Shown: piece by piece, positions 1 to 4,917 of the stretch | How positions within the stretch are numbered: the first letter of the stretch is position 1 | Layout of the letters: every line of letters begins with the position of its first letter | IMG/VR virus record: IMGVR_UViG_2671180814_000001 | DNA from: a virus | Taxonomy: Duplodnaviria > Heunggongvirae > Uroviricota > Caudoviricetes | Length of the DNA stretch: 4,917 nt | Reading direction: 5' to 3' (one strand) | Notes under the pieces: model-generated | Database searches by the model: none | What the model was told of the DNA's origin: nothing | What the model saw: only the letters and a program-made list of their open reading frames with translations | Program-made: the position numbers and the translations under genes

Positions 1-23
1 AAGGAGTGTCCGTTAAACTCAGG

Positions 24-389
24 CTACCTCATTCTGGCGAGTCGTTTTTTGGAGTGTTCGCGGGCTTTTTCCTCCGTCATCTGAATAATCAGCATATCAG
101 CAGGATCGCAAATCACGTTGTAAATCACCCAGCCGTCAATCAGGCCGATAGTCTTGCCGGTTCGTGCCGGGCCAACAAATATCACTGCGTCGTATTCACG
201 CGAGGCCAGGCAGTTCATCGGCTCAATAACATACGGTGCCACCAGCGGATCCCACGGGACTGAGTTCCCTGCCCCCATGGGCACCCGCATATACTGAGCA
301 ACGGCATCAGCAACCCGCATTCGTCTCGGTGCGCGAAGGATATAACCTGAATCGGTTCGTGCTGCCTTTGCGGTTTCCTGATTCAGCAT
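24..389 (-). CDS. Phage terminase large subunit (lambda gpA-like), N-terminal ATPase fragment; 121 aa, far shorter than the ~640 aa family norm, so probably truncated or a pseudogene
   Basis: ORF with ATG at 387-389 and TAG at 24-26. Walker A-like motif FVGPARTGKT, in a context that loosely parallels the lambda gpA N-terminus as recalled. The start overlaps the stop of the upstream Nu1-like gene (TAATG), matching the lambdoid Nu1-A arrangement. Only 23 nt remain to the window edge, so a frameshifted continuation cannot be assessed. Confidence 0.65.
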   Translation of the reverse strand: MLNQETAKAARTDSGYILRAPRRMRVADAVAQYMRVPMGAGNSVPWDPLVAPYVIEPMNCLASREYDAVIFVGPARTGKTIGLIDGWVIYNVICDPADMLIIQMTEEKAREHSKKRLARMR

Positions 390-883
390 TACTCCTCCTG
401 CTGTAATTCCTCCTCATCATCCGCACCTGCTTCAGTCACCCGCAGGGCTATCTGATCGCGCAGATCATCAATAATGGACTGAACACGGCTCACAGCGGCA
501 GGCTGCAGACCGCAGTCACGTTCAAGAATATCCGGTAATGTCTCCAGCACCTGCACGACCGCTTTTGCCCAGATGGCAAACTCCCGTCTGACATCACTGG
601 CCGGAATGAGTTGTGCCGTTTCCTGTTCGAACTTAAGACGCTCACGTTCAGACTGATACCAGGCTTTGCGCTCATGCGCGTCCATTTCGCCTTCTGCAAC
701 CGGCGGTGGTAATGCCAGAAATGCCGACACAATATCAACCACCCGATAAAGCTTGAGGTTGCTTTCATGCCCCCCTGCAACGGGTAGATTTTGCAGCCTT
801 GCCGCAGCAGTCTGGCGATGTACACCTGACAGTGCCGCCAGTTGACTGATATTCAGCGTCAGATTTTTTAACTCTCGATCCAT
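389..883 (-). CDS. Phage terminase small subunit / DNA packaging protein (lambda Nu1 family)
   Basis: 164-aa ORF. The N-terminal segment LNISQLAALSGVHRQTAAARLQNLPVAGG has the same pattern as the lambda Nu1 helix-turn-helix region (KKQLADIFGASIRTIQNWQEQGMPV), and the C-terminus is acidic. GGAG lies 8 nt upstream of the ATG at 881-883. It sits about 180 bp downstream of the cos-like site and directly upstream of the large terminase, with overlapping stop/start. Confidence 0.8.
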   Translation of the reverse strand: MDRELKNLTLNISQLAALSGVHRQTAAARLQNLPVAGGHESNLKLYRVVDIVSAFLALPPPVAEGEMDAHERKAWYQSERERLKFEQETAQLIPASDVRREFAIWAKAVVQVLETLPDILERDCGLQPAAVSRVQSIIDDLRDQIALRVTEAGADDEEELQQEE

Positions 884-1014
884 ACCCGCTCCAGAATGTT
901 TTAAACATGCATCTTGCGAACAACTTTAGGCAAACGGTGTTAGTGATGAACAAAAAACAATCAAAATCGACACCATAAAAATAAAACCACTGTAATATCA
1001 ATCCATTACAGTAG

Positions 1015-1075
1015 TGGTGATGACGAATGAAATTTCAAAAACTAGCCTTTTTCCGCGCCGCTCCCGCCCCGTGGC
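1015..1075 (-). other. Candidate cos site (cosN-like GC-rich core plus adjacent cosB-like sequence) of a lambda-type packaging system
   Basis: Minus-strand sequence CACGGGGCGGGAGCGGCGCGGAAAAAGGCTAGTTTTTGAAATTTCATTCGTCATCACC, compared with lambda cos as recalled from memory: ACGGGGCGGCGACCTCGCGGGTTTTCGCTATTTATGAAAATTTTCC...TTCGTCATAAC. Shared blocks are ACGGGGCGG, CGCGG, GCTA, TGAAA, TTTC and TTCGTCAT. It lies about 180 bp upstream of the Nu1-like start; the lambda spacing is about 190 bp. Confidence 0.55.
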
Positions 1076-1240
1076 AGGCCACCCCACCGGGAGGACCCGT
1101 CAGCCTGACAGCCATGACGAACGTCTGATACAGCGCCCTGCATGAATGACATCGGGATAATCCAGAAAGGAATAGCATCGTACCCACAAGAATCAGTGTA
1201 AGTGTCCTGTTTCTTCCACCCCCGCACAGGACTGGCGAGC

Positions 1241-1417
1241 ATGAGGGACAAACCCGCGAACCATAAACGCGGTAAAAACCCGGTGTGCATCGTTTTTGAT
1301 TATTCCCGCACACTCGCGCAGAAGGAGTTCCCCGTCGGGCTACGGTCATGGTTAATACGGGAATACGGCGACGATACAGCGCATGATGTGTCAGGCTTGA
1401 ATACCTTTATCCTTTAA
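1241..1417 (+). CDS. Hypothetical small protein (58 aa from ATG 1241; the ORF track starts at GTG 1202), opposite orientation to the late genes
   Basis: AGGA at 1228-1231 sits 9 nt before ATG 1241. A hairpin with a T-run on the plus strand follows about 50 nt downstream (1464-1490). The position between Rz and cos, on the opposite strand, is where lambda carries bor, but the protein is not Bor-like and I do not recognise it. Confidence 0.25.
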   Translation: MRDKPANHKRGKNPVCIVFDYSRTLAQKEFPVGLRSWLIREYGDDTAHDVSGLNTFIL

Positions 1418-1463
1418 AAGGGATATCAGTTAAGTTATCCCGTGTAGGGTATAAGCCATTATC

Positions 1464-1490
1464 AAAGCCACTCTGTAGGAAGTGGCTTTT
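1464..1490 (+). terminator. Candidate intrinsic terminator hairpin (stem AGCCACT/AGTGGCT, 8-nt loop, TTTT tail; A-run on the other side, so possibly bidirectional)
   Basis: 7-bp perfect stem at 1466-1472 and 1481-1487, followed by TTTT at 1487-1490. Confidence 0.4.
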
Positions 1491-1501
1491 GTAATGGCAA
1501 T

Positions 1502-1525
1502 AAAAAGCCCCGCGAATGCGAGGCT
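1502..1525 (-). terminator. Rho-independent terminator for the minus-strand (late) transcript
   Basis: Minus-strand RNA AGCCUCGC-AUUC-GCGGGGCU followed by UUUUU: an 8-bp GC-rich stem with one G-U pair. A near-identical element follows the other Rz copy at 3478-3500. Confidence 0.5.
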
Positions 1526-1558
1526 AAATCCTGGTATTTGTAATGACTGGCTCTTATC

Positions 1559-1702
1559 TCAACGCAGCCCCTTACCGCGCGCAAAATGCTCAATATCAAG
1601 CATCAGCAATGAGATGTTTAATCTGGATTCACTCCAGAAGTGAGCACCACCCTGTCTACAGAGCCAGATGTGAAGGATGATGAGTAAAATTATCGCTATC
1701 AT
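1559..1702 (-). CDS. Possible small membrane protein (47 aa, [47 protein letters not shown]), translationally coupled to Rz
   Basis: ATG at 1700-1702 overlaps the Rz stop at 1699-1701 (ATGA). The N-terminal 14 residues are strongly hydrophobic. The ORF ends about 35 nt before the terminator at 1502-1525. It is below the ORF-track length cut-off and was found by manual translation. It is absent from the equivalent position after the second Rz copy. Confidence 0.25.
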
Positions 1703-2166
1703 CGAAGGCATTGCGTCCTGATGTATTCCTGAAGCGTTCTCAGTGCTGTTTGGTCGCGGATAATTCCGTCCCGGATACCGAGAACGTTTCGTCCAGCAAC
1801 TGGAGAGAGTTCGACGGTGGCATCATTGCCCATGCCGGAGGCGCTGGAGGTTTCGGCTGAGGATGGCACAGGGCATTTTCCTTTGACGAGCACCCGACCA
1901 CCATTATCAAGCTTGCGCCGAAGAGCATCATTTTCAGCTTTCGCATCAGCTAACTCCTTCGTGTATTTAGCATCGAGTGCATCAGCATCACGCTGGCGCT
2001 GCTGCATGTCAGTAATGGTTGCGTTCGCCAGCTTCAGTTCTCTTGCGTTTTTGTCGCGCTGCTCTTTGTAGGTAATGGCGTTATCACGGTAATGATTAAC
2101 AGCCCATGACAGGCGGACGATGATGCAGATAACCAGAGCGGAGATAATCGCGGTGACTCTGCTCAT
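1699..2166 (-). CDS. Rz: Rz i-spanin (inner-membrane spanin subunit), lambda type
   Basis: The N-terminus [34 protein letters not shown] (TM helix) followed by a coiled-coil-like region matches lambda/DLP12 Rz as recalled. ATG at 2164-2166 overlaps the upstream endolysin stop (ATGA). A C-terminal Cys is present. Confidence 0.85.
1740..1946 (-). CDS. Rz1: Rz1 o-spanin lipoprotein, embedded in the +1 frame of Rz, lambda type
   Basis: [21 protein letters not shown] has a lipobox (VVGC) and is followed by the proline-rich [16 protein letters not shown]. It resembles lambda Rz1 (MLKLKMML...VVGC...PPPPPAW) and lies entirely inside Rz. Confidence 0.8.
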
Positions 2167-2281
2167 TGCTGCCCCCACAAACAGACTTCACGCTCAATCT
2201 CACGACGGGTCATCAGCCCTTTCCATTGCTTACCGCCAGCATATGTCCAGCGACGTAGCTGGTCACATGCGCCTTTGATAT
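2163..2281 (-). CDS. R: 3' end (last 38 codons) of a second endolysin gene, interrupted upstream by the N gap
   Basis: Translates to [38 protein letters not shown], almost identical to the C-terminus of the complete endolysin at 3987-4484. The reading frame runs directly into the N-run at 2282. Confidence 0.8.
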
Positions 2282-2465
2282 NNNNNNNNNNNNNNNNNNN
2301 NNNNNNNNNNNNNNNNNNNNNNNNNNNNNNNNNNNNNNNNNNNNNNNNNNNNNNNNNNNNNNNNNNNNNNNNNNNNNNNNNNNNNNNNNNNNNNNNNNNN
2401 NNNNNNNNNNNNNNNNNNNNNNNNNNNNNNNNNNNNNNNNNNNNNNNNNNNNNNNNNNNNNNNNN
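2282..2465. other. Assembly/scaffold gap (184 N)
   Basis: Uninterrupted run of N. It begins inside the endolysin reading frame, so real sequence is missing here (at least the 5' part of the endolysin and probably a holin). Confidence 0.95.
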
Positions 2466-2578
2466 GTTATTTCCCCACTTACTGGCTTGGGTTGTTTCGT
2501 GGTACTGCCGTTAACTGGTGGCCCAGAATAAATTCCGGTTTCATTATCAAGCCCACCCGTAAATGGGCTTTGTAATGG

Positions 2579-2836
2579 CTACTTCGCTTTTGCTTCCGCT
2601 CGCTTACGCCGGCGCTCTTCTTTCCTCTCGGCTTTTGCCATGTCCATGAATGCCTGCATGATCGAGTTCCGCATCATGTAGCTAACAAAGTGATGATTGA
2701 CACAGCCGTTGAGGCGCAGCTGCTCGCCAAACTCATCCACCGAGGCCAATGCTTCCATCATGCCCTTCTCGCCTTTCATGAACTCTGAGAAGTCGCGCCC
2801 CGCTCTGGAGGCGCATTCAATAACATGATCACTCAT
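2579..2836 (-). CDS. Hypothetical 85-aa protein with an acidic N-terminal half and a strongly basic/charged C-terminal tail; downstream partner of the KilA-N-like gene
   Basis: ATG at 2834-2836 overlaps the stop of the upstream ORF (ATGA). C-terminal tail AKAERKEERRRKRAEAKAK. A hairpin (AAGCCCA/TGGGCTT, 2549-2570) lies 9 nt past the stop. I do not recognise the family. Confidence 0.5.
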   Translation of the reverse strand: MSDHVIECASRAGRDFSEFMKGEKGMMEALASVDEFGEQLRLNGCVNHHFVSYMMRNSIMQAFMDMAKAERKEERRRKRAEAKAK

Positions 2837-3330
2837 CCCGGAAGCCCGGGGATCGTAATCTGCAGCTGGTTAGCCAGGGAGTTAATCTCAGCGACCAACA
2901 CTGGCTTCGTATAGCGCCATGCTGCCAGCCCTTGTCCGCAGAAGCTCGCCATGTCTTTCTTCTGGTCAAATTCATGACATTTCATGTTGAGCTGCGCACT
3001 TAAGCTGTTGCGATGCTGAAGTTCTCCGGTGAAGTAGTCATCGAGGACTTTATAGGCCGCGTACTTGAACCCGGGGTTTAACCAAGCCGCATAATCGTAA
3101 GCAACAAACTTCCCGCCATATGTTCCACCGTGTACACCGCGCTCAGTAAAAACCACAGATTCGTGGTTTTTCTCCAGCTCGGCTAAGAACTCTTTGGTCT
3201 GCTTGTTTCGCAGGTAGTGGTAAGGCGATTCAGATTCACTTTTACCACTGGCTTTCCACATATCAGTGAGGCAGATCATGCCATCTTCACCGATACGAAT
3301 TGGTTGATTGAAGAGGGTTAATGATTTCAT
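2833..3330 (-). CDS. KilA-N-domain-like protein (165 aa), function unknown
   Basis: The N-terminal ~110 aa fit the KilA-N pattern as I recall it: LFNQPIRIGEDGMICLTDMWKASGK ... EFLAEL ... GGTYGGKFVAYDYAAWLNPGFKYAAYKVL. The C-terminal ~55 aa are unassigned. ATG at 3328-3330; a weak GAG/AGG SD lies upstream. Preceded by the tandem terminators that follow the complete lysis cassette. Confidence 0.6.
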   Translation of the reverse strand: MKSLTLFNQPIRIGEDGMICLTDMWKASGKSESESPYHYLRNKQTKEFLAELEKNHESVVFTERGVHGGTYGGKFVAYDYAAWLNPGFKYAAYKVLDDYFTGELQHRNSLSAQLNMKCHEFDQKKDMASFCGQGLAAWRYTKPVLVAEINSLANQLQITIPGLPG

Positions 3331-3445
3331 AGCGTGTACCTACTCTTTGAAATGAACCTTTGCCGCACAGGAAACCAGCCCACCGAGGCTCGCCAGCACT
3401 AACTGGTATCCTCAAAGGCCCATTCCAAAGGGGCAGGTTCGGTGT

Positions 3446-3470
3446 AAAAAACATGCGTTGCGGTACGCAT
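3446..3470 (-). terminator. Candidate intrinsic terminator (stem ATGCGT/ACGCAT, 6-nt loop, U6 tail on the minus strand)
   Basis: Perfect 6-bp inverted repeat at 3453-3458 and 3465-3470. On the plus strand it is preceded by AAAAAA at 3446-3451, which is the U-run on the minus-strand RNA. Confidence 0.4.
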
Positions 3471-3477
3471 TTATTGC

Positions 3478-3500
3478 AAAAAGCCCCGCATCGCGAGGCT
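3478..3500 (-). terminator. Rho-independent terminator directly downstream of Rz (same module as 1502-1525)
   Basis: Minus-strand RNA AGCCUCGC-GAU-GCGGGGCU followed by UUUUU. It lies about 30 nt after the Rz stop and is near-identical in sequence to the element at 1502-1525. Confidence 0.5.
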
Positions 3501-3531
3501 CATTAAATGGACTTTGTGATTTGCAAAAAAA

Positions 3532-3990
3532 TTATTTCAGGCATTGCGTCCTGATGTATTCCTGCAGGTAGTTAACCTGCGCGGTTATCTTGTCGATTCC
3601 ACTTCGGAGACGGTAATAATTGAGTTCAGCATCTGCTGTAAGTCCTGGGCTTTCTCCATCGCCCATGCCGCTGGCTCCGGTCGTTGACTTTGCACAGGTG
3701 GCGGCGACTTGCAGGCGCTTACGCCCAGCAGAAACATCAGCACGGAGACTTTCGATAGTCGCGTTAGCATCAGCAAGCTCCTTTATGTATCTTGCGTCGA
3801 GTTCTGCTACATCACGTTGACGCTTCCGCATGTCAGCGATGGTGGCGTTCGCCTTCTCCAGTTCACTGGCCTTGTTATCGCGCTGCTCTTTGTAGGCGAT
3901 TGCGTTATCACGGTAATGATTAACAGCCAATGACAGGCAGACGATGATGCAGATAACCAGAGCGGAGATAATCGCGGTTACTCTGCTCAT
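3532..3990 (-). CDS. Rz: Rz i-spanin (second variant; C-terminal half diverged from the copy at 1699-2166)
   Basis: [35 protein letters not shown]-terminal TM helix followed by a charged coiled-coil-like region. GGGGGA SD before ATG 3988-3990. The ATG overlaps the endolysin stop (ATGA). Rz1 is embedded. Confidence 0.85.
3585..3770 (-). CDS. Rz1: Rz1 o-spanin lipoprotein, embedded in the +1 frame of Rz (second variant)
   Basis: From ATG 3768-3770: [20 protein letters not shown] (signal peptide with lipobox Cys) followed by the proline-rich [16 protein letters not shown]. Entirely inside Rz. Confidence 0.75.
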
Positions 3991-4484
3991 TGTTTCCCCC
4001 ACAAACAGACTTCACGCTCAATCTCACGGCGAGTCATCAGTCCTTTCCATTGATTACCGCCAGCGTATGTCCAGCGCCGTAGCTGATCACATGCGCCTTT
4101 AATATCACCCTGGTTTATTTTGCGAAGAAGCGTCGATGTTCTGAAATTGCCAGCGCCCACGTTGTAAACGAACGAGTAAAGAGCGCCGCGCGTTGTTTCC
4201 GGTATATCGACTTTGATGTACGGGTTAATTTGTCTGGCGACAGTGGCAAGGTCTTTATTCAGGAGAGCTTTGCACTCTGCTTCGGTATACGTTTTACCGG
4301 GAATGATGTCTTTTCCTGTATGCCCGTAACATACAGTCCATACACCAACTATGTCTTTGTAAGGATTATGTCTCACACCTTCCAGACCATCGTTACCACC
4401 TGGGCCAGTGATTAACACAGATGCTATAGCAATAGCCCCGCCACCAATAGCAGCAGCAACAGCTTTTCGTAATGATGGAGGCAT
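3987..4484 (-). CDS. R: SAR endolysin (phage-21 R / DLP12 RrrD-type lysozyme with an N-terminal signal-anchor-release domain)
   Basis: 165 aa. [28 protein letters not shown] is a Gly/Ala-rich weakly hydrophobic SAR segment. It is followed by a T4-lysozyme-like catalytic region (LEGV...YKD...VWT). Near-identical to the phage 21 R protein as recalled. The start overlaps the holin stop (TAATG). Confidence 0.9.
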
Positions 4485-4699
4485 TATCCACCTCTCGCAG
4501 CCTTGCGCTTATCTTCTTTAATCTTGAAATAAAGGTTTGTCAGGTACGTCAGCAGGCCAAATACCAGGCTACCCAGCACTCCAATTGCCGCCCACTGTGA
4601 GGGCGTGACTTTATCTAGCAGCTGTAAAAACCAGTACCCGGCACTACCTGCTGAGGTGCCATAGGCGACACCCGTTGTTAACTTATCCATGGATTTCAT
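4484..4699 (-). CDS. S: Pinholin, S21 family (class II holin, 71 aa) with a dual-start motif
   Basis: [71 protein letters not shown]: two TM segments and a charged C-terminus. Met1-Lys-Ser-Met4 is the antiholin/holin dual start. A strong SD (GAGGTGGGG) precedes the ATG. Near-identical to phage 21 S / EssD as recalled. Confidence 0.9.
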
Positions 4700-4811
4700 A
4701 ACCCCACCTCGCAGACAAAGCGGGTGTAAATTGAGGGAATACTACGAAACGTAACAGACTCGGAGTCAGTGAATAACTCAGGTATTGGGTTATCAGCTAA
4801 TATCGAGACTC

Positions 4812-4844
4812 AAAAAATGGAAAAACCCGCTCGACGGCGGGTTT
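4812..4844 (-). terminator. Candidate tR' (terminator of the short late-promoter transcript, the target of Q antitermination)
   Basis: Minus-strand RNA AAACCCGC-CGUCGA-GCGGGUUU followed by UUCCAUUUUUU: a perfect 8-bp stem with a U-rich tail, about 110 nt upstream of the holin start. Confidence 0.55.
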
Positions 4845-4874
4845 AAGCTGTGTGACGAAGTAACCACTCTTAAC

Positions 4875-4903
4875 AGCATAACCAATTTTGGTGATGCTGC
4901 CAA
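4875..4903 (-). promoter_or_regulatory. Candidate sigma70 late promoter (pR'-like)
   Basis: On the minus strand: TTGGCA (-35, 4898-4903), a 17-nt spacer, and TATGCT (-10, 4875-4880). The predicted start is about 55 nt upstream of the terminator T-run. The Q gene would lie beyond the right edge of the window. Confidence 0.35.
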
Positions 4904-4917
4904 CTTACTGATTTAGT

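What the first reader, a model, noticed from the sequence alone, without database searches (positions are those of the whole stretch)
24..389. Large terminase ends after 121 aa, suggesting a packaging-defective (cryptic) prophage
Seen in the sequence: the gpA-like ORF has a proper start coupled to the Nu1-like gene and an N-terminal Walker A-like motif (GPARTGKT), but hits TAG at 24-26. Lambda-family large terminases are about 640 aa. Only one reading frame stays open to the window edge (...LSLTDTP), so a frameshift is possible. Inference: this is either a genuine inactivating mutation, as seen in domesticated prophages such as DLP12, or a sequencing error. Lysis, spanin and accessory genes would then be retained in a prophage that cannot package DNA.
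Basis: partly seen in the sequence, partly recalled or inferred. Interest (0 to 1): 0.45.

Follow-up and report, generated by a model that had tools for sequence, protein, structure and literature searches.

The report
Terminase gene cut by IS600
The short "large terminase" gene is real, but it is cut off by a copy of the mobile element IS600, whose first bases supply the stop codon; this is the ordinary, well-documented way prophages decay in Shigella sonnei.

Summary
Window 24..389 (- strand) is a 121-aa ORF with a gpA-type terminase ATPase N-terminus and a GPARTGKT Walker A motif, start-coupled to the small-terminase gene.

The cause is not a point mutation, a frameshift or a sequencing error. 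Residues 1-119 are 100% identical to the intact 700-aa large terminase of phage mEp460. Homology stops abruptly at window base 32. Bases 31..1 (- strand) are the first 31 bp of the left terminal inverted repeat of IS600 (TGAGGTAGCCTGAG...). That repeat supplies codons 120-121 (Met-Arg) and the TAG. The frame "open to the window edge" is also IS600 sequence.

The window looks like a short-read scaffold. It ends in IS600 on the left and IS1 on the right, and has a 184-N gap in the middle.

The same 121-aa product occurs on 122 contigs named Shigella sonnei. In the complete genome of strain 53G, a full 1264-bp IS600 joins terminase codon 120 to the middle of a tail-fibre gene, followed by IS1 and sitDCBA. 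There is no target-site duplication. So the head and tail genes are deleted, not shifted into another frame.

The "cryptic prophage" idea is right; the proposed mechanism and part of the gene inventory are wrong. This is ordinary and already known.

The parts
32..389 (-). 5' fragment of a gpA-type large terminase gene: codons 1-119 plus the first base of codon 120.
   Evidence: Pfam GpA_ATPase E=4.5e-22, profile positions 2-80 of 247. Residues 1-119 are 100% identical to the 700-aa mEp460 TerL. DNA homology to intact phages ends at window 32.
150..173 (-). Walker A motif GPARTGKT, residues 73-80 of the fragment.
   Evidence: Read directly from the translation. It matches the GxxxxGK[ST] consensus (established knowledge).
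1..31 (-). First 31 bp of the IS600 left terminal inverted repeat (TGAGGTAGCCTGAGTTTAACGGACACTCCTT). It supplies codons 120-121 (ATG AGG, sharing the A at base 32) and the TAG stop at 24..26.
   Evidence: 31/31 identical to the start of complete 1264-bp IS600 copies in L001, L003 and L004. The L003 copy is 100% identical to elements annotated 'IS3-like element IS600 family transposase'.
389..883 (-). Intact small-terminase-like gene (DUF1441, 164 aa), translationally coupled to the terminase fragment.
   Evidence: Pfam DUF1441 E=2.7e-41. The matching gene is annotated 'terminase small subunit' in mEp460 and related phages.
1699..2281 (-). Rest of the same contig piece: Rz (with the embedded Rz1 ORF at 1740..1946) and the last ~100 bp of the endolysin gene. 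This is the only lysis material physically linked to the truncated terminase.
   Evidence: Pfam Phage_lysis E=3.1e-30. Window 1..2281 is 99.96% identical to S. sonnei 53G locus L003.
2282..2465 (.). Run of 184 N separating two pieces that are not adjacent in the reference genome.
   Evidence: N run located. The flanks map to 53G at about 1.94 Mb and about 2.66 Mb.
4890..4917 (+). 28 bp of an IS1 terminus at the right end of the window. It is not part of the terminase feature, but it shows that the window is bounded by IS ends on both sides.
   Evidence: Window sequence GGTGATGCTGCCAACTTACTGATTTAGT continues into a full IS1 in L018. IS1 is annotated at the same sequence in phage records.

Best explanation
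The large terminase gene of a lambdoid prophage (mEp460-type packaging module) is truncated after codon 119 by a copy of the IS3-family insertion sequence IS600. The left inverted repeat of IS600 begins at window base 31 (- strand) and contributes two foreign codons (Met-Arg) and an in-frame TAG. The window stops 31 bp into the element, probably because a short-read assembler could not extend through a multi-copy repeat (inference).

The locus is the one found in Shigella sonnei. There the single IS600 joins terminase codon 120 directly to about codon 200 of a tail-fibre gene at the far right end of the same prophage. Everything between is missing: the rest of the terminase, the portal, and the head and tail genes, roughly 20 kb by comparison with a full-length prophage at the same chromosomal site.

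The copy has no 3-bp target duplication. The most likely origin (inferred) is therefore homologous recombination between two directly oriented IS600 copies, one in the terminase gene and one in the tail-fibre gene. An IS600-promoted adjacent deletion is the alternative.

The remaining stub keeps Walker A but lacks Walker B, the rest of the ATPase domain and the nuclease domain. It is a pseudogene in a packaging-dead prophage remnant.
For: Shown:
- Residues 1-119 are 100% identical to the 700-aa mEp460 TerL. The DNA match to 12 intact phages ends at window 32.
- Window 31..1 equals the IS600 left repeat 31/31. The full element in L003 (10359-11622, 1264 bp) is 100% identical to annotated IS600 in S. 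sonnei plasmids.
- Window 1..2281 is 99.96% identical to HE616528.1, which is S. sonnei 53G (PMC5447701).
- The exact 121-aa product is on 122 contigs named S. sonnei and in 203 index blocks, 7 of which hold contigs longer than 1 Mb.
- In L003 and L004 the order is TerL' - IS600 - 343 bp - IS1 - DUF4376 - sitDCBA - usp - porin.
- The 343 bp is 99.4% identical to nt 599-940 of a 'prophage tail fiber N-terminal domain-containing protein' gene. That gene lies next to DUF4376 and sitDCBA-uspF-ompN in EIEC strain CFSAN029787, in the same orientation.
- tblastn finds no TerL residues 120-700 within 10 kb.
- This copy is flanked by GAA on the left and GCC on the right. Two other IS600 copies show 3-bp duplications, GAA/GAA and CCA/CCA.

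Background: IS600 is one of five IS expanded in all Shigella species, and IS disrupt genes and mediate deletions there (PMC7373316).
Against: The window holds only 31 bp of IS600. What lies beyond it in this particular isolate is inferred from near-identical complete genomes, not seen. I could not scan a whole S. sonnei chromosome, so a displaced 3' terminase fragment elsewhere in the genome is not excluded. The structural module of the ancestral prophage is unknown: the full-length EIEC prophage at the same site has a different packaging module. The deletion size and the claim that both breakpoints lay in one prophage are therefore inferences. Draft assemblies L005-L007 show other sequences after IS600, but each join carries a single N, so I treat those joins as scaffolding artefacts.
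Confidence: 0.92

Rival explanations
1. A point nonsense mutation or a frameshift inside an otherwise full-length terminase gene, with the remainder lying left of the window in another frame.
For: A TAG ends the ORF at 24..26, and one frame is open to the window edge.
Against: Similarity to intact terminases does not merely change frame. It ends completely at base 32 and is replaced by 31/31 bases of the IS600 terminus. The open frame is only 9 codons long, follows its own TGA, and is IS600 sequence. No terminase remainder follows in the complete genomes.
Confidence: 0.01
2. A sequencing or assembly error: the real gene is uninterrupted, and the IS600 end was wrongly attached at the contig end.
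For: The junction lies 31 bp from a contig or scaffold end. The window does contain one suspect join, the 184-N gap.
Against: The identical junction and the identical 121-aa product occur in independent assemblies, including the complete chromosomes HE616528.1 and CP044191.1. There are 122 contigs in all.
Confidence: 0.02
3. A simple IS600 insertion: the terminase gene is split but otherwise complete, with codons 120-700 and the morphogenesis genes directly beyond the 1264-bp element in this isolate.
For: The window cannot show what follows IS600. Simple insertions of IS600 with 3-bp duplications are common.
Against: In both complete genomes carrying this junction, the far side of IS600 is a tail-fibre gene fragment with no GAA duplication. 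The window is 99.96% identical to that locus.
Confidence: 0.04
4. Terminases of this family are naturally split at this point into two polypeptides.
For: None found.
Against: Twelve phage records read straight through the site, and the mEp460 gene there is a single 700-aa ORF. In E. coli, 3594 of 5426 complete genomes match the query; the 20 best rows match bases 1-119 at 100% up to the breakpoint and are all annotated as large terminase. The foreign residues and the stop are IS600 sequence.
Confidence: 0.005

Closest known systems
Large terminase (gpA family) of Enterobacteria phage mEp460 and relatives (phi458, vB_EcoS-569R4, Ayreon)
   Same: Residues 1-119 are 100% identical in protein, with 4 synonymous DNA differences in 357 nt. 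The upstream small-terminase gene and the start coupling are the same.
   Different: The phage gene is 700 aa with GpA_ATPase plus GpA_nuclease domains (L006). Here only profile positions 2-80 of the ATPase domain remain.
IS600 (IS3 family, 1264 bp) insertions and IS-mediated deletions in Shigella genomes (PMC7373316)
   Same: Identical terminal repeat. In S. sonnei complete genomes the element at this junction is a full IS600 with a 100-aa orfA and a 272-aa orfB. It disrupts a gene and borders a deletion, as described for Shigella in general.
   Different: This copy lacks the 3-bp target duplication seen at other copies, which marks a secondary rearrangement. I did not find this particular junction discussed in the papers searched.
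Cryptic lambdoid prophages of E. coli K-12 such as Rac and DLP12 (established knowledge)
   Same: It is a prophage remnant that keeps regulatory and lysis genes but has lost its morphogenesis genes. Its right flank (uspF-ompN-ydbK side) is the Rac neighbourhood. The full-length EIEC counterpart sits between ttcA-intR and sitDCBA-uspF-ompN.
   Different: The packaging module is mEp460-type. The remnant carries sitABCD at its right end and is riddled with IS1 and IS600. Here the terminase stub is defined by an IS junction.
Defective Stx prophage of Shigella dysenteriae type 1 (PMC7819885; abstract only, as listed)
   Same: Another defective prophage in an IS-rich Shigella genome that still carries cargo of use to the host (abstract).
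   Different: It is a different prophage at a different locus in a different species. I did not compare the sequences.

Membership tests
gpA-type phage large terminase (Pfam GpA_ATPase PF05876 + GpA_nuclease PF20454) | N-terminal ATPase domain with a Walker A P-loop | tested here: met
   PF05876 E=4.5e-22. GPARTGKT at residues 73-80.
gpA-type phage large terminase (Pfam GpA_ATPase PF05876 + GpA_nuclease PF20454) | Complete ATPase domain (Walker B and the rest of the 247-position profile) | tested here: not met
   The match stops at profile position 80 of 247 because the ORF ends there.
gpA-type phage large terminase (Pfam GpA_ATPase PF05876 + GpA_nuclease PF20454) | C-terminal nuclease domain | tested here: not met
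   Absent from the ORF. No TerL residues 120-700 lie within 10 kb in complete genomes. The intact 700-aa homologue has PF20454 (L006).
gpA-type phage large terminase (Pfam GpA_ATPase PF05876 + GpA_nuclease PF20454) | Gene lies immediately downstream of the small-terminase gene | tested here: met
   TAATG overlap with the DUF1441 gene at base 389. The arrangement is the same in mEp460.
IS600 (IS3 family) | Terminal inverted repeat beginning TG..., identical to IS600 | tested here: met
   31/31 bases match. The left and right repeats are compared.
IS600 (IS3 family) | Full 1264-bp element with orfA and orfB transposase genes | tested here: met
   Not visible in the window, which ends after 31 bp. 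At the same junction in L003 and L004 the element is 1264 bp with a 100-aa orfA and a 272-aa orfB. It is 100% identical to annotated IS600.
IS600 (IS3 family) | 3-bp direct target duplication flanking a simple insertion | tested here: not met
   Here the flanks are GAA on the left and GCC on the right, against GAA/GAA and CCA/CCA at two other copies. I read this as a deletion or recombination after insertion, not as evidence against IS600 identity.
Cryptic (defective) prophage | Loss of genes essential for particle formation and packaging | tested here: met
   In complete S. sonnei genomes the terminase stub is joined through IS600 to a tail-fibre fragment, with no portal, head or tail genes between. 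For the window's own isolate this rests on 99.96% identity to that locus.
Cryptic (defective) prophage | Inability to produce particles on induction | not testable with these tools
   This needs an induction experiment.

The most novel reading that the evidence does not exclude
The stub was not simply left behind. The intact small terminase plus the 119-residue N-terminal terminase fragment (with Walker A and, by analogy with lambda gpA, a likely small-subunit-binding end) might be kept because together they interfere with DNA packaging by superinfecting mEp460-type phages. They would form dead terminase complexes, giving a prophage-remnant defence. The only hints are that both ORFs are intact up to the junction and that the junction occurs on many S. 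sonnei contigs. Recent common ancestry explains both equally well.
Probability: 0.03. Interest if true: 0.5.

Novelty: already known. Interest (0 to 1): 0.07.

Why it matters
It matters little beyond correct annotation. The feature is one of several hundred IS junctions in a Shigella chromosome (229-348 IS insertions per reference chromosome, PMC7373316). The truncated product is already deposited and named in public S. sonnei annotations.

The practical lesson concerns the scan. An ORF that ends a few bases from a window edge in an IS-rich genome should first be checked against IS termini. A run of N can join pieces of different prophages, so gene content on either side of it should not be pooled into one element.

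Tried and rejected
- An exact 40-nt junction pattern found nothing in the GTDB species-representative genomes. This suggests S. sonnei has no representative of its own there. The window's source was found through the exact protein look-up instead.
- The junction query against 5426 complete E. coli genomes gave no top-listed match crossing the breakpoint. All 20 listed rows stop at query base 119; 2 records were flagged at 80% coverage or more and I did not inspect them. The junction appears specific to Shigella.
- The 343 bp after IS600 had no match in the phage collection, even in distant mode. It was identified only through E. coli chromosomes.
- Draft loci L005-L007 seemed to show other genes after IS600, including an intact terminase in L006. 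Each join carries a single N, so I rejected them as evidence.
- I looked for the 53G coordinates of this IS600 copy in the supplements of PMC7373316, to learn how fixed it is in the population. There were no hits.
- I considered locating the cos site from the mEp460 record. That record starts at its small-terminase CDS (base 1), so I assumed it is not opened at cos and dropped the idea without checking.
- All 4 differences between the stub and mEp460 are synonymous. I do not read this as selection on the stub, because the changes may predate the insertion or lie on the phage lineage.

Full report
**1. The observation**

On the - strand, window 389..24 is a 121-aa ORF.
- Its ATG overlaps the TAA of the preceding 164-aa gene at 389..883, read as TAATG.
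- That upstream gene is DUF1441 (E=2.7e-41) and is annotated as the small terminase subunit in related phages.
- The 121-aa product matches Pfam GpA_ATPase at E=4.5e-22, but only over profile positions 2-80 of 247.
- It carries GPARTGKT at residues 73-80.
- TAG is at 24..26.

**2. What ends the gene**

A megablast of window 1-900 against 50,697 phage records found 12 phages in which one place covers at least 80% of the query (mEp460, phi458, vB_EcoS-569R4, Ayreon and others). They match at 92.6-99.9% identity. All of these alignments stop at query base 869, which is window base 32.

In mEp460 the gene continues as one 2103-nt, 700-aa ORF. Residues 1-119 of the window ORF are 100% identical to it. 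At the breakpoint:
- the intact phage reads ...GCCAGAA|CGTTTCGCGTCAGCC...
- the window reads ...GCCAGAA|TGAGGTAGCCTGAGTTTAACGG...

The last 31-34 bases of the query instead matched unannotated places in many Stx-converting phages. Reading one of them (L001) showed a 1264-bp element that starts with exactly this sequence. It encodes a 100-aa and a 272-aa transposase ORF, ends ...CAGTACACCTCA, and is flanked by a GAA/GAA duplication. The copy at the window's own junction in Shigella is 100% identical to elements annotated "IS3-like element IS600 family transposase".

So window 31..1 is the left terminal repeat of IS600. Codons 120-121 (ATG AGG) and the TAG are IS600 sequence. The short frame open to the window edge (GSLSLTDTP, 9 codons after a TGA) is also IS600 sequence.

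**3. Where the window comes from, and why it stops there**

- The exact 121-aa product is in the public protein collection on 122 contigs, named as a Shigella sonnei terminase protein.
- It is indexed in 203 blocks, 7 of which hold contigs longer than 1 Mb.
- Window 1..2281 is 99.96% identical to HE616528.1, the chromosome of S. sonnei 53G (PMC5447701).
- The draft contigs L008-L012 that carry this gene break 62-105 bp into IS600.
- The window's right end (4890..4917) is 28 bp of an IS1 terminus.
- A run of 184 N sits at 2282..2465.

The window therefore looks like a short-read scaffold bounded by collapsed IS copies. That the ORF ends "near the window edge" is a consequence of this (inference).

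**4. What lies beyond IS600**

In two complete chromosomes (L003 = 53G; L004 = CP044191.1) the order is: terminase stub, IS600 (1264 bp), 343 bp, IS1, a DUF4376 gene, sitDCBA, usp, a porin, ydbK.
- tblastn with the 700-aa mEp460 terminase finds only residues 1-119 in these 20-kb loci.
- The 343 bp has no match in the phage collection.
- It is 99.4% identical to nt 599-940 of a 1269-nt "prophage tail fiber N-terminal domain-containing protein" gene in EIEC strain CFSAN029787. That gene has the same orientation and is followed there by the same DUF4376 gene and sitDCBA-uspF-ompN.
- The DNA after IS1 resembles the last (tail-fibre) gene of phiP27 and Rac-SA53.
- The EIEC strain carries a full-length prophage between ttcA-intR and sitD, about 21 kb from its small terminase to the equivalent tail-fibre position.
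- That prophage shares the Hok/Gef, DUF1367, DUF1364, DUF1133, holin, lysozyme, Rz backbone with the S. sonnei remnant, but has a different packaging module.

The S. sonnei IS600 is flanked by GAA on the left and GCC on the right. Two other IS600 copies show clean 3-bp duplications.

My reading is that the entire morphogenesis block between terminase codon 120 and tail-fibre codon ~200 was deleted. The most likely route is recombination between two direct IS600 copies. This last step is inferred, not shown. It fits the documented role of IS in Shigella gene loss (PMC7373316).

**5. The rest of the window is a different prophage**

Window 2466..4917 holds a holin, a lysozyme, Rz/Rz1, a KilA-N protein and an 85-aa ORF.
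- It is 99.8% identical to a 53G region at about 2.66 Mb, roughly 715 kb from the terminase stub at about 1.94 Mb.
- In 53G that second prophage goes on to an intact lambda-type Nu1 (181 aa) and gpA (641 aa).
- The two prophages share paralogous sequence around their lysis genes. That probably caused the contig breaks and possibly a wrong scaffold join.

Only Rz/Rz1 and the 3' end of the lysozyme gene are physically linked to the truncated terminase in the window. In 53G the holin and the full lysozyme gene do precede them.

**6. Rival explanations**

- A nonsense mutation or a frameshift is excluded by the abrupt switch from terminase sequence to IS600 sequence.
- A sequencing error is excluded by the recurrence of the junction in independent and complete assemblies.
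- A natural split is excluded by the uninterrupted homologues and by the E. coli matches annotated as large terminase at this point.
- A simple insertion with the rest of the gene beyond IS600 cannot be excluded from the window alone. It is contradicted by the near-identical complete genomes and by the missing target duplication.
- Draft loci L005-L007 show other genes after IS600, but each join carries a single N. I discount them.

**7. Comparison with what is known, and verdict**

The ORF is a fragment of a gpA-family large terminase, not a functional member. It meets the Walker A and synteny criteria. It fails the complete-ATPase-domain and nuclease-domain criteria.

The interrupting element is IS600. 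The locus behaves like the classical cryptic prophages (Rac, DLP12) and like other IS-degraded Shigella prophages. IS expansion, IS-disrupted pseudogenes and IS-mediated deletions are a described hallmark of Shigella genomes, and the truncated protein is already in reference annotations.

The finding is real but ordinary. The proposed mutational mechanism, the suggested search for a frameshifted remainder, and the pooling of the two lysis cassettes into one element are wrong.

Noticed in passing
window 2282..2465 and both flanks: A run of 184 N joins two pieces that map about 715 kb apart in S. sonnei 53G (about 1.94 Mb and about 2.66 Mb). The pieces come from two different prophages with paralogous lysis genes. 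The apparent duplication of Rz/Rz1 in the window is therefore not a tandem duplication and may be a scaffolding artefact.
   Followed up: partly
window 4890..4917: The right end of the window is 28 bp of an IS1 terminal repeat. Both ends of the window stop just inside IS copies, as expected for short-read contigs of an IS-rich genome.
   Followed up: yes
window 2466..4917; L018 9273-11718: The prophage that owns the holin, lysozyme, Rz and KilA-N block carries, in 53G, an intact lambda-type Nu1 (181 aa) and gpA (641 aa). They lie downstream of an IS3-family insertion, and an IS1 sits between a porin gene and the holin.
   Followed up: partly
window 1740..1946 and 3585..3776 (- strand): Both Rz genes contain an embedded out-of-frame ORF with a lipoprotein-box-like motif (VVGC and VSAC) and a proline-rich stretch, which is the usual Rz1 o-spanin arrangement.
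   Followed up: no
L003 12734-17294; L013/L014 (E. coli CFSAN029787): The sitABCD iron/manganese transporter operon lies directly at the right end of this prophage remnant, next to uspF-ompN. An EIEC strain has a full-length prophage at the same site with baseplate-type tail genes and a different terminase module, so the packaging modules at this site are mosaic.
   Followed up: partly
L006 828-1676; L012 1-9500: The identical terminase stub and IS600 junction (100% DNA identity over 358 nt) occurs behind different upstream sequence in some draft assemblies. In L006 the small-terminase gene is only 89% identical. In L012 there is a Bor-containing lysis region. This points to recombination upstream of the junction or to a mixed assembly. 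The organisms were not identified.
   Followed up: no
L003 4929-7337: In 53G the interval between the Q-like DUF1133 gene and the holin holds several nested or partial IS3-family transposase ORFs. The EIEC prophage has four tRNA genes at that position. This is further decay of the same remnant.
   Followed up: no

Follow-up and report, generated by a model that had tools for sequence, protein, structure and literature searches.

Lambda-like phages are defined by cohesive ends of the kind considered here (Feiss and colleagues, PMC4669245). Among these phages, cosQ, the left half of cosN and the flanking CG dinucleotides are conserved, and base pairs 7–12 of cosN commonly vary: N15 differs from lambda at base pairs 9 and 12, and Gifsy-1, which belongs to the lambda-like cos phages, differs at base pairs 8, 9 and 11 (PMC4669245). 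Changes in the right half of cosN have no measurable effect on cleavage, and the terminases of lambda and N15 use either cosN equally (PMC4669245). The usual layout of cosB is R3-I1-R2-R1, as found in lambda, phi80, 21 and Gifsy-1, and the R3 site of lambda covers bp 50–65 (PMC9026076).

We analyzed a stretch of 4,917 nt from a Caudoviricetes record of IMG/VR (IMGVR_UViG_2671180814_000001), hereafter the window. Our results suggest that its minus strand, from 1098 to 941, is the cos site of a lambda-like E. coli prophage of the mEp460/cdtI group and that this site shares a common ancestor with the cos of lambda; we assign this reading a probability of roughly 0.87. It is based on homology, on the pattern of conservation across related copies, on modular co-variation with the small terminase (TerS), on the position of the site and on a match to the IHF consensus. 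The exact nick positions, the length of the overhang and the cosB bases that TerS would contact are predictions.

Gene order and Pfam and PHROG matches indicate that the minus strand of the window carries the late region of a lambdoid prophage. Read along this strand, an S21-type holin (4699–4484), a lysozyme (4484–3987), an Rz protein (4002–3532), a KilA-N protein (3330–2833) and an 85-aa phrog_875 protein are followed by a run of N (2282–2465) and then by a second, partial lysozyme and a second Rz (to 1699). Only short unverified ORFs, and no assigned gene, were found in the approximately 800 bp that separate the second Rz from the small terminase gene. The cos site lies directly upstream of the small terminase gene, the same place that it occupies in lambda.

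The minus strand from 1080 to 1011 reads GGCCTGCCACGGGGCGGGAGCGGCGCGGAAAAAGGCTAGTTTTTGAAATTTCATTCGTCATCACCACTAC, and the sequence on which the initial annotation had based its proposal of a cos site is present where it was reported. That annotation had confined the site to 1015–1075; the full extent is larger, from about 1098 to 941 on the minus strand. In the following, positions with a sign are counted on this strand from the predicted top-strand nick. The site begins with a cosQ-like heptamer, GGGTCCT (1092–1098, minus strand), which is the same as lambda 48473–48479 within ACGGGTCC-T.CCGGTG and which precedes the predicted top-strand nick by 29 nt (30 nt in lambda). This heptamer is the strongest additional block of likeness, and it had been missed in the initial list of shared blocks. 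The spacer between cosQ and cosN (1072–1091, minus strand) is variable in sequence: its positions −20 to −9 vary freely in relatives, and cosQ and the TGCCACG do not. Then comes cosN (1056–1071, minus strand), which reads CG / GGGCGGGAGCGG / CG and has its left half GGGCGG and both flanking CG dinucleotides in register with lambda. It is followed by an I2-like spacer, CGCGGAAAAAGGCTAGTTTTTGAAATTTCA (1028–1057, minus strand), which aligns without gaps to positions +13 to +42 of lambda, is nearly invariant in the 50 unique relatives listed and is common to all cosB types up to about +33. The ATG of the small terminase is located at +187 from the nick, close to the +191 of lambda, in agreement with the spacing that had been noted initially.

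When the two ends are aligned, with nicks at the slashes, lambda reads ACGGGTCCTTTCCGGTGATCCGACAGGTTACG / GGGCGGCGACCT / CGCGGGTTTTCGCTATTTATGAAAATTTTCC and the window reads ACGGGTCC-TCCCGGTGGGGTGGCCTGCCACG / GGGCGGGAGCGG / CGCGGAAAAAGGCTAGTTTTTGAAATTTCAT. The minus strand from 1098 to 1028 is in register with the cos of lambda. Over positions +1 to +45, 25 of the 45 bases are identical to lambda in a gapless alignment, a value that only 7 of 20,000 shuffles with preserved dinucleotides attained. Global alignment of positions −32 to +45 yielded a score of 16, relative to −12.9 ± 5.2 for shuffled sequences (z = 5.6), and none of 5000 shuffles scored as well. Finally, when both strands of the window were scanned from end to end with this 77-nt frame of lambda, the best score was obtained at this very site. 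These tests bear out the proposal of a lambda-type cos site near 1015–1075, with a likeness to lambda that is better than chance. Several blocks named initially, ACGGGGCGG, CGCGG, GCTA and TGAAA(T)TT, are indeed in register with lambda, but TTCGTCAT is not: it is displaced by 24 nt, standing at +43 to +50 in the window and at +67 to +74 in lambda. A stringent Smith-Waterman alignment to lambda recovered the cosQ block alone and lacked significance, as its score was also reached by 158 of 2000 shuffles, and BLAST searches of the cos region against phage records at E ≤ 1e-3, in near and distant modes, retrieved only closer relatives and not lambda. It is therefore fair to describe the likeness as block-wise; it is real but short.

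Bases 1–6 and 10 of cosN are the same as in lambda, and the differences are restricted to base pairs 7, 8, 9, 11 and 12. This variant cohesive end predicts ends that would not anneal with those of lambda. The initial annotation had further suggested that these differences imply an altered nicking specificity of the terminase. This does not follow, because base pairs 7–12 vary naturally without measurable effect on cleavage (PMC4669245) and because base 12 is polymorphic, T or G, within a single TerS/cosB type. Intermediates connect the site with lambda: mEp213 and Fels-1 have intermediate cosN sequences. In addition, the variant core is also found fused to an I2 segment that is nearly identical to that of lambda: at four loci (L023, L043, L131 and L133), GGGCGGGAGCGG is followed by CACTATTTATGAAAATTTTTCGG, which is identical to lambda at 21 of the 23 positions from +23 to +45, together with a Nu1-like TerS.

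We then considered the conservation of the site among related copies. Exact-pattern scans of IMG/VR yielded at least 133 distinct loci and about 135 copies of CACGGGGCGGGAGCG, and further copies were obtained from metagenomes. The cos region is 96–97% identical in mEp460, Ayreon and vB_EcoS-569R4. Among the copies listed, similarity starts exactly at GGGTCCT and is preceded by several unrelated upstream contexts. In the 50 unique window-type relatives listed, cosQ is invariant, the spacer between cosQ and cosN is variable and positions −8 to +56 are almost invariant save for base 12, which is T in 107 and G in 27 of the copies listed. Beyond +33, the sequences fall into discrete types that correspond one-to-one to the TerS allele (about 110 loci among the matches listed), and the ATG of TerS lies at +184 to +197 in all loci compared. 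Two TerS alleles that share the same C-terminal parts and differ in their N-terminal ~55 aa have cosB sequences that differ at +33 to +130. This correlation suggests that the specificity of cosB is matched to the DNA-binding domain of TerS. The combination of a shared cosN with a TerS-specific cosB is the logic of lambda and 21. This pattern of conservation argues for a function as a DNA site.

An 82-aa ORF (1290–1042, minus strand) spans the cos and is annotated as a hypothetical protein in mEp460 and vB_EcoS-569R4. It was considered as the cause of the conservation and rejected: since only 23 of the 125 distinct cosN-bearing sequences listed contain it in intact form, the conservation is not due to coding. 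It is accordingly very improbable that the resemblance to lambda arose by chance or that the block was preserved by this ORF. Such a reading would account for the non-significant local alignment to lambda alone and for the missing lambda match in BLAST, but both the register-fixed and the global test gave significant results, all 125 sequences, including those with unrelated upstream DNA, keep the cos block, and the type of cosB tracks the TerS allele.

The positions of the nicks were then predicted from lambda. On the top strand the nick is expected between 1070 and 1069, and on the bottom strand between 1058 and 1057. Because the 12-bp core is bordered by CG dinucleotides, as it is in lambda, the 5' cohesive end is predicted to be the 12-nt GGGCGGGAGCGG (1069 to 1058), so that the 5' extension of the left end would be written 5'-GGGCGGGAGCGK. 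This is the same cohesive end that had been put forward initially as a candidate, and it holds up as a prediction by homology, with which the starts of two phage records agree. The records of cdtI (AB285204) and Tritos (OV696610) begin with GGGCGGGAGCGT / GGGCGGGAGCGTCGCGGAAAAAGG and end with ...CCTGCCACG, such that their first base is equivalent to 1069 and their last base to 1070. These starts may reflect an analogy with lambda that was drawn by the depositors rather than a mapping of the ends; Tritos was derived from a prophage, and the source papers of Tritos and of mEp460_4F5 do not state how the ends were set. The records of mEp460 and Ayreon are opened, arbitrarily, at the start of terS and do not annotate cos. 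None of the approximately 240 IMG/VR and metagenome contigs listed begins or ends at the nick, and searching the literature for the cohesive-end string gave nothing but unrelated G-rich sequences.

It is possible, though unlikely, that the site is a genuine cos whose nicks or overhang differ from those of lambda, with a left end at CCAC (window 1074) or an overhang of less than 12 nt. The virion-derived record of mEp460_4F5 (LR595868) points in this direction: it begins with CCACGGGGCGGGAGCGCGG and ends with ...GGCCTG, which places its start 5 nt earlier (CCACGGGG...) and makes its core 3 nt shorter. Among the wider relatives, mEp213, Kp4865-4 and Fels-1 have 12 nt between the left nick and CGCGG; VT1-Sakai has 11 nt, CP-1639 and Stx2_14040 have 10 nt and mEp460_4F5 has 9 nt. 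Homology thus does not settle the length of the overhang for the group at large, and the large terminase of this phage type is only 25% identical to gpA of lambda. However, the shorter core of mEp460_4F5 is found in only 1 of the 135 copies listed and may be an assembly artefact at cohesive ends. Two records, those of cdtI and Tritos, start at GGGCGG, and in the window the CG dinucleotides, flanks that are conserved among lambda-like phages (PMC4669245), border the 12-bp core exactly as in lambda. We consequently retain the lambda-style 12-nt end as the prediction for the window.

The likeness of the region beyond the spacer to the cosB of lambda, which had been proposed at the level of sequence, is positional and architectural only, and a sequence homology is not supported: TTCGTCAT is out of register, and TerS is remote from Nu1. 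A candidate equivalent of the R3 binding site of the small terminase, TTCGTCATCACCAC, is found at +43 to +56 (1014–1027, minus strand), as judged from its position and its conservation. This block is the last part of the invariant stretch and differs between TerS alleles, and it would be bound by TerS. In lambda, 5'-CGTTTCCGTTCT starts at +53, near the R3 position of the window block. The motif TCATCACCA, at +47 in the window, recurs with one mismatch over 9 nt as TCATCACTA at +121 to +129 (941–949, minus strand), which represents a candidate R1-like direct repeat; either GTTCATCAC or GTTCGACATC is found at this R1-like position across cosB types. At the R2-like position, the window presents a weak candidate inverted element, ATGGTGTCGA (+94 to +103; 967–976, minus strand), which is suggested by relatives with other cosB types: in Fels-1 and VT1-Sakai, for example, the +45 motif that each of them has recurs there clearly in inverted orientation (CATCATCAT / GATGATGAT), and the inverted match in the window itself is weak. 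In such relatives the motif is clearly repeated at about +45 (direct), +95 (inverted) and +120 (direct), an arrangement that corresponds to the R3-I1-R2-R1 layout of lambda, phi80, 21 and Gifsy-1.

A perfect match to the IHF consensus, TATCAATCCATTA (WATCAANNNNTTR), is found at 996–1008 (plus strand), corresponding to +62 to +74 on the phage strand. It is the sole perfect match in the window, where 0.23 would be expected. The perfect consensus is also found in 55 of the 56 unique relatives listed, at the same position (+62) in 53 of them, and its four N positions show eight different combinations among the relatives listed. The corresponding match in lambda, at +79 between R3 and R2, shares this orientation and has one mismatch. 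The cosB of the window also has TCATCACCAC at +47 and a TTGAT core at +70. An inverted repeat with 11-nt arms and an 8-nt loop (986–996 and 1005–1015; 91% complementary) surrounds the IHF core. In relatives, its arms mostly persist, with many single-sided breaks and one clearly compensated variant. A reading of 986–1015 as a hairpin maintained by covariation was dropped, given that most of the breaks are single-sided and a single variant is compensated.

The small terminase gene is intact in the window (389–883, minus strand) and encodes a DUF1441 protein of 164 aa that belongs to phrog_141 (Pfam DUF1441, E = 2.7e-41). Against PHROGs, this protein matched phrog_141, described as terminase small subunit, with E = 7e-74 and phrog_57, the Nu1 family, with E = 8e-10; in the reciprocal comparison, Nu1 matched phrog_141 with E = 5.6e-8. 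Profile alignment to Nu1-type proteins with hhalign was collinear from the N-terminal helix-turn-helix over 138 columns (E = 1.8e-4), with a probability of only 49%. BLASTP detected no similarity between TerS and Nu1, and no match was found among PDB sequences. A single-sequence AlphaFold (AF2) model of TerS reached a mean pLDDT of 66 and was poor at the N-terminus. These results suggest that TerS is a DUF1441 protein that is only remotely related to Nu1. The adjacent gene is a 5' fragment of a GpA-type large terminase (24–389, minus strand; Pfam GpA_ATPase, E = 4.5e-22), with homology running from 389 to 32. The fragment is identical to the N-terminus of the mEp460 large terminase (TerL) at 119 of 119 positions and diverges thereafter. 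The full-length TerL of mEp460 matches gpA of lambda with E = 2e-19 at the 25% identity given above. The cos DNA site is thus better conserved than the proteins that would act on it.

In an intact relative, the N-terminal helix-turn-helix of the DUF1441 TerS would bind the allele-specific sites of cosB, with the help of a bend induced by IHF. The sites bound would be the block at the R3 position (+43 to +56) and the weaker repeats near +94 and +121. Binding of TerS would position the GpA-type large terminase, which would nick cosN on both strands beside the two conserved CG dinucleotides and generate the 12-nt 5' overhang GGGCGGGAGCGG as the left end. The DNA would then be packaged towards the terminase and head genes. 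The terminating cut, made at the cos that follows, would be directed by cosQ (GGGTCCT) together with cosN and the I2 spacer.

The prophage in the window is a remnant. The first 31 nt of the window (1–31) are the terminal 31 nt of IS600, which cuts the large terminase gene: homology to intact terminase genes begins at position 32, and the frame of the large terminase ends at a stop created in the insertion sequence. This 31-nt segment has matches of 100% identity at 6190 places in E. coli genomes, with at most 43 per genome, and its match in NZ_AP018784 adjoins a fragment of an IS600-family transposase. The opposite end of the window, from about 4889 onward, consists of the terminus of a second multi-copy element. 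This terminus is found at 56,692 places in E. coli genomes, and we take it to be the inverted repeat of IS1. No intact cognate large terminase gene is present in cis, as only the first ~119 codons remain before IS600. With terL cut at about codon 119, this copy of the prophage cannot package itself, and cleavage of its cos would therefore require a matching terminase provided in trans. The initial annotation had viewed the site as the physical end of the phage genome, with the two arms on either side. The orientation that it gave to these arms is right, but the cos in this genome is a relic and not the end of a self-packaging phage.

A relic cos could nonetheless be maintained through use in trans, if a matching phage were to package the adjacent chromosome or the remnant itself, in the manner of a satellite or a cosmid. 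We regard this scenario as improbable, slightly more so than a nick position unlike that of lambda. In its favor, the cos is intact to the base at all conserved positions despite the loss of TerL, an intact TerS gene was retained and satellite-like elements with cos sites of the same family exist. Matching helpers should also be common, since the 2.3 kb around the cos are covered to at least 80% in 727 of 5426 complete E. coli genomes (~13%). However, we detected no sign of selection on the copy of cos in the window, and a recent insertion of the IS, leaving no time for decay, explains its intactness equally well. Moreover, to yield a viable particle, packaging of the lambda type needs a second cos in the same orientation about one genome length away, and the window contains none.

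A more far-reaching interpretation, which we hold to be doubtful, would be that the DUF1441/GpA branch differs from lambda in two respects: its overhang length or right nick might not be fixed at 12 nt, and its cosB might be compact, with the IHF core set within an 11-bp palindrome. The intact relic cos of the window might, in addition, serve as an entry point for packaging driven by a helper. If the variable overhang and the compact cosB were both true, the positioning of terminase in this branch would be mechanistically unlike that of lambda despite the conserved cosQ and left half of cosN.

Under the preferred reading, that of a lambda-type cos of an mEp460/cdtI-group prophage, the site belongs to a known and widespread kind, of which it is an ordinary representative, and does not challenge the current understanding; its conceptual weight is that of one further example of an established picture. 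The copy in the window is a dead end, with cos and terS intact and terL destroyed by IS600. In practical terms, the result establishes the point at which phages of this very common type of E. coli prophage should be linearized and annotated, the current records of mEp460 and Ayreon being opened at terS and the cos region being called a hypothetical protein.

Compared with known systems, the site resembles the cos of lambda in the placement of cosQ GGGTCCT relative to the nick, in the CG / GGGCGG at the nick and the further CG that follows after 12 bp, in an IHF site that follows the first candidate TerS site and in a GpA-family TerL gene downstream. In contrast to lambda, the window contains no lambda R sequence (CGTTTCC.TTCT), its candidate TerS sites are of the TCATCAC type and start about 7–10 nt closer to cosN, and its terminase pairs a DUF1441 small subunit with a distant large subunit. 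mEp460, Ayreon and vB_EcoS-569R4 possess the same cos and the same TerS and TerL alleles but are complete phages, whereas the copy in the window is without most of TerL. cdtI and Tritos share cosQ, the spacer and cosN through +33, except for base 12 (T, whereas the window has G), and they encode a TerL of the same family and a TerS of phrog_141; beyond +33, however, they present another type of cosB (GCATTTCCATGGCGGCGGCAGCATG...), which is paired with a different TerS allele of 179 aa. Fels-1 carries GGGCGGCAGCGG, one base off the window at base pair 7, with a DUF1441-type TerS and the same layout of sites, but its cosB repeats are clear (CATCATCAT / GATGATGAT / CATCATC) and the GGGTCCT heptamer is absent at the corresponding place in the stretch read. 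Finally, mEp213 / LLS, for which the cos (putative 5'-GGGCGGCGCGCT) was likewise assigned by homology (PMC12315714), share with the window its cosQ, its CCACG / GGGCGG left half, a CG flank and a TCATCATCATC block at the R3 position.

The first 31 nt of the window (1-31) are a terminus of IS600, and the 5' part of the GpA-type large terminase gene (24-389) is broken off there after about 119 codons, which makes self-packaging of this prophage impossible. At the opposite extremity (4880-4917), the final ~29 nt (ggtgatgctgccaacttactgatttagt) correspond to a multi-copy element that occurs 56,692 times in E. coli genomes, in many cases on plasmids; we take this sequence to be the terminal inverted repeat of IS1. 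With an IS600 end at its start and an IS1-like terminus at its other end, the prophage fragment is thus flanked by IS elements on both sides, an arrangement typical of Shigella-like genomes.

The fragment itself may be composite. A first lysis cassette with the order S-R-Rz occupies positions 4699-3532 (within 2466-4699), a second one consisting of a partial R and Rz is found at 2281-1699, and the two are separated by a gap of 184 N (2282-2465). Because the two halves of the window also match different loci in complete E. coli genomes, the window may consist of two prophage pieces joined during scaffolding, or it may be recombinant.

Upstream of the cos site, a stretch of ~97 nt (1204-1300) has a counterpart of 98-99% identity near the right end in several phages of the Lambda type (2B8, 4A7, Lambda_4C10, 1W and 3W), which otherwise lack this cos region. 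Based on these matches, the stretch looks like a mosaic junction. Both cosQ and cosN are spanned by an ORF of 82 aa on the minus strand (1042-1290), which the records of mEp460 and 569R4, two complete phages with the cos and terminase alleles of the window, list as a "hypothetical protein". The frame of this ORF is broken in 102 of the 125 distinct related copies, so the annotation is probably an artefact of gene calling.

The small terminase alleles are modular. The TerS of the window (389-883) and the MDHELKNLVLNI allele (terS of locus L018) are identical from about residue 58 on but diverge in the N-terminal helix-turn-helix region (HRQTAAARLQN vs. HRQTVVARLKN), and the two alleles are accompanied by different cosB sequences. 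Separately, what appears to be a satellite-like integrative element interrupts terL of a window-type prophage (L015, 1-11983; also L037, L084 and L216). Its gene products are a P4-type integrase, Bro-N, SSB, a replication-type protein of the AAA_25 family and a DUF1441 TerS, and it also has a gene in which a ClpP protease and a capsid protein are fused. Two cos sites lie within the element at a distance of 2,536 bp; they are identical in cosQ and cosN and different in cosB type, and one of them has no terS behind it.

Related loci also vary in the length of the G/C-rich core running from the left nick, predicted by homology, to CGCGG (L001, 1-20; L142, L146 and L147, around 930-950). The differences come either from mistakes in sequencing or assembly at cos, or from true variation in cohesive-end length. 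The core measures 9 nt in the virion-derived record mEp460_4F5, 10 nt in CP-1639 and Stx2_14040, and 11 nt in VT1-Sakai, whereas it is 12 nt long in both the window and lambda.

What the first reader, a model, noticed from the sequence alone, without database searches (positions are those of the whole stretch)
1699..4699. Two lysis modules in tandem: one complete, one partial, mosaically related
Seen in the sequence: a complete pinholin, SAR endolysin and Rz/Rz1 set at 3532-4699, and a second endolysin 3' end plus Rz/Rz1 at 1699-2281. The endolysin 3' ends and Rz 5' ends are about 90% identical at nucleotide level (compare 2040-2281 with 3870-4100). The Rz C-terminal halves and the Rz1 genes are clearly different (lambda-like Rz1 in the left copy, a different Rz1 in the right copy). 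Inference: this is either a genuine tandem or recombinant arrangement between two lambdoid prophages, or a mis-join of two prophage copies across the N gap. If real, the roughly 240-bp near-identical segments are substrates for homologous recombination that could delete or invert the intervening cassette.
Basis: partly seen in the sequence, partly recalled or inferred. Interest (0 to 1): 0.6.

Follow-up and report, generated by a model that had tools for sequence, protein, structure and literature searches.

The report
Scaffold mis-join of two prophage remnants
The "tandem" pair of phage lysis gene sets is almost certainly an assembly artefact: two short contigs from two different decayed prophages of Shigella sonnei, about 0.7 Mb apart in every finished genome, were joined across a run of N, and both gene sets are ordinary.

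Summary
The sequence features are real. There is a complete phage-21/DLP12-type lysis cassette at 3532-4699. It has a pinholin, a SAR endolysin and Rz with embedded Rz1. A second Rz/Rz1 plus 119 nt of endolysin 3' end lies at 1699-2281. The shared stretch is 87% identical over 345 nt.

The adjacency exists only across 184 N. The window is the whole 4,917-bp record CXAM01000202.1, a short-read draft whose contigs match Shigella sonnei at 99.8-99.96%.

Each contig matches a different IS-riddled lambdoid prophage remnant. The two loci lie 0.71-0.75 Mb apart in three closed S. sonnei chromosomes, including the closest relative found, CP180280.1. In closed genomes the "partial" left module is complete, with a full endolysin and holin.

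No tandem was found in 5,426 complete E. coli genomes or 50,697 phage records. The junction pattern is absent from the viral, metagenome and genome collections.

Sister drafts continue the right contig into 183 nt of native sequence. The N run replaces exactly that stretch. Both contigs also carry alleles of the other locus where the two loci are nearly identical, which gives a plausible cause for a false link.

Verdict: not a real feature. The cassettes and their mosaic relationship are already known. Interest is low.

The parts
1..31 (.). Terminal 31 nt of an IS600 copy; left end of the scaffold
   Evidence: 100% match to the ends of IS copies next to IS3-family transposase genes in all S. 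sonnei loci. The element is annotated 'IS3-like element IS600 family transposase' in closed E. coli genomes.
24..389 (-). Truncated large terminase gene (121 aa, gpA ATPase N-terminus), cut by IS600; locus A
   Evidence: PF05876, E 4.5e-22. The same 121-aa product followed by IS600 is found in closed S. sonnei genomes.
389..883 (-). DUF1441 small-terminase-position gene; locus A
   Evidence: PF07278, E 2.7e-41. It sits directly upstream of the large terminase gene in L002 and L019.
1276..1499 (.). 'seg': non-coding module shared by both prophage types. Positions 1371-1478 are identical in loci A and B except site 1413.
   Evidence: 97% match to L001 5594-5817 and to S. sonnei locus B next to IS2. 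Window 1413 = T is the locus-B allele, while all seven A loci compared base by base have G.
1559..1711 (-). 50-aa ORF overlapping the Rz-A stop, annotated as hypothetical
   Evidence: Called in closed genomes. Function not examined.
1699..2166 (-). Rz-A (i-spanin) of locus A
   Evidence: PF03245, E 2.8e-30, with an N-terminal hydrophobic segment. The exact protein is at the A locus of 53G, CP032523.1 and CP180280.1.
1740..1946 (-). Rz1-A (o-spanin lipoprotein), embedded in Rz-A in the +1 frame
   Evidence: PF06085, E 3.8e-21. Lipobox VVGC read directly from the sequence; frame offset 1.
2163..2281 (-). Last 38 codons of the locus-A SAR endolysin, cut by the contig end
   Evidence: Translation IKGACDQ...CLWGQQ*. 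Closed genomes continue into a full 165-aa endolysin plus holin.
2282..2465 (.). Scaffold gap of 184 N. It occupies the place of 183 nt of native locus-B sequence.
   Evidence: N run. In sister draft L034 the right contig is 1-2452 and seg' starts at 2636. In the source record the N run is 2453-2636.
2579..2836 (-). 85-aa hypothetical gene; locus B moron
   Evidence: No Pfam hit. It always follows the KilA-N gene in closed genomes.
2833..3330 (-). KilA-N / ORF11CD3 domain gene; locus B moron
   Evidence: PF04383, E 1.3e-15, and PF10549, E 2.4e-13.
3532..3990 (-). Rz-B (i-spanin) of locus B
   Evidence: PF03245, E 1.9e-38.
3585..3770 (-). Rz1-B (o-spanin lipoprotein), embedded in the +1 frame
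   Evidence: PF06085, E 2.2e-20. Lipobox VSAC read directly from the sequence.
3987..4484 (-). RrrD / R21-type SAR endolysin of locus B
   Evidence: PF00959. PDB 4ZPU and 3HDE match over the full length. E35/D44/T50 are present, and residues 8-27 are Gly/Ala-rich and hydrophobic.
4484..4699 (-). EssD / S21-type holin (pinholin family) with an M1/M4 dual start
   Evidence: PF04971, E 2e-35. The MKSM start is read directly from the sequence.
4890..4917 (.). Terminal 28 nt of IS1; right end of the scaffold
   Evidence: The right contig aligns without a break into an IS1 copy (InsA / DDE_Tnp_IS1 genes) upstream of essD in closed S. sonnei genomes.
1937..2281 (.). Left copy of the shared endolysin-3' / Rz-5' stretch
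   Evidence: 87.0% identity over 345 nt to 3761-4105. The longest exact run is 39 nt.
3761..4105 (.). Right copy of the shared stretch

Best explanation
The window is the complete 4,917-bp record CXAM01000202.1 from a short-read draft assembly (GCA_001261375.1). Its sequence is 99.8-99.96% identical to Shigella sonnei chromosomes. It is made of two contigs that a scaffolder joined with 184 N.

The left contig (1-2281) comes from 'locus A', a defective lambdoid prophage with the layout IS600 | essD - rrrD - Rz/Rz1 - 50-aa ORF - seg - DUF1441 gene - truncated terL | IS600. The right contig (2466-4917) comes from 'locus B', a DLP12-like prophage. Its layout is quuD - nmpC-like porin - IS1 | essD - rrrD - Rz/Rz1 - KilA-N - 85-aa gene - 183 nt - seg' - IS2 - DUF1398 - nohD - terL.

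In finished S. sonnei chromosomes the two loci are 0.71-0.75 Mb apart on the same strand. Each has its own complete lysis cassette. So the tandem does not exist, and the 'partial' module is a contig that stops inside a gene.

The false link was most likely created (inferred) because the two prophages share short near-identical stretches. One is the 108-nt 'seg' stretch that lies 204 nt beyond the right contig in the real genome. The other is an endolysin stretch that begins exactly where the left contig stops.

Each cassette is a canonical phage-21-type lysis system. The S21-type pinholin depolarises the inner membrane. That releases and activates the membrane-tethered SAR endolysin, which degrades the murein. 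The Rz/Rz1 spanin then disrupts the outer membrane. This mechanism comes from established knowledge of the families and was not tested here. In S. sonnei both cassettes are separated from their Q-dependent late region by IS elements, so they are probably silent remnants (inferred).
For: 1. Source identified. L029 (CXAM01000202.1, 4,917 bp) is exactly the reverse complement of the window.

2. Left contig. It is 99.96% identical (1 mismatch in 2,281 nt) to locus A of S. sonnei 53G and six other S. sonnei records compared base by base. There the exact Rz-A protein is preceded by a full 165-aa endolysin and a 71-aa holin.

3. Right contig. It is 99.8-99.9% identical over all 2,452 nt, including the IS1 end, to locus B of closed S. 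sonnei genomes. Downstream of the 85-aa gene these always have 183 nt, seg', IS2 (or a remnant of it), DUF1398 and nohD.

4. Positions in the same chromosome.
- 53G (HE616528.1): A at 1.93-1.95 Mb, B at 2.66-2.67 Mb.
- CP032523.1: A at 4.14-4.15 Mb, B at 4.85-4.86 Mb.
- CP180280.1 (lineage 1, same RrrD protein as the window): B at 1.28-1.30 Mb, A at 2.03-2.05 Mb.
The orientation is the same in all three. Strain identities come from PMC5447701 and PMC12511311.

5. No tandem elsewhere. None of 5,426 complete E. coli genomes has one place covering at least 80% of the window (best 66%). None of 50,697 phage records does either. The junction pattern with 170-200 nt spacing gave 0 hits in viral and metagenome contigs, and with 180-190 nt spacing gave 0 hits in genome contigs.

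6. Sister drafts. Drafts with accessions of the same CX..01 pattern (L033, L034) and another draft (L030) carry the right contig straight on into 183 nt + seg' + the IS2 end, with no N. L031 has a gap at the same spot and then seg'. The N run of the source (2453-2636 in record orientation) ends one base past the start of seg' (2636 in L034).

7. Cross-locus alleles. The only mismatch of the left contig to locus A (1413 T) is the locus-B allele, inside the shared 108-nt stretch. Sites 4155, 4167 and 4266 of the right contig carry locus-A alleles that the closest closed B locus lacks. Sister drafts show different A/B mixtures at these sites.

8. Gap size. A 184-nt gap cannot hold the missing 379 nt of endolysin plus the 216-nt holin gene.

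9. Scaffold ends. Both outer ends are IS termini (IS600 and IS1), which is typical where short-read contigs break.
Against: - I could not see the reads, so I cannot show which read pairs produced the link.
- A plain paired-end gap estimate from links through 'seg' would be negative, not +184. I could not reconstruct the algorithmic origin of the N-run length.
- Why the right contig stops at 2466 instead of running 183-204 nt further, as sister drafts do, is unexplained.
- One of the four 'A-type' sites (4187 C) is genuine in a closed lineage-1 genome. Some of the allele mixing could therefore be real gene conversion rather than assembly noise.
- S. sonnei genomes do rearrange through IS elements, so a strain-specific rearrangement is not formally excluded.
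Confidence: 0.93

Rival explanations
1. Genuine strain-specific tandem. In this isolate a 782-nt piece of locus A (50-aa ORF, Rz/Rz1-A, last 119 nt of the endolysin) has been copied or translocated next to locus B. One edge would have formed by homology at 'seg' and the other by an illegitimate junction hidden in the gap. The result would be a complete module followed by a truly partial one.
For: The scaffolder did link the contigs in a consistent orientation. If 1500-2281 is removed, the window becomes collinear with native locus B: seg - 183/184 nt - right contig. Exchange of sequence between the two loci is plausible, because site 4187 of a closed lineage-1 B locus carries the A allele.
Against: - No closed S. 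sonnei or E. coli genome, phage record or searched contig collection has this arrangement.
- It needs an illegitimate junction that happens to fall exactly in the unsequenced 184 nt.
- The left contig continues leftwards into locus-A terminase genes and IS600, not into locus-B IS2/DUF1398. A true insertion at locus B should have produced a branch at 1371.
- Sister drafts show native sequence in the gap.
Confidence: 0.03
2. Real recombinant prophage. Recombination at the shared 'seg' stretch has truly joined the locus-B lysis/KilA-N region to the locus-A packaging genes (terS - seg - 183 nt - 85-aa gene ...). Only the 782-nt Rz-A stretch (1500-2281) would then be wrongly threaded into the scaffold from a second, intact copy of locus A.
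For: The N-run length equals the native distance from seg' to the right contig to within one base. The seg copy in the left contig carries the B allele at 1413, as a crossover inside seg would give.
Against: - The two loci are direct repeats 0.7 Mb apart. A simple crossover would delete 0.7 Mb of chromosome or require a large duplication.
- No closed genome shows a terS(DUF1441) - seg - 183 nt - KilA-N arrangement. It would have covered about 79% of the query, whereas the best place covers 66%.
- The 1413 allele is equally explained by merging of reads from both loci.
Confidence: 0.03

Closest known systems
Phage 21 lysis cassette (S21 pinholin, R21 SAR endolysin, Rz/Rz1) and its cryptic E. 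coli counterpart, DLP12 essD-rrrD-rzpD/rzoD
   Same: Same gene order and overlaps. PF04971 holin with an MKSM dual start. The 165-aa endolysin matches PDB 4ZPU (RrrD) and 3HDE over its full length (E about 1e-104) and has E35/D44/T50 and a Gly/Ala-rich N-terminal SAR segment. Rz carries an embedded +1-frame Rz1 lipoprotein. Closed E. coli genomes annotate the genes as essD, rrrD and 'lysis protein'.
   Different: Nothing of substance. In S. sonnei both copies are cut off from the upstream late region by IS1 or IS600. The two Rz/Rz1 pairs are divergent alleles.
Lysis-to-packaging region of lambdoid and Stx phages that carry a KilA-N moron (e.g. phages 2851, 1717, JLK-2012, PhiR49_1)
   Same: S - R - Rz/Rz1 - KilA-N/ORF11CD3 - small hypothetical gene - 'seg' module, at 92-96% nucleotide identity to the right contig plus seg.
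   Different: Those phages have one cassette each. S. sonnei locus B additionally has IS1 and IS2 insertions and a 259-nt insert downstream of the 85-aa gene.
Repeat-induced scaffolding errors in short-read drafts of IS-rich and prophage-rich genomes
   Same: Two contigs end at or near repeats, an N run lies between them, and the outer ends are IS termini. The contigs map 0.7 Mb apart in finished genomes. Alleles of the other copy appear inside the shared stretches. A comparable draft scaffold is L027, with a single N flanked by a 389-nt exact duplication.
   Different: The positive 184-N gap length is not what simple paired-end arithmetic predicts. The software step responsible is not known.

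Membership tests
Tandem (physically adjacent) duplicated lysis modules | Continuous sequence joining the two modules | tested here: not met
   Only 184 N lie between 2281 and 2466.
Tandem (physically adjacent) duplicated lysis modules | The same adjacency in finished genomes of the same or related strains | tested here: not met
   The loci are 0.71-0.75 Mb apart in 53G, CP032523.1 and CP180280.1. There are 0 of 5,426 complete E. coli genomes and 0 of 50,697 phage records with both contigs in one place.
Tandem (physically adjacent) duplicated lysis modules | The left module is truly truncated (no holin, no endolysin 5' part) | tested here: not met
   Every context read that carries the exact Rz-A protein (8 complete chromosomes and 2 drafts shown, 24 contigs read) has a full endolysin directly upstream. 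All but the scaffold L027 also have the holin abutting it.
S21-type pinholin (PF04971, 'Bacteriophage P21 holin S') | Full-length match to the family profile above the curated cut-off | tested here: met
   E 2e-35, 121 bits against a cut-off of 26, residues 5-67 of 71.
S21-type pinholin (PF04971, 'Bacteriophage P21 holin S') | Dual-start motif (Met1...Met4) and two transmembrane segments, the first weakly hydrophobic | tested here: inconclusive
   The MKSMDK start is present. The hydropathy scan finds a strong segment at 33-58 only. The first segment ([16 protein letters not shown]) falls below the threshold, as expected for a SAR-like TMD1, but this does not demonstrate it.
S21-type pinholin (PF04971, 'Bacteriophage P21 holin S') | Forms small (about 2 nm) heptameric holes that depolarise the membrane without releasing endolysin | not testable with these tools
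   This is a biochemical property. It is inferred from family membership only.
SAR endolysin (R21 / RrrD, GH24 lysozyme) | GH24 lysozyme domain with the catalytic Glu-Asp-Thr triad | tested here: met
   PF00959, E 8e-48. E35, D44 and T50 are present. Full-length match to 4ZPU and 3HDE.
SAR endolysin (R21 / RrrD, GH24 lysozyme) | N-terminal weakly hydrophobic, Gly/Ala-rich signal-anchor-release segment instead of a cleavable signal peptide | tested here: met
   Residues 5-31 are hydrophobic, and residues 8-27 are 55% Gly+Ala. The N-terminus is collinear with the solved R21/RrrD chains.
Two-component embedded spanin (Rz / Rz1) | i-spanin with an N-terminal TMD and the PF03245 domain | tested here: met
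   Both copies hit PF03245 (E 1.9e-38 and 2.8e-30). TMDs lie at residues 1-27 and 1-26.
Two-component embedded spanin (Rz / Rz1) | o-spanin lipoprotein gene wholly embedded in Rz in the +1 frame, with a lipobox Cys | tested here: met
   Both copies hit PF06085 (E 2e-20 and 4e-21). The frame offset is 1. The lipoboxes are VVGC and VSAC.

The most novel reading that the evidence does not exclude
In this one S. sonnei isolate, a 782-nt fragment of the locus-A lysis region (Rz/Rz1-A plus the endolysin 3' end) has really been copied next to the locus-B cassette. This would have occurred through recombination primed at the shared 'seg' stretch and an illegitimate second junction. It would give a true complete-plus-partial tandem flanked by direct repeats.
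Probability: 0.03. Interest if true: 0.25.

Novelty: not a real feature. Interest (0 to 1): 0.05.

Why it matters
Scientifically it matters little. Both cassettes are textbook phage-21/DLP12 lysis modules. Mosaic Rz/Rz1 alleles among lambdoid prophages are well known.

The practical value is as a caution. N-joined scaffolds in short-read drafts of IS-rich and prophage-rich genomes such as Shigella can create apparent gene duplications, 'partial' genes and recombination substrates that do not exist. Consensus sequence inside near-identical prophage stretches can also be a site-by-site mixture of two loci.

If the tandem were real, it would be a minor strain-specific rearrangement in a silent prophage remnant.

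Tried and rejected
1. Searching for the source with the gap pattern in genome contigs gave 0 hits. A plain 37-mer found only two mis-binned MAG contigs. The source was finally found through the exact RrrD protein.

2. I first read the four right-contig mismatches (4155, 4167, 4187, 4266) as pure repeat collapse. That was rejected in part. 4187 C is present in the closed lineage-1 B locus. Also, 4266 (A allele) and 4275 (B allele) are only 9 nt apart, which a simple de Bruijn bubble would not produce. The variable patterns in sister drafts still point to mixing at the other three sites.

3. I tested whether 2466 is a mosaic or repeat boundary that would explain the contig end. It is not. L007 and the sister drafts run straight through it.

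4. I tested whether 2281 is a repeat boundary with a third lysis cassette. L027 breaks 13 nt away, which is suggestive. Most drafts carrying the exact Rz-A protein have a longest contig of only 2-5 kb (58 of 96 blocks), but I did not check whether those contigs pass this point. This is unresolved.

5. I considered reference-guided scaffolding as the origin of '184 = 6555 - 6371' in 53G locus coordinates. It is attractive numerically but unprovable. The usual references also contain locus A, where the left contig should have been placed.

6. Homologous recombination between the two cassettes cannot by itself yield a tandem. It would yield a single hybrid cassette or a 0.7-Mb deletion or duplication.

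Full report
WHAT IS IN THE WINDOW

The 4,917-nt window has one N run, 2282-2465 (184 N), so it is two contigs. All genes are on the minus strand.

The right contig carries these genes:
- a 71-aa holin at 4484-4699 (PF04971 'phage P21 holin S', E 2e-35);
- a 165-aa endolysin at 3987-4484 (PF00959);
- Rz at 3532-3990 (PF03245) with an embedded +1-frame Rz1 at 3585-3770 (PF06085);
- a KilA-N/ORF11CD3 gene at 2833-3330;
- an 85-aa gene with no family at 2579-2836.

The endolysin matches PDB 4ZPU 'RrrD' and 3HDE over its full length at E about 1e-104. It has E35/D44/T50 and a Gly/Ala-rich hydrophobic N-terminus.

The left contig carries these genes:
- the last 38 codons of a second endolysin at 2163-2281;
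- Rz at 1699-2166 with embedded Rz1 at 1740-1946;
- a 50-aa ORF;
- a DUF1441 gene at 389-883;
- the first 121 codons of a gpA-type large terminase at 24-389.

THE REPEAT

1937-2281 aligns without gaps to 3761-4105 at 87.0% over 345 nt (E 1e-111). Identity is 90-95% across 2057-2281 (endolysin 3' end plus Rz 5' end) and 72-78% across 1937-2056. The longest exact run is 39 nt.

The middle of Rz, and with it Rz1, is only 52-62% identical. The last 26 nt of Rz are again identical (1706-1731 = 3539-3564). Both Rz1 products are PF06085 lipoproteins. The left one aligns end to end with lambda Rz1 at 47%, and the right one over 40 residues at 45%.

The copies are direct repeats, so recombination between them could delete but not invert.

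WHERE EACH CONTIG BELONGS

In closed E. coli genomes each contig alone finds full-length matches at about 98%, but to two different prophage types.
- The left contig matches essD - rrrD - Rz - 50-aa ORF - DUF1441 - terL - portal - ClpP/capsid fusion.
- The right contig matches a DLP12-like prophage: quuD - porin - essD - rrrD - Rz - KilA-N - small gene | DUF1398, YlcI | nohD - lambda-type terL.

No record among 5,426 complete E. coli genomes has both contigs in one place (best coverage 66%). Nor does any of 50,697 phage records.

Exact-protein look-ups then led to Shigella sonnei. The right contig is 99.8-99.9% identical over all 2,452 nt to 'locus B' of closed S. sonnei chromosomes, including 28 nt of an IS1 copy at its outer end. 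The left contig has 1 mismatch in 2,281 nt to 'locus A', including 31 nt of an IS600 copy at its outer end.

At locus A the exact Rz-A protein is always preceded by a full 165-aa endolysin, and by a 71-aa holin in all contexts but the scaffold L027. The 'partial' module is therefore a contig that stops inside a gene.

THE TWO LOCI ARE FAR APART

| Chromosome | Locus A | Locus B |
|---|---|---|
| 53G (HE616528.1; identity from PMC5447701) | 1.93-1.95 Mb | 2.66-2.67 Mb |
| CP032523.1 | 4.14-4.15 Mb | 4.85-4.86 Mb |
| CP180280.1 | 2.03-2.05 Mb | 1.28-1.30 Mb |

The loci are on the same strand in all three genomes and 0.71-0.75 Mb apart. CP180280.1 is S. sonnei 201809330, lineage 1 (PMC12511311). 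It is the only closed genome found that encodes the window's exact RrrD protein.

THE SOURCE RECORD AND ITS SISTERS

The look-up of the window's RrrD protein returned L029. This is CXAM01000202.1, 4,917 bp, assembly GCA_001261375.1, and it is exactly the reverse complement of the window. The window is therefore a whole small scaffold of a short-read draft.

Drafts with accessions of the same CX..01 pattern (L033, L034) and another draft (L030) carry the right contig on through 183 nt of native sequence, then a 129-nt stretch ('seg''), then the end of IS2. They do so without any N. L031 has a 392-N gap at this spot and then seg'.

In L034 the right contig is 1-2452 and seg' starts at 2636. In the source record the N run is 2453-2636. 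The N run therefore stands in for the native 183 nt, plus one base.

A search for the two gap-flanking 21-mers found nothing. The spacing allowed was 170-200 nt in viral and metagenome contigs and 180-190 nt in genome contigs.

WHY THE CONTIGS WERE PROBABLY LINKED (INFERENCE)

The left contig contains 'seg' (1276-1499), a non-coding module present in both prophage types. In S. sonnei, positions 1371-1478 are identical in loci A and B except at site 1413. At locus B this stretch lies 204 nt beyond the end of the right contig.

The single mismatch of the left contig to the seven A loci compared base by base is 1413 T, which is the locus-B allele.

Conversely, the endolysin stretch 4108-4274 differs between A and B at only four sites. 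It begins right where the left contig stops (2281 corresponds to 4105). At all four sites the window's right contig has the A allele.

One of these, 4187 C, is genuine in the closed lineage-1 B locus. The other three are not, and sister drafts show different A/B mixtures at these sites.

Both contigs therefore contain sequence contributed by the other locus in exactly the two places where the loci are nearly identical. Read pairs falling in these stretches would link the contigs in the observed relative orientation.

I could not reconstruct how the positive gap of 184 was computed. I also could not establish why the right contig stops at 2466. These points remain open.

MECHANISM OF THE REAL OBJECTS

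Each locus carries a canonical phage-21/DLP12-type lysis cassette. From established knowledge of these families, the S21-type pinholin (dual start M1/M4) triggers and depolarises the inner membrane. This releases the SAR endolysin from the membrane into an active periplasmic form. The Rz/Rz1 spanin complex then disrupts the outer membrane.

The family memberships are shown by profile and structure-sequence matches. The activities themselves were not and cannot be tested here.

In S. sonnei an IS1 copy lies about 190 nt upstream of essD at locus B. An IS600 copy lies about 115 nt upstream of essD at locus A, and terL is cut by IS600. Both are therefore decayed prophage remnants and probably transcriptionally orphaned (inference).

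VERDICT

The sequence observations are right. The adjacency and the 'partial' status are artefacts of scaffolding. I give a real strain-specific arrangement, in either of the two forms listed as rivals, about 6% together. Reads or PCR on the isolate would settle it.

Novelty: not a real feature. The underlying cassettes and their mosaicism are already known. Interest: 0.05.

Noticed in passing
window 1-31 and 4890-4917: Both outer ends of the window are IS termini: IS600 on the left and IS1 on the right. The whole record is bounded by repeat-induced contig breaks, and the terL gene at 24-389 is truncated by IS600.
   Followed up: yes
window 1276-1499 (esp. 1371-1478, site 1413): A non-coding 'seg' module is shared by the two prophage types and by many Stx and lambdoid phages, between the lysis and packaging genes. 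In S. sonnei locus B it is split by IS2 with a 5-nt overlap (1371-1375). The window carries the locus-B allele T at 1413 inside an otherwise locus-A contig.
   Followed up: partly
window 4155, 4167, 4187, 4266 (vs 4275): The right-hand endolysin carries locus-A alleles at the only four A/B-differing sites of 4108-4274. 4187 C is real in the closed lineage-1 genome CP180280.1, which suggests an old gene-conversion or mutation event. The other three vary among short-read drafts, as if reads of both loci were mixed.
   Followed up: partly
window 2282-2514 (+ strand); L009 6262-6450: The N run hides most of a 62-aa ORF called on the opposite strand in closed S. sonnei genomes. Only its last 16 codons (ending at 2514) are visible. 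It lies in a 259-nt insert that some DLP12-like prophages (L001, L004, L006) have and others (L003, L005) lack.
   Followed up: partly
L027 (FUFX01000123.1) 6567-7873: Another draft scaffold with a single N at 6956. It is flanked by an exact 389-nt duplication of essD-end/rrrD-5' on either side of an IS2 end. This is either an IS2 insertion in essD combined with a mis-join, or two cassette copies. It again mimics 'tandem partial lysis modules'.
   Followed up: partly
L031 2309-2700; L032 1862-1927: Sister draft assemblies with the same CX..01 accession pattern have N runs in the same neighbourhood, downstream of the 85-aa gene and inside KilA-N. This region seems systematically hard to assemble in those data.
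   Followed up: no
L006 (JARKOR010000234.1) and L007 (JAEWTL010000129.1): Contigs filed under a Candidatus Nanosynbacter MAG and a Bacillota MAG carry this Escherichia/Shigella prophage lysis region at 96-99% identity. This is most likely mis-binned or contaminating contigs.
   Followed up: no
window 1559-1711 (-) and terminator-like hairpins at 1506-1525 (-) and 3453-3470 (-): A 50-aa ORF overlaps the Rz-A stop codon and is annotated as hypothetical in closed genomes. GC-rich hairpins followed by T runs lie downstream of each Rz, which is consistent with the end of the lysis transcription unit. The total of such sites is not above the shuffled expectation (7 found vs 4.3 +/- 2.0).
   Followed up: no
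window 1706-1731 = 3539-3564: A 26-nt exact match encodes the identical Rz C-terminus ([10 protein letters not shown]) although the rest of the C-terminal halves are strongly diverged. Draft contig L017 starts just outside this match, at the position equal to window 3530.
   Followed up: no

Follow-up and report, generated by a model that had tools for sequence, protein, structure and literature searches.

The short segment that follows one of the two Rz copies in this stretch of prophage DNA is probably a real small gene at the end of a lysis cassette. The account we favor, with reasonable though well short of firm confidence, is a translated gene for a small hydrophobic peptide that is embedded in a conserved, structured RNA and closes the cassette. 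The fold, as predicted from alignments, covers most of the ORF and is the dominant constraint on its sequence; it was overlooked in an earlier note on this DNA. New here, on comparative evidence, are a conserved fold that is absent from Rfam and its fixed place closing unrelated lysis cassettes.

Gene Order and Position of the Small ORF

The window (the whole 4,917-nt stretch that was analyzed) reads as the late region of a lambdoid E. coli prophage, carried on the minus strand. The features needed below are listed in gene order.

4484-4699, minus strand: holin, a gene separate from the small ORF (ORF list)
3987-4484, minus strand: endolysin
3532-4002, minus strand: Rz with embedded Rz1, second copy, with a terminator-like hairpin after it
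After the Rz at 3532-4002, minus strand: a 165-aa ORF and an 85-aa ORF
2282-2465: masked run of N, after the 165-aa and 85-aa ORFs
After the N run: second endolysin copy, 3' end only
1699-2166, minus strand: Rz (i-spanin), copy 1; PHROG 13 "Rz-like spanin", E=1.9e-74; RefSeq "lysis protein"
1740-1946, minus strand: Rz1 (o-spanin), embedded in Rz copy 1; PHROG 3198, E=3.8e-26
1716-1719, minus strand: AGGA, Shine-Dalgarno-like (SD-like), within the Rz coding sequence and 4 nt before the ATG at 1711
1559-1711, minus strand: small ORF of 50 codons (MPSMIAII...GKGLR), including the stop at 1559-1561; a 47-residue form begins at 1702
1498-1525, minus strand: intrinsic-terminator-like hairpin (stem 1525-1506), AGCCTCGC ATTC GCGGGGCT then TTTTATT
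After the terminator: a spacer of about 600 nt, then a DUF1441-type small terminase gene and the start of the large terminase gene

The earlier note had described a 47-residue ORF whose start overlaps the Rz stop. Reading the sequence bears this out: the ATG at 1702-1700 and the Rz stop TGA at 1701-1699 overlap as ATGA on the minus strand, and the 47 residues quoted are the exact product of the frame that ends at the TGA at 1561-1559. However, an in-frame ATG at 1711-1709 gives 50 residues, and this longer form is the one used publicly. Where a strong terminator had been placed close behind the ORF, a terminator scan shows a terminator-like hairpin whose stem begins 33 nt past the small-ORF stop. 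The further claim that about 150 nt are absent behind the other Rz copy holds as well, as the two regions share only the last 29 nt and the homologous terminator hairpin. Local alignment places the hairpin of the second Rz copy at about 3482-3500, roughly 30 nt past its stop, so the ORF segment of about 150 nt is truly extra after copy 1. A search for tRNA or tmRNA returned none, and inspection by eye of the last 33 nt of Rz showed no slippery heptamer for a programmed frameshift that would extend Rz.

ORF length by itself is no evidence here, because the ORF list for the window has 57 entries of 30 aa or longer, most of them spurious; significance rests on comparative data. The ready occurrence of comparable ORFs by chance, together with the lack of the segment after the other Rz, fits the alternative that the frame is a chance ORF in a nonfunctional spacer left by mosaic recombination. 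The comparisons that follow bear directly on this alternative.

A Catalogued Phage Gene Family

By profile match, the window copy is an ordinary member of a catalogued, uncharacterized phage gene family. The label "unannotated" in the earlier note thus applies only to the raw window, since the ORF is public as RefSeq WP_001139678.1, Sf6 gene 65, epsilon34 gp67, and PHROG 11822. The PHROG 11822 profile matches the window product over residues 1-50 of 50 (E=1.8e-36) and is its sole PHROG match; compared with Sf6 gene 65 and epsilon34 gp67, the product is an exact member of the family in the same slot after Rz. The RefSeq entry is 153 nt long and overlaps the "lysis protein" by 13 nt. The ORF is annotated in Ayreon, mEp460, and epsilon34, where gp67 carries a note pointing to Sf6 gene 65; in HK620 and CUS-3 the DNA is present and the ORF is uncalled. 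Some sources carry mislabels, namely "FliO" and "lysis protein, partial". The STEVOR and FliO labels were examined and set aside as artifacts of the hydrophobic stretch.

The segment is common. Among 5,426 complete E. coli genomes, 2,291 match the same 321 nt; in 1,663 the match covers at least 80% of the query, and the feature under these matches is a "hypothetical protein". Depending on the query, 53-97 phage records contain DNA that is identical or nearly so, and the exact 50-aa sequence lies on at least 1,000 contigs. The family is nevertheless narrow: a profile search of 1.84 billion protein representatives gave only 28 clusters at 50% identity, all of the same small family, and no remote homologues beyond it. 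Searching Pfam and NCBIfam with the product gave no match, and so no holin or toxin family. A literature search on the protein returned no paper mentioning it and no expression or proteomic data, and for the PHROG 11822 family no RNA structure is annotated in the examined records or in Rfam.

Diverged Relatives and the Lysis-Cassette Context

A blastn search for distant matches recovered Klebsiella phages and one E. coli phage-plasmid. They are 75-83% identical over the 3' half, and all carry an annotated ORF of 45 aa immediately behind Rz. With a profile search, the family grew to include Klebsiella, Raoultella, Citrobacter, and Kluyvera. A set of 34 diverse members, with identities of 43-84%, aligns without any internal gap and shares the pattern M-x-x-L-F-I-L-L-S-I-W-L-C-R ... 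W ... I-S-x-L-x-L ... E-H-P-A-R-G-K-G-L-R; all 34 also match PHROG 11822. The ORF is always the 3'-terminal gene of the lysis cassette, on the same strand, and it stands behind at least three unrelated spanin families. The upstream genes are of the following types.

Rz of PHROG 13, as in the window
Rz/Rz1 of PHROG 312/11621
Separate i- and o-spanins of PHROG 1026/1275
A 58-aa PHROG 8494 protein, after holin and endolysin

In these relatives the start codon, ATG and once GTG, keeps a fixed position in the alignment and lies 0-8 nt from the upstream stop. The motif AGGTGA usually precedes it by 2-4 nt, and this arrangement recurs in at least five unrelated upstream contexts. Disrupted copies exist, including one with W16*, one with a frameshift, one with an internal TAG stop, and two truncated remnants. 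A decayed Klebsiella copy carries a 14-nt deletion between CTGTCGA repeats, and in one further copy a +1 slip in a G run alters only the last residues.

Conservation across genera, an alignment free of gaps, covarying helices (below), and a maintained frame and start all speak against a chance ORF in spacer DNA, which we now regard as extremely improbable. The earlier note had kept "simply a chance ORF" as its alternative. That option is rejected here in favor of a conserved mobile module whose frame, start, and SD motif are kept across diverged phages.

A Conserved RNA Fold Covering Most of the ORF

The gapless alignment used for the RNA analysis comprises 152 columns and 40 sequences, with the window coordinate equal to 1697 minus the column. 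In the diverged set, inverted repeats whose two arms vary in concert lie within the variable middle part of the ORF, among them GGGCTG...CAGCCC, TGGCTG...CAGCCA, and GGACTGGC...GCCAGTCC. The predicted elements are as follows.

1549-1680 (columns 17-148), minus strand: conserved RNA fold, RNAalifold consensus with P0 added by pair counts
1675-1680 with 1644-1649 (columns 17-22 with 48-53), minus strand: helix P0
1660-1665 with 1549-1554 (columns 32-37 with 143-148), minus strand: helix P1, GGCUCU with AGAGCC
1633-1638 with 1622-1627 (columns 59-64 with 70-75), minus strand: hairpin H2
1610-1615 with 1556-1561 (columns 82-87 with 136-141), minus strand: helix P3, AUCUCA with UGAGAU, stop codon included
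1598-1607 with 1581-1591, minus strand: H4, enclosed by P3
1574-1579 with 1563-1568, minus strand: H5, enclosed by P3

In the consensus fold, 92.9% of the pair cells form standard pairs, as compared to 31-40% when the partners are slid by 1-3 columns, and ten pairs change on both sides; none of 500 shuffles reaches the observed pair values. With P0 added, 92.6% are paired versus 35-43% for slid partners, and the number of pairs changed on both sides is 12. The Klebsiella-type sequences alone give 94.8% versus 34-43%, again with none of 500 shuffles reaching the observed values. Compensatory pairs are found at columns 59/75 (GC, UA, CG, and AU), 57/77 (GC and UA), 18/52 (UA and CG), and 19/51 (CG and AU). 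Changes on both sides fall in H2 and in P0, which is 90% paired, whereas P3, H4, and H5 are mostly invariant or wobble-compatible. Almost all one-sided changes are wobble-compatible, and the many G-U pairs are valid on the sense (late-transcript) strand only.

P1 is invariant and thus lacks covariation support, so it remains unproven, and P0 crosses P1, which would make the pair either a pseudoknot or an alternative fold. The minimum-free-energy fold of the window recovers P1, H2, P3, H4, and H5. Single-sequence folds of the Klebsiella type prefer P0 and an inner hairpin over P1.

The fold has no matching family in Rfam. The family STnc560, which we take to be MgrR, scored 19.9 bits against a gathering threshold of 55 bits and was rejected as a chance alignment, mainly on terminator hairpins. 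A literature table places STnc560 in the ydeI/ydeE intergenic region, beside the entry for yneM (STnc570). The hits to mir-458, AbsR28, and the remaining Rfam families were likewise chance matches to hairpins only.

The predicted fold accounts for several features of the segment. Conservation runs 10 nt past the stop, where GATAAGAGCC is invariant, and the fold explains this. Nearly every residue that is conserved over the C-terminal two thirds of the peptide is explained by the fold as well. The polymorphisms common in E. coli (A23D, E41K, and F43L) are tolerated because they keep or improve the pairs. These observations bear on a plain gene for a small membrane protein, such as an accessory lysis or exclusion factor, in which the helices would be incidental to a short GC-rich gene. 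Such a gene would suit the hydrophobic N-terminus, the basic C-terminus, the tight coupling to the spanins, and the catalogued PHROG 11822 family. It is at odds with the retention of 93-95% of pair cells against 31-43% in shifted controls, with changes that are compensatory or limited to wobble, with amino acids that are unconstrained wherever the RNA is unpaired or variable, and with the invariant noncoding bases after the stop. We therefore hold the plain gene to be very unlikely.

Selection and Frame Maintenance

The set of close relatives consists of 190 loci drawn from genomes and viral contigs, with identities of at least 88%. Site counts in this set are 16 synonymous versus 35 nonsynonymous, for an approximate dN/dS of 0.77 (p=0.24). 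An intergenic control gives a dN/dS-like ratio of 0.8-0.9, indistinguishable from that of the small ORF, whereas the same method returns 0.09 for the holin (S), 0.17 for the endolysin (R), and 0.54 for Rz, within which Rz1 is embedded. Across the whole ORF omega is 0.72-0.87, so that strong purifying selection on amino acids, with dN/dS well below 1, is not seen, and in the middle 24 codons omega is about 1.2. Among the variants in the close relatives are A6E, W16R, W16*, and L17P, as well as a 1-nt insertion and a lost stop codon. Taken from the close relatives only, this near-neutral ratio, which would also suit a chance ORF, had led to the reading "neutral, so probably non-coding". That reading was revised once the diverged relatives and the RNA fold were in hand. 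A dN/dS near 1 is misleading here because RNA structure, not protein, drives most of the conservation.

Loci collected by peptide pattern gave omega values of 0.10 and 0.18 at the conserved ends, which we discount as ascertainment bias. Because peptide-pattern searches favor intact conserved ends, the loci were resampled with DNA anchors, namely the 3' end, the 5' core, and three RNA-helix segments in metagenomes. With this unbiased ascertainment, codons 5-14 of the hydrophobic core show an omega of about 0.4 (p=0.04-0.12). Over the last seven codons there is an excess of synonymous changes, but it is confounded with RNA positions that are unpaired or wobble.

The reading frame itself is maintained. 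Conservation and codon-substitution analysis across homologous prophages was among the checks that the earlier note had proposed. Of 34 unique DNA-anchored Klebsiella-type sequences, 33 keep the frame open, as compared to 1/34 and 5/34 for the other sense frames, and unpaired columns show a third-position excess (below). In metagenomes, all but one or two of 57 unique sequences keep the frame open. Derived stop codons affect 4 of 117 sequences in frame 0 versus 31 and 29 in frames 1 and 2, and frame 0 stays open across a region with about 2 substitution events per site.

The antisense frame is open too, in 31 of 34 sequences, and an antisense ORF was considered and rejected. Randomizing the sense synonymous codons leaves it open in 69% of cases (the converse gives 31%), so that its openness largely follows from the composition of the sense protein. 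It has no fixed start, and the G-U pairs exclude a fold on the antisense strand.

Evidence for Translation

Substitutions were counted by codon position, separately for unpaired and paired columns. In unpaired columns, events per column are 4.1, 3.3, and 6.4 at positions 1, 2, and 3, with position 2 lower than position 3 (p=0.0017). The E. coli clade alone shows the same third-position excess (p=0.004), and the DNA-anchored sets repeat it, with p=0.0015 for the RNA-anchored metagenome set and 0.06 and 0.09 for the other two. In paired columns there is no codon periodicity, with 2.8, 3.2, and 2.9 events at positions 1, 2, and 3. The T at the second codon position (columns 5, 8, 11, 14, 17, 20, 23, and 29) is invariant or nearly so. 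The first codons lie outside the helices, and first and third positions around columns 5, 8, 11, and 14 vary in about 40% of sequences. A near-invariant second-position T between variable neighbors is a signature of selection for hydrophobic residues. From its start, SD motif, open frame, and codon statistics, the small ORF is likely translated; beyond its hydrophobic N-terminus, it is mostly the RNA that seems to determine the peptide sequence.

The main rival to this dual constraint is an element that works as RNA only. Placed at the 3' end of the lysis-gene message, the segment could then serve in RNA processing or stability, block 3' exonucleases, or give rise to a 3'-end-derived regulatory RNA that stops at the terminator; the frame would be incidental or inconsequential. 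Much of the evidence above is compatible with such an element. The conserved C-terminal residues (W, I-S, L, A-R, and G-L-R) all lie within helices, and conservation extends 10 nt beyond the stop (GATAAGAGCC). The paired columns lack codon periodicity, omega in the middle of the ORF is about 1.2, the close-relative dN/dS is near 1, and a terminator or hairpin stands directly behind the ORF in many members. However, an RNA-only element does not account for the period-3 second-position T in the unpaired 5' codons, for the third-position excess in unpaired columns of three independently ascertained sets, for the ATG and AGGTGA that are kept at variable spacing in unrelated contexts, or for a frame 0 that stays open despite about 2 events per site. 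A window scan also found no promoter-like site for an independent transcript. We consider the RNA-only element rather unlikely, and it is the alternative to which we give the most weight against a translated gene within a conserved fold.

Properties of the Predicted Peptide

The window product has an uncharged hydrophobic run of 15-18 residues, and the Klebsiella-type relatives have one of 13; the Kyte-Doolittle mean over 19 residues is 2.07 for the window product and 0.8-1.45 for the relatives. A hydrophobic segment of roughly 17-20 residues was taken as the criterion for spanning a bilayer. With runs this short, the single transmembrane (TM) helix assigned in the earlier note is a borderline call. 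The very hydrophobic N-terminus of 13-18 residues, together with an invariant Arg and a basic C-terminus, suggests that the peptide is probably membrane-associated. The broader proposal of a small membrane protein coexpressed with the spanins fares similarly: position, the second-position T, and third-position variability in unpaired columns support it, whereas the RNA constraint had been missed and the TM assignment is weaker than stated.

Two other assignments were considered and rejected. The only Cys does not support a lipobox or o-spanin reading, as the residues before it are I-W-L (IWLC), there is no [LVI][ASTVI][GAS]C, and Rz1 is a separate ORF. A holin or antiholin is not indicated, since there is no holin-family match and the cassette holin is its own gene at 4484-4699.

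Type I toxin mRNAs encode a small hydrophobic peptide in an mRNA that is folded through the coding region. The small ORF resembles those of hok/sok, ldr, tisB, and ibs in having no more than 50 residues, a hydrophobic N-terminus, and a fold across the coding region. Unlike them, it has no antisense RNA, no promoter of its own, and no Rfam match, and it sits inside a late operon with the spanins. A type I toxin-like module, in which the peptide is toxic and the folded mRNA holds translation low, would be a special case of a translated gene within a conserved fold. The size of the peptide, its hydrophobic N-terminus, the extensive mRNA structure, and the possible alternative folds P0 and P1 are in keeping with it. 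Arguing the other way, no promoter for an antisense or adjacent sRNA was found within or beside the ORF, which also lacks its own promoter; no toxin or antitoxin family of Rfam or Pfam is matched; and the ORF is coupled to a late phage operon rather than forming a stand-alone locus. The prospects of this special case are very slim indeed.

Proposed Mode of Action and Relation to Known Systems

Our comparisons allow a more detailed proposal for the favored account, that of a peptide gene translated through a conserved fold. The segment is a self-contained module found in lambdoid and P22-like phages, where it closes the lysis cassette, and two layers would be superimposed in it. The first would be an ORF of 45-50 codons that immediately follows the last spanin gene on the late transcript and is translated from it; in the window, ribosomes could enter by reinitiation at the ATGA overlap or by initiation at the ATG 9 nt upstream. 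The second would be the RNA that begins near codon 6 and extends 10 nt beyond the stop, forming P0, H2, and P3 with H4 and H5, and possibly the long-range P1. The fold, rather than the peptide, would dictate most of the sequence. With the stop codon inside helix P3, a translating ribosome would have to open the whole fold. The fold may limit or time translation of the peptide, may help to stabilize or process the lysis message at its 3' end, or may act in trans, and the peptide may be an accessory membrane factor of the late or lysis stage.

A more specific version of this proposal is a dual-function late RNA. A compact, nuclease-resistant RNA, freed from the 3' end of the lysis transcript, would act by itself late in infection as a regulator or decoy, and ribosomes arriving from the spanin gene would unfold it and thereby make a short membrane peptide that tunes lysis. 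We think this version improbable as stated. If it were true, translation and RNA function would be mutually exclusive states, as the competing P0 and P1 may hint.

Several known RNAs share part of this arrangement. SgrS/SgrT, RNAIII/hld, and IsrK of Gifsy-1 have in common with the module a small ORF and conserved structure on one RNA. Unlike these dual-function RNAs, the module shows no sign of trans base-pairing or of a separate transcript, and it has no Rfam match, IsrK included. CpxQ, SroC, and SdhX, which are Hfq-dependent sRNAs from 3' ends, are alike in forming a structured operon 3' end, and the window has a terminator with a U tail; in contrast to them, in many members of the family the terminator is replaced by a hairpin that lacks a U run. 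The slot between the spanins and the packaging genes is occupied in lambda by bor and in the K-12 prophage DLP12 by borD. The bor gene encodes a lipoprotein and lies on the opposite strand with its own promoter. The small ORF differs from it in being co-oriented with Rz and coupled to it, and in lacking a lipobox (IWLC).

The lysis cassettes of enterobacterial lambdoid and P22-like phages, with holin, endolysin, and spanins, are among the best-studied gene sets in biology. The module described here is present in the well-known phages HK620, Sf6, epsilon34, CUS-3, and mEp460, as well as in roughly 40% of the complete E. coli genomes. Its possible roles include that of a fifth component of the lysis cassette, of a cis element that sets how stable the late transcript is or how it is processed, or of a toxin-like peptide that is controlled by RNA. 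With an RNA fold absent from Rfam and signs of translation, the module offers experiments a concrete target at low cost.

Terminator, Downstream Hairpin, and Module Ends

The ends of the module are marked by breaks in homology among related loci. These breaks fall at 1734, inside the last 11 codons of Rz, at 1537, and at about 1495-1502; the breakpoints at 1734, 1537, and about 1500 suggest that the ORF moves as one module, together with the tail of Rz and the terminator. Direct repeats of CATTACAAA at 1537-1545 and 1488-1496 bracket the terminator hairpin. One further element lies beyond it.

1457-1496, minus strand: downstream hairpin, with conserved flanks CATTACA...GATAATG and a stem sequence that varies among relatives

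In many relatives this downstream hairpin stands directly behind the ORF, and the terminator between them is absent. The window also carries a paralogous copy of the downstream hairpin at about 2543-2578.

Sequence Surrounding the Terminator

The intrinsic-terminator-like hairpin 3′ of the small ORF is bordered on either side by a direct repeat, and a second hairpin is located downstream of it:

1488-1496 and 1537-1545: direct repeats CATTACAAA, on either side of the terminator at 1498-1525
1457-1496, minus strand: flanked hairpin, CATTACA(A/G)..stem..(C/T)GATAATG

In related loci, homology breaks at two places, precisely 1537 and about 1495-1502, and the terminator is absent from some of these loci. 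Given this pattern, the terminator looks like an inserted cassette, and 1495-1502 is a hot spot where accessory genes insert.

The flanks of the second hairpin, CATTACA(A/G) and (C/T)GATAATG, are conserved, and the stem sequence differs between relatives; by eye only, the stem variants remain complementary. Most relatives have this hairpin 3′ of their small ORF. The window contains a paralog of it at about 2543-2578, 3′ of an 85-aa ORF. On the late strand, the hairpin has no U run. The window copy resembles a weak terminator on the opposite strand.

Variation among Klebsiella-Type Relatives

In Klebsiella phage ST147-VIM1phi7.2 (locus L196, 1395-1520), the module is decayed and does not lie directly 3′ of Rz. 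A deletion of 14 nt between two CTGTCGA repeats has removed the 5′ strand of helix P1 and shifted the frame, and an internal TGA is present. The pairing of helix H2 is kept through a new stem sequence, AUGAC/GUCAU.

In some Klebsiella-type cassettes, no recognizable spanin separates the endolysin from the small ORF. The segments, each named by its locus, are as follows:

L216, 1018-1194
L205, 589-765
L208, 513-713

The holin of these cassettes belongs to PHROG 785 and the endolysin to PHROG 315; the spanin slot is taken by a 58-aa PHROG 8494 protein that is apparently membrane-embedded.

An antisense frame sharing the third codon positions of the small ORF is open in 31 of the 34 Klebsiella-type sequences of alignment A6 (antisense of window 1559-1696), where it has no conserved start. 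In the window itself, it is closed by a stop at 1641-1643. The open frame is mostly a by-product of composition.

In protein database entries, automatic annotation sometimes fuses the small ORF to Rz or Rz1 ("lysis protein, partial", 77-126 aa) or labels it "flagellar biogenesis protein FliO". Both the fusions and the FliO name are annotation artefacts.

Partial Duplication of the Lysis Region

The lysis region of the window is in part duplicated (1699-4699, minus strand):

4699-3532, minus strand: first set, S-R-Rz/Rz1, with two other ORFs next
2166-2281, minus strand: second R copy, last 38 codons only
1699-2166, minus strand: second Rz/Rz1

Rz is present as two diverged alleles with the N-terminal part and the last 29 nt in common, and the duplication junction is masked by an N run (2282-2465).

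Upstream of the holin gene, a terminator-like hairpin (4823-4844) is overlapped by a weak match to the Rfam Trp leader (4817-4908, minus strand; E = 0.007; 28.8 bits, below the gathering score of 41). The hairpin region is most likely a late-promoter-proximal, tR′-like terminator rather than a trp attenuator.

Follow-up and report, generated by a model that had tools for sequence, protein, structure and literature searches.

The window that we analyzed, a stretch of 4,917 nucleotides, carries two pairs of spanin genes, each consisting of an Rz gene with an Rz1 gene nested inside it, on either side of a run of 184 Ns (2282-2465) that is the only link between its halves. All genes described here lie on the minus strand. 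We refer to the sequences flanking the Ns as the left contig (1-2281) and the right contig (2466-4917), and to their spanin pairs as A and B. This unresolved gap between the two pairs is absent from the first-pass annotation of the window.

The left scaffold end (1-31) is the outer end of an insertion sequence (IS) of the IS3 family, and homology to E. coli prophages begins at position 32. Bases 1-31/32 are found again with 100% identity at other IS borders (locus L014, 7039-7008; locus L023, 3148-3178), and in Shigella sonnei 53G the next genes beyond the IS border are HTH_Tnp_1 and rve genes (locus L015, 6200-7356). The adjoining large terminase gene (24-389; PF05876 GpA_ATPase, 4.5e-22) has been shortened by the IS to 121 codons, and an identical 121-amino-acid product is present in S. 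sonnei 53G (L015, 5778-6143). Next to it is a gene in the small terminase position (DUF1441, 389-883; PF07278, 2.7e-41), a homologue of which is labelled terminase small subunit in phage vB_EcoS-569R4. A non-coding repeat, X (1204-1499), which occurs downstream of lysis cassettes of either kind, is 88% identical to positions 2317-2600 of locus L002; its part 1371-1499 is 97.7% identical to a further copy, X' (locus L008, 4555-4683), which in S. sonnei lies 183 nt past the end of the right contig. An ORF of 50 amino acids (1559-1711; phrog_11822, 1.8e-36), called as a gene in closed genomes, overlaps the end of the first Rz gene.

That gene, Rz-A (1699-2166, ATG at 2166, 155 amino acids; PF03245, 2.8e-30; phrog_13, 1.9e-74), encodes a protein found exactly in closed S. 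sonnei genomes and contains Rz1-A (1740-1946, 68 amino acids; PF06085, 3.8e-21; phrog_3198) in its +1 frame. Upstream of pair A, only the 3' end of an R21-type endolysin gene is visible before the Ns (119 nt, 2163-2281, 87% identical to window 3987-4105). This end extends to a full lysozyme gene of 165 amino acids in S. sonnei 53G and E. coli TF5, and the closed genomes have complete holin (S) and endolysin (R) genes ahead of pair A.

Beyond the Ns, the right contig carries an hkbL-like ORF of 85 amino acids (2579-2836; phrog_875, 1.3e-53), whose exact protein is present in numerous genomes of Shigella and E. coli, and an hkbK-like KilA-N/ORF11CD3 gene (2833-3330; PF04383, 1.3e-15; PF10549, 2.4e-13). 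Rz-B (3532-3990, 152 amino acids; PF03245, 1.9e-38; phrog_13, 1e-75) contains Rz1-B (3585-3770, 61 amino acids; PF06085, 2.2e-20; phrog_3198, 9.3e-29), again in the +1 frame. Pair B lies directly downstream of S, a phage-21-type holin gene (4484-4699, 71 amino acids; PF04971, 2e-35), and R, a lysozyme-family endolysin gene (3987-4484, 165 amino acids; PF00959, 8.3e-48) that relatives list as rrrD or lysozyme R, with the Rz-B start at 3990. The right scaffold end (4890-4917) is the outer end of an IS1 copy: homology to E. coli ends at 4889, and in S. sonnei the window sequence continues into the IS1 InsA and InsB genes (L008, 1195-1892).

Spanin identity of the nested genes

Both Rz proteins have the predicted build of an i-spanin, the inner-membrane spanin subunit: a membrane anchor at the N-terminus and a coiled-coil domain in the periplasm. 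Their matches to PF03245 (Phage_lysis) cover profile positions 1-125 of 126, and an alignment gives an N-terminal anchor stretch of 17 residues common to the window proteins and lambda Rz. A search of NCBIfam returned no match to a spanin model, only a sub-threshold PspB match to the Rz-A anchor. The Rz-A anchor also has an unusual arginine at residue 18.

Both Rz1 products are short predicted lipoproteins with a signal peptidase II lipobox, as expected of o-spanins, the outer-membrane subunits. Under a PROSITE PS51257-type rule, the lipobox cysteine is Cys19 in Rz1-A (...IMVVG-C, followed by serine at +2) and Cys20 in Rz1-B (...LGVSA-C, followed by lysine); neither protein has aspartate at +2, the residue for inner-membrane retention. 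Translation of Rz1-A would start at an ATG with a GAAGGAG Shine-Dalgarno sequence 7 nt upstream, and that of Rz1-B at the ATG at 3770 with AAGGAG 7 nt upstream. The ORF finder proposed the TTG at 3776 as the Rz1-B start, which was rejected as too near this Shine-Dalgarno sequence. Both Rz1 genes lie wholly inside Rz, Rz1-A across Rz-A codons 74-143 of 155 (0.48-0.92 of its length) and Rz1-B across Rz-B codons 74-136 of 152 (0.49-0.89). This fits the embedded layout, in which the o-spanin gene starts at about 0.4-0.5 and ends at about 0.9-1.0 along the i-spanin gene (PMC6139136).

With only 61 and 68 codons, and with most annotation pipelines skipping nested Rz1 ORFs, the two frames might be regarded as stretches that happen to stay open in a GC-balanced gene, not as real genes. 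We consider the probability of this to be negligible, given the Pfam Rz1 matches of about 4e-21 and 2e-20, the Shine-Dalgarno sequence 7 nt before each ATG and the lipobox in each. Across 160 Rz homologues, an intact lipoprotein ORF is nested in 159, and the longest +1 open stretch runs to 65-97 codons, against 26-41 in the +2 frame, which never exceeds 41. Variable sites at Rz codon position 3 make up 58-60% of the total outside the overlap (44/73 for A, 38/66 for B) and 21-25% inside it (17/69 and 13/62). Such a fall in third-position variability is the pattern expected with selection on both frames. Lambda Rz1, moreover, is required for lysis by experiment (PMC5295617, PMC6139136).

Much of the first-pass annotation is borne out by these results. 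It had placed a complete +1-frame lipoprotein gene within each Rz, at the positions given above; it had quoted the PPAPPAW core of the left copy and a different signal peptide (20 residues) and core (15 residues) for the right copy, all of which are correct; and it had named an absent lipobox cysteine or an embedded frame not conserved in homologues as grounds for refutation, neither of which we found. The comparison with spanin families that it proposed places both Rz proteins in PF03245/phrog_13 and both Rz1 proteins in PF06085/phrog_3198, an unambiguous assignment. The two pairs are also different, as it had said: Rz1-A and Rz1-B share 27% identity, and the Rz proteins 58%.

The cysteines differ between the pairs. 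Rz-A has periplasmic Cys98 and Cys153, kept in 80/80 homologues, and Rz-B has two equivalent cysteines. The mature part of Rz1-A contains eight prolines and a second cysteine, Cys27; Rz1-B has no cysteine other than that of its lipobox. In lambda, where such periplasmic cysteines serve for homotypic intermolecular disulfides, either Rz C152 or Rz1 C29 is needed (PMC5295617, PMC6139136). Pair B would therefore rely on the C-terminal Rz cysteine for its disulfide.

The likely role of both pairs can be proposed by analogy with lambda, from which the lytic mechanism is taken (PMC5295617, PMC6139136). Rz would sit in the inner membrane by its N-terminal anchor with its coiled-coil domain in the periplasm, and Rz1, read in the +1 frame within Rz, would be sent to the outer membrane as a short proline-rich lipoprotein. 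Bound to each other through their C-terminal regions, the two would reach across the periplasm and, once holin and endolysin have done their part, would destroy the outer membrane, probably through its fusion with the inner membrane. Both pairs are ordinary two-component spanins of lambdoid prophages and already known. The embedded Rz/Rz1 arrangement is a textbook case, and both alleles, common in prophages of E. coli and Shigella, are covered by existing Pfam and PHROG families, so these spanin pairs are in themselves of little consequence for biology.

An exchangeable block with the borders of Rz1

The difference between Rz-A and Rz-B is concentrated in one block. Across codons 74-143, 21/71 positions are identical (30%), compared with 57/73 (78%) in codons 1-73 and 10/12 (83%) in the last 12 codons. 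At the DNA level, a self-comparison of the window detects no similarity between 1735-1936 and 3568-3760, with flanks that are 87% and 96.6% identical. The differing block is the Rz1 gene itself, and the two pairs carry different alleles of this one exchangeable unit. Its borders in these lambdoid spanin genes are those of the nested Rz1; Rz is conserved on either side, in its anchor and first coiled coil and at its extreme C-terminus.

The first-pass annotation had attributed the two pairs to mosaic recombination, and this part of its reading is supported by phage HK620, which has the A block in the slot that holds the B block here. It had further argued that the C-terminal periplasmic domains of Rz that contact Rz1 differ correspondingly, consistent with co-evolution of cognate partners. 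This argument is not supported. Since Rz differs where the same nucleotides encode Rz1 (codons 74-143), a corresponding difference is unavoidable from the shared DNA and provides no independent evidence of co-evolution; with block borders that coincide with the Rz1 borders, Rz differences across the block cannot be read in that way. The region implicated in binding Rz1 in lambda is the extreme C-terminus, Rz residues 143-151 (PMC5295617), and the counterpart of this stretch is in fact nearly identical between pairs A and B.

Linkage of the two halves

The first-pass annotation had also taken for granted that both pairs belong to one element, which we consider doubtful. A single cassette with two spanin pairs calls for continuous sequence, and here only the Ns connect them. 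In the closed chromosome of S. sonnei 53G, window 1-2281 matches a locus at about 1.941-1.943 Mb with 99.96% identity and window 2466-4917 a locus at about 2.661-2.664 Mb with 99.84% identity. These loci share one orientation and are separated by about 718 kb, and by about 710 kb in CP032523.1. The window is bounded by IS ends on both sides. The left contig breaks off 2 nt short of the stretch in which its R gene is identical at 167/167 positions to window 4108-4274, and it holds X in the orientation matching X'. The length of the run, 184 Ns, is close to the 183 nt that separate the right contig end from X' in every reference. We also considered two explanations of features around the right contig end and rejected both: a repeat or mosaic border at 2466 as the cause of that end, where the 34-mer to its left always continues as window sequence (51 viral contigs), and an R relic from an ancestral double arrangement in the 183 nt after the right contig, which in relatives have no similarity to R.

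These observations suggest that the pairs probably adjoin through an assembly artefact that joined two S. sonnei prophage remnants. The window would be a complete, IS-bounded short-read scaffold from S. sonnei or a near-identical strain, in which the two remnants were tied over the Ns, probably via the repeats that they have in common (the R paralogues and element X). We conclude that the window holds two ordinary spanin pairs of different alleles, which very likely come from separate remnants.

The alternative is that the cassettes are truly adjacent and that the source prophage carries a tandem of two different spanin pairs, both intact. The order would then be S-R-RzB/Rz1B-KilA-N-85aa, an R truncated to about 300 nt at its 3' end, RzA/Rz1A, and cos with the terminase genes, and the Ns would hide only the 167-nt R repeat, which is beyond short-read resolution. 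The gap of 184 is indeed close to the 2 + 167 + 15 nt expected for a hidden R repeat; exactly this layout would result if the assembly ran through left contig, repeat, right contig, repeat and remainder; the right contig end at 2466 falls at no known repeat or mosaic border; and both halves have the same orientation. Against this, two closed S. sonnei chromosomes have sequences at least 99.8% identical to the halves in direct orientation but separated by about 0.71-0.72 Mb, so the join would be a deletion-type junction removing about 0.7 Mb, and it would demand an illegitimate recombination ending exactly at a repeat border. The double arrangement occurs in none of 5,426 complete E. coli genomes and 50,697 phage records, annotated collections searched without Shigella chromosomes, where coverage reaches at most 81% of the region, and two Rz copies at one locus are found in 0/160 related viral loci. 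The junction itself was likewise absent from the collections searched by exact match, a scan that could miss a one-base variant: anchors flanking the gap at a distance of 165-195 nt gave 0 matches in genome and viral contigs, and the R-repeat end followed after 5-35 nt by the right contig start gave 0 matches in viral, metagenome and genome contigs. We therefore regard true adjacency as improbable. If it were real, the tandem pairs would represent a preserved intermediate in the insertion of an Rz1-centred block or a KilA-N module into lysis cassettes, and a natural setting in which matched and mismatched Rz and Rz1 subunits occur in one cell.

A further point in favour of the assembly join concerns the right-hand R gene. 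The right half differs from closed S. sonnei genomes at four positions (4155, 4167, 4187 and 4266); all four fall inside the patch 4108-4274 of R, which is identical at 167/167 positions to the left-locus continuation of R in S. sonnei 53G, and all four are left-locus alleles. Real gene conversion between the paralogous endolysin genes could have produced such a cluster of four substitutions that all equal the paralogue, in a patch that alone is converted while other S-R sequence stays of the right-locus type. The patch nevertheless coincides exactly with the point at which the left contig ends and gives way to Ns, as short-read repeat collapse would give, and we think conversion the less likely origin. 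As a practical lesson, an apparent gene duplication with Ns between its copies, in a short scaffold bounded by IS ends, is to be taken for an assembly join unless proven otherwise.

Comparison with known lysis cassettes

Both window pairs resemble phage lambda Rz/Rz1 in their gene-in-gene +1 layout and in their position right after the endolysin gene, which Rz overlaps by ATGA. The lambda Rz anchor equals the window anchors except at residue 18 (Rz-A) and residue 21 (Rz-B); lambda and window Rz proteins have two periplasmic cysteines each, and the Rz1 proteins share a lipobox, a proline-rich core and a P-x-AW-x-M motif. Identity to lambda Rz is 67% for Rz-A and 59% for Rz-B, and identity to lambda Rz1 is 46% for Rz1-A over the whole alignment and 45% for Rz1-B in a local match of 40 residues. 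The window pairs differ from lambda in the central block (Rz codons ~74-143, that is, Rz1), which is a different allele in each, in the lack of a counterpart of lambda Rz1 Cys29 in Rz1-B, and in their partner genes, a phage-21-type holin and a lysozyme-family endolysin instead of lambda S and R.

HK620 carries the same A-type pair: the DNA of its Rz (NP_112070) and nested Rz1 is 97.3% identical to window 1500-2166. Its KilA-N (hkbK) and hkbL genes, 94.3% identical to window 2529-3403, follow the A pair in one cassette with lambda-type S and R upstream, whereas in the window this module comes after the B pair. The order S-R-Rz/Rz1-KilA-N-85aa of window 2466-4700 recurs with 92.7-96.4% DNA identity in lambdoid phages, Stx-converting ones among them (for example Stx2a_F349 and PhiR49_1), and the annotation of Stx2a_F349 lists an 'Rz lysis protein' and an 'Rz1 protein', with Rz1 nested in Rz. 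We found no substantial difference from these relatives, some of which have an Rz variant of 145 amino acids in place of 152. With the cryptic remnants at about 1.94 and 2.66 Mb in S. sonnei 53G (HE616528.1), the match extends to the terminase gene cut short by the IS and to the flanking IS1; there, each remnant has its own complete S and R, whereas the window joins the two through Ns.

Two lysis cassettes and their nested Rz1 genes

All genes of interest in the window lie on the minus strand. Read from the right, where bases 4890-4917 are the outer end of an IS1, the right half (2466-4917) carries S, a phage-21-type holin (4484-4699; PF04971, 2e-35), R, a lysozyme-family endolysin (3987-4484; PF00959, 8e-48), the inner-membrane spanin Rz-B (3532-3990; Pfam Phage_lysis, 1.9e-38; phrog_13) with the outer-membrane lipoprotein spanin Rz1-B nested in it (3585-3770; Pfam Rz1, 2.2e-20; phrog_3198), a KilA-N/ORF11CD3 gene (2833-3330) and a small conserved 85-aa ORF (2579-2836; phrog_875) overlapping the end of the KilA-N gene. 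After a 113-nt spacer and a run of 184 N (2282-2465), the left half (1-2281) resumes with the final 119 nt of a second R gene (2163-2281), Rz-A (1699-2166; Phage_lysis, 2.8e-30; phrog_13) with its nested Rz1-A (1740-1946; Pfam Rz1, 3.8e-21; phrog_3198), a small conserved 50-aa ORF overlapping the end of Rz-A (1559-1711; phrog_11822), a non-coding element, X (1204-1499), a DUF1441 gene in the small-terminase position (389-883) and a large-terminase gene (24-389). The last is cut to 121 codons, exactly as in Shigella sonnei 53G, by the IS3-family element whose outer end forms bases 1-31; what is left of this left-hand prophage is small and defective.

Element X, which has a terminal hairpin at about 1466-1491, follows lysis cassettes of both kinds and has 88% identity to E. 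coli OkiPb01701; its copy at the right-hand S. sonnei locus is split by an IS2. Near-identical GC-rich hairpins with T-runs (minus strand, AGCCTCGC....GCGGGGCTTTTT) stand 3' of each spanin pair, at 1506-1525 and 3479-3501, the former being terminator-like by scan.

Both nested Rz1 genes proposed by the first-pass annotation are present, each with a Shine-Dalgarno-like GAAGGAG or AAGGAG 7 nt 5' of its ATG. Scored by a PROSITE-type rule, both products pass as lipoproteins (IMVVG-Cys19 with Ser at +2 in Rz1-A; LGVSA-Cys20 with Lys at +2 in Rz1-B), and both have 2 or 3 basic residues within the first seven positions. Conservation was examined in 160 Rz loci from IMG/VR, the 80 nearest to A and the 80 nearest to B (88-100% identity, 134 distinct DNA sequences). 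The nested lipoprotein ORF is intact in 159 of them, the longest open stretch being 65-97 codons in the +1 frame against 26-41 in the +2 frame. Outside the overlap, Rz codon position 3 accounts for 44 of 73 variable sites in A and 38 of 66 in B; inside it, where the third Rz position coincides with the second Rz1 position, the share drops to 17 of 69 and 13 of 62, the pattern expected with selection on both frames. Neither outcome that the first-pass annotation named as refuting its reading, a missing lipobox Cys or embedded frames not conserved in homologues, was observed. Every sequence-level defining feature of embedded spanins is found in both pairs. Judged by sequence, both belong to the lambda-type family of embedded two-component spanins, and complex formation and lysis by either pair would be predicted from that membership.

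Differences between the two pairs

Rz-A and Rz-B share 58% identity overall, unevenly spread: 57 of 73 residues are identical in positions 1-73, 21 of 71 in positions 74-143 and 10 of the final 12. When the window DNA is compared with itself, 1937-2281 matches 3761-4105 at 87% identity and 1706-1734 matches 3539-3567 at 96.6%, with no detectable similarity between 1735-1936 and 3568-3760. Since these dissimilar stretches are the Rz1 genes to within a few bases, the nested gene and the Rz segment encoded by the same nucleotides form one exchangeable block. The first-pass annotation took the corresponding difference in the Rz C-terminal domains as consistent with co-evolving pairs; that argument is circular, since the two proteins share their coding bases.

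Residue 18 of Rz-A (codon at 2113-2115), midway along the membrane anchor (IIVRLSWAV), is an Arg. Of the 80 A-type homologues, the S. sonnei copy alone has this residue and most carry Cys; Arg18 may reflect decay in a cryptic prophage.

Origin of the side-by-side arrangement

Nothing but the run of 184 N, which the first-pass annotation did not mention, physically joins the two lysis cassettes. Closed S. sonnei chromosomes encode proteins identical to Rz-A and to the 85-aa product, but at different places. In 53G, window bases 1-2281 match about 1,940,843-1,943,123 at 99.96% identity (1 mismatch) and bases 2466-4917 match about 2,661,375-2,663,826 at 99.84% (4 mismatches), in the same orientation and separated by about 718 kb; CP032523.1 has them about 710 kb apart. 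In the closed genomes, complete S and R genes are present at both loci.

The gap looks like the outcome of a repeat problem. Past base 2281, the left-locus R gene of 53G continues for 2 nt and then for 167 nt identical to window 4108-4274. Within this stretch the right locus of 53G differs from the left at four positions (4155, 4167, 4187 and 4266), which are the only differences of the right half from closed genomes, and there the window has the left-locus bases. Sequence missing beside the left contig thus sits within the right contig, either because the paralogous R genes were collapsed or because gene conversion left an exact repeat of 167 nt. All references have a copy of X 183 nt beyond the right contig end, in the same orientation as left-contig bases 1371-1499 and 97.7% identical to them. 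The gap measures 184 N, and a scaffolder tracking this repeat would set the left contig at its present position, a possible mechanism for the join. Homology to IS-free E. coli prophages ends at bases 32 and 4889 and the remainder is IS ends, so the window looks like, and probably is, one whole short-read scaffold bounded by repeats.

That the junction is real and the cassettes truly adjacent seems to us quite improbable. In its favour, the gap length is close to that of the hidden R repeat, and no repeat or mosaic border accounting for the right contig end was found at 2466. Against this, a real junction would require illegitimate recombination of the deletion type, with about 0.7 Mb of the closed genomes lost. 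Among 5,426 complete E. coli genomes and 50,697 phage records, no single locus spans over 81% of bases 1400-4917, and each half alone is common there; two Rz copies occur in 0 of the 160 related viral loci, and pattern scans of genome, viral and metagenome contigs did not find the junction. The two pairs side by side are most likely a product of scaffolding and probably do not belong to one element.

Comparison with HK620 and lambda

In HK620, an A-type block (97.3% identity; L235, the HK620 locus in our comparison set, 2037-2704) is followed by KilA-N and 85-aa (hkbL) genes (94.3% identity; L235 1093-1965), which in the window follow the B-type block, and in HK620 all of them stand behind S and R genes that are lambda-type rather than phage-21-type. 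It follows that spanin block, KilA-N module and holin/endolysin type are reassorted separately, which bears out the mosaic exchange first suggested from the window.

In lambda, Rz residues 143-151 have been implicated in Rz1 binding, with E150 needed for co-purification (PMC5295617); the equivalent stretch is near-identical in A and B. Lambda function requires a disulfide at Rz C152 or at Rz1 C29 (PMC5295617, PMC6139136). A second cysteine is present in Rz1-A (Cys27) and in lambda Rz1 (Cys29), whereas mature Rz1-B has only the lipidated Cys, so by analogy pair B would rely on the disulfide of the C-terminal Rz cysteine alone.

Published work (PMC6139136, PMC5295617) already describes the embedded architecture, in which the nested gene typically spans the i-spanin from 0.4-0.5 to 0.9-1.0 of its length, as well as what the disulfides do and how phages share spanins in mosaic fashion. 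E. coli genomes contain a median of 2 and a maximum of 11 matching places, and a genome normally harbours several lambdoid prophages that each bring their own spanins. The first-pass annotation thus read correctly what are ordinary spanin genes.

Follow-up and report, generated by a model that had tools for sequence, protein, structure and literature searches.

A 184-N gap between two S. sonnei prophage remnants: a repeat-induced break with a probable scaffolding misjoin

Lysis cassettes of the P21/DLP12 type are made of the essD holin, the rrrD endolysin and the Rz/Rz1 pair. In phage HK620 the corresponding genes come in the order S, R, Rz, hkbK, hkbL, an arrangement that is also found in many E. 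coli prophages. Beyond the hkbK/hkbL pair, HK620 and the S. sonnei prophage both continue with further late-region DNA and terminase genes. The stretch of DNA analysed here, 4,917 nt in its whole length and called the window below, can be compared with these systems half by half. Its right half is a complete P21/DLP12-type cassette, which has the HK620 order and about 97% nucleotide identity with that phage over the matching parts. Its left half consists of Rz/Rz1 and the last 38 endolysin codons of a second cassette. Among E. coli sequences, the closest relatives show 98% identity and are labelled essD, rrrD and lysis protein. The window departs from HK620 and from the S. sonnei prophage at one point: next to the hkbK/hkbL pair, in place of late-region DNA and terminase genes, it has the second endolysin fragment, beyond a run of N. 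A third kind of known case, the misjoins made by short-read assembly in strains with several lambdoid prophages, resembles the locus in each respect that we compared. In both, contigs end at repeat edges (here IS600, IS1 and a 167-nt endolysin stretch), a repeat is assembled once with the alleles of the other copy, the length of the N run is an estimate, and breaks occur at the same base in other assemblies. We found no essential difference between such cases and the window. Our conclusion is that the 184 N very likely represent a scaffold gap in an S. sonnei short-read draft, where a break induced by a repeat was combined with a probable misjoin of two prophage remnants. The joining itself by the scaffolder is the component that we call probable. 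Neither half is new: both are well-known P21/DLP12-type lysis regions of decayed S. sonnei lambdoid prophages.

The window contains a single N run, at 2282-2465 and exactly 184 N long, and no other ambiguity code. It is the exact reverse complement, 184 N included, of the public record CXAM01000202.1 (L038 in our set of loci; 4917 bp, assembly GCA_001261375.1); a literature search found no mention of either the record or the assembly accession. The outer ends of the window are an IS600 terminus on the left and an IS1 terminus on the right, and both stop about 30 nt into the multicopy insertion element. Contigs that stop just inside multicopy insertion elements are typical of short-read assembly. 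Because both of its ends are insertion-element termini, we take the window to be a whole repeat-bounded short-read scaffold. It is one entire deposited scaffold, built from two short-read contigs, left (1-2281) and right (2466-4917), whose features are collected in Table 1. An insertion element hidden in the gap was considered and rejected: the outer ends of the window both have an insertion-element terminus, whereas the two edges of the gap have none.

The description of the collection mentions a few stretches masked as N runs, and the 184 N could be read as such a mask, laid over continuous sequence by the preparer of the data set rather than left by an assembly. However, the 184 N are present in the public record as the collection stores it, the precomputed gene index of CXAM01000202.1 already holds a 38-aa partial endolysin product that starts at the gap edge, which means that the N run preceded gene calling, and the flanks come from two loci with 0.7 Mb between them (see below). 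Among all the readings weighed in this work, a mask is the one that we hold to be least probable.

Table 1. Features of the two contigs joined in the window (window coordinates).
Feature	Coordinates	Strand	Evidence or remark
IS600 terminus	1-31		left contig ends about 30 nt into the element
Terminase large subunit, N-terminal 121 codons, cut by IS600	24-389	-	PF05876 GpA_ATPase, E 4.5e-22
DUF1441 protein, small-terminase position of prophage A	389-883	-	PF07278, E 2.7e-41; same gene context in relatives
Non-coding stretch with a second copy (about 97% identical) in prophage B	1279-1499		BLAST matches of 1371-1499 and 1279-1375
Rz (inner-membrane spanin) of prophage A	1699-2166	-	PF03245, E 2.8e-30
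Rz1 lipoprotein ORF embedded in prophage-A Rz	1740-1946	-	PF06085, E 3.8e-21
Prophage-A endolysin (rrrD type), last 38 codons and stop	2163-2281	-	end of the left contig, not of the gene
Non-coding DNA downstream of the 85-aa ORF, start of the right contig	2466-2578		no ORF accepted as a gene
85-aa ORF, counterpart of hkbL of phage HK620	2579-2836	-	without Pfam match
KilA-N / ORF11CD3 domain protein, counterpart of hkbK of HK620	2833-3330	-	PF04383, E 1.3e-15; PF10549, E 2.4e-13; HK620 annotation
Rz of prophage B	3532-3990	-	PF03245, E 1.9e-38
Rz1 ORF embedded in prophage-B Rz	3585-3776	-	PF06085, E 2.4e-20
Complete 165-aa endolysin of prophage B (rrrD type)	3987-4484	-	PF00959, E 8.3e-48, 162.3 bits
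167-nt segment identical to the prophage-A endolysin of finished genomes	4108-4274		A equivalent is 2284-2450, inside the gap
Class II (P21-type) holin, essD-like, of prophage B	4484-4699	-	PF04971, E 2e-35
IS1 terminus	4890-4917		right contig ends 28 nt into the element

The left contig is part of a decayed lambdoid prophage, here called prophage A, whose order on the minus strand is holin, endolysin, Rz/Rz1, DUF1441 protein and IS600-cut terminase. Compared with locus A of S. sonnei 53G, a prophage remnant, it has 1 mismatch in 2281 nt (99.96% identity). The aligned part of this 53G locus is L028 8166-5886, and from 8136 on L028 is 99.9% identical to a sequence annotated as 'IS3-like element IS600 family transposase'. 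E. coli relatives match the left contig only from window base 32, and the same 121-aa terminase product followed by IS600 ORFs occurs in closed genomes.

At the gap side of the left contig, the original prediction had an endolysin reading frame running straight into the N, and this we confirm: the last 38 codons are present on the minus strand (2163-2281), with codons at 2166-2279, the stop at 2163-2165, and bases 2280-2281 belonging to the next codon. When aligned with the complete copy at 3987-4484, the fragment corresponds to residues 128-165 of a 165-aa RrrD-type endolysin. Against PF00959 (Phage_lysozyme) it scores 30.2 bits, for a cut-off of 22.3 (E 6.5e-7), and it covers profile positions 98-125 of 125. 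The translation of the right-hand endolysin has an E35-x8-D44-x5-T50 motif and a Gly/Ala-rich N-terminal hydrophobic segment, both of which are also present in the prophage-A copy of 53G; a Glu-x8-Asp-x5-Thr catalytic motif and an N-terminal membrane anchor are features of the P21 endolysin. The visible left fragment lies downstream of both the catalytic motif and the membrane-anchor segment and, judging from its sequence, could not be active by itself.

Whether this fragment is a truncated gene was asked of other genomes. The identical Rz was found in 10 places, 7 of them in chromosome-scale S. sonnei records. All 10 have an intact 165-aa endolysin directly upstream of it, and a 71-aa holin is adjacent upstream of that endolysin in 9 of the 10. 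The E. coli relatives of the left module (98% identical) likewise have a complete endolysin and holin preceding it. The possibility, raised earlier, that the left module really is truncated was therefore not borne out by any of the 10 places with the identical Rz. Measured in 53G, 379 nt of the endolysin lie beyond the left flank, and the holin start is 594 nt away, a distance that agrees well with the roughly 600 bp which the original prediction had deemed necessary to complete the left cassette. The left cassette seems truncated only through the contig ending there; finished S. sonnei genomes have the whole of it.

The right contig is part of a DLP12-like prophage, here called prophage B, in which the order is IS1, holin, endolysin, Rz/Rz1, KilA-N protein, 85-aa ORF. 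It differs from the DLP12-like prophage of 53G (locus B) by 4 mismatches in 2452 nt (99.84% identity). In S. sonnei loci this flank aligns up to position 4917 and IS1 genes follow (InsA, DDE_Tnp_IS1); an E. coli match without IS1 stops at window 4889. The DNA between the gap and the 85-aa ORF had been described as non-coding and unrelated to the leader upstream of the holin, and both statements held: no ORF was accepted in 2466-2578, and its comparison with 4700-4889 gave a local score of 12, against a mean of 10.3 and a maximum of 16 for shuffled sequences, hence no similarity above controls. Two terminator-like hairpins with a T tail were noted on the minus strand, one at 4823-4844, in the leader upstream of the right-hand holin, the other at 1506-1525, about 175 nt downstream of the left Rz. 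Both are consensus matches only, and the total number of such hairpins is not above the shuffled expectation.

We then looked at what stands next to the 85-aa ORF elsewhere. In chromosome-scale records with an identical 85-aa ORF, the right flank is continued by a 183-nt spacer and then by a 129-nt copy (97.7% identical) of window 1371-1499. IS2 comes next in most such records, and splits the 129-nt/221-nt repeat copy with a 5-bp duplication. What follows the 85-aa ORF in chromosome-scale records is thus a spacer and an IS3-family element (IS2 or an IS2 remnant), and an endolysin fragment after the identical ORF was found in none of them. The prophage-B copy of 1279-1499 (221 nt) corresponds to L010 6555-6683 and 8015-8111, and lies 183 nt beyond the right edge of the gap. 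The spacer that follows window 2466 measures 183-190 nt (L003 3811-4000, L010 6372-6554). In its E. coli copy (L003), a 23-codon ORF with AAGGAG ahead of it on the gene strand (MSAEGFNNPSKFRDEWDSSVKSK) was seen by eye, and on the opposite strand some annotations call a 62-aa ORF which reaches into window 2466-2575; neither ORF has a family match on record.

The positions of the two flanks were compared in finished genomes, all from isolates other than the source of the window. In HE616528.1, named as S. sonnei 53G (PMC5447701), the gap-side end of the left flank maps to 1,943,123 and that of the right flank to 2,661,375, which puts them 718,252 bp apart on the same strand. The separation is 709,733 bp in CP032523.1 and 748,378 bp in CP180280.1, with the same relative orientation. 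The original prediction had itself envisaged, as an outcome that would speak against it, flanks that are not adjacent in the genome; in the three finished genomes they lie 710-748 kb apart. A colinear arrangement of the window was found in none of 5,426 complete E. coli genomes (megablast of 1500-3400 and 2100-2640). The two multi-piece E. coli matches that were inspected have the pieces in the opposite order, with the 2466-2578 sequence downstream of Rz, and matches in the phage collection have the normal HK620-type order only. A bridging pattern, made of the 18 nt that close the left flank, 170-200 of any base and the 20 nt that open the right flank, was absent from genome_contigs and viral_contigs.

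These distances bear directly on the reading in which the join is real in the isolate, as a private rearrangement that placed the B module (holin to 85-aa ORF) beside a truncated A endolysin, with a junction of about 100-260 nt. Some evidence must indeed have led the scaffolder to link the contigs, rearrangements are frequent in S. sonnei genomes, as the many insertion elements around both loci show, and lambdoid phages are mosaic, as illustrated by L044, where a second Rz stands downstream of an antirepressor module. However, with the two loci so far apart in direct orientation in three finished genomes, simple recombination between them would delete about 0.7 Mb. Moreover, neither gap-side contig end carries an insertion-element terminus, and the ends share no homology. 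Among 24 contigs read with the same right-hand endolysin variant, seven distinct places were shown, and the left contig is attached in this record only. Finally, other assemblies are broken at the same point (see below). A real join is, for all these reasons, very unlikely. We give still less credit to its biological extension, namely that the isolate carries a partial tandem lysis region in which the DLP12-like lysis/KilA-N module is fused to the truncated endolysin of a second prophage. If that fusion were real, it would have originated in a private illegitimate recombination or in a duplicative transfer of the module.

The sequence around the break points instead to a repeat-induced break with a probable misjoin. 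The two endolysin genes of 53G are about 88% identical overall, but are nearly identical over a long stretch that opens 2 nt past the break. The 167-nt identity between the right-hand gene and the prophage-A endolysin (Table 1) starts 2 nt after the break (base 2281), and the end of the left contig coincides with the repeat edge. No repeat edge was found at 2466, where the right contig starts, and other drafts continue through this position. All 4 differences between the right contig and the 53G B locus fall within the 167-nt stretch, at 4155, 4167, 4187 and 4266, and all 4 are A-type. Read in this order, the four sites are AGAG in the 8 other B copies and GACA in the 10 A copies; the B copy of the window reads GACA between B-type flanks. 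In sister drafts, which were picked for encoding the same protein variant, the pattern is GACA, GACG or AACG; in one finished genome, CP180280.1, it is AGCG. The A-type allele at endolysin codon 100 (4185-4187) changes C100 to G in the right-hand copy, and this C100G change is the only one of the four A-type alleles present in the B copy of CP180280.1. Because that finished copy has one A-type allele, the A alleles of the window need not all stem from repeat collapse; repeat collapse in assemblies and some real gene conversion between the copies both seem to occur. The G100 of the right-hand endolysin, its only amino-acid difference, is nevertheless suspect, since it sits in a stretch with the alleles of the other copy.

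Many unrelated draft assemblies have a contig end at this base too. The collection lists 157 blocks with the identical 38-aa partial product, and five distinct places were shown (L044-L048). In 4 of the 5, the contig ends there, starting TATCAAAGG or ATATCAAAGG, which corresponds to window base 2280 or 2281. In the fifth place, JZPI01000104.1 (L044), a 250-N run ends at the same base, and endolysin residues 1-60 are found on its other side; the true hole in this record is 201 nt long and lies within one endolysin gene, between residues 60 and 128. We conclude that the conserved middle of the rrrD-type endolysin gene is a systematic breakpoint in short-read assemblies of strains with several prophages.

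JZPI01000104.1 also offers a precedent, with its 250 N inside a single endolysin gene, for another reading of the window: a simple unresolved repeat in one cassette, where the flanks would be adjacent, the gap underestimated, and the 5' part of the endolysin together with the holin would lie inside the gap. The error of about 75 nt in the N runs of sister drafts also goes in this direction. However, to the right of the gap stands the 3' flank of the prophage-B 85-aa ORF, as in every relative, and not a holin upstream region. In no genome examined are a holin and an endolysin 5' part placed between that flank and Rz. Of the simple unresolved repeat that had been foreseen, one part stands, as the gap does coincide with a 167-nt repeat between endolysin genes, and the other falls, as the flanks are not adjacent in finished genomes. 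We therefore rate the one-cassette gap below even the tandem lysis region in likelihood.

The length of the N run was examined in sister drafts. In CXCM01000351.1 (L040 2309-2700), 392 N stand for about 314 nt; in CXCW01000306.1 (L041 1862-1927) there are 66 N, yet the flanks overlap by 8 nt. N-run lengths from this accession series are rough estimates, off by about 75 nt. The earlier statement that the given gap length is probably not the true one was right in that the figure cannot be taken at face value, but too mild, since the flanks are not even adjacent. As it happens, two real distances come near 184: the 167-nt repeat which the left contig must cross, and the 183-nt spacer leading from the right contig to the copy of 1371-1499. 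The stretch 1371-1499 itself lies within the left contig, in the same orientation as the copy beside the right contig. With a repeat geometry through either the 167-nt or the 129-nt copy, the orientation fits and 184 roughly fits, but the contigs should then overlap instead of leaving a positive gap from 2281 to 2466. The linking read pairs could have come from either of these shared sequences.

For a repeat-induced break followed by a misjoin, the following course of events may be proposed. On the simplest view, the assembler would have built the shared 167-nt stretch once, inside the right (B) contig, and mostly from A-type reads. The A contig would thereby have been left ending at the repeat edge, deprived of a continuation. 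The scaffolder would then have set both contigs side by side with an estimated 184 N, probably by means of read pairs in shared sequence. In the isolate, the left flank most likely continues with 379 nt of endolysin and then the holin, and the right flank with the 183-nt spacer, the 129-nt repeat copy and IS2. A junction probably does not exist, and nothing functional should therefore be concealed there. Probably, then, there is neither a truncated gene nor a tandem lysis cassette here, and the cut endolysin is an assembly artefact and not biology.

Some caution follows for the use of this record. Readings of the window as a tandem cassette, as a truncated endolysin, or as a lysis region with a particular neighbour downstream of the KilA-N gene all depend on the join made in this scaffold, which finished genomes contradict. 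Each half should be read by itself, as a piece of one of two known decayed S. sonnei prophages, which are riddled with IS600, IS1 and IS2.

A last observation concerns JZPI01000104.1. A contiguous stretch of this record (L044 6383-6850) carries a second, diverged Rz of 155 aa, with about 73% nucleotide identity to the first one. This second Rz has no endolysin fragment in front of it, and sits between the antirepressor module and a Nu1 terminase gene.

Follow-up and report, generated by a model that had tools for sequence, protein, structure and literature searches.

A conserved leader RNA that pairs the Shine-Dalgarno sequence in front of an hkbK/hkbL-type gene pair of lambdoid phages

The closest described relatives of the locus analysed here are hkbK/hkbL of phage HK620 and the corresponding genes of ECP1, PhiR49_1, Stx2 phage 1717 (gp49/gp50) and phage 2851 ('kilA'). 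Their KilA-N proteins are 96-100% identical, and their small proteins ~98% identical, to those encoded in our window, by which we mean the whole stretch of 4,917 nucleotides of viral DNA that was analysed (IMG/VR record IMGVR_UViG_2671180814_000001). The HK620-type pairs share with the window the ATGA overlap of the two genes and the position between Rz and terminase, and differ only in the length of the (AK)n tail of the small protein and in the downstream context, which is unverified in the window. In HK97 (p60/p61), HK022 (p55) and mEp235 (gp59/gp60) the small protein is 79-95% identical, and the position, the leader RNA and the presence of an upstream KilA-N gene are shared with the window. 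However, the upstream protein of these phages (242-263 aa) belongs to another KilA-N subfamily (23% identity) and carries P63C rather than ORF11CD3 at its C-terminus.

The gene pair is therefore already catalogued, with annotations in HK620 (hkbK/hkbL) and HK97 (p60/p61). A preliminary description of this DNA had taken the cassette for an insulated, moron-like unit at this position; it is instead a standard, described late-region gene set. Present in about one third of complete Escherichia coli genomes, the pair adds nothing new to the gene catalogue itself, and our literature search found no functional study of hkbK, hkbL, HK97 p60/p61, ORF11CD3 or the PhiR49 or mEp-phage pairs. The new point is the conserved RNA hairpin in front of the pair, which hides its ribosome-binding site.

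Other described proteins resemble the KilA-N protein in part. P22 Rha, annotated as an anti-repressor, has the position after Rz, the C-terminal ORF11CD3 domain and a near-identical leader in common with the window, but its N-terminal domain is Phage_pRha, not KilA-N, and it has no PHROG 875 partner. KilA-N is combined with ORF11CD3, as in the window protein, in HkbK of phiEt88 and in Orf11 of Pseudomonas phage D3, the ORF11CD3 prototype, which has 166 aa and likewise lies inside the late operon. D3 Orf11 differs in its sequence (27% identity), its location between head and tail genes and its lack of a small partner; no leader was detected at its locus by model search, and the upstream fold contains no comparable hairpin. 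BstA is said to be encoded near the immunity region and to be expressed in the lysogen. Like the window protein it is prophage-borne and has an N-terminal KilA-N(-like) DNA-binding domain (PMC8585504), but it is ~307 aa long, has a distinct C-terminal domain and contains the aba self-immunity element, whereas the window cassette lies in a late operon behind a terminator. Membership of the window protein in the BstA family was not supported by a PADLOC scan, which gave no BstA match.

Hairpins that sequester the ribosome-binding site control T4 I-TevI and Aeh1 mobE, both homing endonuclease genes. In the isrK-orf45-anrP region of Gifsy-1 the mRNA is made, but a stem sequesters its ribosome-binding site, and translation depends on a second event (PMC4825925). 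P1 c4/ant and P4 CI/seqA are likewise controlled at the RNA level via a sequestered ribosome-binding site (PMC10111431). The leader described below shares this principle with the Gifsy-1, P1, P4, T4 and Aeh1 controls, but the RNA itself is different.

The two proteins and their distribution

Both minus-strand ORFs of the preliminary description (165 and 85 aa) were found (Table 1), and the ATGA in which the stop of one overlaps the start of the other was read directly in the sequence (TCAT on the plus strand). The same 4-nt overlap occurs in HK620, Stx phage 1717, Klebsiella phage RAH1 and a Rha-type pair (locus L025), suggesting that the two genes are translationally coupled.

Table 1. Features of the window (positions are those of the whole stretch)
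Feature	Position	Strand	Basis
Complete phage-21-type lysis module	3532-4699	minus	Pfam PF04971, PF00959, PF03245; annotation of homologous loci
Holin EssD	4484-4699	minus	
SAR endolysin RrrD	3987-4484	minus	
Rz, upstream module	3532-4002	minus	
Rz1, embedded in Rz	3585-3776	minus	
Intrinsic terminator shortly after Rz, GAGCCUCGCGAUGCGGGGCUUUUUGC, part of the upstream context	3477-3505	minus	fold
Conserved structured leader, ~135 nt, ending at the ATG (3328-3330)	3328-3470	minus	fold, covariation, covariance model
Short P1 leader hairpin	3453-3470	minus	
Long leader hairpin; 3' base 3338-3343 (GUAGGU) contains the Shine-Dalgarno sequence	3338-3438	minus	
165-aa KilA-N/ORF11CD3 gene	2833-3330	minus	ORF call; homologue of HK620 hkbK
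ATGA stop/start overlap	2833-2836	minus	direct sequence reading
85-aa small-protein gene	2579-2836	minus	ORF call; PHROG 875, homologue of HK620 hkbL
Hairpin bounding the cassette on its 3' side	2545-2575	both	fold: -17 kcal/mol, z -2.9
Run of 184 N, hiding the join of cassette and partial lysis region	2282-2465		
Partial second lysis region	1699-2281	minus	ORFs, Pfam, comparison of both Rz regions
Endolysin 3' end, ~119 nt	2163-2281	minus	
Second Rz/Rz1	1699-2178	minus	
DUF1441 small terminase gene, contiguous with the partial second lysis region	389-883		

The KilA-N assignment proposed earlier for the larger protein was borne out by profile search (PF04383, residues 9-101, 57.6 bits with a cutoff of 23.8, E 1.3e-15). 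The C-terminal ~55 aa, which had been left as unrecognised, are the Pfam domain ORF11CD3 (PF10549, residues 109-161, 50.5 bits with a cutoff of 25, E 2.4e-13). The protein also matches PHROG 129 and PHROG 10441. Its AF2 model (pLDDT 84.5) shows an alpha/beta N-terminal domain, in the order beta-beta-alpha-alpha-alpha-beta-alpha, followed by long C-terminal helices (86-130 and 132-156). A Foldseek search of the PDB with this model returned nothing significant, with the APSES domain of Mbp1 ranked second (E 0.79), and sequence search of the PDB found no relative of either cassette protein. PHROG 'anti-repressor' families match the 165-aa protein weakly (E 6e-4 to 2e-3); the Pfam domains P22_AR_N, ANT and P22_AR_C, which mark P22 Ant-type antirepressors, gave no match. 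Pfam, PHROG and other profile scans detected no nuclease catalytic domain (HNH, GIY-YIG, LAGLIDADG or similar) in either cassette protein. Judged by its domains, KilA-N plus an ORF11CD3 helical hairpin, the 165-aa protein belongs to the 'Bro network', a domain-shuffling set of DNA-binding regulators in phages.

The 85-aa protein matches phrog_875 (E 1.3e-53) and has no match in Pfam, NCBIfam or PADLOC. It was modelled by AF2 with a pLDDT of 92 as three helices (3-20, 26-42 and 48-84), and its basic C-terminal tail is rich in Lys, Arg and Glu. Fold searches of the PDB and BFVD with this model yielded only generic helical bundles, none below E 0.15. Only 20 representatives turned up among 1.84 billion proteins. 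The ORF is kept as a coding sequence in homologous loci, as its dN/dS of 0.05-0.12 compared with the Klebsiella, Raoultella and Scandinavium copies indicates strong purifying selection. We do not claim a zinc site at Cys8/Cys45/His48/His49; both cysteines are invariant, and the histidines are replaced by Gln or Tyr in some members. P22 orf80, a DUF2560 protein, was ruled out as a homologue (hhalign probability 0.3%).

Relatives of the 85-aa protein are encoded invariably just downstream of, or fused within, Bro-network genes. They lie 3' of KilA-N-ORF11CD3, KilA-N-P63C or pRha-type genes or are fused to T5orf172 (P0132, P0134), and some adjoin Arc/antirepressor (immI-like) modules. Since the small proteins of the window and HK97 are far more similar than their KilA-N partners (79-95% versus only 23% identity), the action of the small gene may not depend on the adjoining one.

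The pair was found in 1723 of the 5426 complete E. coli genomes, nearly always between Rz and the terminase genes, and its annotation is always 'KilA-N domain-containing protein' plus 'hypothetical protein'. It also occurs in HK620, HK97, HK022, mEp phages (including mEp235) and Stx phages, as well as in Klebsiella phages, where it is placed in the tail region. That the genes co-occur as a unit elsewhere was further seen in IMG/VR, where they are adjacent in all 80 loci (80/80). The pair is retained behind differing lysis cassettes and ahead of differing terminases. The KilA-N-ORF11CD3 gene is also found without the small partner, in Pantoea (L114, 88% identity), Cronobacter, phiEt88 and D3, which makes an obligate complex of both proteins unlikely.

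In prophages of the L008 type, Rz is followed directly by the terminase region and the cassette is missing. The absence of the pair from such related prophages indicates accessory cargo, and the mosaic boundaries lie exactly at 2542 and 3335-3341. The earlier view of the cassette as a self-contained moron thus holds with respect to accessory cargo but not with respect to self-containment, as we found no sigma-70-like promoter and the pair stands behind a terminator and a leader that occludes the ribosome-binding site.

The conserved leader RNA and the ends of the cassette

The leader upstream of the KilA-N gene folds with -48.7 kcal/mol (z -3.3), compared with -34.7 for the complement strand. 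RNAalifold predicted 26 pairs, 18 of which show compensatory changes (18/26), and the basal helix joins columns 79-83 with columns 173-177 (CCUUU with AAAGG). Paired cells amounted to 93.9%, compared with 80.1% in shuffles (0 of 500 reached the observed value) and 31-51% in slid controls. G-U cells (22-24) exceeded A-C cells (6-9), favouring an RNA on the sense strand, and a covariance model matched positions 3328-3468 with 84 bits. We conclude that the leader contains a conserved helix, supported by covariation, that pairs the Shine-Dalgarno sequence. At gathering thresholds, Rfam gave no match in the window or in locus L001; at E up to 10, matches in 3250-3600 were at chance level only, and neither isrK, C4 nor any other family matched the leader.

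The same leader also stands in front of HNH_3-AP2 genes (L013, L105) and, in L023, of a gene of the T5orf172/MUG113 (GIY-YIG-like) kind. Leader units occupy several late-operon sites, namely after lysis, between tail genes and, in locus L110, as four in tandem. It is quite possible, although short of probable, that the cassette is one case of an undescribed architecture, in which a ~135-nt leader (a short GCGC hairpin and a long hairpin burying the ribosome-binding site) stands before many unrelated Bro-network or homing-endonuclease-like genes (KilA-N, Rha, P22_AR_N, HNH_3-AP2, T5orf172 and one other) in late operons of enterobacterial temperate phages and keeps them translationally silent until a specific trigger. 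In the same reading, PHROG 875 would be a small Bro-network domain that has so far escaped recognition and acts as a common partner or adaptor.

The two hairpins upstream of the cassette had been described as tandem terminators. Both are present, but only the one next to Rz is a terminator; the other is the first hairpin of the leader. A hairpin like the terminator follows the other Rz of the window (1506-1525), and an equivalent terminator is annotated in mEp235. The stable hairpin reported earlier downstream of the small gene was also recovered. It has no U-tract on the minus strand. Read along the plus strand, it leads into UUUGUAAU, a U-rich tail, and can therefore terminate convergent plus-strand genes in related prophages. 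The first 37 nt past the stop of the small gene, including this hairpin, are ~95% conserved in nearly all IMG/VR contexts examined, and positionally equivalent hairpins of other sequence are found in mEp235, Scandinavium, Klebsiella and Raoultella.

We scanned for sigma-70 consensus sites, a search that a weak or activator-dependent promoter could escape, and found no sigma-70-like promoter on the minus strand at 3331-3531. The L110 locus, which has four leader-gene units, likewise gave none, against a chance expectation of 3.5. A promoter within the leader hairpin, implying IS10-style 'fold-back inhibition' of read-through transcripts, was considered and rejected; no conserved -35/-10 pair was recognised by eye or by the scanner.

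Expression and possible roles of the pair

Our data as a whole are best explained, in a reading that we judge nearly but not quite probable, by an hkbK/hkbL-type accessory gene pair of lambdoid phages that occupies the usual site of variation, from Rz/Rz1 to terminase, and forms a late-only, translationally gated DNA-binding module rather than a moron expressed in the lysogen. RNA polymerase modified by Q of lambda passes terminators. The pair would be transcribed solely by such Q-antiterminated late transcription and would, for this reason, be silent in the lysogen. The leader would keep translation of the KilA-N gene low, or gate it, until opening or processing of the hairpin, perhaps by RNase III or by a factor acting in trans, and the overlap suggests that the small protein would be made in step with the KilA-N protein. 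In the late lytic phase, both proteins may then serve as a DNA-binding modulator, of the Rha/antirepressor kind, that targets the host genome or co-resident phage genomes. Two described loci are relevant here. Gifsy-1 isrK-anrP contains a Bro-type antirepressor gene that is located in a lambdoid late region and is transcribed but translationally silent (PMC4825925). Gally, a P22-like prophage of E. coli LF82 that has rha, showed no gene with moron-type expression in the lysogen (PMC9928086).

The genes of the pair appear to be late-only, with the terminator barring their transcription and the leader their translation; this leaves fewer plausible roles and speaks against prophage defence. Superinfection exclusion or another prophage conflict function was among the roles considered in the preliminary description, and some observations fit a BstA-like defence module that the lysogen would express. 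Lysogenic-conversion genes are often found between Rz and terminase (L001 has DUF1398 and YlcI genes close by), and in lambda this site is occupied by bor. Moreover, PADLOC gave a weak match to the candidate system PDC-S22 (E 1.2e-8, ~30 residues), and BstA itself is a KilA-N-like prophage defence protein (PMC8585504). We consider such a module improbable, however, because the terminator and the leader that occludes the ribosome-binding site stand directly upstream and argue for late-only expression, the promoter scans of the window and L110 were negative, and the cassette is oriented like the late operon. The lack of a BstA match, the different C-terminal domain and the equivalent rha-bearing prophage Gally, without moron expression in the lysogen, also count against it.

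A selfish, homing-type mobile cassette would account for other features of the locus. The leader-gene unit would spread between related phages during mixed lytic growth, the KilA-N protein (with or without its partner) being the DNA-targeting part and the hairpin limiting toxic expression, as in free-standing homing endonuclease genes of T-even phages. The leaders in front of HNH_3-AP2 and T5orf172/MUG113 genes, the fusions of the small-protein domain to T5orf172, the leader units at several late-operon positions and the exact mosaic boundaries are consistent with this, as is the hairpin control of I-TevI and mobE. Neither cassette protein has a recognisable nuclease catalytic domain, however, and the purifying selection and high conservation in many lineages also fit a function useful to the phage, so that we regard homing as unlikely. 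KilA of P1 is lethal when expressed, and the KilA-N protein could similarly be a host toxin that is neutralized by the co-translated small protein; the ATGA coupling and the constant placement of the small gene right beside a Bro-network gene point in this direction. If the small protein were the cognate antidote, it should vary together with the toxin, and this was not seen: a small protein with 79-95% identity follows KilA-N genes with 23% identity and also a pRha gene, and the KilA-N-ORF11CD3 gene lacks a PHROG 875 partner in Pantoea, Cronobacter, phiEt88 and D3. A toxin-antidote pair is thus very improbable.

The leader provides an experimental handle on a whole class of Bro-network genes, which are common in prophages, in satellites and in Stx phages.

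The flanks of the cassette

The cassette had been described as lying between two lysis modules. The upstream module is complete, but the second consists only of a 3' fragment of an endolysin gene and Rz/Rz1, with 184 N between it and the cassette. Lysis genes downstream of the cassette were found in none of the 5426 complete E. coli genomes and none of the 80 IMG/VR loci, and the exact junction pattern across the N-run is absent from genome, viral and metagenome collections. As this order is joined through the N-run and was seen in no other genome examined, we regard it as unverified and as a probable artefact of assembly; the N-run cautions against reading gene order across an assembly gap.

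The left flank (32-2281) is 97.7% identical to L008, a prophage without the KilA-N cassette, and the right flank resembles another prophage type (L001, L028). The two Rz regions of the window are only 87% identical over 345 nt, which indicates that they belong to different modules.

Gene order of the region and the sequence gap

All recognisable genes of the window lie on the minus strand (Table). The two ORFs of the cassette, with their ATGA overlap at 2833-2836, were exactly as given in the preliminary description, which had also placed the cassette between two lysis modules. The second of these is partial: it has no holin, most of its endolysin gene is missing and it is joined to the cassette solely via a run of N. 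The left flank (32-2281) was 97.7% identical to a prophage type (L008) that is without the KilA-N cassette, and the right flank was 97-100% identical to a different prophage type (L001, L028), in which the sequence of the 113 nt to the right of the gap invariably leads into a 183-nt stretch, with a homologue of window 1276-1499 behind it. None of 5426 complete E. coli genomes covered the window's gene order, lysis remnants were found 3' of the cassette in none of 80 IMG/VR loci, and the exact pattern across the gap had no match in three collections (genome, viral and metagenome). Because of the flank identities and the unmatched order and gap pattern, we regard the double-lysis context as unverified; a scaffold join of two prophages from one genome is more likely than a real arrangement.

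The N-run is almost the same length as the 183-nt stretch that every related prophage (L001, L010, L028-L036) has after the counterpart of position 2466, and the flank on its other side lies in the middle of the endolysin gene of another prophage type. The run probably marks a scaffold join or sequence that was masked. In L001, the counterpart of the N-run plus window 2466-2578 (5818-6113) carries three tiny minus-strand ORFs of 20-23 codons, of which at least one has a good Shine-Dalgarno sequence (MSAEGFNNPSKFRDEWDSSVKSK), between the cassette and convergent DUF1398 and YlcI genes. The hydrophobic 50-aa ORF of the window overlaps the end of the second Rz gene and carries the label hypothetical protein in L008, the matching prophage. 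L010 (JARKOR010000234.1), a 4-kb contig that matches this E. coli prophage region at 99-100% identity, is labelled as a 'Candidatus Nanosynbacter sp.' MAG; its placement in Saccharibacteria is almost certainly a binning contaminant.

Features of the window and positions of the leader RNA in other loci
Feature	Position	Strand	Remark
Holin EssD	4484-4699	minus	phage-21-type lysis module
SAR endolysin RrrD	3987-4484	minus	phage-21-type lysis module
Rz with embedded Rz1	3532-4002	minus	phage-21-type lysis module
Spacer			200 nt, lysis module to cassette
Leader RNA	3328-3470	minus	about 135 nt
Leader part 1			short GCGC...GCGC hairpin
Leader part 2			long hairpin with conserved 3' bulge
Leader part 3			Shine-Dalgarno (AAAGG or GUAGG) paired in basal helix, 8-11 nt before ATG
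KilA-N protein ORF	2833-3330	minus	165 aa
Small protein ORF	2579-2836	minus	85 aa
Hairpin			between small gene and N-run
N-run	2282-2465		184 N
Other endolysin gene	2163-2281	minus	last ~119 nt
Second Rz/Rz1	1699-2178	minus
Hydrophobic ORF	1559-1711	minus	50 aa
Small terminase gene	389-883	minus	DUF1441 type
Large terminase gene		minus	beginning only
Leader, L003	1635-1772
Leader, L020	3421-3551
Leader, L116 (phage P22)	39508-39646
Leader, L013	3552-3680
Leader, L105	1002-1128
Leader, L023	3876-4003
Leader, L112	4419-4532
Leader, L110			four copies

The gene pair and its distribution

The KilA-N domain proposed for the 165-aa protein was confirmed (PF04383, E 1.3e-15), and its C-terminus, previously described as unrecognised, is an ORF11CD3 domain (PF10549, E 2.4e-13). 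Orf11 of Pseudomonas phage D3, from which the latter name evidently derives, has the same architecture. In the AF2 model (pLDDT 84.5) the N-terminal domain is alpha/beta and the C-terminal part forms two long helices; a Foldseek search with this model returned nothing significant, the Mbp1 APSES domain ranking second (E 0.79).

The 85-aa protein belongs to PHROG 875, a family without assigned function, and gave no match in Pfam, NCBIfam and PADLOC searches. AF2 produced a confident three-helix model (pLDDT 92), which had no informative structural neighbours. In comparisons with the copies from Klebsiella, Raoultella and Scandinavium, dS was saturated, dN was 0.07-0.25 and dN/dS was 0.05-0.12, confirming that the ORF is a real gene. 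The family comprises 137 clusters at 90% identity, exclusively from Enterobacterales, and a search of 1.84 billion proteins returned only 20 representatives. (Ala-Lys)n repeats make the C-terminal tail variable in length, so that the protein has 85, 87 or 95 aa (window 2579-2620; L001 6114-6401; L002 6114-6377), and the tail of the HK97 protein is frameshifted. In two distant homologues, P0132 (L009 5001-5495) and P0134 (L023 4001-4540), the small domain forms the N-terminal part and is fused to T5orf172/MUG113 (GIY-YIG-like); one fusion gene adjoins a KilA-N-P63C gene and an Arc/Bro-N module, the other is sited between lysis and terminase genes. Because of these fusions, PHROG 875 may be a small, hitherto unrecognised domain within the Bro network of domain-shuffling phage DNA-binding regulators.

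A Bro-network gene lies directly upstream of the small gene at every locus (80 of 80 from IMG/VR and about 15 others examined). This partner is either a 165-aa KilA-N-ORF11CD3 protein or a KilA-N-P63C protein of 242-263 aa, whose KilA-N part is 23% identical and behind which the small protein is 79-95% identical. In one divergent case the partner is a Phage_pRha protein inside an Arc/Arc/P22_AR_N operon, and the genes again overlap by 4 nt. KilA-N-ORF11CD3 genes without the small gene occur in Pantoea (88% identity), Cronobacter, Erwinia phage phiEt88 and D3. Since the partners vary and KilA-N-ORF11CD3 also occurs by itself, the dependence is one-sided: the small protein is tied to Bro-network genes generally and is not cognate to this KilA-N protein.

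Matches to the cassette DNA were found in 1723 of 5426 complete E. coli genomes and in 206 phage records; in 380 of the genomes the match covered at least 80% of the cassette. The pair is hkbK/hkbL in HK620 and gp49/gp50 in Stx2 phage 1717; it is annotated 'kilA' and 'putative bacteriophage protein' in phage 2851 and 'KilA-N-ORF11CD3' in ECP1 and PhiR49_1. In HK97 (p61), HK022 and the mEp phages the small protein stands behind a different KilA-N protein. In all of these phages the pair is placed between Rz and the terminase genes, preceded by lysis cassettes of phage-21, lambda or GH19 type and followed by Nu1/A, P22-like or HK97-like terminases, the last with HNH; in Klebsiella and Raoultella phages it is sited among tail genes. 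We found no functional work on the gene pair in the literature. It is already known and ordinary, though uncharacterised, and the cassette belongs to a standard, described late-region gene set. In Leclercia adecarboxylata NCTC13032 (L011 4408-5234) the KilA-N frame is interrupted and the small gene matches from residue 11 on; this copy looks decayed.

The leader RNA

The 115 nt ahead of the KilA-N start codon form a single long hairpin (-48.7 kcal/mol, z -3.3) and their complementary strand folds much more weakly (-34.7). Hairpins bounding the cassette had been described and are present, but the supposed second terminator (3453-3470) is the first hairpin of this leader. Despite high sequence divergence, the architecture recurs ahead of the corresponding genes in HK620-type phages, HK97, mEp235, Klebsiella phages, Cronobacter, Pantoea, Enterobacter, Leclercia, Trabulsiella, phiEt88 and ahead of P22 rha. 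Covariation was strong: from a sequence-only MAFFT alignment of 17 examples, RNAalifold predicted 26 pairs and 18 showed compensatory double changes. Paired cells amounted to 93.9% compared with 80.1% in shuffles, none of 500 shuffles matched the observed values, and sliding the partners by 1-3 columns lowered pairing to 31-51%. G-U pairs (22-24) outnumbered A-C combinations (6-9), as expected for a sense-strand RNA.

A covariance model built from 16 sequences and run on 45 sources gave 44 sense-strand matches (E <1e-4), each ending at a start codon. Matches outside the training genes preceded a fourth KilA-N gene in L110, two HNH_3-AP2 genes, a T5orf172 fusion and a 297-aa protein without known function. 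In this larger set 94.9% of cells were paired, with compensatory changes in 18 of 20 pairs. The model matched once in the complete genome of P22, before rha, and once in that of Klebsiella phage ST11-VIM1phi8.1, before the KilA-N gene; there was no match before ant or the Arc-controlled Bro-N gene. In phage late operons the leader precedes many different genes of the Bro-network, HNH_3-AP2 and T5orf172 types. An Rfam search returned no matching family. The leader RNA is the sole part of the locus that might be new, and it merits follow-up of its own.

L110, a Salmonella enterica serovar Kottbus contig, carries four Bro-network genes (428-4034; KilA-N-ORF11CD3, P22_AR_N-ORF11CD3, KilA-N-ORF11CD3 and KilA-N) around a phage-21-type holin and endolysin, each with its own leader; a 14-residue remnant of the small gene (VSNRVIECASRAGR...) follows the third. 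In P22 (NC_002371) the annotated rha start (39575) falls within the leader hairpin, the leader match ends at an ATG (39644-39646) with a Shine-Dalgarno sequence, and the Pfam pRha domain starts at residue 48 of annotated Rha. The true start of rha probably lies about 23 codons downstream of the one deposited.

Expression and possible role

Mosaic junctions delimit a unit (2542-3341) of Shine-Dalgarno sequence, two genes and hairpin; in many cases the junction reaches up to the Rz stop codon. No sigma-70-like promoter was predicted on the sense strand upstream of the cassette, and a Salmonella locus with four tandem units had none at all compared with 3.5 expected by chance. Several units have intrinsic terminators immediately upstream. 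The P22-like prophage Gally of E. coli LF82, which has rha at the same site, showed no transcription at moron level (PMC9928086). If a moron is strictly defined (promoter, gene and terminator, expressed from the prophage), the cassette is not one: the proposed mobility and accessory status held, but with no predicted promoter and a terminator in front it is not self-contained. The preliminary observation was real apart from its context, and its interpretation half right.

Q-modified polymerase of lambda is established to ignore terminators. Because the unit is co-oriented with the late operon, with a terminator in front and no predicted promoter, we infer that it would be transcribed solely by Q-antiterminated RNA polymerase. 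The leader would occlude the ribosome-binding site and keep translation low or dependent on an activating event, for which RNase III cutting the long stem and a trans-acting factor, RNA or protein, are candidates. The small gene would be translated by coupling at the ATGA overlap. Both products, the DNA-binding KilA-N protein, whose tail is coiled-coil-like, and the small helical protein, whose tail is basic, would act late in the lytic cycle. Hairpins that sequester the ribosome-binding site control the homing endonuclease genes I-TevI of T4 and mobE of Aeh1. In Gifsy-1 isrK-orf45-anrP, an antirepressor-like gene is transcribed and stays untranslated until an sRNA opens the structure (PMC4825925); P4 CI/seqA and P1 c4 are further precedents for RNA-level silencing of this gene class (PMC10111431).

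We tentatively favour a Rha- or antirepressor-like regulatory role over homing, defence and toxin-antidote readings. That the same leader serves HNH_3-AP2 and T5orf172 genes would suit a homing-type selfish element, but the cassette is without a nuclease domain and we consider this unlikely. A defence function expressed in the lysogen seems improbable, and a toxin-antidote pair still more so, since the one-sided dependence of the small protein, which is not cognate to this KilA-N protein, argues against it.

Similar hairpin motifs occur twice in the window (1461-1499 and 2541-2578; GCCATTACAAAGCC...GGCTTTGATAATG, minus strand). The latter follows the small gene; the former lies in the cassette-less prophage segment, upstream of a shared 224-nt block (1276-1499), which in many IMG/VR loci comes 37 nt directly after the small gene. 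Motif and block together look like a recurrent mosaic junction.

Follow-up and report, generated by a model that had tools for sequence, protein, structure and literature searches.

Organization of the Late Region

The window analyzed here, i.e., the whole stretch of 4,917 nucleotides taken from the IMG/VR virus record IMGVR_UViG_2671180814_000001, is the late region of a lambdoid enterobacterial prophage and is organized on the minus strand. On this strand, a lysis cassette composed of a P21-type holin gene S (4484–4699), the lysozyme gene R (3987–4484) and Rz (3532–4002), with Rz1 embedded at 3585–3776, stands upstream of two tightly packed genes. The first one (2833–3330, minus strand) encodes a 165-aa protein of the HK620 HkbK type which has Pfam matches to KilA-N (E 1.3e-15) and ORF11CD3 (E 2.4e-13) and a PHROG match to phrog_129, described as ‘transcriptional regulator’. 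This protein belongs to the so-called Bro network, a term coming from Pfam-based work (PMC10111431). The second one (2579–2836, minus strand, stop codon at 2579–2581 included) has an ATG start and encodes an 85-aa protein of the HkbL/PHROG 875 family, the open reading frame and its translation being exactly those of the original prediction. Both genes share an ATGA start/stop overlap (2833–2836, minus strand), which can be read directly from the sequence and represents a translational coupling signal.

Several hairpins are found around these genes. Between Rz and the KilA-N gene, a terminator scan and RNA folding identified two hairpins on the minus strand, each followed by a U-run (3481–3501 and 3453–3470), while a 9-bp GC-rich hairpin devoid of U-run (2549–2570, minus strand) begins 9 nt past the stop codon of the 85-aa gene. 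Further along the window are located a run of 184 N (2282–2465), the 3′ end of a second lysozyme gene together with a second Rz/Rz1 (1699–2281), a Nu1-like DUF1441 small terminase gene (389–883) and the start of a gene for a gpA-type large terminase (24–389).

Regarding the second lysis cassette, the last ~38 codons of its lysozyme gene lie at 2166–2281 and its Rz/Rz1 genes at 1699–2178 and 1740–1946, and the window contains a 300-nt direct repeat (1937–2236 vs 3761–4060) with 86% identity. In the close relatives PhiR49_1 and E. coli CFSAN064035, DUF1398 and YlcI genes are found past the 85-aa gene and the second lysis cassette is absent. The N-run and the second cassette are either a scaffold or masking artefact or the recombination scar of two lambdoid prophages. 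Of note, both Rz copies are trailed by a near-identical GC-rich hairpin and U-run (AAAAAGCCCCGC..GCGAGGCT; window 3453–3501 and 1480–1520), which suggests a conserved terminator-like element ending the lysis cassette.

Family Identity and Coding Status

The 85-aa protein belongs to PHROG 875, annotated “unknown function” (E 1.3e-53, residues 1–85 on profile positions 1–85 of 85), and is the same protein as HK620 HkbL and HK97p61. Copies with 98–100% identity are present in HK620, Stx phages, PhiR49_1 and ECP1, and the family extends to HK022, mEp234/235/X1/X2, the Stx phages 1717 and 2851 and some Salmonella and Klebsiella phages. Among 5426 complete E. coli genomes, 427 carry the gene, always annotated as “hypothetical protein”; a full-length small gene was found in 421 of these complete genomes and a full-length partner gene in 395, i.e., a similar prevalence. 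The gene is common, and its first record, as a hypothetical protein, dates back to the HK620 genome. The HkbL family is nevertheless very narrow: a profile search against 1.84 billion cluster representatives retrieved 21 proteins, nearly all from Enterobacterales and 83–90 aa in length. The core motifs of the family, GRDFSEF..GEK and F.EQL...GC.NHHF, are present in the window copy, with GRDFS.F..GEK and F..QL...GC.N being invariant in our family alignment (A1). As a side observation, a 4-kb contig labelled as a ‘Candidatus Nanosynbacter’ metagenome-assembled genome (L006, JARKOR010000234.1) contains a 100% identical small gene along with E. coli-type Rz and R genes; a binning error, by which a contig from an enterobacterial prophage received this label, is almost certain.

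It had been proposed that the protein could not be placed in any known family, and this holds true for Pfam, NCBIfam, PADLOC and the PDB, PHROG 875 with its ‘unknown function’ label being the only match. Indeed, the sole Pfam match was YqzE, with 13.8 bits for a cut-off of 27, NCBIfam and the PADLOC models gave no match, and a profile search of the PDB sequences with alignment A1 returned nothing at E values up to 10. Using a core-only alignment (A3), no new architectures emerged among the 120 matches listed. Similarly, a full-text literature search retrieved no paper on hkbL as a phage gene and nothing relevant on HK97 gp73 KilA or on PhiR49/ECOR13.

The pattern of nucleotide substitutions, which had been named in advance as a possible refutation of the gene, establishes on the contrary that it is under purifying selection. 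The dN/dS ratio is 0.05, 0.08 and 0.11 when the 85-aa gene is compared to the diverged homologues L009, L010 and L004, respectively, and its median is 0.10 over the 211 pairs with dS > 0.1, in a set of 90 copies from phage and genome collections representing 31 distinct nucleotide sequences and 15 proteins. As synonymous changes are many and non-synonymous ones few, the 85-aa ORF is protein-coding.

Predicted Fold and Charge Pattern

An AlphaFold2 model, computed with a 28-sequence alignment, reached a pLDDT of 92.4 and predicts three helices (H3–20, H26–42 and H48–84). The three-helix-bundle core corresponds to residues 1–65 (2642–2836, minus strand), i.e., to the first two helices and the first part of H48–84, and the third helix extends beyond this bundle, with the last 20 residues (66–85; 2582–2641, minus strand) as its free end. 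The core fold matches generic helical bundles involved in protein interactions (MIT, TPR-like), in a non-specific manner. Fold and profile matches disclosed no resemblance of the core to HTH DNA binders nor to any known nucleic-acid-binding fold, and no RHH, HTH, AbrB or Phd/YefM antitoxin fold was found in the protein by Pfam or fold matching. A candidate CCHH metal site (Cys8, Cys45, His48 and His49) was also considered and rejected, because P0122 and P0132 have Ser or Ala at the position of Cys8, and P0135 retains neither Cys45 nor His48.

The original prediction described a segregated charge distribution, with an acidic N-terminal half and a highly charged, probably helical tail. The latter is well supported, the model making the tail the exposed end of the long helix H48–84. 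Its sequence, MAKAERKEERRRKRAEAKAK, is rich in Arg, Lys and Glu and contains 10 K/R and 4 D/E (net charge +6, pI ~11); in the window copy, residues 1–40 have a net charge of -5 and residues 1–65 a pI of ~5.2. Across 93 family members, it turns out that the basic tail is conserved and the acidic N-terminal half is not. Indeed, the median net charge is +5 for the tail and 0 for the core. Almost every intact tail lies between +3 and +8, lower values being confined to a few members with frameshifted or variant ends, and the core ranges from -3 to +2, the window copy being the most acidic. The tail sequence turns over between clades, with charge alone being kept, and inside the E. coli clade it is under purifying selection (dN/dS 0.04 vs L009).

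At its 3′ end, the gene contains a (GCAAAA)n repeat (window 2582–2600) encoding (AK)n, and the tail varies in length. Copies differ by whole repeat units, their C-termini extending from AKAK to AKAKAKAKAKAKVK, i.e., from (AK)2 to (AK)6-VK, for proteins of 85–95 aa (loci L045, L059 and L073). In one variant of 139 aa present on 38 contigs (P0002), the reading frame continues past the (GCAAAA)n repeat into a long unrelated C-terminal extension.

Partner Genes and Genomic Contexts

The tight coupling to a KilA-N-like gene, which had been taken as the hint of a functional partnership, is not only confirmed but broader than first seen, since it concerns 91 of 94 fetched loci and four partner architectures. 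In these 91 loci, the partner ORF ends at most 12 nt from the start codon of the small gene, and in the ~90 loci sampled the partner is always a Bro-network (antirepressor-like) protein. The KilA-N + ORF11CD3 architecture is found in the window, HK620, Stx phages, Klebsiella phage RAH1 and Enterobacter (L102), and KilA-N + P63C in HK97, mEp234 and L009–L011. In L098–L100, the partner consists of Phage_pRha alone and in L101 of pRha + ANT, these Rha partners having no KilA-N domain. Both genes meet at an ATGA, overlap by 8 nt or stand 2 nt apart, the ATGA overlap or a 2–8 nt spacing occurring in all partner classes. Two apparent exceptions (L014 and L022) still possess the partner gene, in a frameshifted form.

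These frameshifts were observed in IMG/VR prophage contigs, where the KilA-N/ORF11CD3 gene is disrupted (L014 2957–3452; L022 4506–4955) next to an intact small gene, and could reflect a sequencing error or the decay of the partner alone. A distinct situation is encountered in the Actinobacillus phage vB_Apl-pPE4 (PP818812.1, 19509–20068), whose KilA-N/ORF11CD3 gene shares 96% identity with the E. coli copy and is followed by a small gene reduced to its first 22 codons. This phage was reported from Actinobacillus pleuropneumoniae and such an identity is unexpected across bacterial families, which suggests a recent transfer or else a host or assembly problem.

The pair occupies three kinds of positions: between Rz and the terminase genes, in phages with quite different packaging modules; inside tail-gene clusters; and at the end of P22-immI-like Arc/Mnt/antirepressor operons, immediately before the tailspike gene. 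In the collected loci, the flanking lysis genes are 32% to 100% identical while the pair is 96–100% identical; being more uniform than its flanks, the pair behaves as a mobile mosaic module. In Klebsiella phage RAH1 (L004, 3007–3755) and Enterobacter asburiae (L102, 3442–4264), it is co-oriented with the tail cluster and inserted in the interval between the major tail and tape-measure genes or in the one between the tape-measure and Dit genes, a behaviour reminiscent of a two-gene moron.

The association has nevertheless limits. Partner-type genes exist without the small gene, as illustrated by phiEt88 hkbK, D3 orf11 and P22 rha, all of them in the same slot. (P22 orf80 was considered as an analogue and rejected: it corresponds to HK620 hkbM (DUF2560) and does not adjoin rha.) Moreover, the small genes of the window and mEp234 are identical from nucleotide 19 to the stop codon (240 nt) and differ only in codons 2–6 (5′ ends compared: window 2819–2836 vs L005 3001–3018), which places a mosaic joint at the extreme 5′ end of the small gene. 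The genes upstream of them, by contrast, encode proteins whose C-terminal domains are unrelated (ORF11CD3 vs P63C) and whose KilA-N domains are only ~23% identical. The small protein thus does not co-vary with partner type, and since one allele stands behind unrelated partners, any contact would have to be with something generic, or there would be no direct contact and both proteins would act in parallel on a common target. Finally, in the HK97 record (L003, NC_002167, 3001–3261), codon 54 of the small gene is followed by an additional G, leading to a frameshifted 77-aa product lacking the basic tail; the partner gene is intact and the small gene otherwise 100% identical to that of mEp234. Either HK97, a viable laboratory phage, truly carries this mutation or the record contains an old sequencing error.

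Transcription of the Gene Pair

A scan of the window detected no sigma-70-like promoter on the minus strand upstream of the pair, and Rfam no RNA family in the window. The two hairpins located between Rz and the KilA-N gene are terminator-like sites, which Q-antiterminated late transcription would have to cross. With such hairpins and no promoter of its own, the pair is most simply seen as depending on the Q antiterminator for late transcription, and in the immI-like loci it would be transcribed from the antirepressor promoter. The 9-bp hairpin downstream of the small gene (-23.2 kcal/mol, z -2.9 by RNA folding) falls within the DNA segment travelling with both genes, the segment shared with HK620 and Stx phages reaching ~2529–2542.

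Distant Homologues Containing a T5orf172 Domain

Among the 1.84 billion representatives, only two distant homologues were retrieved, P0132 (164 aa) and P0135 (179 aa), both members of PHROG 4284. Homology to the core covers the N-terminal ~60 residues of each (phrog_875 E 2.7e-9 and 4.5e-7; A1 profile E 1e-4 and 7e-4, respectively), and a T5orf172/MUG113 domain takes the place of the basic helix. T5orf172 is a domain of the GIY-YIG superfamily which co-occurs with Bro-N and KilA-N and is a predicted DNA binder (PMC8096241). That a DNA-directed domain stands where the window protein has its basic helix is the strongest argument, though an indirect one, for a contact between the tail and nucleic acids. 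One of the two fusion genes adjoins a KilA-N + P63C gene in a tail cluster, beside an Arc/Arc/Bro-N immI-like region; the other one (L093) lies between lysis genes and the small terminase gene and has no Bro-network neighbour. The AlphaFold model of P0132 (pLDDT 48) was too poor for comparison.

Possible Functions of the 85-aa Protein

We put at roughly 0.4 the probability that the 85-aa protein, made of a docking bundle and a polyanion-binding helix, is expressed late and assists antirepressor-like proteins as an accessory partner. Its synthesis would be kept in step with that of the upstream Bro-network protein, of the KilA-N or Rha type, by translational coupling. The three-helix bundle would then dock onto another protein, either the partner itself or a target which both have in common, and the exposed Arg/Lys-rich helix would confer a non-specific affinity for polyanions, most likely DNA or RNA. 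In this scheme, partner binding, nucleic-acid binding by the tail and late timing are the parts that we infer; a nucleic-acid-binding role of the tail would fit both its conserved charge and its replacement by T5orf172 in the distant homologues. The adjacency of the two genes, the pair moving as a unit, the coupled junctions, the Rosetta-stone type fusion, the conservation of the tail, the fold and the prevalence argue for this tentative proposal. On the other side, there is no co-variation with partner type, some partner-type genes lack the small gene, the core has a neutral to acidic charge and matched no known nucleic-acid-binding fold, the L093 fusion has no Bro-network neighbour and the fold matches are non-specific.

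Several of these counter-arguments would be accounted for if the gene were an independent accessory (‘moron’-type) gene, whose product would work by itself against a target of the host or of a competitor, be it for host takeover, anti-defence or exclusion, and which merely shares a transcription unit and a module boundary with its neighbour. The mosaic joint at codons 2–6, which makes the small gene and the partner separable modules, the same allele behind unrelated partners, the location in classical accessory slots of late operons and the T5orf172 fusion homologue devoid of a Bro-network neighbour all point in this direction. However, with four architectures and three positions, the small gene is always immediately downstream, its start codon overlapping the partner's stop codon or lying close to it, which is hard to explain without a functional link, and no PADLOC defence model was matched, so that we regard this possibility as somewhat unlikely. 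A further proposal, which we hold to be unlikely, is that the 85-aa protein is the stand-alone form of an unrecognised domain of the Bro/KilA-N/Rha network, i.e., a universal small co-factor whose bundle would sit on a shared target while the basic helix, or T5orf172 in the fusions, would hold the nucleic acid.

As P1 KilA is toxic and Rha is toxic in hosts lacking IHF (integration host factor), the small protein might also restrain a harmful KilA-N/Rha partner until late infection, in the manner of a toxin-antitoxin pair. It is indeed small and encoded downstream by a translationally coupled gene, the partner families are reputed to be toxic, and in L014 and L022 the KilA-N gene is frameshifted beside an intact small gene. 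However, close partner-type genes lack the small gene (phiEt88, D3, P22), one allele serves unrelated partner domains, unlike specific antitoxins, and the HK97 record combines a frameshifted small gene with an intact partner in a viable phage. In addition, no RHH, HTH or AbrB type domain was found, and the gene order and the late-operon setting are atypical for addiction modules. An antitoxin-like modulator was among the roles initially suggested for the protein; we found no positive evidence for it, and the existence of partners alone, the sharing of one allele between unrelated partners and the HK97 frameshift weakly disfavour this role, which we deem improbable.

It is even more doubtful that the tail (EERRRKRAEAKAK) is an arginine-rich-motif peptide binding a specific RNA hairpin or ribosomal RNA. 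Lambda and P22 N peptides bind boxB, and we take the tail to resemble residues 5–17 of lambda N (QTRRRERRAEKQA), as a lead only; its composition and helicity, with RKEERRRKR inside the predicted helix H48–84, are those expected for such a motif. However, the window yielded neither an Rfam element nor a boxB-like target, the motif lies at the C-terminus with a distal part of variable length owing to (AK)n slippage, and a low-complexity similarity of this kind is expected by chance. A clade-specific tail sequence in which charge is kept suggests instead a non-specific electrostatic binding, and the idea that the tail is typical of ribosome-binding peptides, which had accompanied the first description of the protein, gained no support. 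Finally, a spurious ORF or a non-coding element has practically no chance of being the explanation, as nothing speaks for it beyond the small size and the low-complexity tail, and it is refuted by dN/dS ratios of 0.05–0.11 along with the full-length PHROG match, the confident fold prediction and the lack of Rfam match.

Significance and Comparison with Known Systems

Few accessory proteins of temperate phages, Stx phages included, are as widespread as those of the Bro network (KilA-N, Bro-N, Rha, ANT), and few of these have a known activity. A conserved small gene always found directly behind such proteins whatever their architecture or position offers a cheap genetic and biochemical entry point. 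What is new here is the invariable linkage to four Bro-network architectures, the T5orf172 fusion and the confident three-helix model, as well as the distinction between conserved features (tail charge and core motifs) and the non-conserved acidic N-terminal half. The practical gain consists of an annotation hint and a testable partnership, and not of a new mechanism. Were the 85-aa protein a stand-alone domain of the network, it would provide the first experimental handle on the role of the late-operon KilA-N and Rha proteins of lambdoid phages, which are very common and poorly understood.

Among known systems, HK620 HkbL is 98–99% identical to the window copy and stands at the same place after the KilA-N gene, and the two differ in no essential respect. 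At position 4, the window copy has His4 rather than Arg4, and its tail, (AK)2, is the shortest. PHROG 4284 (P0132 and P0135) shares with the 85-aa family a homologous core and the accessory slots of late operons but differs by T5orf172 in place of the basic tail and by the absence of conservation of Cys8. Like the tail of the 85-aa protein, the motif of lambda N and P22 N is a short Arg-rich alpha-helix with interspersed Glu and Ala. It is however N-terminal in the N proteins and C-terminal in the 85-aa protein, in which only charge is conserved, for which Rfam gave no candidate RNA hairpin in the window and which, unlike them, has no NusA- or RNA-polymerase-binding regions. With type II antitoxins, the protein has in common its small size and its translational coupling to a possibly toxic neighbour, but it differs from them by the absence of a DNA-binding antitoxin fold and of partner-specific co-variation, and by a partner which occurs alone. 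Regarding the Bro network itself (KilA-N, Bro-N, Rha, ANT, ORF11CD3 and P63C, with P22 Ant and Rha), the 85-aa protein contains none of its recognised Pfam domains and is a separate polypeptide, yet it is tied to this network by its neighbourhood, by its operons and by domain fusion.

Follow-up and report, generated by a model that had tools for sequence, protein, structure and literature searches.

A probable Q-dependent late control region split by IS1 upstream of the holin gene in a DLP12-like lambdoid prophage

Results

Features at the right end of the window

The stretch of DNA analysed, referred to here as the window, comprises 4,917 nucleotides from the Caudoviricetes record IMGVR_UViG_2671180814_000001 of IMG/VR. 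Its right end, read on the minus strand, holds the hexamers TTGGCA and TATGCT with a 17-nt spacer between them, followed by an 8-bp hairpin with a T-rich tract, a leader and a holin gene, all of which were found where a preliminary description of this DNA had placed them (Table 1). The holin is 100% identical to the EssD-type holins of related loci and is the first gene of a lysis cassette that continues with a SAR endolysin and Rz/Rz1. The reading frames for the holin, endolysin and spanin are all intact in the window.

Table 1. Positions of promoter, terminator, leader, holin, IS1 and palindrome features, in window numbering unless a locus is named
Feature	Position	Strand	Basis or remark
-35-like hexamer TTGGCA	4903-4898	minus	Promoter scan; within the inverted repeat of IS1, 9-14 nt from the tip of the element
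Native pR' -10 hexamer TATGCT	4875..4880	minus	Aligned column for column with TATCAT, annotated as the pR' -10 in 933W and Ss-VASD
Conserved block TAAGAGTGGTTACTTCGTCAC, with putative start A4868	4852..4872	minus	Most conserved stretch of the alignment
Hairpin with 8-bp stem: AAACCCGC (4844-4837), 6-nt loop CGTCGA, GCGGGTTT (4830-4823)	4823..4844	minus	
T-rich tract TTCCATTTTTT: TT, CCA, TTTTTT after the stem	4812..4822	minus	
Leader from terminator to holin ATG (4699), ~113 nt	4700..4811	minus	Conserved with DLP12, 434 and PA-2
S21-type class II holin, 71 aa	4484..4699	minus	Pfam PF04971, E = 2e-35
Terminal 28 bp of IS1, IRL end (plus strand reads GGTGATGCTGCCAACTTACTGATTTAGT)	4890..4917	minus	Same sequence as the end of IS1 in L013 and L008
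8-bp IS1 target-site duplication AAAATTGG (minus-strand reading)	4882..4889		Promoter-proximal copy
Palindrome, DLP12	L002 4484-4499		
Palindrome, 933W	L016 702-717		
Palindrome, L018-L137	50 nt upstream of block		

As bare patterns, the promoter and terminator features are no commoner than chance. Seven promoter-like sites were counted in the window against 5.1 +/- 2.2 in shuffled sequences, and seven terminator-like sites against 4.3 +/- 2.0. The fold of the 61-nt leader did not differ significantly from that of shuffles (z = -1.38), and structure alone is therefore no proof. The features were accepted as real because the window from 4889 downward is homologous to the annotated pR'/terminator region of the 933W type.

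Further features were seen elsewhere in the window. A run of 184 N (2282-2465) marks a scaffold gap, and positions 1937-2275 and 3761-4099 are diverged copies of one another (87% over 339 nt), such that the 3' end of the endolysin gene and the start of Rz/Rz1 occur a second time. A duplication, or the joining of two prophage lysis regions, could account for this. Between the spanin and packaging genes, the minus strand encodes a KilA-N/ORF11CD3 domain protein of 165 aa (2833-3330), a very widespread protein for which 16,610 collection blocks were indexed.

Homology to annotated late promoters

In the uninterrupted sequence of DLP12, 434 and PA-2, this region reads TTTACG, 16 nt, TATGCT, GT and TAAGAGTGGTTACTTCGTCACACAGCTT, with the hairpin following. 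Window positions 4889-4821 align with the pR' -10, start site and terminator of 933W, the record of which annotates pR' at 20666-20693 (TTTACG-16-TATCAT), a putative qut site and, as a terminator, the homologous hairpin at 20726-20748. When the window, DLP12, PA-2, 933W and Ss-VASD were aligned, the native -35, the 16-nt spacer, the -10, the conserved block and the hairpin stood in register, and the TAnnnT form of the -10 was retained in all variants of the module. The module in the window also aligns with the DNA upstream of essD in DLP12; in 933W, H-19B, Ss-VASD and one further locus (L005), it lies directly after Q. A pattern scan for the conserved block gave 135 loci, among which the invariance of the block is by construction, as the block formed part of the search pattern.

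The start of transcription was placed by comparison with the Stx phages of the Sakai strain, in which the length from pR' to tR' is 258 nt as mapped by dRNA-seq and Term-seq (PMC7547250). In Sakai Sp5 (L141), counting back exactly 258 nt from the end of the second terminator leads to the fifth base of the block, an A. Because this A sits at the mapped pR'-to-tR' distance, we infer that transcription starts at its homologue in the window, A4868. Other promoter registers, with TAAGAG or AAAAAT as the -10, were rejected, as they have no fitting -35 and the mapped Stx-phage start favours TATGCT/TATCAT.

The block opens with TAAGAG, which is like the TAAGCT of the phage 21 SDPE, but its position, from -4 to +17, includes the start site. 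Candidates for a pause element downstream of the start differ, being TACATT in 933W and TACTTC in the DLP12 type. An inverted repeat, GTGG-N8-(T/C)CAC, is also present on the minus strand at window positions 4852-4867 (+2 to +17) and would form a 4-bp hairpin in the predicted RNA; its conservation is partly imposed by the search pattern.

An IS1 insertion in the promoter spacer

Relatives of the holin region match the window only as far as position 4889 (139 phage and 3134 E. coli records). Two longer relatives, L013 and L008, continue past the window into a complete 768-bp IS1 that encodes InsA and InsB' (Pfam PF03811, PF12759 and PF03400), and the other end of this IS1 is flanked by the same 8-mer, AAAATTGG, that abuts it in the window. 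The window itself stops inside IS1, and its end is probably explained by an assembly break within the IS1 repeat. When IS1 and one copy of AAAATTGG were deleted in silico, the DLP12 sequence was restored without gaps (99.1% over 1092 nt).

The point of insertion lies in the promoter spacer, 9 bp upstream of the native -10. In L013 and L008, the native -35, TTTACG, and the palindrome adjoining it are displaced 776 bp further upstream, outside the window. Because positions 4890-4917 are an IS1 end and the DNA from 4889 downward is phage, the two promoter hexamers come from different elements. The insA gene is directed away from the holin; TTGGCA is therefore the outward -35 box of IS1.

The exact IS1/phage junction was found in five other contigs, L013 and L008 among them; four are from IMG/VR and one, CP049175.1, is an NCBI genome reached via the KilA-N protein. 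None of 5,426 complete E. coli genomes had an IS1 insertion at this site, and the exact junction 35-mer and 31-mer had no match in the genome-contig and metagenome-contig collections. The prophage region is IS1-rich, with a second, truncated copy ~4.7 kb further upstream in L013 (10920-11181). A match to the Rfam Trp_leader family (RF00513) at 4817-4908 was set aside as spurious, since it scored 28.8 bits against a gathering threshold of 41 and spans the IS1 junction, which makes it a composite.

Position of the Q gene

The preliminary description had placed a Q gene just beyond the right edge of the window and had proposed rightward extension as a check. Extension through L013 and L008 did recover a PF06530 (Q21-family) Q gene on the same strand, but it is not adjacent: IS1, the remaining native promoter half and a divergent lc/nmpC-type porin gene come first, and the end of Q lies 2449 nt from the block, a figure made up of the ~1673-nt distance of the DLP12 type and the 776-bp insertion. 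In both contigs, Q is intact, and its 127 aa show 100% identity with QuuD. The protein is distantly related to Q21, for which structures are available (PDB 6P18 and 6JNX; E = 7.6e-7).

A PF06530 Q gene was found upstream on the same strand in 110 of the 135 block loci, at most 120 nt from the block in 26 of the 110 and 0.6-2.5 kb away in the other 84. Loci with large gaps include L002, L004, L006, L007, L010 and L011, and gene content was viewed in some of them. In the DLP12, PA-2 and 434 type, it is the divergent lc/nmpC porin gene that separates Q from the promoter. Other contents were an unannotated reverse-strand reading frame of 339 aa (L007) and a reverse-strand lipocalin gene with a forward-strand gene (L011). 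The late promoter of DLP12/PA-2/434-type prophages thus adjoins the holin, with a foreign porin gene inserted between Q and the promoter. The DLP12 lysis operon is reported to be controlled by a Q-type antiterminator (PMC7918800, citing Rueggeberg 2013).

The terminator

Among 63 unique variants of the region downstream of the block, 57 contained a hairpin with a T tract, as did 25 of 1260 shuffled sequences (2%). At least five unrelated stem sequences occupy similar positions among the relatives. That the hairpin and T tract are kept although the stems are unrelated argues for selection on termination and not on any particular sequence. In the window, the hairpin alone has a dG of -11.6 kcal/mol, and it is the first and only terminator between pR' and the holin, as in the DLP12-type module. 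The 3' ends of the predicted transcript would be expected at the T tract, which would give an RNA of ~48-57 nt.

Without Q, pR' transcripts of the Sakai Stx phages end mainly at +258, at a second terminator (PMC7547250), which means that at least some polymerase passes the homologous first hairpin in these phages. The first hairpin of the Stx phages (L016 762-784; +27 to +49) is well formed, with a dG of -12.1 kcal/mol and seven U, and the second terminator lies at L016 965-993. Only nucleotides 1-47 of StxS_L, the 258-nt form of the StxS small RNA, match the window, and both StxS_S, the functional 74-nt RNA processed from its 3' part, and the second terminator are absent from the window. With the match limited in this way, the element in the window is not an StxS gene.

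A clade-specific palindrome over the native -35

A palindrome of 8-10 bp lies across the native -35 and the first part of the spacer, and its form tracks the clade of the linked Q. In the QuuD/Q933W clade, it reads TTTACG(T/A)(A/T)CGTAAA, and in other Q clades GCGGTCCGC, GCGTACGC, TGTTATAACA and TGGAATTCCA; the list of forms also includes TTCGTTACGAA. Within each Q clade the palindrome is constant, forming a conserved island amid variable flanks, and this pattern makes it a candidate Q-binding element. [quoted passage not shown] No definition of a Q933W or QuuD binding site was found in the literature searched.

Discussion

Identity and comparison with known systems

In identity and structure, the region is probably the downstream half of a Q-dependent late control module from a lambdoid prophage like DLP12, PA-2 and 434, split by IS1. 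It is an element of a known kind in a new, damaged configuration. The late control region proposed in the preliminary description accordingly survives in its -10, start region and hairpin, all of which are homologous to 933W, H-19B, Ss-VASD and DLP12, but not in its -35, which belongs to IS1.

From 4889 downward, DLP12 (of K-12), 434 and PA-2 are 98-100% identical to the window, and they share with its lineage the lysis cassette and the order Q, divergent porin gene, pR' and S. These three keep an intact native promoter, whereas the lineage of the window has IS1 in the spacer. The pR' of 933W, H-19B and Sp5 is ~77-79% alike over the spacer, -10, start site, block and first hairpin; these phages have a Q of the same family as the window lineage (PF06530, QuuD/Q933W) and share TTTACG, the 16-nt spacer and the palindrome TTTACG(A/T)(T/A)CGTAAA with the uninterrupted DLP12 form. 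In the Stx phages, the module lies right next to Q, and the second terminator (+258), tRNA genes and stx come after it, whereas in the window ~113 nt precede the holin, there is a single hairpin and the -35 half is that of IS1.

Comparison with the late region of phage 21, which the preliminary description had also suggested, revealed a parallel layout without DNA homology. Both have a promoter, a start-proximal element opening with TAAG, a terminator that would give an RNA of ~50 nt and an S21-type holin, but the best short match between the two had E = 0.2, and the Q family of phage 21 is distantly related to the Q of the window lineage. The QBE of phage 21 consists of two direct 8-bp repeats that fill the spacer between -35 and -10 (-27 to -12 in the annotated record), and the equivalent spacer region is the part that IS1 interrupts in the window. 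The window family has a palindrome over the -35, unlike the direct repeats of phage 21, in which, moreover, the module abuts Q. Lambda shares the regulatory logic of the module, in that pR', 6S RNA and tR' form a constitutive late promoter with a short terminated transcript and Q-dependent read-through (PMC8065619); its Q family is unrelated, its sequence is dissimilar and its leader measures 194 nt against ~50 nt in the window.

The IS1 fusion promoters of acrEF, blaTEM and afaA likewise combine an outward -35 with a resident -10 at a distance of ~17 bp. IS1 fusion (hybrid) promoters were reportedly described by Prentki et al. in 1986. In the window, IS1 has exchanged one -35 for another and taken away the regulatory DNA upstream, rather than switching on a silent gene, since the -10 was part of a functional promoter beforehand; a terminator also comes directly after it.

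Proposed working of the hybrid promoter

The hybrid TTGGCA-17-TATGCT agrees with the consensus at 9 of 12 positions, and the native promoter at 8 of 12 with a 16-nt spacer. From this agreement, of a kind that occurs at chance frequency in the window, the IS1/phage hybrid is plausibly a usable sigma-70 promoter. The inverted repeat of IS1 carries an outward -35 box able to form hybrid promoters (PMC8764528; PMC9330008 Table 1), and a genuine IS1 end, a target-site duplication and a -10 within the 16-18 bp expected of such promoters (here 17 bp) were found. By placing its -35 box 17 bp from the native -10, IS1 would have created a hybrid promoter, from which RNA starting at A4868 would mostly end at the hairpin and T tract (4844-4812) as a product of ~50 nt. 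To reach the holin, endolysin and spanin genes, RNA polymerase would normally need the QuuD-type Q encoded ~2.4 kb upstream. IS1 replaces all promoter DNA upstream of -21, and with the upstream promoter half gone, Q probably loads onto the hybrid less well or not at all; the lysis cassette would then remain behind the terminator. InsA bound at the IS1 end could occlude the -35.

The role of the palindrome is put forward more tentatively. The QBE of the QuuD/Q933W branch may be the palindrome over the -35, and IS1 may have cut this QBE from the -10; taken together, these linked readings are possible, if on the doubtful side.

Alternative explanations

It could be argued that the region is an intact phage pR'/tR' pair, with TTGGCA as a phage -35 and Q immediately to the right of the window, as the -10, the hairpin and their position upstream of the holin all suit a late control region. 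This reading now has next to no likelihood: TTGGCA and half of the spacer are IS1, the relatives all diverge at 4889, the native -35 is TTTACG and Q lies ~2.4 kb off, past IS1 and the porin gene. On both the -35 and the position of Q, it is refuted by the contigs that extend the window, L008 and L013. Very improbable too is the proposal that the block serves the divergent porin gene lc/nmpC as a CRP operator, which would make the region porin regulatory DNA. The PA-2 record (J02580.1) annotates a CRP site over AGTGGTTACTTCGTCACACAG (L003 1730-1750; window 4848-4868), and the region does fall within the space between the porin and holin genes, but the block and hairpin directly follow Q, with no porin gene there, in 933W, H-19B, Ss-VASD and L005. 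The half-sites (GTGG-N8-TCAC) are spaced by 8 rather than the 6 of CRP, and the site is ~400 nt from the porin start codon.

IS1 may instead have killed the late promoter, leaving TTGGCA-17-TATGCT as a fortuitous and silent match, the hairpin idle and the lysis cassette a dead remnant. Promoter-like matches of similar quality do occur at chance frequency, the prophage carries further IS elements and rearrangements, the candidate Q-binding palindrome and native -35 have been parted from the -10, and silence has a proposed cause in, for example, occlusion by InsA or IHF at the IS1 end. This outcome is nonetheless considered rather unlikely, as the outward -35 of IS1 is documented in active hybrids with a suitably spaced -10 (PMC8764528; PMC9330008), and the spacing here is the optimal 17 bp, the -10 partner is proven, the consensus match exceeds that of the native promoter and the holin, endolysin and spanin reading frames are intact. 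The hairpin might, on the other hand, be a leader-RNA structure with a role in pausing, stability or Q loading that is mostly read through, with the lysis genes expressed constitutively at a low level. Such a role would agree with the homologous pR' transcripts of the Sakai Stx phages, which reach +258 without Q (PMC7547250), and with the expression of the DLP12 lysis genes, with phenotypes, in uninduced K-12 (PMC7918800). Against it stand the persistence of the hairpin and T tract where the stem has been swapped for unrelated sequence and the annotation of the hairpin as a terminator in 933W, and a 50-nt product is probably under-sampled by RNA-seq; reading the hairpin as something other than a terminator is therefore regarded as distinctly unlikely.

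Implications

The main worth of the analysis lies in a correction. What appeared to be a tidy promoter/terminator pair is half phage and half insertion sequence, and its antiterminator gene lies off the lambda-style map. Should the palindrome be the QBE, the lineage would carry a Q-blind, IS1-driven promoter that yields only a terminated leader of ~50 nt, and its lysis cassette would be naturally uncoupled from the antiterminator. If the hybrid promoter is active but Q-blind, the lineage would serve as a natural experiment on which half of the promoter determines Q specificity. The location of this specificity matters because Stx phages drive the Shiga toxin genes from the same promoter family, and its practical consequence would be whether the cryptic lysis cassette of this lineage can still be switched on.
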